From: Anthoceros angustus
Lineage: Eukaryota; Plantae; Anthocerotophyta
DNA length: 64,000 nt
Direction of reading: 5' to 3'
Assembly (NCBI GenBank): GCA_010909165.1
Contig: MU008158.1
Coordinates: 2,505,478-2,569,477 of the forward strand
Of the stretch, positions 1-64,000 are shown one piece after another. Below the pieces are notes generated by a model, which ran no database searches, was not told the DNA's origin, and was given only the letters and a program-made list of their open reading frames with translations. The stretch's first letter is position 1. The number at the start of each line of letters is the position of its first letter. A program made the position numbers and the translations under genes.

Positions 1-884
1 TCATTCGCAAGAAAAGGGTATGAGGCCATGGGTTGCGCCAAAGTTCGCGGACATCCGGTGACCGCCTGGAATAAGGACCGCCATCTCACCTTGTACGTGG
101 TCCGACCCTGCGTCTTTTATTTTCCTCTTTAGGTCATCGCAATCTGCACAGACTGAAAACCGGTTGCACCGTGGTATTTTAACAACCCGGAAATACTTCA
201 TCCAAAGCTTGCAAAAGTAGCTGTAACAAACGTGGGAGCAAAGTGATCTGTTCTGCTGCCTGGCATACTCAATGAAGATCTCCTTTTCGTAGTCGCAAGT
301 TGAAGACTTCCGATTCGGCCTCTTTCCACGACCTTTGAAGAAAACGCCCATCCACATGACGTGTAATCCATATGGCGTTATTTGCTTTAGACCGTAGCCT
401 ACGGTCCATCTAACATTTTTCACTACCCCGGTTTGCATTCTTGTATCTTAGTGACCCAATGCGTAAAACCCGATGAAAGCCCTCACACACACCGCTTCTT
501 CCCATGTGGAATCCGGTTTATCCATACTATGGGCAACAACTCCTCTTCGCCTTCGATCGATCCAGATGGTCTTGCAAATGCTCCTCGCCTCTCCTTTGTC
601 ATGCGGAAGAATGCTACAGAATCACCTTCAATTTGAATGGCCAACACGCCTAAACATTTTTGTCACAACAATGCCGCTTTAAATCGGCGCACAACTTGGC
701 CTGAACAATGCTTCTCTAAGACCAAATCCATTCTAGCTGGCCGGAGGTACTTTACGCTTGGCAACGCTGCAGCTGTTGCACGCAAATCCTCACCTTTTGG
801 CTTTGATGCGCGAGGCATCATCTCGTGCAACTCCAACCGGATGGCATCACAATCACCAAACAAAGATCCGGGACCACGGACCAC
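1..884 (-). mobile_element. Degenerate N-terminal part of a Sola-like (DUF7869-associated) DDE DNA transposase; continues off the left edge
   Basis: The minus-strand frames, broken by frameshifts, give this motif order: CCDKN-CL, HGKKRCVRAF, WMGVFF...PN, KEIFIEY, YSYFCKLWMKYFRVVKIPRCNRFSVCADCDDLKRKI. The SYFxxLW...KIP...FxxCxxC string is what I recall preceding the catalytic domain in Sola-type transposases. The family call is from motif memory, not a search. Confidence 0.5.
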
Positions 885-1619
885 ATTAGCTCTTGACGAC
901 TCCCAAGATTTGTAACTCCGCCATCACCAAGGCGATATTGTTTCCAAGCCAAGCCCAAAATCAACAATGTTGTGGATCTTCTCACCAAAGTCCGGAGACT
1001 CGCAACACTCCACATCGTAGTCTTGCCCTGTTCCCGCCTCGTGTAGCACATTCTCGATAGTATTCTCGACCCGCCCACAAAGATCCGCCGGAGGCCGACC
1101 TTGTCCGGCAGGCCCGGTGTTATCCGCGGCCGCCCAATGCGCCCCGAGGTACATCTTCGCGATGCGCCGCCATCGGGTGATCAAGAAGTCCGGATGGATG
1201 GTGCCGTGAGCCGCCTCGTGGTGGCACACGCGGGCCTCGCCGCGGCGTCTGCGTCGAGCACCGGACATCCGGTTAAACGTCTGCACGAGTTCTTCTTGTG
1301 CGATCCTCTCCGCCCGCATCGTACCCGGGATCGATGAAAAGGTCGCCATCACCGCAACCATATCCTCCCACCCTCCATATCCGGAACACGCACATCGCCA
1401 TCGCCTCCACCGCTAGAAGTCTGCCACCGGTCTCTTCAAGGACTATGCCGACGCGCCGCCATAGCCTCGTGAATCATCCTCTAAAACTACGACGGGGTTG
1501 TGCGGGCATCATCGTGAGATCAACAATTGAGTCGCCGACTCATGGCCACCTTCGAATGACATGCATCCGACCCGCCCGGCGAATGTAAAATCGAACACGC
1601 CGCCGCCGCCGTGGGCCAT

Positions 1620-2647
1620 TGCTCACACCGAGGGGCGTGACGCCCAGGGAGGAGGAGGGATGCGCAAGGTGGATGAGAAGTGGATGCGCAAGACTCGATA
1701 CACCGGGCTGTGCGAAATAAGCCTTCGCACTAAATGTGCAATGAAGTCGAGGTGCCCACTTTGCGGTTGGTAGGAAACGGTGGTACCGCTAGTCGGTGGA
1801 TGCCGAATCACTCTAGGTGCCCATCGTTATGCCACGCGAACACTATTTTAGCTGTGGCATAACTAGCATATACCTTAGAATATGCTCAATATGCATTTGC
1901 CACATTAGCCGACAATGGCAAAACACGACGCCGGACAAAGCATTTAAGGAGTTGCTTGATTACAGAGTCGCCTTTGCCGTGTCTTCCTTCATGAAGGCAC
2001 AACGACCCCACCTTCCCTCTCTACTTGATGTAGATTCATTCCGCTTTAGGCGGAAGACGGTATTTCCCTCTAGCTTATGTGTTGGTGGAAAGGCAAGAGA
2101 TTGCGCGGACTAGAGAAAACGGTTCGTGCTCACACGGAGGGGCGTGACGCCCAAATGGGAGGAGGAGGGATGCGCAAGGTGGATGAGAAGTGGATGCGCA
2201 AGACTCGATACACCGGGCGTCAAATAAGCCTTCGCACTAAATGCTAGCAATGAAGTCGAGGTGCCCACTTTGCGGCGGTAGGAAACGGCGTATACCGCTA
2301 GTCGGTGGGTCACTTAGGTGCCCATCGTTATGCCATGCAACACTATTTTAGCCGTGGCATAACTAGCATATACCTTAGAATATGCTCAATATAACATTTG
2401 CCACATTAGCTGGGACAATGGCAAAACACGGACGCCGGCGACAAAGCATTTAAGGAGTTGCTGGATTACAGAGCCTGCCTTGCCCTGTGTCTTCCTTCAT
2501 GAAGGCACAACGACCCCACCTTCCCCTCTCTACTTGATGTAGATTCATTCCGCTTTGGCGGGAAGACGTGTATTTCCCTCTAGCTTATGTGTTGGCGGGA
2601 AAGGCAAGAGATTGCCGCGGACTAGAGAAAACGGTTCGTGCTCACAC
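1620..2647. repeat. Head-to-tail tandem duplication, ~510-bp unit (1620-2126 / 2127-2638)
   Basis: Two near-identical copies. The 9-bp microhomology TGCTCACAC occurs at 1620, 2127 and 2639. Differences are mostly 1-2 bp indels. Confidence 0.92.
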
Positions 2648-2779
2648 TCACCCGCACTTTGTCCAACAATGGGCCGGCCTGCAGATCACAAGACACTCGA
2701 CCTCCTCGGTGCGGTGCAATTCTGTTGCTCTCGGCTGCGGCCGAGGGCAATGTCGTCTCCCTACTAGAAAAGGCAGCCT

Positions 2780-3225
2780 ATGTTACAGTCGTTATTGCAA
2801 TTTCATGTAACACTTCCGAATTGCAACATGCTATTTAGGCTTGGTATTAAGATTGACACTATTCCCTTCTCATCTTTGTCACCATCTTAACATGAACTGG
2901 CTCTCTCTCATCACCTCACCCTCCTAAGTACAACATCCTCTCGCTAGCATTGTTTATGATTTCAAACATATACAATGAAAACTTGCTTATGTTATAGTCC
3001 TTTGTTACAATTTCATGTAACACTTTCCATGTGGTACACCCAAAAGTTAGGTGGCTTGGTGTTAAGTTTGTGATTTTCCCTCCACCTTCTCTCACCATCT
3101 TAACAACATGCAAGTGGTCTCTTGACCTTACACCTCGCCATTAAGAGCTTATCATCAAGTTTGTTGGTTTGGTGTTAAGTTTGTGATTTTGTTTTCCACT
3201 TTCTCTTACCATCTTAACAACATGC
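2780..3225. repeat. Cluster of short degenerate direct repeats (possible TE subterminal region)
   Basis: Recurrent blocks: CAATTTCATGTAACACTT (x2), GGTGTTAAGTTTGTGATTTT (x2) and ACCATCTTAACA (x3). Confidence 0.6.
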
Positions 3226-3611
3226 TCTGGTCTCTCCTTTCACCTCACACTCCTAGTTAATGCTCCAGATGACACCCATTTCTTTATTGTTTTCCCTCTT
3301 TGTGTTGCCATATGATTGTGACAATGAGCTCCCCTCCACCAGATTTTATTCTTCCTTCTTGCTTTTCCTACATAGCAATTACCAGTAACTCTATCTCTCC
3401 CCCTGTAGGTATCATTCTCTTTCCATCTTCCCTCTTCAATGCACCCTATGTCCACACCTGGTTTTCTTTTCAAGCCCCATATACACAGCTGAAACCCTTG
3501 TTATTGCCTAATTATGTATAGTAGGATTCTACATTATTTATATGTCCATTTATATATACGGTTGGCAGGCCGATGTATTCTGTATAATCCTACATACATG
3601 ACTGAAACACG

Positions 3612-3631
3612 TATATATATATATATATATA
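3612..3631. repeat. (TA)n microsatellite
   Basis: Run of tatatatatatatatatata. Confidence 0.9.
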
Positions 3632-4154
3632 TTTTTTGAATACATACTCTTTATGTATAGGTACAAATTCATAGATATCTAACCATGCCATAGTTATAAG
3701 TATACACCTCATAGATTAATATATACCTCATCACATTTACCACCAAATGCGACACATGCGCATTACGTTTCTTCAAACGCCCCCCTTTGTGCGTTTTTCC
3801 CTATCTAGACTTCCGCTTCGTATACGAACATGTGCGGCTTGCAGCACATATGCCATAGTTTTCGGGTTCATTCCACAACTGGCTAAAACATATCGAAGGA
3901 CAATGTAAACGCTACACAGAACTATGGAATGCCCGCTCTACATGTGTGGCAGCTGCTATGAGGCCGATCTCCCTTCATCTGTTCGTGACTGACCATCACC
4001 CGTCCTCGACGCACTACCAACTGAAGCGTGTGCAAGTTGCTGTTACTGTCCACAAGCACTCCCCCTCCACCAGCCACGTTACGTGCGATGGCAGATTTTT
4101 GAATGTCCTCTGCATGCGCTTGCCCGGTGCGTGTTTCATTTGCCGTTTGCTCCC

Positions 4155-7070
4155 GCTTTGCACAACTGGAAGAAAGGAACTGGCATCAAAATCCACGAGC
4201 GTCCACAGCACAAATCAATCCAGGCTTATTGCCAGACATGGACTTGCACATACCACACAGTGGCGGAAGCACCTACAGCTCTTCGACGTCATCCGAGTCT
4301 GACTCCTCCTGCATCTTCAAGCCGCTCTTTTGCACGACCTTTTGGCCTAGCACCTCCCGCCTGCTTTCTCCCGCTCATGTCGACCCTTTGTGGCATTCGA
4401 GCCACTAACCTCCGCTCGGGCCTTGCACTCCGGCCCCATAGGCTGCATATTCACCGTGCAAGAATTACGTTAGGCAAAATGATCGCATTCAATTCATCCC
4501 CGCCGCCATTGCCACCAAACTCACACTTTTGGAGGATCTTGTGATTCGCCTTGTGGGTGGCAACACACTCACGCCTCCACCTTCCACACCATCCCCACGC
4601 CTCCGACATCACAGTGTGATGCCCTCCTCGTTCCACCTTCCCTTCCCCTCGGGACATGCTATGGTTCCTTCCATCTTTTCGTGCCCTTCACCGCACATTA
4701 TTTTCCTTCTCCTTCGACTGCAGCCATGCACACACATCGCCATCGCTCACAGCCTTCATGTCCTACATGCGCACTTTTTGACCAGCCTAGCTATTCAACC
4801 AAGGCCCCGATCGCCATACCACTCCGAGTCCCGCATGCTCTCCAATCCATGTTTCGCAGCCCATTTCAACTCTTGTCTTGCGCTCCTTCCCCACTGAACA
4901 TACCTTCTCTCGAACTCTTTTGCTCCCATGGGACCAAATGGATTGGTCCCATGCTCGCTTTGCACAACGCAAGAAAGGAACGCATCAAAATCCACGAGCG
5001 TCCACGACAAATCAATCCAGGCTTATTGCCAGACATGGACTTGCACATACCACACGGTCGGAAGCACTCTGACTCTCCATCCGAGTCTCGACTCCTCCTG
5101 CATCTTCAATAGCCGCTGCCTTTTGCTCGACCTTTTGGCCTAGCACCTCCCGCCTGCTTTCTCCCGCTCATGTCGACCCTTTGAGCGGCATTCGAGCCAC
5201 TAACCTCCACGTTCGTGCCTTGCACTCGGCCCCATAGGCTGCATATTCACCGTGCAAGTTAGGCAAAATGATGCATTCAATTCATCCCCGCCGCCATTGC
5301 CACCAAACTCACACTTTTGGAGAGATCTTGTGATTCGCCTTGTGGGTGGCAACACACTCACGCCTCCACCTTCCACACCATCCCCACGCCTCCGACATCA
5401 CCGAGTGTGATGCCCTCCTCGTTCCACCTTCCCTTCCCCTCGGGACATGCTATGGTTCCTTCCATCTTTTCGTGCCCTTCACCTGGCACATTATTTTCCT
5501 TCTCCTTCTGACCTGCAGCCATGCACACACATCAGTTACTGTTCACAGCCTTCATGTCCTACATGCGCACTTTTTTGACCACAGCTAGCTATTCAACCAA
5601 GGCCCCGATCTATCGCCATACCACTCCAGTAGTCCTGCATGCTCTCCAATCCATGTTTCGCAGCCCATTTCAACTCTTGTACTGTTGCGCTCCTTCCCCA
5701 CCGCTGAACATACCTTCTCTCGAACTCTTTTGCTCCCATGGGACCAAATGGATTGGTCCCATGCTCGTGCTTTGCAAGTCGAGCTGAAGTTGCGGCTGCT
5801 TGTTGTGGGGTTGGCCACACACCACCGTGCTTGTGCAACGTTACCACTGCTTGCTCCACAGCCCGTCTCCACGCCTTGGTGCGCTCGAGGGTGCAGCCAT
5901 TTCGCATCTTTTCCTTCTCCTCCAAATAACCGCTGTCGCACCTTCTTGCCAACGCGTTGTGGTTTCTTGTCCATGCCCCTGCAAACCTGGACACGATATC
6001 CTCGCGATCTACACTAGGGAACTCGTACTCTACCTTCCTCACCAATCATCCCTCAAAGTCTCGTCGTCGGACCATGGTACCATCAAGCTGCATCTTCAAT
6101 AGCCGTCTTTTGCTCGACCTTTTGGCCTAGCCTGCTTTCTCCCGCTCATGTCGACCCTTTGAGCGGCATTCGAGCCACTAACCTCCACGTTCGTGCCTTG
6201 CACTCGGCCCCATAGGCTGCATATTCACCGTGCAAGAAGTTACACTAGGCAAAATGATCCGCATTCAATTCATCCCCGCCGCCATTGCCACCAAACTCAC
6301 ACTTTTGGAGACAGATCTTGTGATTCGCCTTGTGGGTGGCAACACTCACGCCCACTCCACCTTCCACACCATCCCCACGCCTCCGACATCACCCGAGTGT
6401 GATGCCTCCTCCACCTTCCCTTCCCCTCGGGACATGCTATGGTTCCTTCCATCTTTTCGTGCCCTTCACCGCACATTATTTTCCTTCTCCTTCTCGACCG
6501 CAGCCATGCACACACATCGCCATCGCTCACGCCTTCATGTCCTACATGCGCACTTTTTGACCACTAGCTATTCAACCAAGGCCCCGATCTATCGCCATAC
6601 CACTCCAAAGAGTCCCGCATGCTCTCCAATCCATGTTTCGCAGCCCATTTCAACTCTTGTATGCTGGCCCTTCCCCACCGCTGAACATACCTTCTCTCGA
6701 ACTCTTTGTTCTATGGGACCAAATGGATTGGTCCCATGCTCGTGCTTTGCAAGTCGAAATGGGTTGCGGCCGCTTGTTGTGGGGTTGGCCACACACCACC
6801 GTGCTTGTGCAACGCTACCACCGCTTGCTCCATGCCGCCTCCACGCCTTGGTGCCGACGTCGAGGGTGCCATTTCGCATCTTTCCCTTCTCCTCCAAATA
6901 ACCGCACTGTCGCACCTTCTTGCCAACGCTAGGTTTCTTGTCCGCAAGCCCCGCAAACCCGGACACGATATCCTCGCGATCTACACTAGGGAACCTCATT
7001 TCCACCTTCCTCACCAACTGCCCTCAAAGTCTCGCCGTGGTCGGACCATGGTACCATCAACCGCATCTTC
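4155..7070. repeat. Two overlapping tandem duplications (4155-4956/4957-5768 and 5100-6089/6090-7062), giving three copies of a core segment
   Basis: Junction microhomologies GCTTTGCA (4155, 4957, 5769) and GCATCTTC (5100, 6090, 7063). The copies align throughout with indel-type differences. Confidence 0.9.
5593..6045 (-). pseudogene. TE-derived ORF fragment resembling the Ptta/En-Spm (CACTA TnpA-like) domain; partial copies at 4795-5010 and 6589-7017
   Basis: The segment ...SARLAKHEHGTNPFGPMGAKEFERRYVQRWGRSATVQELKWAAKHG parallels FGYGGQKGFMDRFRGKFERDPTHDEI inside the bona fide CACTA element at 50127-50606, and the Gx(3)F...GRxPTxxEL pattern of Transposase_24. Confidence 0.45.
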
Positions 7071-7276
7071 GCACACTAGCTCCAACACGCTGGAAGGCCT
7101 TCCGACCTCCCTCCTCGTCGGTGGGCTCTTCCTCCTCATCTTCATTCTCCACCCACCCTCCATCACACAGTGCTCACACCATGTAAACCCCCACGACCAT
7201 GCATTGCACAACACGGCAATGATGTCGTCAAGTGGCTTACCGCCAACTTTTCTCGGCTCCCTATCTCTCCTCACAA

Positions 7277-10200
7277 TGTTGTCGGTGGGTCCTCGTCCAC
7301 CTCTTCACCATTTCCACTCCTGCCTCCCTCCCGCTTTCACCATCCTCGTGCCGGTGGTGTCCTCGTCACCAGGCCTCTCGACCCATGTGCGGTGTTTCGT
7401 GGCCTCCTCCTCTTCCTCCCTGCGCAATATCAACTCCAAAGGCCGCACTTTGCTGCCCTTGAAAGACCCTCCCGCCGCTCCTTCGAGTCTCCATGGTCAC
7501 CAAAATAAGCTCTTCTAGAAGAGCCCTATTCTCCCTCCCGCCATCCGAGGTGCGCGTCCTCGGCAAGACCTCCGTCGTCCTCCACATGCCACGGCCCGTC
7601 GCGCACCTCGGGCAATTTCGTACTCTTCAACGGCGTGGAGGGCCCTTTCAAAGTCCGTCTGTCAGGCGGTCGTCCCCACCACAAGCTCCACCGTTAGTGC
7701 CCACCTCTTGGAGACAGACGCGTCGGAATGAGGAGGATTTGTTGCGCGCCTCCTCCTCATCGGCAACACCTTCCACTGCGTGCACCTCCCTCCATGCCCC
7801 TCCATGCCTCCATTCGGCTCCACGGAAGGACCCTCCCGGCATCCACTCGCCCGTCTGCAGAGGCGGCGCCCACGCCACACCTCGGTTCCTCGGCTTTGGC
7901 ACCGTCCGAGGCCGTTGTGCAATTCCACTTGACCATGCAGCGGTGCTGCGGCGTCCTCTCCATTTTCCAAACCTTCACCGCCTCTCCGGATGGCGCAAAG
8001 CAGACGTGCGGGCCCTCCGTCCTCTGTTTTCCGCGCGTCAACCACTGTCTGGGCATCGACATCCAAGTCACGGGTAATGGGAGCGGGTTGTAGGCTTAAA
8101 CGAACAGCCTCAGCCAAATCTTCAAAGTCCACGTCCCAAACCATAGCTGGAACCACGCCAACTGCGACGCCTGGAAAGACCTAACCGCGACAAAACGGAG
8201 TGCAACTGCGAAGTGACGATATGGGTTTTCCGAAAGGTGGTAACCTTGTGGTGACGGAGGGAGGGGAGGGGGGCGTAAACGAAAGGACATGCCACCTGGC
8301 TCCTTGCCACAACATGCCATGTTTCCCGCGCACGCACCTCCATCGGTTCTCCCGAATACCCATGTGTTCGCTTATGGCATGCCCCCATGCCGTCTTTGCC
8401 GTGCGGACACCCGTCACCTATTTGTACGAAGCTTCCATGTCCCCATGCTTCACATATATAGCCCGGCAATTTTGTACAATACTTCGTGACCCAAGGACGA
8501 AATTGGTAACAATGCTCGGATGCCCATGTGCCAAGGATGTTGTATGGTCATTCACGCCGTCATGGCCCGCGTTCAACATGCCATGCCACACGGACGAACA
8601 ACACGTCCGGAACTGGTGGTTTTTACCTTCTATGTCAAGTGTGCGAGCCATAAAGCGTGCCACTGGCTCCGGACGATGCGCCGTCCTTGCCGTCACCCGC
8701 TCACCTACATTCCAAGCTGCCATGTCCCGTGCTTCATATATAGCCCGGCAGATTTGAACGCCTTCTCGTGAAAGGGCCAATTTGGCGCATGCTTCGGATG
8801 CCCATGGGTGAATGGTGTTGTCGGTAGGTCCTCGTCCACCTCTTCACCATTTCCACTCCGCCTCCCTCCCGCTTTCACCATCCTCGTGCCGGTGGTGTCC
8901 TCGTCACTGGCCTCTCGACCCATGTGCGGTGTTTCGTGGCCTCCTCCTCTTCCTCCTGCCAAGCAATATCAACTCCAAAGGCCGCACTTTGCTGCCCTTG
9001 AAAGACCTCCGCCCGCTCCTTCGAGTCTTCCATGGTCACCAAAATAAGCTCTTCTAGAAGAGCCCGATTCTCCCTCCCGCCATCCAGAGGTGCGCGTCCT
9101 CGGCAAGACCTCCGTCGTCCTCCACATGCCCGTCGGCTCGCACCTCGGGCAATTTCGTACTCTTCAGCGGCGTGGAGGGCCCTTTCAAAGTCCGCGTCTG
9201 TCGGCGTCGTCCCTGCACCCACAAGCTCCACGCCCACCTCTTGGAGACAGACGTCGGAATGAGGAGGATGTGTTGCCGCCTCCTCCTCATCGGCAACACC
9301 TTCCACTGCTGCCTCCCTCCCGAAGCCCCTCCATGCCTCCATTCGGCTCCACGGAAGGACCCTCCCGGCATCCACTCCCCGTGCAGGCGGCGAGATCGCC
9401 CACTTGCCTCGGTTCCTCGGCTTTGGCACCGTCCAGGGCCGTTGTGCAATTCCACTTGACCATGCACGGGTGCTGCCGGCGTCCTCTCCATTTTCCAAAC
9501 CTTCACCGCCTCTCCGGCCGGCGCAAGCAGACGTGCGGGCCCTCCGTCCTCTCCATTTTCCAGCGTCAACCACTTCTGCATCGCCATCCAAGTCACGGGT
9601 TATGGTAGCGGGTTGTGAAACGAACGAGCCAAATCTTGAGTCCACGTCCCAAACCATAACCACGCCAATGCGGCGCCTGACAGACCTAACCGCGACAAGC
9701 GAGTGCAACTGCGAAGTGACGATGTGGGTTTTGCGAAAGGTGGTAACCTTGTGGTGACGGAGGGAGGGGAGAGGGGGCGTAAACGAAAGGACATGCCACC
9801 AGGCTCCTTGCCACACCATGCCATGTTTCCCGCGCGCGCACCTCCATCGTTTCTGCCGAATACCCATGTGTTCGATTATGGCATGCCCCCATGCCGTCTT
9901 TGCCGCGCGGACACCCGTCACCTTTTTGTATGAAGCTGCCATGTCCCCATGCTTCACATATATAGCCCGGTAGTTTTGTACAATATTTCGTGACCCAAGG
10001 ACGAATTTGGCAACTATGCTCGGATGCCCATGTGCCAAGGATGTTGTATGGTCATTCATGCCGTCATGGCCCGCGTTCAACATGCCATGCCACACGGACG
10101 AACAACACGTCCGGAACTGGTGGTTTTTACCTTCGATGTCAAGTGTGCGAGCCATAATGCGTGCCACGGCTCCGGCCCTGATCGCCCGTCCTTACACCGT

Positions 10201-10325
10201 CTACATTCCAAGCTGCCATGTCCCCGTGCTTCACATATATAGCCCGGCAGATTTGAACGCCTTCTCGTGACCGAAGGACGAATTTGGCGCATGCTTTCGG
10301 ATGCCCATGGGTGAATGGTGTTGTC
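7277..10325. repeat. Head-to-tail tandem duplication, ~1.5-kb unit (7277-8815 / 8816-10318)
   Basis: The copies are colinear. The 7-bp microhomology TGTTGTC occurs at 7277, 8816 and 10319. Confidence 0.9.
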
Positions 10326-10535
10326 TGGTGTGTCGGCCGTCATGGCTCGCACCCTAGCCATGCTGTCTTTTCCGGGCGCACACACCTCGTCTTTTTGTTC
10401 GAAGTTGGCATGTCCCCATACTTCGCATATATAGGCGGGCAGATTTGTACGATAATTCGTGACCCAAGGACGAATTTGGCAACTTAAAGCGGATGCCCAT
10501 GGGCCATGGATGTTGTTGGTTTGTGAGTTGAAAAA

Positions 10536-10985
10536 GACCATGGTCCAAGGATGGTTGCATATGTGGTGAAAGTGTTGACTACTTATTCGAGATCCAAGGA
10601 CCATTGTTCGCAATCGGAATGACCATGGTCCAAGGATGGTTGCATATGTGGTGGAGCAGGCTACTTTTCGAGATCCAAGGACCATTGTTCGCAATGCAAT
10701 CGAATGACCATGGTCCAAGGATGGTTCTGCATATGTGGTGGAACAGTTGACTACTTTTTCGAGATCCAAGGACCATTGTTCGCATGCAATCGGAATGACC
10801 ATGGTCCAAGGATGGTTAATGCATATGTGGTGAGTGTTGAATACCTTTTCGATGACCAAGGACCATTGTTCGCAATGCAATCGAATGACCATGGTCCAAG
10901 GATGGTTAATGCATATGTGGTCGAGCATGTTGAATACTTTTCGAGGACCATTGTTCGCAATGCAATCGAATGACCATGGTCCAAG
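10536..10985. repeat. Minisatellite, 85-91-bp unit, ~5.2 copies
   Basis: GACCATGGTCCAAG recurs at 10536, 10621, 10706, 10797, 10887 and 10972. The intervening sequence (GCATATGTGG...CAAGGACCATTGTTCGCAATGCAATCGAAT) is also conserved. Confidence 0.93.
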
Positions 10986-13715
10986 TAGTTATTTCACTCC
11001 CGTCGTAACCTTGTGGTGACGGGTGGAGGAGGAAGAGTGGGGCGGAGATCATCCAGTGACCACATTATTCCCTTCCCCTTTGCGGGCGGACATTATAACC
11101 ACAATGGCAATAAACATCGCCCATTCGTCTATTATGATCCTTGCAAGTACATGGCCCGCATACAATATGCCATGACAAAAGGACAAGTGGTAGGTCACAA
11201 ACTATGATGTATCCTACTTCGAAACCCACTTGACTTGGTTGCCTTCATCCAAGTGAAGATACCGCTAATGTCGACACTGTGTGCGCCATTGCCAATAAGT
11301 GATGGTGACGGTAGCATTTGGCAGGCCATGTCCCCGTGATGTAAGGAAGACCGTGATCATCATTTCCTAGCACACAGGCATGGCACTTGTCGACTCTTCT
11401 TTGACCAGCCTAAGAGAGATGCGAACCGGTAGTAGATCGCAAATAAGATCCTGCCATGCAACTGCGTGGCCAGAGCATAATGTCTCGGAGGCGGTGCGGT
11501 ATTCGCCACCATCAACTAGGAGACATGGCGGTGGATGACACATGGCTGAAATTGTGAAAAGCGCAATGACGACAACCCTCACGCCACGGGAAGGCGGACG
11601 TTTGTGGCCTTTTTTCATATCACGCGAGAGCACCGGCATTGGAATCCGCCACTCTATGCCCGCACTAACCGACCGCCATCCTCATTGCAACTTGCAATAG
11701 TGGTCATTCATGGAAATCGATAGCCGGAAAGCCCGCCATGCGTTTTCCTTTACAGACAGTCGACATGAAAGATTCCCTGGTTCCTCCATTCGCCATGACG
11801 CAAGTGGTTTACGGCCCTCATCTGCATGCACGGTTTAAATGACCTTGCCGGGCCTCCGCTTCATGGTTGTGGCGATCTGTTGCTCCTCCAAGCGGTCGCC
11901 TTGTGGAATAGTCGAGGAGGCTGCACCACTCCCAACCCTTGCCCTCTCCTCCTCTCTTCATCCGTCGCAATTGCCATGGGCATGTGTAGGAAACCAACTG
12001 CTTGAGGGCGCCTCGGATCGGAACCGAGAACCACCATTGGTTTGTTGTTCTCTCCATCTCCGGTGCACACCGCCCCTCGCCGATGGCCATCAAGGACCCC
12101 AAGCGCGGCTGGAGGCGTTGACTCGCCCATCTTAGTGGGGCGGTGTCTTACGTGTGCATGCAATGGAATCCGCCATTGGGGTGGCAATGTGGAAGTCTCC
12201 GTGGTCACGGAGCGGCATGGTATCCAACCTCATGTGGCATGGAAGGTGTCGGGCACAAATCGCTTGTGAAACCTCGTTTCACAAGCCGTGACTGTGTGGC
12301 GATCATTTCTTTGAACCTCGTGGATGTTTGGATTTCTCTTTATATGTTGCCTGAAACGTTCATTTCCTCACCTTCGATGTTGCTTGCAACATTGCAGGAT
12401 TGTGTGGATATTGCTGCGTCACACGGCCGCGAACTGACGATGGCCATCGAGGAAGAGGGCTGCAGTTCCCTGTTCACGGCGATGGCCATCGACAGCGATG
12501 GACGGGAGGTTGCTCTCCTGTCCACGGCCACGAAGGACGAGGCAGGCTTGGCCGTCGGCCCCTGGCTTTTGCCGTCTCTTGGGCATGACAGTCGTCGTGT
12601 TCGGGGGGCCAGGTTATACCTCACATTCTGGGGTATACTTTCACCATTCTTAAAGGCGGCGTTGGGAAATGTGATTCCTCCATTTGTACCACGTGTACTA
12701 CTCATCAACACCTGAAATAAAAGTCGATGACTGTCATGTCCACTTGGCGGAATGGATGGATAGGGTTGGTGCCCATCCATACCGTGGAGCGGACATGACA
12801 TGTCACCGCCACCCACGTCACTTATGTTTGACGCGTGTCAATCGTGCACCGTGTGCCGATGGATGTAATATGGATTCACAAACTTTGGGATCCTTTACCA
12901 TCGCGTTGCCCTCCTCCGGATAGTGGCCGCTGCAGCCGGCAAACTATACAAGTGTCTGGCCTCCAAACCGTGATGGATCGAGGTGGAAGCAGGCGGGGAC
13001 TTTCGCAAGCCTCGAAGTTGAAGGCGAAAGGGAGGTTGAGAGGGAAGGGAAGGCAGACACAACACTCCCCGCCTTCACCATCGTCTGAAGGGAGGCTGGG
13101 AGGATTCCCAGCTTTGGACAGGCGCCGTCGTCCCCACGTGGCCTTGAACAATTTCCCAATGGGAGGAAGAGGCAAGTCGCATCCGGAGCTACACTTTTGC
13201 AGCCACGATCCAGGAGGATTTCTTTGCAGAACTTGAGTCGATTGTTTGGATAGAACAAAGCTGCCGTTGTGGGGCTTCACATCGAGCCGCCACTATGGTG
13301 AAGCTACACACACCACAAGAATGGACTTGGGGGCGGCGGAAGAGACGGCATGGAACACTGTCGCCACCGGGTGCCTTGCCCTTTCCAATGCACGCAACAT
13401 GGGAGTTGTATAGAGACTTTGAGAGCATGAGCTCAACACTATCCTCGCTATGGGAGTGCAAATCAAAGGTGGCTGCGGCAAGGATGGGCGCGCCTCGTCT
13501 TGATCATCTTCCTTCCTTTCAATGCAACCGCTTCCGTCGGGTTTGAATGTAAAATTGTGAAGGAGGTGGGGCATCTGTTTTTGAACACATGTTTGCAAGT
13601 GCAATGACTCACAACCATGTAGATGTAGAGCGATGGCCGCCTGTCTTTGCGCCAGCTGTCCCGATCGCTCATCTCCTCGAGGCGATCGTCTAATGGATAG
13701 ACGACTCCGCTCTTC

Positions 13716-14848
13716 TTACGACTTCCTCCGCCTCCGTAGGTGGAGTAGGGGTAGAGGAACCGGTGCGCTCCACCTCCGCCGCCTCGGGAGGTGGGGCATC
13801 TGTTTTAGCCTCTTGCAGCTCTCCTCGGTGGGCGTGGCTCCGCTCTTGTGGTGGGTTCTTTGGTGGGCGCCACCGGGCCTCCCTCCCTCAGGGTGCTCCG
13901 TCCGCGCGGGGATCTCCGCTCGAACTGTATGAGGAGGGAGGGAATATCCTCCCATACCTCCCGGGCGACGAGGGGTCCGTCTCGAATGGAATGAATCCTC
14001 CTTCCCAATCATCTCCCGGGCCCGTTTGGCCTTAGGAAGTCGGGCCTCCGCCTCCACCTCCGCCTCCACCTCCGCCTCCGCCGCCGCCGCCGCCTCGGGA
14101 GCGCCTCCTCCTCTCCCTCTTTCAGGAGGTTGAAGTGTCCCCATACATGGATGAGGAAGGGCGATAGTGCTGACGGAGGCGGATTCTCGCTCCGTAGCTT
14201 CCTGGCCTCCTAGTTGATTCGGGCGAGGATGATACACCCCCAGTCGGCCCTTTTCCCTCGCTGTAGGGCATGCAGGAACACCAGAAGATTGTCCCCAAGG
14301 TGATCCACCTTGGTGAGCATGTTCCAGTGGACAATGACCTTGGCAACGCCTCACCCGTCAGGTCCGTCATCAACCAGCCGTTGAATTGGCCGTGTGTCCC
14401 AGCCTCAACATTGCCGCCGCCGCCTCCACCTTTCTTCTCTCACCTTGAGGCTCCTAACTACGCCCAATTTCTTCCACCGAGCGGTAAAGCGCCTCGGGAC
14501 CTCCACGCTCCACCTCCTGGGGTCCTCCCTCAGGCTCTTGGAGTGAACCTCCTTGTTGGCGACTGCCAACATCTTCCTGGCGTACTCCCGGATGAGAGCG
14601 ACGCTGTCAAACGTCCAGACCGCGCTGAAAATATCCAAGTCCCATTGTTCCACGAGCTCCTCCGCCTCCTCCAGCCAGGGCCCGAAGTCGGGGTACCGGT
14701 TGGTGACGATGTTGCGCTCCACCAAGCGCCAGGGCTCCCACACCTCCGCCGCCTTCTCAGGTCCCATTGCCGTGCTCTTCTCGCTCCGCTGTTGACGATT
14801 GTGTCGCAACACTCCGCTGCCCCTCTGTCGCCGCGTTGGCCGCTCCAA
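13716..14848 (-). pseudogene. Disrupted TE-associated ORF (DWG...SPFLxHxW family), homologous to 51417-54599
   Basis: ORF 14405-14848 continues through frameshifts into GQFNGWLMTDL and then VIVHWNMLTKVDHLGDNLLVFLHALQRGKRADWGCIILARIN*EARKLRSENPPPSALSPFLIHVWGHFNLLKEGEEE (my translation of 14338-14104, one in-frame stop), followed by low-complexity sequence. Confidence 0.6.
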
Positions 14849-14933
14849 CCACGAAGGTGAGCTGCCATGAGTGCCCCTCGAAAGATAGCACCAGAGGGTC
14901 TGAGGCCCCGAAGCCGTAAACCGTCGAGGTCAC

Positions 14934-16948
14934 GAGGAAGAATGGCCTTCGGGAGGGTGTCTCTTCGCTGCCTGCAATCGCCGAGGCTGCATAGCTTACT
15001 CACGGCCTTACGCCTCCTTACTCGCCTTACGCCCGCCTTACGCCCGCCTTACTCGCCTTACGCCTCCGCCTCCGCCTCCTAGTTGATTCGAGGATGATAC
15101 ACCCTATAACGACCCACTGCGTGGTCGTGTGATGCCCATCCACCTCTCAAGCACCTTCCACGTGGCCCCTCGCCTAAAATCGCTCCGAGGCTCCTAAGTT
15201 ACTTTACAATGTATTGAATCCGTCCGGCCTGAGTATAGTCCGGACTTACCTTTGCACTCGGGAGGTGGTCCGGCCCCTCCAGTGTAGTCAGTAGCTCCTC
15301 CCGAGTGCCGGAGTTCATACACTGTCTACTCCGAGTGCAATCCGGAGTATTCCGGACTTATTTCTTCCTTTCCGCCTTATTTTCTACTTCCCCTCACGAA
15401 AAACAAAACGACTCATTTCCTACCCAAAGGGGGAGTCCGTAGTCTGTCAGCTCGGTGATCTAGCTAGATGTTATGCTCCTCACACATTTTGTCCACAGTG
15501 TGTCCTCACACCTCTACCGCCACTACCCTTCCACCTCTACACATTATATCACTAATGTCTACCACCACTTCTGGCCCATCTATCTAAGCTAGATTATCTA
15601 TTTGAAGATACGTTTGCTTGCAAGTGCTCATGTGAGGAAAATCGCGTCTCAGTCCAGTCCACTTCCACATAGCGGACGGTGTGGCATGATGAGTAGGATC
15701 CTTAACCTGTTGCCCATGTTCAAAATCTTAAAATGGTTTGATATTGCATGGGCGAGCCCATTCCTAGGTTCAGAAAACATCATGACAAATGGTTGCTCAC
15801 TAAGACGATGCCCCGTCCCAAGTAGTCTCCAAATACATAGCAATTTTATAATATTTTAATGATTATTTAAATTTTAATCTCAGGTAATTATAATTTATTT
15901 CTATATCCTGTAAAATTTTAGATACTTTGGAGGAAGAATGGCCTTCGGGAGGGTGTCTCTTCGCTGCCGTAATCGCCGAGGCCCGATAGCTTACCTGCCT
16001 TACGCCTCCTTACTCGCCTTACGCGCCGCTGCCAGCCTACAGCCTTGCCTCAGCGTCTGCCTGGCTGGAGCGTTATGCGGGCGTGAATACACCCTATAAC
16101 GACCCACTGCGTGGTCGTGTGATGCCCATCCACCTCTCAGTACCTTCCACGTGGCCCCCTCTGCCTAAAATACGCTCCGACTCCTAAGTTACTTTGCAGC
16201 GATTAATCCGTCCGGCCTGAGTATAGTCCGGACTTACCCAGCACTCGGGAGGTGGTCCGGCCCTCCTCAGTGTAGTCAGGCTCCTCCCGAGTGTGAGCCA
16301 GTCTCCTTTCTACTCCGAGTGCAATCCGGAGTATTCCGGACTTATTTCTTCCTTTCCGCCTTATTTTCTACTTCCCCCTACGAAAAAACAAAACCTGACT
16401 CATTTCCTACCCAAAGGGGGGAGTCCGTAGTCCACATCTGGCTCGAGAGCTGATCTAGCTAGATGTTATGCTCCTCACAACACATTTTGTCCACAGTATG
16501 TCCTCACACCTCTACCTGCCACTACCCTTCCACCTCTACACATTATATCACTAATGTCTACCACCACTTCCTGGCCCATCTATCTAAGCTAGATTATCTA
16601 TTTGAAGATACGTTTGCTTGCAAGTGCTCATGTGAGGAAAATCCACAGCGTCTCCAATCGAGTCCACTTCCACATAGCGGACGGTGTGGCATGATGAGTA
16701 GGATCCTTAACTTACCTGTTGCCCATGTTCAAAATCTTAAAAAATGGTTTGATATTGCATGGGCGAGCCCATTCCCTAGGTTCGTAAAAACATCATGACA
16801 AATGGTTGCTCACTAAGACGATGCCCCGTCCCAAGTAGTCTCCAAATACATAACTTAATTTTATAATATTTTAATGATTATTTAAATTTTAATCTCAGGT
16901 AATTATAATTTATTTCTATATCCTGTAAAAATTTTAGATACTTTGGAG
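14934..16948. repeat. Head-to-tail tandem duplication, ~1.0-kb unit (14934-15929 / 15930-16945)
   Basis: The copies are colinear. The junction has short microhomology GAG (GAGGAAGAA versus GAGAAGAA). The unit spans a GC-rich TE part, a polypurine run (AAAGGGGGAG at 15426) and AT-rich flank. Confidence 0.92.
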
Positions 16949-17851
16949 AAGAAATAAATTAGAAAAAATGTGATGACAAAATAACAGCGTCTCGGCCGTT
17001 TCTCACTAATGTGAGCACCAAACCATGCTCCATTGTATGAGTAATCAGGGTTCTACAGAATATTGTGTATAGTAAAATATGAATAAAAAAGCGTAAGGTA
17101 CAGCTACCTTTATAATAATGTGAAAAGTAGCTAGTGGGTGGAATGAGCGGGGATTTGTTAACGGATGGGATTGTCGAGATCTGCATCGAGGTGGGAGTAG
17201 GTAGAGTATTGGATGTTATCGCAGATAGGGATGAGTATGGCACGAGGCAATGGCTGGCAGAAGTTGAAGTTGAGGCGAGACGTTTCACACTAGCAGGGCA
17301 GCTGCGGAAGAAGCCACCATACATAAATGCTGCTGAAAGGAATGATGATGCTGGGAAGGCGCTGGCGCAGGGCGTGGGCCCCCCTGGGGCCTGGAGCCTG
17401 GAGCCTTGGCCCTGCCTGTCCGTCTGCCGGGCCGGGCCGGGCGGGGCCTGGCCCCGGTCCGTACGCAGCAGGCCGCAGGCTCCAGTAGATCGAACCACGT
17501 TCATGGCGCTGGCGTGGTAGCCTCTGGATTAACGCGCTCTCTTGACTGCGGCGTCATCCGCCGTAAGTACGCTGCCGTGTATTGCGGAAGCCGCGTTCTT
17601 TGACGTCGTCCGGAAGACTACTGTGCACCCCTTGACTGCACAAAGCAGCAAGCAGCCTAAATGGGTGCATAAAGGTGGGTTATGCGACAAAGCCCGCTCG
17701 CTTTAGCGGCCTGTTCATTCTTTCTTTGCGTTGCTTTCATAGCGAAGCGGGCAGTCGTTGTCTGGGCGGTCCGATTCTTCCTTTTGCCTCTGGGCCTGGC
17801 CCGGGGCCCGGGCTGGCAAATGCCTGGGAATTTGGGAAACCGAAGCGATCC

Positions 17852-17872
17852 GAGAGAGAGAGAGAGAGAGAG
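17852..17872. repeat. (GA)n microsatellite upstream of the kinase gene
   Basis: Run of gagagagagagagagagagag. Other short repeats nearby are (GGCACTG)n at ~17959 and (GACAC)n at ~18254. Confidence 0.85.
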
Positions 17873-19345
17873 CGAAGGTGGTGGATATTACGGTGCGCTG
17901 GGCTGGGGCTGCATTGCACTTCACCTTTTGTACTTTTTATCTACCCTCGCAACGGCACGGCACTGGGCACTGGGCACTGGGCACTGGGCGCTGTCTTTGC
18001 TGCCGCGTGGCGAAACTGGCGTAACGCAGCCCCAGCCCCCCGGCCTGGGAGGGACGGAATCTTTGGCGGCGAAACCGGCCTCTCTTTCCGTGAGCCCGTG
18101 ACAGGAGAGGAGAGACTGCCTCCCCCAGCAGCGCCATCGCCTGCTCCGTCAAGGTCTGCTAAAGTGTGCCACAGCAGCGCTATCGTCTAAATAGATCACC
18201 TGCCTTTGCTACTAGGGGGTGCCGGGGTGAGCTCGCTCCTCCAGGATTGAGACGACACGACACGACACGACACGAGACGCAACTTCGTCTGGTCTCGGAC
18301 CTGTCTGGACACAGCAGCGGGCCGCCTGGAGTCCTGGACCTGTAGCCTGTGCTGTGCACGCAGACCCTTGCACTGCAGAGGAGAGTAGCAAAGAGCAGTG
18401 GGCGAGCCGTGCACAAGAGTGAAACAGGTTTTTGTGGGAGTTTGTTTGTGATAAGAGTGGGCTCTCTCTTTCTGCCTTGTTCTGCGTTCCCTCCCGCCTG
18501 CCACTGTCCGGGGGGCTCCCCAACCCAACCCAACCCGAGCCCGCCTCTTGTCTCTTGTCCCTGTCCCGCCCTGTCTGCGGCTCTGCGCGGCTCCAGCTCC
18601 TGGCTTCTGATCGAAGGCACGGCAGGCCTCTGTACCGGCTGCTGCAGCCGCCTCGGAGCACGGCATCTCGCCGCCCGCCGGCCCCGGATCTTCACAATTG
18701 TGCCTGTGCCGCCGCATCCGCTACGGCCTGGCCTGGCCTGCTGCCTGCTGAGACAGCGTGTGCGAGCGGGTTTGGCTGCCTGGCTGCGCCAATTGCTGCC
18801 GGGAGGGGGGGCTTTGTGGGTGCCAGTGTCCCGTCCGATGTTCAGGGAGCTGAGGTTGGGCGCTCTGGTGGGCGGTAGTGGAATCGCGGCTTTGCCGCTG
18901 CCGCGGCGGAGAGTGTCGTGGTGAGAGTGGTGGGCGGTGACGCTTCCGCGGGAGACCGGGATGAGCTTGTCTTGCACCAGGCGGTTGCGGAGGAAGCCGG
19001 CGGCAGCGCTGGCAGGGGAGGTCCTTGTGCTGGTTCAGGAGGAGAAATCTGAGGGGACGGAAGCTCGGAGCTCGAGATTTGGATGCCGAAATGTGCGCTC
19101 GCCTGCCGCGTGCCTGGACTGAGCCGCAACTCGCCACTGCTGCTTCTGCTTCGTTGTCACTGGGTTCCATGCCACGGACGTAGATCGCATCCGCTTCTGG
19201 CACAGCCGGGTAGAAGAGGAAAGGGAGGCGGATGAGTGATAGGAAGGCGCGCCGGAAATTGGTGGAGTTTGTGGAGACCGCAACCTGTTTGGGGGAGAAG
19301 GTGCGGCTGACTACCAGCAGGAAGTGCCGGCGGTGGCTCACCACA

Positions 19346-20671
19346 ATGCGGTGTTTCCTCTTCACACAGTCGCCGGACAGGAGTCACAAATCCGCAGCCG
19401 CGCACTCTAGGAGCAAGACTTCTTCGTTGGGTGCTTCTTTCAGTACGGGTTCCACTACCGATGTCTCCAGCGTCAAGTCCTTCAAGTCGGGCTTCAGCTT
19501 CTACCACCGCTCCAGCCACTCCGAGCCCAGTATCGAGTTCCGGGAGCCGCGGCAATCGTCTGTCTTGTCTGAGAAGGCGGATGATCTGAGATCCTTCACC
19601 TTCTCGGAGCTGAGGACTGCCACCTCGGACTTCTTCAAGGGCAACTTGTTAGGAGAGGGCGGGTTCGGCCGGGTGTACAAGGGGTCACTTAAGCTCAGCA
19701 GGTACGATGATGAGGACAAGATGGAGGTTGCGGTGAAGCAACTCAACAGGAAGGGGCTGCAGGGGCACAAGGAGTGGCTGGCAGAGGTGAACGTGCTGGG
19801 GCTGGTGGAGCATGCACACTTAGTGAGGTTAGTGGGGTACTGTGCAGAGGATGACGACAGAGGGATGCAGAGACTGCTGGTGTACGAGTTCGTGCCCAAC
19901 AAGAGCTTGGAGGACCACCTGTTCCGGAGGTACACCACTCCCCTGTCGTGGAACACGAGAGTGAAGATTGCGCTAGGAGCCGCCCGGGGGCTGGCATACT
20001 TGCACGAGGAGCTGGATGTGCAGATCATCTTTCGGGACTTCAAGGCGTCTAATGTGCTGCTGGACAATGACTTCAATCCCAAGCTCTCGGACTTCGGGCT
20101 TGCTAGGCAAGGTCCTCTTCTGGGTGACAGTCATGTCACCACTACAGTAGTGGGGACCATAGGGTATGCGGCTCCTGAATACATCCAGACTGGACACTTG
20201 ACGTCCAAGAGTGATGTGTGGAGCTTCGGCGTTGTGCTACTGGAAATGCTGACGGGAAGGAGAGCCATGGACAAGAACAGGCCCAAGCCGGAGCAAAGAC
20301 TGATAGAGTGGATCAAGCCGTACATGGCGGACAACAAGAGGTTCTTCCAGATTATGGACCCCAGGTTAGAGGGCAACTTCTCCATGAGAGGAGCTCTAAA
20401 GCTGGCTTCACTTGCTTCGCAGTGCTTGATAAAGAATCCCAAGGCTAGGCCCAAAATGAGTGACCTCGTCGAAGGACTGGAAGTGGTAGTAGAGATGTCC
20501 GCCAGGGACTTTCCTAAACCCATAACCTTCGAGTCATCACCGGAGGGTATGAAGAAAAGGTGCTCATCACCCCCAGAGTCCTTGAAGAAAAGGTCGTCGT
20601 CACCTGGGGATGCCATCATCTTTTTCAGGGATACCATCAAAGGCAGGGAGAATGGGGTTCACATAGCTTAG
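19346..20671 (+). CDS. PCRK: Receptor-like cytoplasmic Ser/Thr kinase, RLCK-VII (PCRK1/2-PBL19/20 subgroup), single coding exon, 441 aa
   Basis: Complete kinase domain: LGEGGFGRVYKG, VAVKQL, QGHKEWLAEV, IIFRDFKASNVLLD, KLSDFGLARQGP, VVGTIGYAAPEY, KSDVWSFG. It carries the subgroup insert GYCAEDDDRGMQRLLVYE. The N-terminus MRCFLF matches the MKCF start of PCRK-type proteins, so ATG 19346 is preferred over the in-frame ATG at 19232. Confidence 0.95.
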   Translation: MRCFLFTQSPDRSHKSAAAHSRSKTSSLGASFSTGSTTDVSSVKSFKSGFSFYHRSSHSEPSIEFREPRQSSVLSEKADDLRSFTFSELRTATSDFFKGNLLGEGGFGRVYKGSLKLSRYDDEDKMEVAVKQLNRKGLQGHKEWLAEVNVLGLVEHAHLVRLVGYCAEDDDRGMQRLLVYEFVPNKSLEDHLFRRYTTPLSWNTRVKIALGAARGLAYLHEELDVQIIFRDFKASNVLLDNDFNPKLSDFGLARQGPLLGDSHVTTTVVGTIGYAAPEYIQTGHLTSKSDVWSFGVVLLEMLTGRRAMDKNRPKPEQRLIEWIKPYMADNKRFFQIMDPRLEGNFSMRGALKLASLASQCLIKNPKARPKMSDLVEGLEVVVEMSARDFPKPITFESSPEGMKKRCSSPPESLKKRSSSPGDAIIFFRDTIKGRENGVHIA

Positions 20672-21856
20672 CCTAGGCCGAGGCAGCTGACGGAAGGTGG
20701 GTCGTTTGCAAGCAGGCTCGAAACCAGCCACAGATGTGAACCAGATTTTGATTGACTTGTCTTAGCTATCTTCTTGTGAATTCGTTCCGCTTGCCCAAGT
20801 TGCTCCTGGGTCTGTATGTTAATCCCAAACCCATTTGCATGGGATGTTTGTGCTGCAGCTTTGCTAGTACCCCAGCTTCATTTTTTTCCCTTCCCCGAGA
20901 TATCTATATGTGTCACCAAGACTCGACTATGTAGGTAGTATACGATGTTCCCATGCCCAGTCCAGGCCACCCCAAACCCACAGAGGTATGTGTATCAGCT
21001 TAGCTCAGGCTATTTTGAACATTCTGTGTACCTATGTACAAGTAAATGGACCACAATGACCCAAGTATGTACTGTATTGTGCATATCTACACGTCTGTCA
21101 CAACAAAGTTCATTGCCGCCAGATCGACTGAGATATTTTATTGCAAACGTTCTTCTGTTTGGTGTCAGACTCTTCAGAATCCAGGGCCAACGACGATGCT
21201 AATAAATACATGCACATACAGATGATGTGCATAGATACCTAGTACCTACATCCAGTATGCACAAGAAGGCAAGTTACGTCGAGGCACATTTGGACGGACG
21301 GAGAGGCGGCAGGTACAGACGGCAAACCGGTGTCAGAGGTGGAGCTGGGCTGATAAAAAAAGATGGGGCTTGTCCAAGATGAAAGGCAGGAAGGTAAAAT
21401 GCAGGAGCTCCAAGCTGCAGGCCTGATGAGGCTGGTTGTCGTACCAAACGGCATCACGAGGACGTAAATGTGGTGCGCGGGTCCCTGCCACGCAGACGTG
21501 TCTAAATAAATGCTGGTACAGAAGTGACAACACCGCTGGCGGAGCGCCCATGAAATGCGCCAACATGGGGGCCCGGTGGCTGGGCCTCCCGCTCAACATG
21601 GTGAAAGAAAGAGGGTTGCACGCAGCACGCAGCACGCAGTTAGCCGCTGCAGGACTGGCTACCTCACTTGGACTGCACTGTGTTACTAAGCTATCCCTTT
21701 TCCTTTCGGTTCCCGCACGCCAAGTGTCTGTTCCGGCCTCCCGGGCTTTGTCACCTTCCCCGCCGGTCGTGACGGCAAACCCTAGCGTCATGTTGAGCTC
21801 ATCGAGCATTCATCGTCCATCGTCCCCGGCATCAAGTGCCAGTTCCTACATACATA

Positions 21857-22593
21857 CAGTCAAACCCCTCTAATTGGGACCCCTATAAATGGGAACCCCC
21901 TTTAAATGGGACGCCCGAGCTTACTCCCTTGAATGTGCTACATGCTAAATGGGAAACCCCTCTAATTTGTAAATGGGAACATGTCTCCCAAACATTCAAT
22001 GCAAGTACACCTCTGTAAAAGGGAAAATACATATTTTTTAAAAAAAATAAAAAAATTGAGGAAATCATCGAGATTACGTATATTCCTATAGAGGACGAAA
22101 TATGGCAAGCATTAATCCCTCCGCCTGTCGATGAGGAGGGTGAGGAGAATGATACAGCGTCAGTGGAGACCAACCATAGCGTCAAGACCGCGTACGACAA
22201 AGGATGCTGTAGATAATGCTATGAGGATAGGGAAGATGTTTTTGGAAGAGATGCTACATAACACTCTTGATGCTTTGAAGTTGCATTCTCAGTTGGAAAA
22301 ACATATTGCTAGTCATTGGATGAAAGCAACTCAGCATCAATCAAGGATTGATGATTATTTTAACGACAAACTAGAATTAGGTTGGCAGCTATGTAGTATG
22401 AGGGAGCATTTTGGATTTTTGGATTTTTGGATTTTTGGAAGCTTTTAAGCTCTTTCGAATTTTTGATTTAAAGGATTTTTTTATTTTTAAATATTTTTAT
22501 TTTCAAAAAAGATGAAAATGCCTAAACGGGAACCCCTCTAAATGGGACGATTTTTGCTACTCCCAATTGTTCCCAATTAGAGGGGTCTGACTG
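21857..22593 (+). mobile_element. Non-autonomous pogo/Tigger-type (Tc1-mariner superfamily) element, 737 bp
   Basis: 23-bp TIRs CAGTCAAACCCCTCTAATTGGGA / TCCCAATTAGAGGGGTCTGACTG (1 mismatch), flanked by TA on both sides. Subterminal AAATGGGA repeats are present. An internal remnant has an acidic stretch and ends QHQSRIDDYF. Confidence 0.92.
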
Positions 22594-23541
22594 TACACAC
22601 ATACATAATACATGCAGTACATGTGTTTCCGTTGCAACACAATTACAGAGGACATCGAGGGGCGGGGAGCGGGCCACCCTCCCTCCACTTGCTGGCCGGC
22701 CAAGGCTTTTACATGCGTGCAACGAAGCAGCACCTTTTCCCACCTCCAACCAGGTTGATAATGGATTGGACGTTGGAAGACAAAGCTGGCGGGGCCTCTC
22801 TGGTAACATGAGGCCTACGGAATGCAGATGGGTTGCTCCCCAGGCGGCCAGCCTAGCTTGTCTACCCTTGGCCTACCCTTGTTCACGGCAATTGTGCTTT
22901 AGCAGTCGCTGCAGCCTATTCAAGGGCTGCTTATAACAAGTATATAGGATAATGCATAGATCGGGAATATCGATATCGAGCTTACGCCAAGCGCAAGGGC
23001 GCAAGGGGCAATATGTATGTAGGGCTCCTGCACACGTCATATCTGGGTTAGGTACTGGACCTGCGAATTCCTGTTTTGTAACACTCGGGGCAAAAAGCTG
23101 GCCTGGTAACCTGCCCAGCTCCTTCCTTTGTGGCGTGCGCGTGTGCTGAGCTTGTCCCACCATCCGACGTTGTTTCTGTTCTTCAGTCTCAAGAGCGTGT
23201 GTGTGAAACCTTCTAAAATAACTGGGTCGAAGGACGCAAGTCTAGCATGTGCACAGAGGACACTTCCTTCAAAAGGATACTACCTCCTTTAGGCAATTGG
23301 CTGGGAGGGAGGTCTATATAACGAGATAAGGACGCGCTGGGGCTGAGGGGGTGGAGAGTCCAATTAGTTAGCCTGGCTGATTTGGACCGTTTATACCTCG
23401 GTTTAATCGGCTGAAACTTGCACTGTCTTGTGAGACTGTGGTACGTACCACTGAAATCTGGATGGTGTTTGATGTGCTCTGAGTGGATTGCACGCTGATG
23501 TCGGTGTACACGCTGTCGTAGGTGGTCAGAGCTGGGAATCC

Positions 23542-24758
23542 ATGGGCAACCTGTGCTGCTGCGTGCAGGTGGAGCAATCCACCCTTGCCATCAAGGAAAC
23601 CTGGGGGAAATTTGACCAAGTCATAGAACCCGGCTGCCACTGTGTGAATTGGCTTTTTGGCGGGCGTATTGCTGGCCTCCTTTCGGTCAGAGTGCAGCAA
23701 CTGGATGTGCACTGCGAGACTAAGACCAAGGTTTGTGCTCATGTTTTTTTTTAAGTGTTGAATTGGAGTTGATGCTGGAGAAACTGCAGATTTCATCACG
23801 GGGTGGGTATGCAGGATAACGTGTTTGTCACAGTCGTGGCATCGGTGCAGTACAAGGCGATAATGGATCATGCCGAGGAGGCTTTTTACAAGCTTTCAAA
23901 CCCCAAAAAGCAAATCCAGTCATACGTTTTTGATGGTGAGATTACGCAGCAGCCTTTGCCTTTCTCTCCGCAGGTATGGATTCCTTCCCCGATCTTCTGA
24001 CGTGATGATGTCTGTACAGTTGTGAGAGCCTTCGTGCCCAAAATGGACTTGGATGATGTCTTCGAGCAGAAAAATGAAATTGCCAGAGCAGTCGAGGAGG
24101 AGTTGGAGAAGGTGAGTGCCAACTTTGCGAGTTTTCAACAGCATTAGTTAGATGTTGTCATTCTGCGCAGTCCTGCCTGTAACTCATATTCTCCCCTATT
24201 CAGGCTATGACAACCTACGGGTATCAAATCGTTCAGACTCTCATTGTTGACGTGGAACCGGCTGAGACCGTGAAGAAAGCTATGAATGAGATCAATGCAG
24301 GTACTGTGGCCTCTTTCTTTCTGCCTGCTGGTCTTCTTTCTCTGCCAAGCAAGAACTATTTTAACTAACATCTTACCTTATCGTGTGCAGCTTCCAGAAT
24401 GAGGGTCGCAGCTAAAGAGAAGGCTGAAGCCGAGAAGATTCTGCTGGTGAAGAGGGCAGAAGCAGATGCTGAATCCAAGTATCTTTCTGGACTTGGTGTA
24501 GCCAGGCAGAGGCAGGCAATCGTGGACGGTTTGAGGGAGAGCGTCTTGGGCTTCTCCAACAATGTGCCTGGGACGTCAACGAAAGATGTGCTCGATATGG
24601 TTTTGTTGACTCAGTACTTCGACACAATCAAGGATATAGGAGCCTCTTCCAGGAACACAACCGTCTTTGTCCCTCATGGGCCCGGTTCTGTGCGCGATAT
24701 TGCTGATCAGGTTCGTGCTGGAATGTTGCAGGCACAGGCCGGCACTCATAGCGACTAA
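23542..24758 (+). CDS. HIR: Hypersensitive-induced reaction protein (SPFH/Band-7), 288 aa; exons 23542-23730, 23815-23935, 24020-24111, 24204-24300, 24391-24758
   Basis: [13 protein letters not shown]...CETKTKDNVFV...YVFDVVRA...[21 protein letters not shown]...[15 protein letters not shown]...QYFDT. All four introns are GT-AG and the exons sum to 867 nt in frame. Confidence 0.96.
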
Positions 24759-25084
24759 GAACATGCCAAATCTGCCGTCCTGGACAATTTACACTTGAAA
24801 AAGTGACGGCACATATCTAGTTTTGATTGCATGTCAATTTTTTGTTTTGTCCATTTGATTGCATCTGCCCCCTGGCCTGGTGCCCCGTCGTGGGTTGTCC
24901 CCTATCGCCTCGGGGTAGATGGGATTTCCCATCTCGTTCTTTTTATAAAGTCTCCACATTCCCCTTTTTTGTACAATCATTGCACCATTCGTCCAGTCGC
25001 GGAGACGTGGAATATTATTCTTGAATCGAGCATCCCTCTCCGCCCGCCATATATGCAATATCCCGTGCAAGGCTTCTGATTCCC

Positions 25085-28000
25085 TTAGAGCAGCATACTC
25101 CGGGGATCTGAAAGGTTGGCAAGAAGATTCTGCATGAACCGACCTGATCGACCACGTAGTCGGACGTTAGGAACATTGCGTACCTCACAACTCTTTCAAC
25201 AATGCATGCAATTCTCACCTGCAATGTCGGCGTCAAGAACTCGATTATCTGCTGAGATGGTCAAGGATATCCTGGTTACAGATGTAGGCTGCCCAAACCC
25301 TGCCAGAACGCAGACGCAGATTTCAACAGAAAATGACAGGCACTGACAAACAAGCTGCGGGACGGGCCATACCAGGAGAGACTTCATCCCAAATAACAGT
25401 TCGTTCACCTTTCCCCACTGCAAGTATGCAAGCCTGCACGAACATACTTGTCATCTACCCCAAACTGGTCAACTTGAGAGCTAAGATCATAAAAGAATGG
25501 AAGTAGAGATTGAGCAAACATCAAGCGGAATATCATTCAAGAACCTGAGGAGGATTGATAATTGCACAAAATTGATCAACAGGATACATTCCCAGATTCG
25601 AAATGCTGCAAGAGAAAGAGTGGACCACAATGAAGAGCTTCTAGCGCCACACTAAGAGCCCGACTCAACTTAGCGACGCAAGAGTGGGGAACATTCCTAC
25701 TAGGCAAGCATACTTCATTTTATTGCCTTCATATGAACAGAAACAAGATCTGCCAAAAACCAACCTGAAGGTGCCACCTTGAAACTCATGGGGTGCTAGC
25801 TTGCCATTCCTAGCCTTCTCTGCTAAGGCTTTCACCTGCTCAAGTTGTCAAGCGACCTGACGCCTATGGCATTGAATTTATCGGTGAATGCACGCACAAT
25901 CATCGCAGTAAAGGAAAGTACCTCAGACGAAATGAGGGACAAGGATTTCTGGTCAGCGTGTCTCACAACAGGGGTAAAAAGACCCTACACAGGCAGCAAA
26001 AATGGCACATGGGTAAATTCCAGAGAACACACAGCAACAGTGTTACAACCCGAAGACAGCACAAGGAACCAAAAAGCCCGCCTTTCTTCCGCACCTTATC
26101 CGTAGCGACAGCAATAGCAATGTCGATGGAAGTATTGACCACCGCTTCTCTAGCATTTTCATCCCAGAACGCTTCAGAAAGCACGGAATTGCTTTACTTA
26201 GAATTACATTACCACAACAGCACAATCAACTCAGATGCCAATCAACATGTACAGAACAATGAACAGAGCTCATACAAGCCTCGTACCATTTGCCTCTGGA
26301 ATAGCCTTCAGAGCAAGTGCTGCAGCCCTGATCACAAAATCATTCACTGAAAGCTTTACTCCATGTTCATCTGCATCTCAGCACCTGAGTTAGACGGATC
26401 ATAACACTTTATCCTGGTTATCCATCCAGATTGAGTGTAGCACGGCAAGATCAATGGGAGCATTATAACTTGCAGGATGGAGCAAGCTGGTGTAGTAGCC
26501 AACATGTTTCTTACCCAGAAGCTTTTTGCGGATGGCCAAAGTGGGATCAAGCACTGCATCTGGCAAACATAAAGGATCCAGGATTAGGCATTTATTCTCA
26601 AGTGCAGTTACAGCAGTCAATTTACTACACACTCAGAGTAACCTGAGAATGTATAGTCTAAAACACGGCATTCTCAGGACAAAGAACAACCGCCAAAGAA
26701 GTTGCTTCACAGAGTAACAATAAGTAAGAAGTTGCTTCTTAATAAATGCAACCACTGTCTATGAACATTGCACATCCCACATATAAGAAGTGGTCCAAGA
26801 ATTACCAGCACTTAGGTACAGATGGGGAATGCTAGTTTTTGACTCCAATAGTCTTTTTGCTATAATCTGATAAGCCATCACGCATGCTAGTGAGGGACAA
26901 CTTGTGACAATTGGCGAGGAATATCAATCCAGCAAATGGCGAGGAATATCAATCCAGCAAATAATTCATGGCAGTGCACCTTTCGGATCTGACTTGTGGC
27001 AACATTGTCAAATGCGACTTCTGCAGCAGGTGCTGGTGGCCTGGACGTAGGAGGACCATGTGCACTCCCCGCCAATTTGGGAGCTCCCACATTTACACCA
27101 CCTTTCATGGCTGCCAGAATATCACCTTTCACAAGAATTCCGCGAGGACCTGTCCCTCTAAGTTTCGACTGGCTCAACCCACTTTCAGCCAGAAGGCGTC
27201 TGACAGATGGGCCAACTCTGTCAACTGGGGAACCAACTCTCTCAACTGAGGAAGAGGTACTTGGCAAGCTTTTGCCTTTGTCTGCCTGGGGACGCTGTGG
27301 AGGTGGAGCTTGAGGGGATGCATTCACCACACTACCATCTCGGAATTGGCTAACATCCTGAGCATTCTCCACCTGTATGCAGCAAGGCACACAGCCACTG
27401 TAATGCTCCATGAAACACTAAGTTTGGATCACAGTGAGCCATACTTACAACAATACAAAGAGGCTTCCCCACTGGTACATCCTTCGAGCCTGCAGGCACC
27501 AGTATCTTGGCCAGAAACCTGGAACATCAAATACTTCATTAATAAGCAGACCGAAATCACCAAACTTGTTGTCTATAATGCAGCAACATCGAGCTTAAGG
27601 GACCTACGGCAGCACATAAAGAGATACCAGGTGAAATATAATAGAATGCTACCATCCAGACAGACAAGGGCTGTAGGAATGTACCCTTCCTCGAGGGATT
27701 CGAAGTCCAAGGTAGCCTTGTCCGTTTCTATCTCACACAGAACATCGCCAGCTCTAAGCTGTGCAGCAAACAGAAGATGGTAATCTTGATAGCAAGAAAT
27801 ATTACCCCTCGTACAGACACCATATAAAAAGCTAGGAAGCAAGTAATGGGTATTCAAGTACCTCATCTCCTTCTTTCTTCTTCCATTTGCCCACATTGCC
27901 TTGGCTCTATTGTAATCAGAAGCAAACAGCGTACAATGAGCAGCAAATAATCTGATCGGACAAAAGCTGGGATGGCCCGGGCTGATCTGAGCTGAGCACA

Positions 28001-28506
28001 CATCAGAAAGCAGAAAACACCAATTCCTATCCAGTCAATTCGGCCATACCATGGTGGGAGACAAGGCAGGCATTGAGAGAACTTGGTGAGGAGGTGGACC
28101 TGCACCAGAAACAAGAGTGGATGAGCACCGTGGTACCAAGCAGCTGCAGAAAGACAGAAACCAGACGGGGGAGCAGAACGTACTGGCGGAAGAAACATTC
28201 CGTGCAGACCACGCGAACTGGGACGAAGAAAGTGGAAGTGAGGCAGGAGGCAAGAGGGATGCAATGGACTGAGAGTGGTGTGGAGAAGCGCGTACCACAG
28301 CCCTGCGGAGGAGGTGCTGCTGGAGGTCCGAAGACCAGTCAGAGGAAGCCAACTTTGAGGAGCACCTGGACAGTAGACGGCCTGAAGTCAGCAGATCAAG
28401 TGACACCACGTCAGCTACCGGAAGAAAAGCAGCAGGGAGCAAACCTGGAAGAGCGGGCGAAAAGAGATGGCAGGCTACTGCGCACGCGGCGCAGGGCCAC
28501 AGCCAT
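25085..28506 (-). CDS. LTA3: Mitochondrial pyruvate dehydrogenase E2-family protein (LTA3/mtE2-1 clade), single lipoyl domain, catalytic motif degenerate (E3BP-like); ~18 exons
   Basis: Arg/Ser-rich presequence ([20 protein letters not shown]). Lipoyl domain [50 protein letters not shown]. Binding domain VGPSVRRLL...[14 protein letters not shown]. Core domain [88 protein letters not shown]...MLL*. Introns are GT-AG. The first three exon boundaries are less certain. Confidence 0.93.
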
Positions 28507-29393
28507 GGCGACGACGTCCAGACTCTGGGAAGCTTGCGGCTATGTTAATATTCTAATTACCACATAATATGGAGATGAGTATGAAGAAGATCAGAAGGGA
28601 TCATGTTCAAAACACGATTTAGAACATGAGCGAGAGGTCAAGGAATGCTACTCTTGCACTATTTCCGTCCCGCAATGCGTGTAAGTGGAAGCAAGTGGCG
28701 AGCCCTGTGCAGCTGGTTGCTGTGGGCGTGGAGAGAGGGTCCTTGTGCCCCTACGTCCAACTCCATAGGGCCGAGCCGCATAGTTGTCACCCCCGCTGGC
28801 CTGCCATGCTGAAATAGAGGTATTGGTCTGGTCGGACACGTTCTTGTGCAACCAATCTGCGAACGTTCATCTTCTTCTCCTGTCAGGTTGCAAGCAGCCT
28901 TAGCTTCGTTTGAACACTTTTTAGCACACATGGAGCAACATCTGCTTCCTCTTGTGCTATTCACTTTACTGATGGAAATGCACAGGGTTTTCGGGATTCC
29001 GGGAAAATTATGCGGCTCGACCTTATGGTTGGGTACCTTTAAAACCGGGTGTCGCTTTGAATTACATAAATTGCAAACCTAACTTGGGTCGGGTGCCGAC
29101 TCCAAGGTGTGTACTTCATACCATGCACGAGTAAGTTAAATTATTATTGGTTCGGCCCTGCTGGAGGGCATAACGCTTGCATCACTACCAACTTTTGGGG
29201 GCAAACTATAGCGTTGTTTTTTTGGGTGCGCGAATACGTAGTTAGTCTAAGCTCCATAGGCTGTTGTGTGGGAACGTGTAGTTTTTTTGTTTCTTCAATT
29301 TTGTATCTTTGTCGGTGATTTTCTTGGAGATTAGAAAATTGAGTTCCCAAGATAGTAGGGCAGTGGCGGCCCGTGTTTTACATGAGGGTAATG

Positions 29394-31200
29394 TGCTGAA
29401 GCAGAGACGTGAAGTTTCAAGCAAGCTCAGCTGAAGCACATAGGTGAAGTTTCAAGCAAGCTTAGCTGAAGCAGAAACGCGAAGTTTCAAGCAAGCTCAG
29501 TTGCAAGCAAAAGGCTAGCTAGGGTATGCACGCATCTTTTGCTTTGCTCAAACGGAACAGGTGAAATTCGGATGGAACGGAATATCGTAGGTGGCATTCT
29601 TAGCTATTTTCCAGCATAGATAATTATCATGAAAATTAATTATTGGAATTCAATTGATTAGACAGATCTTTCCAGTCCATGAAGTTTGCTATGTGGTGCA
29701 ACAACCCATCTCCATCTAAAGCAAGTACATGAAGTTTTAAGCAAGTTCAGCCGCAAGCAAGAGGCTAGCTAGGGTACCTACATCATTTCTGCTTTCCTCA
29801 GCTTTACGAAGTAAGTGAAATCTGGATGGAACAGAATGGCATATGATGCCACCCCCGATACTTATGAAGTTTGATTATTATGAAGTTTGTTAACTTCGAA
29901 AGAGGTAGGTTGCTATTTTTTGATACAGCCTTTAATTTGGTGGTTAGTAGGGACGGCACTAGGTCGAGATTTTAAGCACATCGAAGAAGGGGATGGAGGT
30001 TAAGTATTGTGGAGTGGTAGAGGTTTGGATACTATGTGATGTTGTGGAGCTTGTGAGGCAATTTTGAAGTTTGTAGGGCAGAGCGTGTTGTGGGTGTTTG
30101 CCTTCAATGTTTGTTTTCCATTCCGGGTATTGAAACCGTGGGGATGTATTATTGGCGCGCATTTTTGTGTGTTATGGCATGACAGAGGTGTGGATACTAT
30201 GTGATGTTGTGGAGCTTGTGGGGCAGTTTTGAAGTTTCTTGGGCGGAGCATGTTGTGGGTGCTTGACTTTCCAAGTATTGAAAGCGTGTGGACGTTTTGT
30301 CAGCGGCACGTGAAGTATATTGGACCCATGTGGAAATCCTGTCAGCGGTGCGTGAAGTGTGTCGGACCCGTGTGGACATCCTGTTAGCGGCACGTGAAGT
30401 GTGTTGGACCGGTAAAGGAATTGTGATAGGCAAGGCAAGGAATCAGGCTCAAGCTATGTTCTCATTGTTGTAGCTATAGCTGTAACTGTGACTTGTATAT
30501 TGTGGCAGAGAGAGGAGGAGTGTATACTCCGTGGGTTCACAGATATACCTAACCGTGGATACTATTATGGATATCTACGATGTGTGATAAAGACTATGTT
30601 CATATATATCGTGTGATAAGTACTATAGAGATATGTTGTGAATATATTCTGTGAAAAAAATTGTGAATACAACTGTGGCATATACCGTGCCTCCATCGTG
30701 GTTTCCTAACTTCGAGGATTTATGCAGGAAAACTGTGACGTTGTAGATCTTTTTAGGCAGTTTTGAAGTTTCTGGGACGAAGTGTATTGAAACCGTATGG
30801 ACATTCTGTCGGCGCGTGAAGTCTGTTGGAGCGGCAAAGGAATGATTGTGATAGACAAGGGATCAAGCTGAAGCTATGTTTTCAGTGTTGTGGCTGTAGC
30901 TGTAACTGTGACTCATATACGGTGGCAAAAAGGGAAGGATCGTGGCTTCAAGAATACATTGAACCATGGATACTTCTATGGATATCATCTATGTGTGATA
31001 AAGGCTGTGTTCATATAAACCGTATGATAAATACTATGGACATGTGTTGTGGATATATGCTATACCGTATCATAAATACTATGGACATGTGTTGTGAATA
31101 CAACTGTGACGTATATTGTGTGGCTCCATCGTGGTTTCTTAAATTCAAAGATAAATTTGTACAAGAAAATTGGCCCTATCATGGTTTCTTAACTTCAAGG
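29394..31200. repeat. Composite degenerate repeat block (probable decayed TE)
   Basis: A ~35-bp unit (GCTGAAGCA...GAAGTTTCAAGCAAGCTCA) x3 at 29394-29508 and a 42-bp unit x3 at 30286-30411. Older diverged duplications lie at ~30025/30190 and ~30400-30720/30820-31150. Confidence 0.7.
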
Positions 31201-32263
31201 CTTCATATACTGCTTCTCTAAGACATGGTTTCTTGAGTTGAAGGATTTGTGGAGGAAAATGTGTGTAGCTCGTGACTTTGTAGGCTCCATATTTTGTGGC
31301 TGGAAACGTAGTTTCTTGACTTCAGAGGTGAGGTGAGGTGCTTGTAACTTTGTAGGCCGTGGCTACAACATGACTTCTTGACTGCACCTACAATGTCGTC
31401 TGCGGGAAGAGTAAACGGACTACAAACTACGGAGGACGAGGAGGATGTGTCACTTGTTGTCGCCGCTTTGTGGATGATCACTGTGGAGAGGGCACGTTGA
31501 AGAGCAATTGAGACCCGCTGTTTGAAGAACGTCTTGAAGTAGGAAAAGGATACATCGCGTCTGTGGGCATGATAAGGCTTGACTTGAGAAATGTATCGAA
31601 GTCCTTAGCCAATGCCCCATACGTTTCAAGGGCAAGCGAAATGAATTAGTGGCCCGCTTGCATCTTGCTATAATTAAGCTTTGTACACCGGTCTACGCTC
31701 CCCTTCCCTGAAATTTGGGTGGCCGCCATAATCTTCGCCCGGAGATGAGACACGGATGATCACTGCAGTAGGGAAACCTCCCTCCCCGCAGAATCCATGA
31801 GAATTAAAGGTATTGTGACAGGCCAAGCCGATATAAGTCGCTGTTGATAAATAATTATATTAGTTATGGTTCATTGTTATATACCAACGGTTAGTTACTT
31901 TAGCAAACCCTAATGACAGTTATTCACAATTGTAACCGTTCATGGGACTTGGACTCTATATCCTTGTTCCCCCTTAGTTGTAAAGTATTCCTTTTGTGAG
32001 TTCAGCCGAACGTGTGATCTGCCGCTCTAATTTCCACAAACGTATTATGGTATCAGAGCCATGCGTGGCCTGTACCTTGAATGTCTCTGTTCATCTATAG
32101 CCATTTGTCGATCCTAAGTGATGGGAGTTCTCACACATAGAGCATCTCTGAAACCCTAGTCTCTAAAGCAAGGATGCCTCGAAAGAATACTCTCAGGCAA
32201 TCCTGGCCAGAATTTGAGAGGAGAAAATTCATACAATCAGCACAGACTGAATTTGAAAAGAAG

Positions 32264-35200
32264 TGTCAGGTTTTCTAGAGCGGAGAGCATGAGAAAAGAA
32301 ACTTGGCAAAAGATATATCATTTAGCAATCAACAAAGTGTTTAAATACATAAAGACTAAGTGACTGTTCATATTAGGGCTAGATAACTTAAATATACTAA
32401 ACCCTAGTGTCGTGGTTATATGAACCTTGTAACCAGGTATCCCAACACACCCCCTTAACCACGGCACGCTAACTGCGACAAATCCAGAAAGATGACGGGC
32501 ACGCTCCACTTCGTGCTCGGGCCCACGGCTAGAATCGATGTTCCTCCTCACGGCATGTTCGAGGAACTGCTAAGATGGACGAAGTAAGCCGCAGGCAAGA
32601 GGAGCCGACGCACTACCGGAGAGACATTACGACACAAAGAAGGAATACCCGCGTAATGGAGAATCGGGTCGCTACTGCCCGACCATCACGCTACCAGAAG
32701 GGCCAACTCCAGCAGCAAAGGCGATCAAGAAGAGAGCTCAGCTGGAGGCGAGACTGGCATCAGCAGCAGGAATTCCATTACCAGAATAGCAGCAGGAGAC
32801 TGCGATTAGATGTTGGCACTGTAGCTTCATCCGCGGAACACCTGGTGTTAATCACTGCGAGCTATCATAGACCGACCTCCTGCTGAAGAAGAGGAAGCGT
32901 CCATGCTAAGGTAGTCTACAAGCCCCATCTGCTCTAGGAGAAATACGTGCTTAGGCATAGGTAGAGTCTTTTGAGCACATCAGCTGTGTTGAGATCTGTT
33001 GGAACATACTCAATGCTGACTATCCTTCTTTCCACTGAGTGCCACACGAAATGATGCTGAATTTCTATGTGCTTCGTGCGTGCGTGGAATCGAGGATTAC
33101 CCACAAGTGCAATCGTGGATTGATTGTCACAGAAAACTGTTGTGGGTTGTGGTTGAGGAAACATGAGTCCGGCTAGGAAACTGCGTTCCCACTCGGCCCT
33201 TGGCAAGACGGAGCGCTTTTATATTCCCCGCCTCGGAGGATGAGCCACGTGTTCGCTTCAAGCTCGCTTTTACCACGGCATCCGATAAGAAAAAAAGATG
33301 TGATAAACCCCACGCTGCCCCGGATCACCGCCGATGCATCGGCATACCCAACTAAAGTGAAGTCTGACCGCACAAGACCTCCGGGTCGTAGGTTGATGTT
33401 CCTCTAAGATATCTAAGAACACGTTTAGCTGCACCCCAGTGTTCCTTACCAGGCTTTTCCAAGAACTGTGACACAGAACTCACCGCATGCTGGATGTCAG
33501 GACCTGTCCAGCAAGCGATCTAATTCAAGCATCCAACGGCGTGCCTATATGGAACATCGGACATAGCCTGACGTTCATCATCATCCTTCGGACATTGCTC
33601 AGAGGTAAGCTTAAAACCTACAACCCCTGGTGTGCTAACTGGTCTTGCACTGTCCAGATTGAAACGCCGCAAAGTCTCATTAATATACTTGGTTTGATGC
33701 AGAACCAGAGTCCTGTTAGCCCGATCCCGAAGTAGCTGAACTCCCAGCACGAACATGAGGGGCCCTATGTCCTTCATGTCATACTGCTTATGCAACATCT
33801 GCTTAACCCAGTCCAGGAGCTCTCTACTGTCAGAAGCTAAGATGGCATCGTCCACGTACAAGGCTAAAATGACCATGTGGCCATCCCGTGAGTAAATGTA
33901 GACATTTGCACCGGCAGGGTTCTGAACAAAGCCAATGGACTTAAGGTAAGCATCTATTGTTTTATACCATTCGCGGGCACTCTGCTTGAGCCCGTATATA
34001 GTCTTCTTTAACCTACAAACCCATGTGGGGTGCTCAAGGTCGATGAAGCCTTCGGGCTGTTCCATAAATATGTCCTCCTCAAGCTCGCCATACAAGAATG
34101 CAGTAGAGACGTCCATCTGCTTGAGATCCCAGTCTCGTGCTGCAGCTAGGGCAAGAATCATTCTAATGGACTGTGTTTTTACTACAGGACTGAAGGTCTC
34201 AGTATAATCTACTCCAGCAACCTGTGAGAAACCACGTGCTATAAGCCTAGACTTGTACCTGGCTATCTGACTTATGCTTGAAGACCCACTTACAACTTAT
34301 TGCCTTCCGTCCAGCAGGTAAGGGGCAGAGTTCCCAAGTCTCATTTTTTATAAGTGAATTGTATTCGTCTTAGATAGAGGGGATCTAGTGATCCTTGTCC
34401 TTGCCAGCAATGGCTTCCTTATAAGACTTGGGCGCTGCAGGATGGTCTGTGGTGGAAGAATAAGCTGCAGGTGAATTGGCTATCATGCGAGAAGACCTAG
34501 GATTTCTGAAATCTATCGACTCATATGGTTTCTCATGCCATTGATCCCTAGGGTTACGGGTTCTATTGGGATATCTGCGCTCCTCAGGGGCAGGAGCAGG
34601 TGCTAGGGAGCCTGCATCATTAGAAGAAGGTAAGTCCTGGACATCATCACCATCATCTGAAGATGCAGTCAGTTCAAAAGTATCATGTGCTTCTGCAACT
34701 AAAGGAATCCCTTCACCACGCTCGGCCTGTGCTGCAGAAGATTCACCGTCATCATCAAAAGGCGTGAGAGGCAAACAGTGACTTGAACGGGTCATGTGCT
34801 CGAACTCCCGAATCAACAACAAGTGCAGGAGGAAGCATGGAGGACAAACCACCCCCTGAACCACAGGCAGCAGCAGGTGAAACACCCCCTGAAGGAGCTG
34901 GAACCAGAAACAAGTCTTGGGGAAACTCAGAAATATTAATGTCGAGGTCATCGTCGGGAAGCTCAGAAGTAGCAGGAGTGTCAGCAAAGTGAGAAGCTGT
35001 GTCGAACGAGTTCCTTAAAGGTCACACTTCTGGCAAAAATACAAGAGCGAGAAGAGGGATCATACAACTTGTAAGCCTTCGTCTCCTCTCCATACCCAAC
35101 GAAAATAAGTGGCTTGGCCCTGTCCTCTAACTTCTTACGTTGTTCTGCAGGTACATAAGCATACGCAGGGGAACCGAATACGCGTAAATGAAGCAAGCTG

Positions 35201-38200
35201 GGACGGCGCTGCCAAATGACCTCGAAAGGAGTCCGGCCCTCAACAGAACTAGTGAGGAGTCGGTTCAATATGTAAGTGGCTGTGACAACAGCCTCAGCCC
35301 AATAAGCCTTATCCAAACCAGCCCATAGAAGCATGCTGCAAGTCATCCCAAGGAGAGTTTGATTTTTCCTTTCTGCAACACCGTTTTGTTGCTGGGTATA
35401 AGGAACAATGAGCTGACGCACGATACCATGGGCGGATAGATACTCATCAAAAGCATTATTGACGACCCGTTGCGTTATCGGATCGCGAAAAGTAAGTAGC
35501 TGCATGGCATGCTTGCACCATGGTAAGCCACTCTTGAAACACAGGAAACGTATCAGATTTTCTTTTGATAGGGAAGGTCCATGAGTATCTGCTATAGTCG
35601 ACTGTTAGAGTGAGATAGTAATTGGAACCGCCCAAAGAAGATACATGTATTTTTCCTGATATGTCTGTGTGCACCAGGTCCAGAACACTGGAGGTCCTAT
35701 GTGCAACCCCAGACGGAAAAGGAACTTCTCTCTGCTTGGCGAGAACACAAGAGTCACATAAGGGAAGGTCCTGAAAACATTTTGGTAAAGGCTCCCTGTA
35801 ACATTCCAGTTTGGACATCTTGAGAAGTTTTTTCTTATTGACATGCCCCAGACGTGCGTGCCATAGCTGCGCTAATGCCGATTGGGATTTTGCAGCCATA
35901 GAAGTGGATTTAGCAGACTGACAACAGACATCCAGTCTGTACAAATCATCCAACAAGAGGCCTCGAGCAATCGGATCTCGAGCACCCTTGCGTGTGAGAA
36001 GACAGCCAGCAGCTGAAAATGTTAAATCAAACTGCTGGAGCTTCATCAACTGACTAACCGAAATAAGATGCTTAGCCATGCTGGGTACGTACAGAACGTT
36101 GTCCAGTTGAAGAGCTAGGCCATCCTTAAGCCGGAAAGTGCATGATCCTGTACCTAGGATCTTTCAGCCTATACGGGTAAGCTCGTCTCCCAACAATACT
36201 CTCTCATTGGTATGTGCTGGAGTGAAATTACTAAGCAAGGCACGATTGTAGCAGATGTGGGATGTGGCGCCCGAGTCTAAATACCAAGAGTTTGGTTCAC
36301 AGACTATAGCGTAATGGCAAACGGTCATCACGACTGGCTGCTTGCTAGAAGAAGAGGCCGGTGAAGACCTGTCCTTGGAAACTGAGTTGGCCTCAACCGC
36401 TCTCTAGGTCTTCTCGGCCTTCCTCGGTTCTCCATTCTTTTTCTTCTTGCATTCGCGCTCCCAGTGCCCTGGAATCCCACACCAATTGTAGGAACCAGAT
36501 CTTTTACCTTGCCCTGGCTTGGATGCTCCAACACCAGATGAGTACTTTGCTTTCCCAGGTGGTTTATTCTTGTTTGTGTACAAGACTATCAGATTTTGTC
36601 CGTCCAGTTGTGTGCAAGCTTCGACTTTGTTCTTCTTGAAAAAGTGCACCCACTACATCTGTGAATGAGATGTTGGGCACTTGTCCTAAAGCGACAGCTT
36701 GCTGAGCAGCACGAAGGGCTGCACCATAGCTGGAGACAAAAGGCTGATAGCTTTGTGGAAGACTGGTCAACAGTTGTGCGACAGCATCTACTTCAAGCAT
36801 AGGTGATCCAAGTGAGGTCAGTTGTGATCTCAAATGCCTAAACTTCGCCACAAAAGTTGCGACCTTCTCCCCGTCTTTCATCCGTAATGAGAAAAATTCT
36901 GTTCTCACTGTACAGAGTGTAATGATGCTCCTCACGTCATAGGTCTGCAACAGCTGGCTCCAGATGTCTTCGGCCTTAAGCAGGTAAGCTACATCCGGAA
37001 CAAGTACCTCGTCTAACCCACTTATGAGCAAGGCACGTGCAACATTATTTGCATTTCCCCACCTGTCCTTGTCATCCTGTGTGGCGTTAGGTGGAGGCTC
37101 AGGAATCTGCCCAGTAACAACGCCCCACACATGTCTAGCTTCCAAGGCAAAGACGACATGAAACACCGATAGGGTACTTAGTGCCATTAAATGCACGCTC
37201 CTTGATTGATTGTATGCAGGTGATAAACATGTACAAACACGCCAGTGGGTTGATGTTGGAAAGTGAAGCGAGAGGAGGATTCGGAGGGAGAGGTGGAGGA
37301 TTAGGTGGAGGGTTAGGTGGGGGATACTGAGGTGGAGGTGGGTAACCCCCCAGACCACCTACCCCGCCATAACCACTGCCCAATCCAGTGTACCAGTTGC
37401 TACCTCCAAAGCCTCCATAAAGACCGGTGAAAGGATTCGGGATGACTCCTCCGCCAGTTGCAGGGGCACGAGATGGCGCTCCGCCTCACCTGAGTGGAGG
37501 TTCCTGCGAGAGTTGTGGTGGATCTGCCGGGGTGGAAGCTCACGGGGGTTAGGCCTCCCTTGAGTGGTGAACCTCCAAGGCTGGTGACACTTGTGTGGTC
37601 TTGAGCTCGGTGCGATGCGCGGCGAGAGGCAGCCACTTACCTATCGATGGGGCGTCGCCTTCTCCGATTCGAGGATTGAGCTCATGGCGCGGTGGGTGTG
37701 AGGCGGGTCGATCGATGGAATAGGCGAAGGCGATGTGTTAACCATCATGTGGCCAGGCGTCGCCGGGCGGTGAAGAGTCACAGGAGCCACCAAAACGTCT
37801 GCGGGTCCGCTTGATTCTGGTGTACCGCTTCACACGCACGCTTGCAGAAAAAGTTCCATGTCCTCGGTGAAAGTGAGGAATTCAATGCGCCTCTTCACAT
37901 CTCTCATTTCTGCACTGTGATCTCCAAGTGCAATGACTGGAAAATCGCGCAGCAGATGTGAAGGCTCAGAGAAGATATGAGTGCCTGGCCGATCTACTCC
38001 GATCCAGTCTTGTATGCAGTTAAATCACAGGGTAGGCGCTCCAAAAGTGAAATCAATCTCTCGTTTCTGTTAATGAGGTTGCGCACTTGAATTTGAAGTA
38101 TTCTGATGTCGCCTGGATGCAATGTGACTTCTCCCCGAATGGCTGAGAATTTTACCTATCCCGTCGGTGCAGGTAAAATTGGGCTCACTCCTCTCCTGGT

Positions 38201-38917
38201 GATGGCGGGAGCGTTGCCGATGTGATCTCTCTCGTGGACAAGGCAAGTCTCCATCGCGATTCTGATGTAGATTGTTCCTAGCACTATATGGAGTACGAGA
38301 ATAGGCAGACGCGGATCTCACTGGCCCCAGTATTGTGCAGGGAATTTCGTGCTCCCAAGATGCGGGATATAAAAAACGGGCATTCTGGGAAAAAACTACA
38401 CGCCTATCAGAATTCCGGCGAGACATTTTAGCCTTGTTTAGATTCCCCGCTCATTTCATTAATTGCAGCGGAAGAACATAAGTAACGCTAGACATAGGAG
38501 TTTATAGAAAATGCATATTGCTAGAACATGTTTTTCCTTTTTTTTTTTTTAAACAAAACTCCTAGACTATATGTGTGACGATTTAGTGGTAGAGTCCGGA
38601 TTCTGCATGTGATCCATACTTCATAAGAAATATGAAATACGGGTTACATTCAGACTTTGGAGCTACAACCTTTTTGTCATTACATGTGAGTGTATATGCA
38701 TAATAAAATGGATCTAGACATGCTCTGGTACCATGTCAGGTTTTCTAGAGCGAAGAGCATGAGAAGAGAAACTTGGCAAAAGATACATCATTTAGCAATC
38801 AACAAAGTGTTTAAATACATAAAGACTAAGTGACTGTTCAGATTAGGGCTAGATAACTTAAATATACTAAACCCTAGTGACGTGGTTCTATGAACCTTGT
38901 AACCAGGTATCCCAACA
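32264..38917 (-). mobile_element. Full-length Ty1/copia LTR retrotransposon, 6654 bp
   Basis: 184-bp LTRs at 32264-32447 and 38734-38917 (TG...CA, 6 mismatches). 5-bp TSD AGAAG on both sides. PBS TGGTACCAGAGCA (38733-38721) and PPT TAAGGGGGTG next to the 3' LTR. Domain order is gag-PR-INT-RT-RH. Confidence 0.97.
32934..37383 (-). pseudogene. Copia gag-pol polyprotein, disrupted by frameshifts and stops
   Basis: UBN2-type gag, zinc knuckle YNWCGIPGHWEREC, protease WYLDSGATSH, LWHARLGH...CDSC, integrase LVHTD / QQNGVAERKN, RT QMDVSTAFLYG and LYVDD, RNase H DNQSTI...HARTKHIEIQHHFV. Confidence 0.93.
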
Positions 38918-41900
38918 AGAAGTTCTTCAAGAAGGGAGCGTCTTCAGCAGAGAGAGCCGAGAGAGCTCGTTTTCTTAGAGTTCTTGTTAATTTGCAAGCA
39001 TCGCAGCAATCGCACCAGACCGTGATTCGATTAACTTGAAACCCTCAAGAAGAAGGAGAAACGCTAAATCAAGACATAAGAATTCAGCATCATCAATATT
39101 CCACAATCCAGTAGTTCCAAGCGCTACCTAGAGAAGTTCACAGAGCATGATGCTATTTTGAATTCTATCCTGAATGTGAGGAGCACATTGCTGGAGTACA
39201 CCACTCGTGCTGATAACCTACAGTCAAGACAGGATCGACTTGAGAGCTTGCGGATTTCTGATCTCATGATAATGGCTAAACAAGACGTGGCGATGCCTTG
39301 GCTCGCCTCATTTACTTTCTCTTTAAGTCAGAAGTTGTGACTAACAGGCATCATGGGGTCCTCCAATCCTGACACTGGATCTGATAGATTGCAGGAGAAG
39401 GATCGCTTGACCTCACATAATTTTGATGCCTGGAGCTTCAGGGTGCGTTGCATCCTAGATGAGAAGATTTTGATGGATGTTGTTGATGGGACTGTACCAA
39501 AGAAAGTTGCTGATCAGCCCTCCGGCCCCCCTTCACCTAGTGGCACGGTACCTAAATATACAAAGAAGGATGAGTTAGAATGGAATCACAAAGACAGGAA
39601 GGCAAGAAACATACTTGTGGCTTCCGTGTCTCAAGAGAATATACCTCATATAAGAATGGCCTTGAGACTTCAAACGAGGTGCGGTCATTGCTATATAAAA
39701 CTTATGATACTAAGGATATGGTAGCAAGGAAAAGGCTGACTACAACTAACGTGCGGACACTAATGAAGGAGAGTGACTTACGTCGGGCCATGTCTCTAAG
39801 TTTAGGGCTTTGAGAGCCGACTTGCTTCACCTGGAGTAATCATCTAGAATCAAGAGCGTACATTGTTACTTTCACTTTACTACTAATATTTCAGCTCAAG
39901 CCTTCAAACATCAATGACACCTCGCCACAACTACTGAACTTCTAACCTCCCCACGATGTATAGGTTGTAGGAGCCTTCTGCACGTAAACCAATAGAAAAC
40001 AAATAACCGATCGCCACGCGCCGGTGCTCGAGCCTTCTCCAACAAGCAAGGCGCCTCTACTCTCCCTCTTACTGCACCACGCACCGGCCCGAAAATCACC
40101 AATCCTCACCTACAACGACACAACACAATTGCAGGCCCCGCCTTAGCAGCGAGGAGCCTATCACGGCGCCCAGGGACCCCGATCCACACCGCACTCGTCC
40201 CTACTTAAGACCAATCTTCTCCACTCGGAGCGCCTTTACTTGCAGTTGGGATTGGTCCCGCCCCTGCCTCGGCCTTCCACTAACGCTCTACACTCTAATC
40301 CTCTACTGCCTCCTCCTCTTCCTCTTATTCTAACCTCGATTGGCGGAATCTGCTCGCCTCACGACAACCGCCTGGGCCTCACCAAAGAAGTTCTTCCTGG
40401 GCCGGCTAAGTTGAGTTTGACACTGACCAGAACCTCCAGGAGTCTTTCCCTGAGTCTACCCCTCGCCGAGAGTTCCCCGGCATTGTCACACACCCAAAGC
40501 AAAGCAATTTCAAAGAACTATCTACAAGGGAGCAACTGCTTATGCGCTTGCAGTGAGCAAGCCTCCACCAAGCACTCCACCACCGCGACTTCCTCTCTAC
40601 TGCATCAAGGTATTCACATACACGAAATTCCTTTACAAGGGCAAAGGACTCATGAGTATGGAAGCGCAAGAGATACTTTTACTTTGGAAATCCTCCTCCT
40701 CTTATAGGAGGCCTTCCACATACAATCCTCCCTTGGGTGACCCTACCCAGTCACCTATTCCAATATTCTATTATTTCCTACCAAGATTTAAGGCCCCGCA
40801 TCTAAGTTCATCGTCCTTATTCCGGGTAAATTCTATTCTAGCAACTTCACCTAAGATCATCCTTAAAGGATGTCAACCTATCTCACCTATCCTTCCTATT
40901 CTCTCCAAGTTCATTTATGCCCTTTGACCATACCTAGTCCTCATCCCACTACTAGGAAAAGTATACTTTTACTAATTGAAGTTTTACAACGGGGGTGCAT
41001 TTTACCACGGCCGCCCATTTTACTACGTCAATTAAAGGCACCGTTTCAAGTCCATGTATTATTTTCATGTATAGCCTTAATTTACTAGGCTCATTCCAAT
41101 TTTACTATAGGGCTTTTTGCCAAAGGGCAAAAGCTTACGTGGCAAATCAAAAGGACTTTACTACACTTTTTATTTACAATGATTTATAGATGTTACAATG
41201 ATGGCATGTTCGCTTACTACGAGCCTACAAGTTACTACAGGACTTTCGATTACAACGGTTCTTTTACAACAAGCCAATGGTATTCTAAACATCCAATATT
41301 TTACTACACTCAGAGGGTTTACAACAAGACCCTTTACGAGAGACACCGGTCGCTTACAACGGCATTAATTTAGAATGGGTTTTGATGATAAACCACATCT
41401 TATTACCCTAAAAAGCAAAACATTAGAGGTAACCTGGTACACATCGCTTAAGGCTTGGGCTAGCCGAATCAGAACGAGAACAAAGGGGCTCGCGAGGGAC
41501 CACAAAAATCCTCCCACGGATCATCTCCACATCGCTGGGCGTCTCAGAAGACTCAAAAGTGTCACAGCTGCAACTCCAAGGAAGCCACAACCTAGGTCCG
41601 CGCGCCAGTGGAGCCCGAGAGGGCGAATTTCCAAGAAGCATCGCCCATCTCCATCACCCGCCTCTTGAAATCCAAGGCCTCCGCCAGATTGGGGCCACGG
41701 CCTCCGCATCCTCCTCCGATGTGTGGGTCATGGAGGAAGCCTCCCAGCCCGCCTCCCATGTCCGCGATAAATTTCAGCACCGCCTGTACCCATCCGGATT
41801 GCCGGGTCGCTTTCCCGTGACATTGGGAAGGCTTAAGCAGATGAGGAGCAAGAAGGCAACCTCAAGTAGGTCACGAGCGGAAATCTCAAGGGCACGAGGG

Positions 41901-43159
41901 CAAGGAAGCCGCATGCTTCATGCAACTGGAGGATGACATAGAAGGCTCGATTCGGGCTTCGGAGAAGACCAAATGCATGCAACCGGGTCAAGTCGAAGTG
42001 TGCAAGCGGGTGCCCATTTATGCCCATCCGCACCAATAGATGCCTCGCCACGCCGAGAAACTAAGTGTTTAGGGTGACATCCGCTACGATGAAAAGCCCG
42101 CTGCCTTATGACAAGCGAAGGTGTGACCGAGGGAGCCGTAATGGTGTGCAAAATCGAGTGGTCAACAAGATTCGCTTCCCGCCAAGGACCAAACCTCGGT
42201 TACATATGCCGCCATGGAGGATATATAGCCCAAGGAAAACTCGAGTCTCCTTGGCCTTCGGGTTAGGTTTAGGTACACCCCAACCCATGAGAAACATGAG
42301 TTAGGGTTTGGTTACACAAGCCCAAGGAAAACTTGAGTTAGGATTTGGTTAAAGTATCCCGCCTTCGAGAACCACCGGAAACTCCGCCACAAATAATGGC
42401 CTTTTTATGGCCTCCGCCGTACCAATGGCTAAATGCCACGGCACCCGATGCAAACAAAGGTTATAATCGCCACATTGCCGCACTTGATCCGAGTGATCAA
42501 ACCGATCGGGCGTGCGAGCATGGATCCTGATGCGTCTAACTTGATCCGATCGGGCGCTCGAACTCTGTTTCGAGTGGTCAAAGACAACACACTATATGGT
42601 CGATCGAGGTTTCTTGGTCTTTGGTTCGAAACCATGGTTTGACCAACATAGTTAACAAAACCGGAACCCTAGAACCACAGCAGAGAATACCTTTGAACTT
42701 ATTCGAATGAAACGGATTTACACGAACTTTATATATAGGGTCGCGACGATATGGGTTTCCTTGGTTCATGAAAATCGCTATATATTTCCTTGGACTTCGA
42801 TAAATCATATTACGTCTCCTTGGGCTTCGGGCGCCATGGTCGGGTCTGAGGGTGAATTTTGGTACCAAACTCTAAGGACACTTACGCCTATATATGCACT
42901 GTAAAAAATGGATAATAAACCATGCTTAGTTTGAGTTGGTTTCCGCCATGGTACATCCCGCGAAATGAAACATGTATCGCTCGCCACCGAGACGAAGTCC
43001 ATGTGACTGTCATTCCTCTCTTCTCCTTGTTCTTACCACATCCTGGGCCGCAGGGTTTCACTACATGCCGCGACTTCACTTACTTTGAAATTCTTACTAC
43101 GCAGAAAGTGCTTATCAAGGACACATCAAGCGTGGTCTAAACCGGCTAAGGTTGAGGTA

Positions 43160-46100
43160 TGCCAGGAGTGCCAAAACCGATGTCCGTGACTCCTCGGGTT
43201 TTAGGCTTGTTTTGTTTTTGGGTCAGCATCAAGGGGGGATAGGGAGGAGTTAGCCAATAAGGCTGTTTGGCCGATTGCACTTAGAGTGCAATCAACCCTG
43301 GCTAGCGCGAACAGTCCGGACCTGAGTGGTCCGGATCGAGGTCCGCGAGTGGTCCGCGATGTCCGACGGAGTGGTCCGGCCGAGGTCCACGGAGTGGTCC
43401 GGCCGAGGTCCGGAGTGGTCCTCGAGGTCCGACGGAGTGGTCTGGCTGAGGTCCGAAGGAGTGGTCCGTCTCGGTCGAGGTCCGACGAGTGGTCTGCCCG
43501 GCGAGGTCCGACGAGTGGTCGCCCGCGACGTAGTCTAGTTGGCATAGTTTGGAAACGATCATCGCTGGAAAGGACGAATGGTGGAAGAAGTCCGCTGTAA
43601 TGATGAGCTACGCTAAGCACACGACCTGTGTTAGGGTACATACATAGGCGGGTTAGATTAGGATATGTGGGGTATATAGGAAGGCACTGGCGTCCAAGGC
43701 GGGAGGCTATCCCGTACCATCTTGCGCTCCGGTTATCGCCTTGGGGTGCTCGAGGCGGAGTGAGTTCTGCGTCGCTGTGCGGGATTAATTGATGGTAGAG
43801 GGATGTGTTTGAGCTACGTGACGAGCTCCGCCAACACGCTTGATGGTGCGTGGCCGGGGTCGGACTCGAGCTCGTGAGGTGCTCGCGGATTTCTAAAAGT
43901 GCGGGACTAACCTTGGAGGCTCTGGAAGCAGGTCATGGGGTTGCAGTGCTGCCACTCTCCGACGTGAAGCGGAGGAGGATTAGGAGGCGCTTGGGGTGAC
44001 TGTGGCGGAAGCCATCTCGAGGCGAACTGGGCGGAGGGGGGATGCGTGCAAGCCTTCTCCTTGAGCGTGAAGCGGGGAGGGATTAGGCGCTTAGGGTGAC
44101 TATGAGGCGGAAGCCATCGAGGCTGAACGAAGGCATGGGGATGCGGTCAGCTTCTCATGAGCGTGAAGCGGTAGGAGGGATAAGGAGGCGCTTGGGGTGA
44201 CTGCTCCGGAAGCCATCCTTGAGGTCTTGGAGCAGGCTGTGGGGTTGCAGGCTGCAGAAGCTACTTCTCAGGACGTGAAGCAGGCAGGCAAAGGCGTCCG
44301 TGTGAATACATCGGCGTGTTGGTGTTGTGACTACTAGCTGGGAATGGATAAGGGAGTGCGTTCACAGTGTGTGTTGAGGTGGAGTTGTGGCGGACAGAGT
44401 TGAGGGCGCTGGAGCGCTGGAGTCGCAGCGGAGGCAGCGTCGTTAAACTTTATTCGTGTCTTGGAAATCCGAGGCGAGGTTGTGGGAGGTCCGGTGGTTG
44501 GCTTTGGTCCATGAGTTGTGGAGGCACACACTTGGGGACCCAATGGAGCCTTGGGAGCGATGAAGTCCGTTCGGTCGGTGGGTTGTAGAGCTCGAGCGGG
44601 AACAAAGCGCGAGTCCATTCCACGTGGAACGGACTCCTTACTACAACGGGATTGTCTTGGTGGCCGTCGGTAAGTCGCGCCACATTTTGGCCGTTAGGGA
44701 ATGGTATTGTTGTGGACTGCTGCGAGTTAGTAGGTATAGTAGATGCGCGGTGCAGGGTGTGGATGGGTGTAATGGTGGCGGTTGTGGAGTATAAGTAGGG
44801 AGGATGCGGGGCCGGTAGGGGGTCGAATCTAGCGGAGGCCTAGCATGCTCAAAGGGAGAAAGAAGATGGGCAGGCTGGGGAGGGCGGCACATCAACCTCG
44901 GAGGAGGCGACTCATCCTCAGCGGAGGATGAATCTTGGTAAAAAGATCCCAATGTTGCGGACTTGCACACAGGAGGTAGTAAAAGGCGGAAGGAGTCAGA
45001 GCGGAAGTATTGCAGGGTGTTGGGCGGGGGCCATGTGGATGAGAAGGGAGTATGTGGGTGCCAAACCGATGTCCGTACTCCCGGTTTTAGGCTTGTTTGC
45101 TTTTGGTCGTTCTTGTTAAGGGGATAGGGAGGTTAGCCAATAGAATTTTTGGCGGTTGCACTGCAATCCTAACCCCAGTCCGTTGGGGGACGGTCCGTGA
45201 GTGCGGTCGAGTCCGGAGTGGTCCGTCGAGGGTCGAGCCGAGTGGTCTCGAGGAGGTCCGGAATTAGTCGGGTCAGAGATGGAGTGGTCCGGCCAGGTGG
45301 GCGGGTGGTCGTCGGGCGGTCAGGTGGTCAGTGGTGGTCGAGGCGGGTCCGATGCAGTGGCGGTCAGGCCAGGTGAGTCGGCGGCGTGGTCGGTTGGCAT
45401 AGTTTGGAGCAGATCACTTGGAAAGGAGGCGAAGCTGGTGGAAGAGTAGGTTGATTGATGAGCTAAATCACGGGCGGTTACATGACGGGTTAGGAATACA
45501 TAGGCGGGTTAGGTTAGGGATATGTGGGGTATATAGGAAGGCTGGCGTCCAAGACGGGGACTATCCGGTACCATCTTGGCGCTCCGTGTGCTCTTGCCTT
45601 GGAGCTCGAGGAGGCGGAGTGAGTTCTGCGTCACCGTGCGGGATTAATTGGTAGTAGGGATGTGTTTAGAGCTACGGGTGTGAGCTCATGTACAGCAGTG
45701 GGTGCGGGGGGTCGGACTGAGCTCGGGAGGTGCTCGCGGGTGATTTCTGGTGCTGGGACTAACCTTGGAGGCTCTTGGAGCGGAGGTGTGGGGTTGCAGT
45801 GAGCCTCTCCATGAGCGTGGGCGGTAGGAGGAAGGCGCTTGGGGTGACTTCTTTGGGCGGAAGCCATCCTTGGAGGTCTTTGGAGCGGAGGCGTGGGGAT
45901 GGGTGACACTTCTCATGAGCGTGGGCGGTAGGAGGGATTAGGGCGGGTGACTGCTTGGTGGGAAGCCATCCACGGAGCCTTGGAGCGAGGGCTGGGGATG
46001 CAGTGTGACCACTTCTCCAGGCGTGAAGCGGTAGGAGGATGGGGCGCTTGGGGTGACTGCTTGGGCGGAAGCCATCCTTGGAGGTCTTTGGAGCGGAGGC

Positions 46101-48455
46101 GCGTTGCGAGCAGCTACTTCTCATGAGGCGTGAAGCAGCGGAGCGGGCAAAAGCGACTGGTGTGAATACATGGCGTGTTGGTGTTGTGACTACTAGGGAA
46201 TGGATAAGGGAAGGTCGTTGGCGTGTGTGTTGAGGTGGAGTTGTGGCGGAGAGTTGAGGGAGGCGCGGAGGCAGTGTGAGGAGGGAGCGTCGTTAAACTG
46301 TTCCGGTAGTCTTGAGAAACACGGGGTTGTGGGAAGGTCCGGTGGTTGCTGTGGTCAAGAGTTGTGGAGGGGCACACTTAGGGTTGTGGAGCCGGACCCA
46401 ACAATGAAGTCCGTTGATTGGGTTGTAGAAACTCGAGCGAGAATAAGCAGTCCATTCCACTTGGGAGCGGACTCCTTACTAGCGACAGGATTGTGCGGCG
46501 CCGTCCCAAAATCGCGCCACATTTTGGCCAGATTCTTGGGAATATTGGTATGGGTTAGTAGATATGAGTAGGGGGGATTGCGGTTGTGGATGGGTGTAAT
46601 GGTCGGGCGGTTTGTGGAGTATATAGTAGGGAGGATGCACGGGGCCGGGCCGAGGGTGCGAATCTAGCGGGAGGCCCATGCTCAAAGGGAGAAGATGGGC
46701 ACGGCGGCGGGAGGGGCGGCATCAACCTCGGAGGAGGAGACTCATCCTCAGGAGGATGAATCTTGGTAAAAAGATCCCAATGTTGCGGACTTGACACGAG
46801 GAGGTAGTAAAAGGCGAGGAGAGTCCGTGAGGAGGAGGCGGAGTATTGCAGGGGTGTTGGCGGGGCCATGTGAGATGAGAAGGAGTATGTGGAGTGCCAA
46901 AATCCGATGTCAGTACTCTTGGCGGCTTGTTTTGCTTGTTTTGTTTTTGGTCGTTCTTTAAGAGGGATAGGGAGGAGTTAGCCAATAAGGCCATTTTGGC
47001 GGATTGCACCGAGTGCAATCCCTAGACCCGGTCCGTTGGGGGCGCGGAGTCCGGCGGAGTGGTCAGGTCCGGTCCAGGCGGAGTGGTCGATCGATGTCCG
47101 ACGGGTGGTCAGTCGGTCGAGCGAGGGGTGGTCAGGTCGGTCGGCGGTGTGGTCAGGTCCGGTCGAGGGGTGGTCCCCGGTCAGTCGAAGGGGTGTGGTC
47201 CGTCGGGTCGGTCCGGATTGGTCTGTCCGGCGGTCAGTGGTGGTGCAAGGCGGCGTAGTCTGGTGGCATAGTTTGGAGCGGATCTCTGCTTGGAAAGGGC
47301 GGCGGTGGAAGAAGTCGGGTGCAATGATGAGCTACGTCTGGCGGTTACCGACCAGGGTTGAGTACATACATAGGCGGGTTAGATTAGGATATGTGGGGTA
47401 TATAGGAAGCTGGCGTCAAGGCGGAGGCTATCCAGGAGTACCATCTTGGCGCTCGTGTGCTCTTGCCTTAGTGCTCGAGGCGGAGTGAGTTCTGCGTCAC
47501 CGTGCGGGATTAATTGAGTGGTAGAGGATGTGTTTAGAGCTACGGTGGCGAGCTCGCCAACACGCTTGATGGGTGCGGAGAGGGGTCGGACTGAGCTCGG
47601 GAGGTGCTCATGGTGATTTCTCGGGTGCGGACTAACCTTGGAGGCTCTTGGAGCGGAGGCTGTGGGGTTGCAGTGCGAAGCCACTCTCCATGAGCGTGAA
47701 GCGGTAGGAGGGATTAGGGGCGCTTGGGGTGACCTGGCGGGCGGAAGCCATCCTTGGAGGCTGCTGGAGCGGAGGGCATGGGGATGCGAGCCACTTCTCA
47801 TGAGCGTGGGCGGTGAGGAGGATTAGGCGCTTAGGGGTGACTGCTGGGCGGAAGCCATCCACAGGCTCTTTGGGCGTGGGGATGCAATTTGTGAGCCACT
47901 TCTCATGAGCGTGCAGTAGGAGGGATAGGAGGCGCTTGGGGTGACTGTGGCGGAAGCCATCCTTGATCTTCTTTGGAGCGGAGGTGTGGGGTTGCGGTGC
48001 AAGCTACTTCTCGTGGGGCGGAAGCACGCGGAGCAGGCAAAGCGTCTGGCAGGTGAATACAGCCGGCGTGTTGGTGTTGTGACTACTAGTGGGAATGGAT
48101 AAGGGAGGTCGCGTTAGCGTGTGTGTTGAGGTGGAGTTGTGGCGAAGAGTTGAGGGCTGGGCCAGCTGGAGTCTGTGGTAGCGGAGGCAGCGTTAAACTT
48201 TATTCCGGTAGTCTTGGAGAAACCCGGGCGGGTTTGTGGGGAGGTCCGGTGGTTCTGTGGTCCGAGAGTTGTGGAGGGCACACACTTAGGGTTGTGGAGC
48301 CGCCGGACCCAACGATGAAATCAGATTCGGTCCGGTAGGTTGTAGAGCTCGAGGCAAAACAAGCACGAGTCCATTCCACGTGGAGCGGACCCCCTTACTA
48401 CAACGACCTTATGCGGGATTGTCTGTGCCCGGTGGCCGTCGGTAATCGCGCCACA
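43160..48455 (+). mobile_element. Tandem non-autonomous LTR retroelement: LTR(~43160-44684)-int-LTR(45053-46521)-int-LTR(46888-48455)
   Basis: A-B-A-B-A structure. A units (~1.5 kb) have TGTGG...CCACA termini (the first start is noisy). B units (~367 bp) begin TTTTGGCC...GGGAAT (PBS-like) and end GAGAAG(G)GAGTA (PPT). A contains a TATATAGG box and internal ~22-bp and ~110-bp repeats. TSD not resolved. Confidence 0.8.
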
Positions 48456-50126
48456 TGTTGTTCTCATTTTTTCCACACCCCTCCATGAGGCTGACCTTTC
48501 CAAAGCTCCGTGAATCCTGGCCGGTCTTATGTGTAGATGCCTAAAAGCATGAGGAAGATCAAGCTACGGAGGCGGTTGAGACCAGCGCTTTGGCGGCAGC
48601 CACCTTAGTAAGCGGGAGATCATGGAGGCCACGGTGGGCCGGAAGGACTATGGGACCCAAATCTGGTTGTAATTCACGAGACACAGGCGGCGTAGGTGCT
48701 CGGCGTCCACGAGCTTTGAAGGGCAAGTGGCGGCGGTGAAAAGAGCCGGGGCAAAGTCTCGACAGTGGCGGGAAAGGAGGAGGAGGACGATGTTTTGCAT
48801 CTCAAGGCTTGGGCAGGCGGCAATGGAACGAGAGGAGGAAGCGTGGTGGGCAAGGTAAGGGTAAGATTCCCGTGTGTGGGAGGGAGGGATGGGGGAGACA
48901 GCGGTGTATGGCGTCTCATTCGGCGGGGAAGGACCAAAACCGAGCACAGTCGGCTAGGGCATCGGCCGCCACATGTTCGGAGAGGAGGAAGACTCGGAGA
49001 GGCTAGATTTCACAAGGATGAGTGTCGCCATATTTGGAGAAGGCATGGGCTCACAAGCTCGTAAGTACATGGAGGCGATTGAGACATGGAGGAAGGCGCC
49101 CGCCATGTCAAGGCAAAAGTGGCAAGGATCATCCGGGCCGTTGGGGCGGTGTCTATCGACTCCTATAGAAGGGCGGTGTGGTGATGCACAAAGCTGCGAT
49201 CTTTGCAGACAAAAGGGTTAGGGGACGGCAAAGAGGTACGGCACCGGTAGCATACATCCATGAGTCCACGAAGACCCTTGCGCCAAACCGCCGTAAGCCA
49301 AACATGCTTTGCACGTTGGACGGCGTTACCTTAGCGGTAACCATGATGCTCTATTGGTAGAAGGTGAAGCGAATTGAATTCCAGGCCGCGGAGAACAGCT
49401 TGAAGCTATCACATGGTACTGACCATAAGACGGCATCATGTGGACTAATTTTGTGAAGCATGTGAAGAGTGCGAGAAGGGCACGAAACACTGTACCCTCC
49501 TAAAGCCGTGGGACACCCCTGCTTGAGCAATTTGTTCATCTTCAACTAGAGGCAAGACTTGGAGGTGTGAGCGAGCAAGCAAAGTTGATACTGCGAGGAT
49601 GCGATCGACATCTTCCTCATGATCTTTGTGGAGGAAGATCTTGATATCATTCCTCGAATGTCGAGATTTGGACATAAAGTGCTCTAGGGGCCCAAGAGGA
49701 AAAGGGTGCCGATGTCCCACGATGCTTGCAGCCCATATCCATCCTTGGTGGTATCTTCAATGTTTGTCGGTCTATAGTTTCCAAGCACGGAATTTTTAGC
49801 CATGGATATCGGCATGAAATGCAAGCACAGAATTCAGGCAGTTCTAATGCTGGATTTGGAGGCTGAAGGCTACGTTGTATTGCATTTGGAGGCTATGCAC
49901 TAATCATCTTTCTTTGTGTTGAGCTACATCTTCGTTATCTCCTTTTGCCCATGAAGGAGTGCATTTTGCAACCCGCTCCTCTGCAATCCTCTCATACATC
50001 CATTTTGGAAACATGAGCGTGTGTGCTTCATGTTGAGACATGACATATCGAGCGGACTTTGAGTGGTCCATGGTCTTTTGTATTGTCTTGCAATTTTGAA
50101 CCCTAATCTAAAGTTTTGGAGGAACA

Positions 50127-50606
50127 ATGTTAGGAAGGAAGAAGTTATTTCTTGCAAGGACAAAAGGCACCCAAGTATGTCCCAAAGTGAGAAGTCTTGG
50201 GAGGTCTTTTGAAGAGGAGCAAGACAAGATGGATGGAGTTGTTGCCCCGAGCCAGCAAAAACTAGCTGCCATGAGGAGGAGCAAGGAGGTGGGAAGCAAT
50301 AGCTATGCATGCTTTGGGTATGGCGGGCAGAAGGGGTTTATGGACAGGTTTAGAGGGAAGTTTGAGAGGGATCCAACCCATGATGAAATCAATGCTGTTG
50401 GCACCAATCATGGGGCTTGGCTATCAAAGTTGAAAGAGTTTTGGAGGCAGTCTCAAACTAGAACTCCAGCTTTGGGTATGCAGGTGGACTCAAAGGGGCA
50501 AAAGGACAAGGCGATTAATGTGTGGACCTTGTTGAAGGATGCAGGCTATTCCATCAAAGAGTGCGATGGGAAGGTCATGGAGGCCATCTCAAAGCGAATG
50601 TCATAG
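50127..50606 (+). pseudogene. CACTA ORF2/TnpA-like (Ptta-type) fragment
   Basis: KLAAMRRSKEVGSNSYACFGYGGQKGFMDRFRGKFERDPTHDEINAV. It lies just inside the right subterminal region of the CACTA element, where TnpA-like ORFs end. Confidence 0.55.
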
Positions 50607-51416
50607 ATGACGGGTGGATGGTGGGGCATTATCTTCCCATAAAGTTGCAAGACATCTTGAGGATGCTTGAGCATGATTAGTTAGATCGTTGTTCAAGACT
50701 ATTGTGTCTATTTTGTGATAGCACAGTTAAGTGAACTTAGTGATTTTGGTTTGTGGGACTCTTTTTACATGTGGCTATCTTTGGGGCAAGGTCTTTCTTT
50801 GAGGTGGGTGGAGAAAATTCTTAGATGCCCATGTAGCATGTAGGGGGCTGCGAGTCTAATATATTGTAGGATGTATGTGCAATCCCCAAATTCCCACCCC
50901 ACACACCCTAGTACTCCCTTCATTTTACTACAACAGGCATTTTACTACAACAATATAAATCGATTTACTTTACTACGATTACTTAATCCGAATTTTACTA
51001 CGGCCTTATTTTGCAGCGGTATTTTACAACGGCATATAACTCTGATTGCCTGATTAACCTAACCATGGTTACATAACTATGGTTTATAAACCATTATTAT
51101 TTAACTTCGTTAATAAACTTGAGTTAATTAACATTGGTTACTTAACCCTTTTTATTAACCACGATTATTTTTTGTAAATTCCGTTGTAGATCTTTGTAGT
51201 AATTATTGTTGTAAAGTAAACGTAGTTAAATCCTAACTGATGTATGTCAACTCGGTATAGTCCATCGTATATATATGGCTATCGGTATATAGCCATGGTA
51301 TACGATTGTGAAGACATTACCACGTGATTTATGCTTTTTAGGGCATTTTACTATAGGTGTAGTAATTCGGTAGTAATGTCCATAGTAAATACCTGTAAAG
51401 GCTGTTCGTAGTAGTG

Positions 51417-54400
51417 TCCGGGGGTGGTGGCGTCTCACTGGATTGGCTCTCTCACCTCTTTTTGCTCCTGCCCCTCCCCAAATTGCTCTTCTTCCTAATG
51501 TGTGGGGCAACACCCCTTCCTCCTCCCGGGCGACGCCACTCCTCCCCGATCCGGCAATCGCGCCCCCTCCGCACTCAAAGCGCTCTTTCCTTCGACTCGC
51601 GCTGGTCACGCTCAGCCAAAGGGCACCCTGCGGTAGTCCGCGACTACGTGTCATTCTACCGTGGTGGTCAGTCCCTCTCTCCTTCTTCTTCTTCCTCTTC
51701 ATCGGTGATGTCTCTTGGGTTGGAATCCTCCTTGCTCCTTTCCTCCTGTTTGGTTTGTCCATACCTTGCTTGGAGCATTCTCAAGGAGTCTTCCTCCCCC
51801 AATTGTTGGCCGATGTTTCCACTAACTTTTTCGGGCCTTCTTAGCGTTGGACTCCTCTCCAGGCCCGGGCTCTTCCCTTGTTCGTGGGGCGAGGGAACTC
51901 CTTACCCCTCCCCCTTCATCGGCGGATCTAGCTCCGCTCTTGCTCTCCTTCGGTGCTTCCCCACCACCTCACCTCCTCCGGGGGTATCTTGTGGACCCCA
52001 GGCTCCTTCATCATCCGCAGCTCAGCGGCCCGACTCTCCAGCAGCTCATGCCCTTGCCCTACTCGGTGGTGGCGGACTACGGGGTAGAGTGGTATCCACT
52101 GCAGTCCGTCAGCGGGTCCACCTGGTGACCGGGAGGCACCCTCCTGCCTCCGCGCCATCCTCCACTCTTGGCGCCGCGGCCTCTCCTCCATCTCCTGTCT
52201 CCTCGGACTCCTCGGAGTCCATATCACTTGTGGCCTCATCAAAATCGGAGGCCCCGGCTGCACCTGCTGCAGCTCCTTCCTATCATCATCGTGAGGACCC
52301 AATGTCCTCCTCTTGGCCAATCGCAATACCTCGTTGTTGGCCTTCAATATCCTGTTGTGAAGGTGGGCGCCCAAACTATGATATTGCATTTGGAGATCAT
52401 CCAGCTCCGTGGGCCATTCTCCATCTTCACACCTACCCTTGTAGGCATCCCTTGAGGTGGTCAATTCTCCCACCTTCACATGGAGGGTTACAATCTCCTC
52501 CCTTGCTTCTCTCACCGGGTTGGCCACTCCTCAAGGGCATAGTCCCAAAATCGCTCTTCCTCACCACCAAGATCCTATGCACCACCTTCTTGTGGTTCTC
52601 CTCCTCTTGGGACCTCCTCCGCTCCAGGTCCACCAATTGTTTTGCAAGCCCTTCCCTTTCCGCTTGCCAAACACCCTTCTCGCGCTCCACCTCGCAGCTT
52701 GTCGGTCTTGCGTCTCGACCAGCGCTTCTTCCAAATTGTACCGGGTCCTTCGCAATTCTTCTTCCATGTCACGAATTTTGATGGCTTGAGTGGCCATCAC
52801 CTGCTCCTGCGCCTCCACTTGCTGGGTCGCCTGCTTCTCTCTTCCTAGAGCCTCAGCCTTGCTATTCCTCTCCTGCTCTAGGTGGGCAAAATGCTCCTCC
52901 GCCTTTTGCCTCCACGAGTCCCTTTGGGTTGTTGCCCGAACAGCTCTCTCCTCGGTTTGTGACAACTTCCCCGCCAAGACCTTCTTCGCGCGCTGTTGAT
53001 CCACAAGGTTGCGTTGGAGTTTCTCCACAGCCTTCTCCAGCTTGGCTGCCTTCTCATCGAACTCCATGGCCTCCAATTGCCATTTGGTCCCTGCTCTCCT
53101 TTCCGTCATCTCTTGGGCCTTATTTGCCCGGACTTCCTCGTGGCACGCCCATAAAGAGGCTGCTAGTTCCCTAGCCCCCTTCAAATCTATACGGCTGAGT
53201 GCTTCACAAGCACTCAGCAAATCTCCTATGGGCCCGAATTCTGCCCCCACTGGCCCTTTGCTGGAAATTTCCAGCTCCCTCGCACTCCTGGGGCCATCGC
53301 GTGGCGGCGTGGGTCCTCTCACCGTCGCTCCGTCCGCTCTTCCTCCCGGTAGCGGGGATGGCGTGCGGTGCCCGCCACCAGGCTTCTTTCCTTCACTGAG
53401 GTTGCTCGCCTACTAGGGTAGGGTGCCTGCCTACCGCGGTAGTCTGCCTACCTACCGTGGTAGGTTGACCGCCATTTCACGGTAGTCCTACTCACTGGGG
53501 TAGGCCGCCTCCCTCCGCCCCCAGGTAGGTGCCTCTTCTTAAGGCACCCACGAGATGGTGGGGACTCCTCCCACCCTTGGGGTCGTCACCCCTACCGTGG
53601 TAGTCCGCCTCTCATAGACCACCACCTGGCCCTCCTTGGCCGGACCTTGCCCTTCTCCTCCTCCTTGCTCTTGTGGGGGAAAGGCCTCCCACTCCGGCAA
53701 CCTTATTGCCTCCACCTCCTCAATCCTGGGTCCTGGGGCGCTTGTGGAGGTCTGTCCTCCCATGGTCTTCCTCAGCGCAAAGGGTAGAGGCCTCTCTAAG
53801 CTTGGCTGGAGGTGGATGACCTCAAAAGGATGCCAAGCATCCTCAAGCTCTTTGCTGGTTAAGAGCCCCTCCGTCTCCCACAAATGCACCAAATAGGTGC
53901 TGAGGTAGCATGGCCTTGGCCCCTCTTCATCCACGGAATTCGGCCTAAGGAGCTTCTCCCTGTGATGGATGTAGGCCTCATACATGATGGTGCCCCAATC
54001 GCTTGGCTCCTCGAAATCTTCCACAAAATTGGAGGAAGTTGGTCTTTGAAATAGAAGTCCGTTGATAGTTCACCAACAACACAATTTTGGCAAGAGCCTC
54101 CACTTAGCTCCTTGATGCTTCGGTCTTCCGCCATTCTTGGCGTGGGCCTTCACTCCCGTCCATCATATCCGAGGACCTCTGCGGAATTTATGAGGAAATC
54201 CTCTTCCCTCCATTCGTCCTCTCGAGGAGAGCAATTCCTGAGCTCTCCTCCTCCGGCCTCCATACACAGCCGAACTTGAGTCCAACAGGTGCCGTTCGAG
54301 CATTCCTCTCCGTTAGTGCAGGGGCTCGATTGATGGAGGTTGATGTAACACTCCTCAATCAATTCCAAATTGGTGTAGGCCCATTGGCGGCCATACACCC

Positions 54401-54599
54401 ATCCCAATTGGATGTTGTCTTCTTCGCTTCTTGCCAAAAAATCCACCAGGGTTGAGGCCTGCAAAGCACGTAAATTGGGGCATCTCGACCTTGCCCCTCC
54501 GGCGGCGGTAGCCTCACTTCTTCTTCTTTCCTTTCCACCTCGCGAGGAGGAGCCCTTGGCAGGTGGTTCCTTCCCCTTGCCTTTTCCCGCTCGAGGCAT
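51417..54599 (-). pseudogene. Long frameshifted TE-associated ORF: DWG...YLSTYLxHLW domain, linker, long coiled coil; cut by the CACTA insertion and probably continuing at 40946-39900
   Basis: Consecutive minus-strand ORFs 54150-54599, 53539-54024 (EPSDWGTIMYEAY...PCYLSTYLVHLWETEGLLTSKE), 52561-53322 and 51928-52527 (E/K/R/A-rich heptads), and 51247-51762. Confidence 0.7.
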
Positions 54600-57500
54600 G
54601 GCGGCGTCTTACTCCAAACGCTTCCAAGGAAGGAAATTACTTCCCAATTCTAGGTGCTGGTATCCTCCAAGCTTGGCTCTCCAATGCTCCTCTTCTTCAC
54701 GACTGGCAGCAAAATCCCACCTGTGACACAATTGCAATCGTTAAACCTGGTTGTTGCTTCCCAGCTGCCGCCAATTCTCCTCGGGAGCTCTACTTCCAGG
54801 GCAAGACGGCGCCTGTAGGTGATCGCGGCGTCCTTCCTCTCGTCCTCGATTCCCTCAGTCTCGTCTTGCAGAGACGCCCAATCTTGCGCCTCCCGCCTGG
54901 CCTTCTCCACTCACGTTGCTCCATGAGCACTTCGCCTTCCTTGAGCCGGTGCGCCTCTTCTCCGTCCTCGATGCTCCAGATCGTTTGGTGGCCTCCCTCT
55001 TTTCTCAGCTGGGGTTTCTTCTCCTCTTGGCTCTCTGCCTTTCTTCCGTTCGCAAGCCGCATCGACGATGGCGATGGCAGCCTTCCTCCTTCTCCTCTTC
55101 ACGCTTACTCCCCAACTCCAGTCACAACTCTTCACGACGTGCGGATGCCTCAGTTTGAAGAGGGAGTCGCCAAAACTGCACTATGCCCTCCTTGGATTGC
55201 TGCCACCTGGAGGCTGCACAACCCTAGATTTGGTGCATCATTCCAAAATCCTAATCCTATCTAAACTGCCTATTTTCCTTTCCTGCCCGCTGTCCCTAAT
55301 TAATCACTTGCTAATTACTCTATATATTTATTCTCCTATTGGTGGGCATATATAGTGGATATTCCCCGATTCTAATTCCCTTCGGGCCGAGATCGATACC
55401 ATGGTAGTCGCCTTCGCTCGACCTACGGCGTAGTGTGGCAGCCTACGGTGATGCCCGACCCTCTTGCCGCTCGGTGCCTTCCGGTCTCGCCTAGGGGTCA
55501 TTTTGACCCGTTCTTTTCCTCGATACCCTCTGCCTCCTAATAATATCCTACAACTCCAGCTTCAAGGATTTCAGAAAATTCCCTGGCATGATCCCCTTCA
55601 ATTGTTTTAGCCAAAAAAATCGAAGTCGTTCTTCCTCCGGCTCTTTTGGGCTGGTTGCCCAAACTTTTGCATTCCACACAGCCAATCCAATTGGTCAACA
55701 TCCTTCGTAGCTCAAACCGGTCTCAAACTCCTCTCATTGATGTGGGCAAATACTTTAGGTATTTCTTTTCTGTCCTCATGACCTTGATCTCAACACATGC
55801 TTGAAATTTATAAGATGCTCATCCAAATCCTCAGCCGTGTTCCATAGAATGCCGGAAGGGCAGAGGCATCCACAGACTTTCTCTCTGTATTCCTTGACTC
55901 ACTCCTGATGCAGACTCTCAGCTATATTTACGACTTAAGTAAGATGACTTACCTTCTTGCGGGAGCAATTCCCCGACTCTCCTCCTCCGCCTCCATACAC
56001 CGCTTGCTCCTAACGGTCCAACACTGGCCGCCAGCATTCCTTCCCGCGGCAAGGGCTGCGATTGATGGAGGTTGATGTAACACTCCTCAATCAATCCAGG
56101 TAGGCCCATTGGCGGCCATACACCCATCCCAATTGGATGTTGTCTTCTTCTGCCCACTGCCGAAAATCGACCAAATCCCTGGGGTTGAGCTGCCCTGCAA
56201 AGCACGTAAATTGGGGCATCTCGACCTTGCCCCCTCCTGGCGGCGTAGCCTCCGCTGCTGCCTTCTTTCCTTTTCCACCTCGCGAGGAGGAGCCCTTGGC
56301 AGGTGGTTCCTTCCCCTTGCCTTTTCCCGCTCGAGGCATGGCGGCGGCCTACCCAAAGCGTTTCCAAGGAAGGAAATTACTTCCCAATTCTAGGTGCTGG
56401 TATCCTCCAAGCTTGGCTCTCCAATGCTCCTCTTCTTCACGATCGGCAAGAAAATCCCACATGACACAATTGCAAAAACACGGTTGTTGCTTCCCACCGC
56501 CTTCCTCGGGAGCTCTGTGGCAAGACGGCGCTCGAAAGGTGATTGCGGCGTCCTTCCTCTCGTCCTTGATTTCCTCGGTCTCGTGCAGCGCCCATCTTGC
56601 GCCCCGCCCTTGGCCTTCTCCGCACTCACACGTTGCTCCGAGCACTTCTCGCCTTCCTTCAGCCTGAGTGCGCCTCTCGCTCCTCCGTCCTCGATGCTCC
56701 AGATCGTTTGGTGGCCTCCCTCTTTTCTCCTGGCTAGGGTTTCTTCTCCTCTTCGCGCTCTGCCTTTCTTCCGTTCGCAAGCCGCATCGACGATGGCGAT
56801 GGCAGCCTTCCTCCTTCTCCTCTTCACGCTTACTCCCCAACTCCAGTCACAACTCTTCACGACGTGCGGATGCCTCAGTTTGAAGAGGGAGTCGCCAAAA
56901 CTGCACTATGCCCTCCTTGGATTGCTGCCACCTGGAGGCTGCACAACCCTAGATTTGGTGCATCATTCCAAAATCCTAATCCTATCTAAACTGCCTATTT
57001 TCCTTTCCTGCCCGCTGTCCCTAATTAATCACTTGCTAATTACTCTATATATTTATTCTCCTATTGGTGGGCATATATAGTGGATATTCCCCCCGATTCT
57101 AATTCCCCTTTCGGGCCGAGATCTCGTCAGCCTACCATGGTAGTCCGCCTTCCGCCACCACAGGCGTGTGTGGCACTCACTTGCCAGTCTCACCCTCCGC
57201 CTTCGCTGCCTTCCTCGCCTAGGGGTCATTTTGACCCGTTCTTTTCCCTGGGATACCCTCTCTGCCTCCCTAATAATATCCTACAACTCCAGCTTCAAGG
57301 ATTTCAGAAAATTCCCTGGCATGATCCCCTTCAATTGTTTTTAGCCAAAAAAAATCGAAGTCGTTCTTCCTCCGGCTCTTTTGGGCTGGTTGCCCAAACT
57401 TTTGCATTCCACACCTGGCCAATCCAATTGGTCAACATCCTTCAGGCGCTCAAACCAGGTCTCAGCTTTACCTCTCATTGATGTGGGCAAATACTTTAGG

Positions 57501-57707
57501 TATTTCTTTTCTGTCCTCATGACCTTGATCTCAACACATGCTTGAAATTTATAAGATGCTCATCCAAATCCTCAGCCGTGTTCCATAGAATGCCGGAAGG
57601 GCAGAGGCATCCACAGACTTTCTCTCTGTATTCCTTGACTCACTCCTGATGCAGACTCTCAGCTATATTTACGACTTAAGTAAGATGACTTACCTTCTTG
57701 CAGGAGA
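54225..57707. repeat. Head-to-tail tandem duplication, ~1.74-kb unit (54225-55960 / 55961-57701)
   Basis: The copies are colinear, with long identical stretches (e.g. ~55060-55355 versus ~56785-57080). Junction microhomology AGGAGA at 54225 and 57702. Confidence 0.92.
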
Positions 57708-59969
57708 AACAACATCCAACAATGCTTTAAGGAGAGTCACCTCGATATGGACATGAACCTGCAAGAAACCAAAAGGTACGAGTGGCACTCTGACAGGCTA
57801 CTCCGGCTACACTCGTGTCTTGACATTTTGACGTTTCCTCTCCCTCTTGGACTCTCATGACTCTCTTCTCATGATGCTAATCTCATACCTTTCCTATGTA
57901 TCATGTGAGGACGACGCGCTCGGAAGCCGAGGAGGCATTCTACAAAAAGCTTAGCCAGGCTCGCTCACAGCAACACGTCCCGCCAGCGGTGCCATGCTGT
58001 GAAATGTCGTCTCCCTTCATTGGCCCATGCTATCACGGGGCTACTATAGAAACAGATAAGTAACGAGAAATACATTGACTATTGTTTCTAGACACACAGG
58101 CATGCACTGTTACATTCAAGAGCTAGGCATACAGGGTCTGATGTCTAGAGACTCGAGTGCTTGCATCTCAATGACATGAGCTGGCCCTTCTTTATGGCAA
58201 GACCAACTGGAACCTCTTCACGATGTGGAGACTTAGACACCAGCTCTTGTGTGATGGGGCAAAGGACTCTAGCCAAAGACAGTGTTCTAGGATGCACACC
58301 CTTGTACAGGAATAGGGCTGCTGGATATCTCGACAGTAAGCTACACTCTGGACTAACAAGACAAGCGTAAAAGGAATAGATGCAAAGCAACTAGCTCGAC
58401 ATTCTGGCAGAGTCTCAGCAGATGAAGTTGGGACGTGGGTATGTCCTCCTCCTTAGATGCGAAGCCTAAGACTCTCATTCTTATACAGAGGCCAGTTAAT
58501 CGTGGCTGAGTCGGGGGGATGACCGAGTCTCTACGCCGAGTTGGGCTGGACTTTTCAGCTTGTGGCTTCTCGTAAGCTACCAGCCCTAGGGTTACCTAGG
58601 CTTCTTTGTACCCATCCATGGTTAAACTGAATGTTTTTTTACACGAAAAAAAAGTGGCAGTGCGAGGGATAAAAGTGCACATAGAGTTCACGATTGTGGG
58701 ACTCCCGAGCAGTGCATTTGGCCTGATATTTGGAGATCCGTGACTCGAGCTAGTGCATGGAAGGCACCAGTGGGAGACGGGCATTATCAAATTTGGACAG
58801 CCTGGAAGAAGAGTTCATATTTGAGCTTGGAAGATAGACGATGACGAGCCAAAGGAAAACCTTTAGTCGACAAATAGCTTGTTACAGATAAAAAAGCCTT
58901 TAGTAAAAAAATAGCAAAGCCCTAATAAATGAGGAAGTTTAGGGCATTGCCTCATGATGTTTGGTGTTCCTATGGGTATGCCATAGCCTACCTTAAAGAA
59001 TGATATATTATTATTTAGTCATACTGTATTATTATCATCAAAATATGGAGTAATAATCTCATTATATTGATGAAATCCTGCCCATGAAAAGCAGCTCGGG
59101 GAGAACACATAAACATCCACATAATTATAGAGAAAACATAGTGCAAGATGTGCATAGCCATCGCCGATAGATAGGTATTAGGTCTCTAGCGATTGTAAAC
59201 CACGAAATACAATTATGGCCACTCGGTTCTTGTAGTTGTGCAGGACACTGGATTCCGTACGTAAGACTACCCGCATCCGCGGTAGGATGCATTGGTTGTA
59301 GGGGTTGGGCCGTATTTATCACTATTTATGATGCTGATTTGTGATGCTGTGGACGATGACGATTTTGATCAAGTGTAGGCTTTCTCTCCAGTATGTCCAT
59401 CATGTGTATTCTACCTAGGAGATAAAAATTTAGTAATATAACCATTTTCATAAGATCCTAATAGCTCACTCGGCTCTGTCCATGGTCAATGAAACATGCC
59501 GCGAAAGTGCAGTGTACTCCAAATGGAGACGTTCGAGGTAGTTGGCGTGTGAAGAGGCGTGGCCCAACTGTTGAATTTTGACGTGGCTCGCCTACCTATC
59601 CGTTTTCCAGCTTGAGATACGATTTTTAATGCTTTAAGCATTCAAAAAAATTAGTATGGGAAATGGTGTAGCTATCGTTGACAGACGCGCTTGGAGACGG
59701 ACGCCATTTGAGTCACACACGTCTATATCGATTATACACTACTCTATGTACATATGTAATTATGTGTGCACCGCGGGTGGCTGTAGCGGACGTGTCAAGA
59801 GCTGAGTCATTGTCCCGTTATAAAATCACGTACGGCCTGTTGGTTATCGTGTCCCACTTGGCTTCCGCCGCTTGCTTGTTCCAGCTGCTGCTGGCTGCAC
59901 TTCTTTTTCGCCTTCGTCCGTTCCACACGATACATCTTGCTAGCCGCTGCCCTTCCGCTCGCCCCGCCC

Positions 59970-62465
59970 ATGGACCTGCGGCTTCTGCCAAGGCCCTCAT
60001 CGGCAGCCGTGACTTGCATGCGGAGCAGCGCGTGCGATCGACCGGATGTAGCGCCCGAGGCGCATGCGCGCCTGCCTGATGATTCTTGCGGCCATTGCAC
60101 TCGGGCAAAGTCCTCCTCCTCCTCTTCATCCGCCTGCGACGCATCCAGATTGCCGCTCACGCCCCTGCCGCTGCCATCGCGGCAGTCGGCGATCCCTGCG
60201 CCTCTCAGATTTCTCTGGTTCAGCAGGACGGAGCCGGATCAGGATCTTGCTAAAGATGGAAGCCTAGGTGAGGAACGGAATGCAGGAGGGAGTGGGGGGG
60301 ATTTGGCTCTAGACACGCAGACCGATTGGTTAGAGGAGGAGCCTATTACGGGAGAAAGAAGCTGGTTTTCTGCGGTTCCGAATTTGGGCTACCTTTGGAG
60401 GCGTGATGATTCAGAAGCTGAGTTGCAACAGGACTGCTTGTCGTGCAGCGGTTGCACCTTAGGTTTGCAGGATCCAGATTCCGGATTGCCTCCGGGGAGC
60501 AGGGCCAGCGTCAGCTTTGACAGGGACTCGTTTGCCAAGTATTTGCACCACATCCAATTGCCCGACCTCCAACTTGTGGCTCAGATGTCCGTTCTTTGCA
60601 ATCTGGCCTACATGATCTCGGATATCGAGGTACTCTTCTATGTCCGATGCATGAAATTTCTTGCAATTGCTTCATCACGGCGCAGCCAACGTCTCTCTTT
60701 TGTGTCAGCCGCTGGATCTTCTTGGTGAGTATCGGTTGAATTTTGTGACCTCTTCCCTGCAACGGAAGGTGCGGGCTATCAGCTGCGAAATTGGCAATTC
60801 ACCGAAGCCTGCTGCGGCAGCCCCTTCTGAACCTCAGGACAGCGTTTTCGACAGACTAGCAGGAAGTGTTAGTTTTGAAAGGGCTCAGTCCCTGGCTGGA
60901 ATGGCATCTCTGTTCTGGAAAAAGCATACCGAGGGTGCTGCCACTGATGCTGATGCGGCACCGTCTGAGGAAGCACCTCCGGTGGACCCTTTGCAAACCC
61001 GTGGGGAAGAGGAGGCATTCTATGTGGCCCCTGGCTTGCAGCTGTCTACCTCTGACGTAGCTTCCTTCATAGCTACTTCATCTGCTGCTGTCGTTCTATC
61101 GTCCCAAGACACCGCCAATCAGGCAGTTGTTGAAGAAGACATGCAACACAGCTGTCCTTGCCAATGGTTCATTTGCGACGATCAGGATAGCCACACTCGG
61201 TATTTTGTTATTCAGGTACCTCTTCTCTTACTTACACTGGCCTAGCAGTTTGACAGAGCATATTCCTTGCACCACGATTGGATCTATTTAGCACTCTACC
61301 CTATTGTTACTGCATCGAGCTAGTTAGCTGATCGTGTGGTTTTGATGGATGCAGGGATCAGAGTCGTTGGCATCGTGGCAGGCTAACCTACTTTTCGAAC
61401 CAGTGCACTTTGAGGTGAACTAGTTTTTGCATGTTCACTGCATCCTGTAGCTGCAACTGTGCTACGTCAGTCTCTGAAGCTGTGAACGAATTGGCGTTCT
61501 GTGTGATCATTCAGGACCCAAATTTGCATGTATTGGTCCACCGTGGGATATATGAAGCTTCCAAGGGTTTATACGAGCAACTACTTCCACATGTGCTCGA
61601 GTACCTAACTTGTGGCCCCGATGGTGCTCAGATACGGTTTTCTGGGCACTCCTTAGGTGGCAGTTTGGCCATGCTCATTACTCTCATGTTGCAGATCCGG
61701 GAAGTCGTCCCGTCAAGCTCTGTACTGCCTGTTATGACCTTTGGTTCTCCTGCTGTCATGTGTGGTGGAGATATCCTTTTGCGGAAGCTTGGTCTACCAC
61801 ACAATTATATACAATCCATAGTGATGCATCGTGATATTGTCCCGAGATCCTTCTCATGTGACTACCCTGAGCACGTTGCAGAAGTCCTGAGAAGAATCAA
61901 CGGAACATTCCGCAAGCATCCATGTCTATCTCATGAGGTAAGCAGTTGAGCGGGGTGTTTTCTTCAAGCAATGTTGGAAGAGTGACAGAGGTCACTGATT
62001 TGTGCTTTTTATCTTGCAATGATCCGTTTGTATGGCTTGGATGAGCAGGGACTTCTGTATTCTCCTCTGGGCCAATTGATGATTCTGCAGCCCGATAACC
62101 GACACGCTCCCAGTCATCCGTTGCTTCCTGACGGAAGTGGACTTTACATCATGGCGCAGCCGGATGTAGGAAAATCATGTACAGCCCCACTGTTAGAAGC
62201 TCAACGGGCCTTCCTCAATTCCCCTCATCCTCTTGAAATTCTGAGCGATCCTGGTGCTTATGGTCCCGAGGGTGCCATATCTAGAGATCATGATCCTCGC
62301 AGCTACGTGAGATCCCTAAAGCACGTGCTTCGCAAAGTACACAAACGCTGGAGGCGCGTCCGCAGGGAACAGCGTCGACAACTTTGGGGGCCTCTGGTTT
62401 GCAGAGAGGATTCCCAGAGGCTCCGTTCCAGGCCGGTTGTAGGCACCGTTGTGAACGTATCGTAA
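59970..62465 (+). CDS. PLIP: Class-3 lipase / phospholipase A1, PLIP1-3 family, ~688 aa; exons 59970-60629, 60709-61215, 61355-61414, 61515-61937, 62049-62465
   Basis: [10 protein letters not shown]...[65 protein letters not shown] (GxSxG), [31 protein letters not shown]. Introns are GT-AG and the exons sum to 2067 nt in frame. The Ser/Ala/Arg-rich N-terminus fits a plastid transit peptide. Confidence 0.93.
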
Positions 62466-62600
62466 GTTTGGGGAATTACATTCACACTACATACCTAGTT
62501 GTGTATAATATTATTTGTCGATTTCACCGGTGTAGAGGTGTAGTAGAAGAATATATTATAGTCCACTTGGACGGAATTTGGCGTACCTGGTCACTGTCAT

Positions 62601-64000
62601 AGTAACACCCTTCAGTGCGCAGCTAGTAAGGAAGCGACAAGTGCTGGCTTCCCAGCTAGTAAGGAAGCGACAAGTGCTGGCTTCCCAGCGGTCTAGGACC
62701 TCGTCAATTCACTCCACAAGAGACTTGCACAATTCTCAGCGCTCTCAACCTCGCAACATAGCACTAGGCTCCAAGTAGCCCGCCGTCCACTGATGACTCG
62801 CAAGCTACCTCCTCGAGGTGCTGCTCTTTATTGCAAGAATACAACGATGGAATCGGCTATCGCCCAGCCCGCTCGCCCTTGATTCCATGACAAGCTCACT
62901 AGCTAGCTCTCCACTCTCTCTCACACAAGGCTTTACGGCCTTTGCTGCTCTCTCAAAGAGTGAGTCCCACTTGTTCCTCAAAGCCCTTGCTCTAGCCCTT
63001 ATATATACCCTTAACTAGGCATGTTAAATCTAGGGATTCTTACATACCACTAATCACTAAGAGTCCTCTCTAGGCGGCTCTTCATTTGTGGTAGCAATTC
63101 CTCTCTAACAAGAGATTGCATGAAGCATGCAACACATGCATCTTCTTAACTGACTACTAACTTAGCTTTTACCTTTTTCAACTTTTCACCTTTCTACCTT
63201 GTTTCACGGTCCGTTACTCTCTCCCCAGGAAGATGTCATTGTCCTCAATGACCTCCGATGTAACGAGATCATCCATGATCCTTGTTGCACATCTTCAAGT
63301 GAAACCAGACGATGCATAACCACGAAGCCTTACGGATACTCGGTACATTACCACGCAGACGGTACTTCTCTCTGCCGAATTCAACAATCTCCGAGACCAT
63401 GATTGTGTTGAACGAGGATGACATAATCCTTCCTGTTCATATCTTCATTCTCTTCGAAATCACAAATGGTTTGACAAAGAGACATGAAACACATTATGAG
63501 AGAAGATCCATTCGAAGTAGTTTGTAAGCCACATTTCCAATGCGCTTGAACTACGAAAGGTCCTCCATACTTAGGCCTTAACTTTGAGGTCATTTGTGGT
63601 GGTGGGAAATTCTTCAATTTCACCCACACCTTGTCTCCTACTTGAACTACGCCTCTTGCACATGTACTGAAACTTCTTTTACATCACGAGCCTTGGCCAA
63701 TATCTTCTTAGCAACTTCATGCACGGCCCTTAAGCGCTCAATGAATTCACGTGGTTCTCTTCTTCTTGTCTCAAACACGCTAGCATTCAACATGGAAACT
63801 ACGTCCATTGCTTCGTTACATCATCGAAAGGTGTAGCACGTGGAGCTATGTCTGATGTTATCATAATAAAATTATGCATCCTCAAGATGATTACTCCAGT
63901 CTCGCTGGTCCATCTGTACATAGTGTCGTAAGTATTCTTCTTGGATTAATACGATAAAGTTGCAAGGGGGTGAATATACAGGAAGGGGGTTTTCTGTACA
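62601..64000 (-). mobile_element. 3' end of a degenerate Ty3/gypsy retrotransposon: integrase C-terminus, possible chromodomain remnant, PPT and 3' LTR (~62601-63218); continues off the right edge
   Basis: Minus strand: EEYLRHYVQMDQRDW, KLRPKYGGPFVV (GPF/Y motif), HNVFHVSL, KYRL...KASW. Then TGAGGACAATG...GGGGAGAG (PPT), followed by a non-coding LTR-like block with TATATATA and a perfect 33-bp tandem repeat. Confidence 0.85.

Follow-up and report, generated by a model that had tools for sequence, protein, structure and literature searches.

In animals and fungi, the pyruvate dehydrogenase complex (PDC) depends on a catalytically dead relative of E2, known as E3BP, to hold E3. A missing His distinguishes animal E3BP from E2, and the fungal equivalent, Pdx1 or PX, is an E2-derived and catalytically inactive protein that combines a lipoyl domain with a binding domain specific for E3 (PMC10156792). 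The binding domains themselves also differ, since E3BP has an Arg before a conserved Gly and a hydrophobic residue after it, while in E2 the Arg follows the Gly (PMC10156792). In the Arabidopsis papers that we consulted, all three mitochondrial E2 genes are named simply E2, and in the openly accessible literature that we searched, we found no description of a plant E3BP or of a loss of the His in LTA3. Here we describe an E2-like gene from the hornwort Anthoceros angustus, located in a stretch of 64,000 nucleotides (hereafter, the window), which lacks this His and may encode a subunit of the E3BP kind.

The gene lies on the minus strand and comprises 18 exons with 1461 nt of coding sequence, that is, 486 codons and a stop (Table 1). 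It runs from an ATG at 28506-28504 to a TAA at 25087-25085, with consistent phases and GT-AG borders at all 17 introns. When the protein P0260 of the hornwort Nothoceros is aligned to the window exon by exon, each gap coincides with a predicted intron. The model is least certain for the presequence in exons 2 and 3, where the resemblance to the Nothoceros stretch FWGASPTRSFSSDLFPPHEF was judged by eye. Throughout this work, the evidence on the window gene was obtained either exon by exon or through its orthologue P0260, and the trees and the comparisons with human proteins use P0260. A tblastn search of the whole 64 kb revealed no other E2-like sequence; thus, a second gene copy or an extra upstream lipoyl domain in the window was considered and rejected.

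Table 1. Features of the E2-like gene of Anthoceros angustus, in window coordinates.
Feature	Position	Strand	Evidence
Whole coding region of the E2-like gene	25085..28506	-	GT-AG introns, phases, exon-by-exon alignment to P0260
Exon 1: ATG and first part of the presumed mitochondrial presequence	28445..28506	-	First 9 residues 89 % identical to the Nothoceros N-terminus
Exons 2 (28365-28296) and 3 (28217-28184): remaining presequence	28184..28365	-	Sole combination fitting the phases
Single lipoyl domain, four exons (28099-28050, 27906-27862, 27758-27685, 27518-27449)	27449..28099	-	Biotin_lipoyl, orthologue alignment
Large exon: Pro/Ser/Ala-rich linker, peripheral-subunit-binding domain (~27213-27115), second linker, start of core	26980..27372	-	PF02817, PDB binding domains
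Arg-Gly-Ile of TGPRGI in the binding domain	27136..27144	-	Sequence and discriminant of PMC10156792
E2 core (acyltransferase-fold) domain, ten exons	25085..26866	-	2-oxoacid_dh profile, orthologue identity
Core exons 1-5 of ten	26866-26806, 26559-26515, 26370-26287, 26171-26095, 25984-25922	-	
Core exons 6-10 of ten	25835-25765, 25605-25545, 25433-25373, 25299-25219, 25143-25085	-	
Ser of F-S-I-S-N-L-G, second active-site position of E2 enzymes, retained	25599..25601	-	
Former catalytic motif, D-N-R-V-L-D-A against D-H-R-x-x-D-G	25229..25249	-	Exon 14 translation, orthologue columns
Last exon and stop, hydrophobic C-terminal -MLL kept	25085..25143	-	Alignment to human DLAT/PDHX via P0260

Searched exon by exon, the gene matches Pfam families in the order Biotin_lipoyl, E3_binding and 2-oxoacid_dh. 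The lipoyl-lysine is encoded by the AAG at 27719-27717, within ETDKA (exon-level E of 3e-4 for Biotin_lipoyl), and the E3_binding match (PF02817) reaches 35.8 bits against a curated cut-off of 23.7. Five consecutive exons match positions 57-171 of 2-oxoacid_dh (PF00198) contiguously and in order, with individual scores under the cut-off for whole proteins owing to the search of one exon at a time, and P0260 matches the human E2 and E3BP cores with E values of 1e-55 to 1e-58. All three lipoyl domains of a moss orthologue map to the window's one set of lipoyl exons (28099-27449); together with the tblastn result, this agrees with the single lipoyl domain (ETDKA) reported by a first-pass annotation of the locus made from the sequence alone.

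The main departure from E2 enzymes is found in exon 14 (25299-25219), where the motif reads S-A-D-N-R-V-L-D-A. The GAT codon at 25249-25247 is followed by AAT (Asn, 25246-25244) in place of the His codon, and the Gly position of DHRxxDG is occupied by Ala (GCC, 25231-25229), so that both replacements noted by the first-pass annotation are real features of the reading frame. The motif has retained both of its Asp residues, and the Ser of SISNLG is likewise in place. Used alone as a PDB query, exon 14 gave chance matches only (CsgC at E ~0.9). The change is not a chance pattern, because similar replacements are found in two orthologues: the motif is D-M-R-V-F-D-A in Nothoceros P0260 and D-T-R-V-V-D-P in L001, a third hornwort-type copy, which is genomic and also lacks the His. 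Across the window gene, P0260 and L001, the His column therefore holds N, M and T (codon ACT in L001) and the Gly column A, A and P, a variation which suggests that catalysis no longer constrains the site. As the DHRxxDG motif is not matched, we treat the window protein as a structural member of the E2 family, with no enzyme status implied.

The possibility that this motif reflects an error in the sequencing of the Asn codon, or that the gene is a young pseudogene in decay, is one that we regard as very remote and have rejected as close to refuted. P0260 is a transcript-derived protein, which indicates transcription of the Nothoceros gene and splicing in agreement with the window model. The core exons of the window gene are 73-74 % identical to both hornwort-type orthologues. 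An exact look-up of P0260 among assembled contigs gave no match and, for want of Nothoceros coding DNA, pN and pS were computed against L001 instead. They amount to 0.169 and 0.713 in the core exons, and to 0.075 and 0.688 in the lipoyl exons, the lipoyl domain being the most constrained part of the protein. Since dS is saturated in this comparison (pS ~0.7), the ratio of 0.085 is a rough figure only; that pN is far below pS is robust. The L001 copy has no stop directly after its -MML, which could be read as a sign of decay. However, the 18 open exons with canonical splice sites, the loss of the His together with the Gly change in two independent orthologues, the transcription in Nothoceros and the low pN all speak against an artefact. 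The gene is intact, in line with the first-pass annotation, to which it did not look like a pseudogene, and the circumstances that this annotation had listed as damaging to its reading are not those that we found: the close orthologues lack the His as well (Met in Nothoceros, Thr in L001), the Nothoceros gene is expressed, and pN is low relative to pS. A scan of metagenome contigs with P0260 returned distant E2 loci only (26-47 % identity, apparently bacterial), with no further plant copies.

Judged by identity and phylogeny, the window gene is a member of the land-plant LTA3/mtE2-1 lineage, also called E2 component 1, as the first-pass annotation had proposed. Its exons are 74 % identical to P0260 and 69-72 % identical to component 1 of mosses and liverworts, and the core domain, with 71-72 % identity to liverwort orthologues that keep the His, is not strongly diverged. 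The best matches of P0260 are all component 1, and in the tree it falls among the bryophyte and lycophyte component 1 proteins, on a long branch with no supported sister. The window protein shares its domain order with Arabidopsis LTA3/mtE2-1 (At3g52200) and the orthologues of the latter; their binding domains are alike in having GPxG followed by a non-Arg residue and D-x-L, and the motif context S-A-D-x-R is common to them. They differ in that Arabidopsis LTA3 has DHRIFDG and two lipoyl domains, just as the annotation had stated, and mosses have three lipoyl domains, while the hornwort type has one and lacks both the His and the Gly. In the lineage as a whole, two lipoyl domains are found in 155 proteins, one in 21 and three in 5.

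Scoring DHRxxDG across this clade, a check which the first-pass annotation had suggested, places the hornwort gene in a broader pattern. The His is kept in 181 of 193 proteins, which implies that it is normally selected in the LTA3 lineage, and is lost in the remaining 12, ten of which carry Asn. On the tree these losses correspond to eight changes, or to five when only well-supported branches are counted, and their bearers are hornworts, liverworts, lycophytes, a conifer, monocots and a eudicot. By these counts, the loss of the His is not peculiar to the window gene but recurs across land plants, a point that the first-pass annotation had missed. The proteins that have lost it retain intact lipoyl domains, binding domain, SISNLG and C-terminus (179 of 190 clade members have GGTFSISNLG), and the bias towards Asn suggests that some functional constraint still acts on the site. 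The hornwort type has changed in other places as well. Among the 98 columns that are at least 97 % conserved in the 181 His-keepers, the keepers break 0-4, the window protein 7, L001 9 and Nothoceros 15, with four broken columns common to the three hornwort-type proteins.

The binding domain was compared across the lineage as well. In the window protein, the Arg before the Gly, the Ile after it, the Leu at Asp+2 and the Met at Asp+5 are all on the E3BP side; ESG at the 'EKG' position is ambiguous, and the GxI motif at the end is not clear-cut. Of the 159 clade members compared, none has Arg directly after the Gly, and 86 have it directly before; Leu occupies Asp+2 in 153 of them, and a hydrophobic residue Asp+5 in 156. 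By the published discriminants (PMC10156792), the binding domain of the LTA3 lineage appears to be of the E3BP type.

How far does the hornwort protein resemble the described E3BPs? Like the window protein, mammalian PDHX has one lipoyl domain, a subunit-binding domain and an E2-fold core, and in the human motif, S-S-D-S-R-V-V-D-D, the His and the Gly are both replaced. Beyond the motif, human PDHX and the hornwort protein share a helix reading RFL...N(L/I)..P, and their binding domains agree in the Arg before the Gly and in the Leu and the hydrophobic residue that follow the conserved Asp. The Nothoceros core scores 201.6 bits with human PDHX and 189.3 with human DLAT; the corresponding values are 194.8 and 204.2 bits for Arabidopsis LTA3, and 222.6 and 229 for moss LTA3. 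Unlike PDHX, the window protein has the -MLL C-terminus of a true E2 (human DLAT ends in ...PITMLL), and it belongs to the plant LTA3 lineage, in which most other members have the His, so that the hornwort loss is independent of the animal one. The first-pass annotation had considered the gene either ancestral to or convergent with E3BP. For the loss of the His, the second option stands and the first does not, because in the tree of P0260 this loss is derived within LTA3 and is thus convergent with that of animal E3BP. Regarding the fungal proteins, the hornwort subunit is akin to PX as an E2-derived core subunit with a lipoyl domain, and would also share its inactivity and its binding of E3. 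However, ascomycete PX has a reduced core-binding domain that lies inside the E2 core (PMC10156792), whereas the full-length E2 core of the hornwort protein fits substitution into the core, as in mammals.

We propose, with about even confidence for and against, that the window gene encodes a core subunit resembling E3BP, which evolved by convergence within the LTA3 lineage. According to this proposal, an LTA3-type subunit of the hornwort mitochondrial PDC would have given up the canonical acetyltransferase active site while keeping a lipoylatable swinging arm and an E3BP-type binding domain, as well as a core-forming domain that is subject to purifying selection. It would co-assemble into the PDC core with a presumed catalytically competent E2 of the mono-lipoyl component 2/3 type, contributing a lipoyl arm and a tether for a peripheral enzyme, most likely E3, and leaving transacetylation to that other, presumed mono-lipoyl E2. 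The hornwort subunit would thereby be a functional analogue of animal E3BP. From the sequence comparisons we infer a loss or strong reduction of catalysis in the hornwort protein, as well as a mixed core with E3 as the bound partner. More tentatively, and as something that we consider possible but would not favour, the entire LTA3/mtE2-1 lineage may be the plant counterpart of E3BP, perhaps even its orthologue through an old eukaryotic duplication, with acetyl transfer dispensable in it. Such a lineage-wide role would explain the independent losses of the His across land plants.

Against a loss of catalysis, the hornwort component 1 could still be a working dihydrolipoamide acetyltransferase with a non-canonical motif, in which the His is dispensable or replaceable and Asn, Thr or Met suffices together with the Ser and the Asp; we consider this rather unlikely. 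Loss of the His is no proof of lost catalysis: a passage of PMC5484351 citing Niu et al. 1990 reports only a marginal effect of replacing it in yeast mitochondrial E2p, and in E. coli E2o the His375Trp variant retains 60 % activity, in a data set that speaks against an acid-base role for this residue (PMC5986005). The strong purifying selection on the core domain, the retention of SISNLG and of both Asp residues, and the prevalence of Asn among the His-losers, which suggests a selected replacement over free drift, would also suit an active enzyme. However, it is precisely Asn that leaves only 0.5 % activity in E. coli E2o, less than the 2.1 % of the Ala variant (PMC5986005), and the same passage of PMC5484351 cites Hendle et al. 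1995 for a clear importance of the His in other E2p. Moreover, the great majority of the clade has held on to the His, and the hornwort type combines its variable occupant at this site with the missing Gly and the further broken columns.

If the subunit is non-catalytic, its main role could instead be other than tethering E3, such as docking E1, or the regulatory kinase and phosphatase on its lipoyl domain, or setting the size and stoichiometry of the core. This we hold to be improbable. The partner of a binding domain cannot be read safely from sequence, since the motifs that discriminate E3BP from E2 lie outside the canonical interface (PMC10156792). PDB searches with the window's binding domain matched those of E2, E2o and E3BP about equally, and in a feature search of the ESM Atlas, every top cluster bore the label acetyltransferase component, with no distinction between E2 and E3BP. 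The strongest constraint falling on the lipoyl domain is likewise compatible with another role. Nonetheless, the positions that distinguish E3BP from E2 in animals and fungi are on the E3BP side throughout the clade, and nothing points to another partner; E3 tethering by an E3BP-like subunit remains the reading that we prefer.

The window gene, together with the recurrent loss of the His in its orthologues, provides a concrete and clonable candidate for a plant E3BP. It also makes directly testable an old question, namely why plants have two kinds of mitochondrial E2. If the proposed role is true, the change from enzyme to scaffold would have evolved repeatedly. If the Asn variants turn out to be active, they would provide evidence from nature that mitochondrial E2p can do without the textbook catalytic His. 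Finally, if LTA3 is the counterpart of E3BP, the plant mitochondrial PDC would possess a subunit of the E3BP type, and hornworts would carry its oldest fully non-catalytic form.

The E2-like gene has canonical GT...AG borders at every intron and consistent phases throughout (table). Pfam was searched one exon at a time, and the evidence for the window is per exon or via an orthologue; the Pfam search places Biotin_lipoyl, E3_binding and 2-oxoacid_dh in that order, with 35.8 bits for E3_binding (cut-off 23.7) and consecutive exons covering 2-oxoacid_dh profile positions 57-171. In exon 14, the column of the DHRxxDG His is occupied by Asn (AAT at 25246-25244). There is a single lipoyl domain, and no second E2-like sequence was found in the 64-kb window. 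These exons, the AAT codon and the single lipoyl domain bear out what the first-pass annotation had observed in every detail. The gene is flanked by a protein kinase ORF and by copia ORFs (33520-37358), and no link between them and it was seen within the window.

Features of the window, with positions and strands
Feature	Position	Strand	Details
Protein kinase ORF	19232-20671	+	479 codons, full kinase domain; Pkinase E 4e-46
E2-like gene	28506-25085	-	18 exons; 1461 nt = 486 codons + TAA
Presequence exons	28506-28445, 28365-28296, 28217-28184	-	exon layout
Lipoyl-domain exons	28099-28050, 27906-27862, 27758-27685, 27518-27449	-	ETDKA, lysine codon 27719-27717
Linker, subunit-binding domain and linker exon	27372-26980	-	
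Core-domain exons, part 1	26866-26806, 26559-26515, 26370-26287, 26171-26095, 25984-25922	-	
Core-domain exons, part 2	25835-25765, 25605-25545, 25433-25373, 25299-25219, 25143-25085	-	
Copia-type reverse transcriptase	33520-34161	-	retrotransposon ORF
Copia-type gag	36564-37358	-	retrotransposon ORF

A large-scale search with the largest window exon led to a transcriptome cluster of the hornwort Nothoceros aenigmaticus, whose full-length member, P0260, has 483 residues (486 in the window protein), one lipoyl domain, a binding domain with TGPRGLL, and the C-terminal end LTISADMRVFDADIGGRFLQSLVANISDPRTMLL. Because this expressed orthologue aligns exon by exon (tblastn, 60-87 % identity each, gaps exactly at the predicted introns), the gene model is confirmed. 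That search also returned a fragment that pointed to L001, a genomic contig of 8258 nt from Logan run SRR33208241, which has the same exon layout and the motif LTLSADTRVVDPEIGG, its Thr codon being ACT. All three sequences have K467R, S499A, M509x and N515H (Arabidopsis numbering) in columns nearly invariant elsewhere in the lineage, and L001 was therefore taken as a third hornwort-type orthologue. The His column reads Asn, Met and Thr, and the Gly column Ala, Ala and Pro, in the window, P0260 and L001, respectively; close orthologues thus do not all keep DHR.

Codon differences per exon between the window and L001 give pN 0.169 and pS 0.713 in the core exons (212 codons), 0.075 and 0.688 in the lipoyl exons, and 0.411 and 0.688 in the linker and binding-domain exon; synonymous sites are saturated, making the ratio of about 0.085 a rough figure. 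By these counts, amino-acid change is plainly selected against in the lipoyl and core domains, and the gene is not a pseudogene; to the first-pass annotation, too, it did not look like one.

Two Nothoceros Trinity isoforms, P0005 and P0259, end in ...IINPPQV at the point of the window intron after exon 12, and are therefore probably intron-retaining transcripts giving truncated proteins. In L001 (7592-7684), the frame stays open beyond the usual C-terminal -MML, adding 12 codons, WDLQNLSMFLEL, ahead of the stop. In E2 cores, contact between trimers is normally made by the free C-terminus, so this extension may alter assembly, or the end may be misread or spliced. In addition, the window has a His in VVRHADQK (25961-25963), as do P0260 and L001, at Arabidopsis position 515, which is Asn (KNADQK) in 97 % of the lineage and Ser or Asp in other members that lack the motif His.

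The best hits of P0260 and of a moss protein (P0004, Ceratodon) are proteins named by NCBI dihydrolipoyllysine-residue acetyltransferase component 1 of pyruvate dehydrogenase complex, mitochondrial, including Arabidopsis LTA3 (P0203). Maximum-likelihood analysis of 45 core domains gave a tree that tracks plant phylogeny, from mosses through a fern group to gymnosperms and angiosperms, while its base, made up of liverworts and lycophytes, is unresolved; P0260 groups with the bryophytes and lycophytes, on a branch of 0.75 (median 0.097) with no supported sister. Of the sequences compared, P0260 and L001 are closest to the window core exons (74 % identity each), followed by the liverworts Marchantia and Riccia (71-72 %), Ceratodon (69 %) and Arabidopsis (62 %). 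The earlier assignment to the LTA3 clade agrees with these hits and this tree, and Arabidopsis LTA3 does have the DHRIFDG and two lipoyl domains that the first-pass annotation gave for it.

Across the lineage, 181 of 193 proteins (94 %) keep the His; the 12 without it have Asn (ten), Ala (one) or Met (one). They come from liverworts (Riccia sorocarpa, Calypogeia fissa), lycophytes (Selaginella moellendorffii, both loci, and Diphasiastrum complanatum), seed plants (Cryptomeria japonica, Lilium davidii, Stephania cephalantha; S. japonica has DHRVFNG), Nothoceros, XP_058108898 and three Logan assemblies. The tree requires eight changes of the His state, or five counting well-supported branches alone; both figures include the His-less outgroup rows P0114 and P0136, and the number for land plants is a little lower. 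In ferns and some gymnosperm-like sequences, the His is retained but not the Gly (DHRVVD plus T, I or V; DHRVFD plus S or Y), and Physcomitrium patens (P0142) has DHRVYGG, with the second Asp replaced by Gly. Outside the angiosperms, then, the motif has often decayed with its His still in place. R. sorocarpa (P0146, DNRVVDT) and R. fluitans (P0145, DHRVVDG) have almost identical core domains, and the former is, on this comparison, a very recent loss of His and Gly together.

The binding domain and hydrophobic C-terminus persist in every His-less protein, SISNLG in all except Logan27, and the standard lipoyl-lysine motif in all except Logan27 and Logan150. Selection on the canonical active site is thus weaker in this lineage than selection on the fold. 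Among 98 columns at least 97 % conserved in His-keepers, the His-keepers have 0-4 breaks (median 0) and the His-less proteins 0-15, with 7 in the window and 9 in L001; hornworts are, by this measure, furthest along in active-site relaxation within the lineage.

In animals and fungi, the E3BP binding domain has the loop Arg before Gly (after it in E2), a Leu-containing hydrophobic motif after a conserved Asp and a helix ending in GxI, while only E2 conserves a polar EKG where helix 1 ends (Forsberg, PMC10156792). The window protein has Arg before Gly and Ile after, Leu at Asp+2, Met at Asp+5, and ESG at the EKG position. Of 159 clade members, none has Arg after Gly (141 have Thr), 86 have Arg before it, 153 have Leu at Asp+2 and 156 are hydrophobic at Asp+5. 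By the published marks, the whole LTA3 lineage, not the window gene alone, would have an E3BP-type binding domain. These marks are correlative, and they lie outside the known interface by the paper's own statement (PMC10156792); PDB sequence searches with the binding domain did not separate E2 from E3BP.

Loss of catalysis does not safely follow from loss of His. In E. coli E2o, activity falls to 0.5 % with His375Asn, 2.1 % with Ala, 13 % with Gly and 60 % with Trp, results from which that study disputes an acid-base function of the His (PMC5986005). In yeast mitochondrial E2p, its replacement changed little (Niu et al. 1990), whereas other E2p clearly depend on it (Hendle et al. 1995), both as cited in PMC5484351. 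The Asn bias among clade proteins that lost His suggests that the site is not free. The bias, the yeast result and the E2o Trp variant would suit the main alternative, an E2 that remains active through a non-canonical site, which we consider less likely; a fully active enzyme fits poorly with a His column that varies among Asn, Met and Thr in hornwort-type proteins, with loss of the Gly, with the additional broken invariant columns and with the 94 % retention of His.

We favour, at roughly even odds, an E3BP-like core subunit that arose convergently inside the LTA3 lineage, with catalysis lost or strongly reduced. Such a hornwort protein would act as a scaffold that contributes a lipoyl arm and tethers a partner, which is probably E3. 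A different scaffold role seems unlikely, and artefact or decay of the gene, at odds with the expressed orthologue and the purifying selection, highly improbable.

With human PDHX (6h60_A), the P0260 core reaches 201.6 bits, and with human DLAT (3b8k_A) 189.3, whereas Arabidopsis and moss component 1 score 6-9 bits higher with DLAT. PDHX has RFL...N(L/I)..P and AVAT(D/E)KGL in common with the plant lineage, while DLAT shares the -MLL end with it, and LTA3 and PDHX may have a common deeper origin. Single-lipoyl E2-like proteins without His also occur in the P0136 cluster (ENA metagenomes, 13 members; DARVVDE) and in P0114 (protist MMETSP1346; DRRVVDD), the P0136 binding domain being almost identical to the plant type, including TGPRGALVKGDVLAAM. 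In these features they resemble algal or protist E3BP-like proteins, and may be informative about the age of the E3BP-like type.
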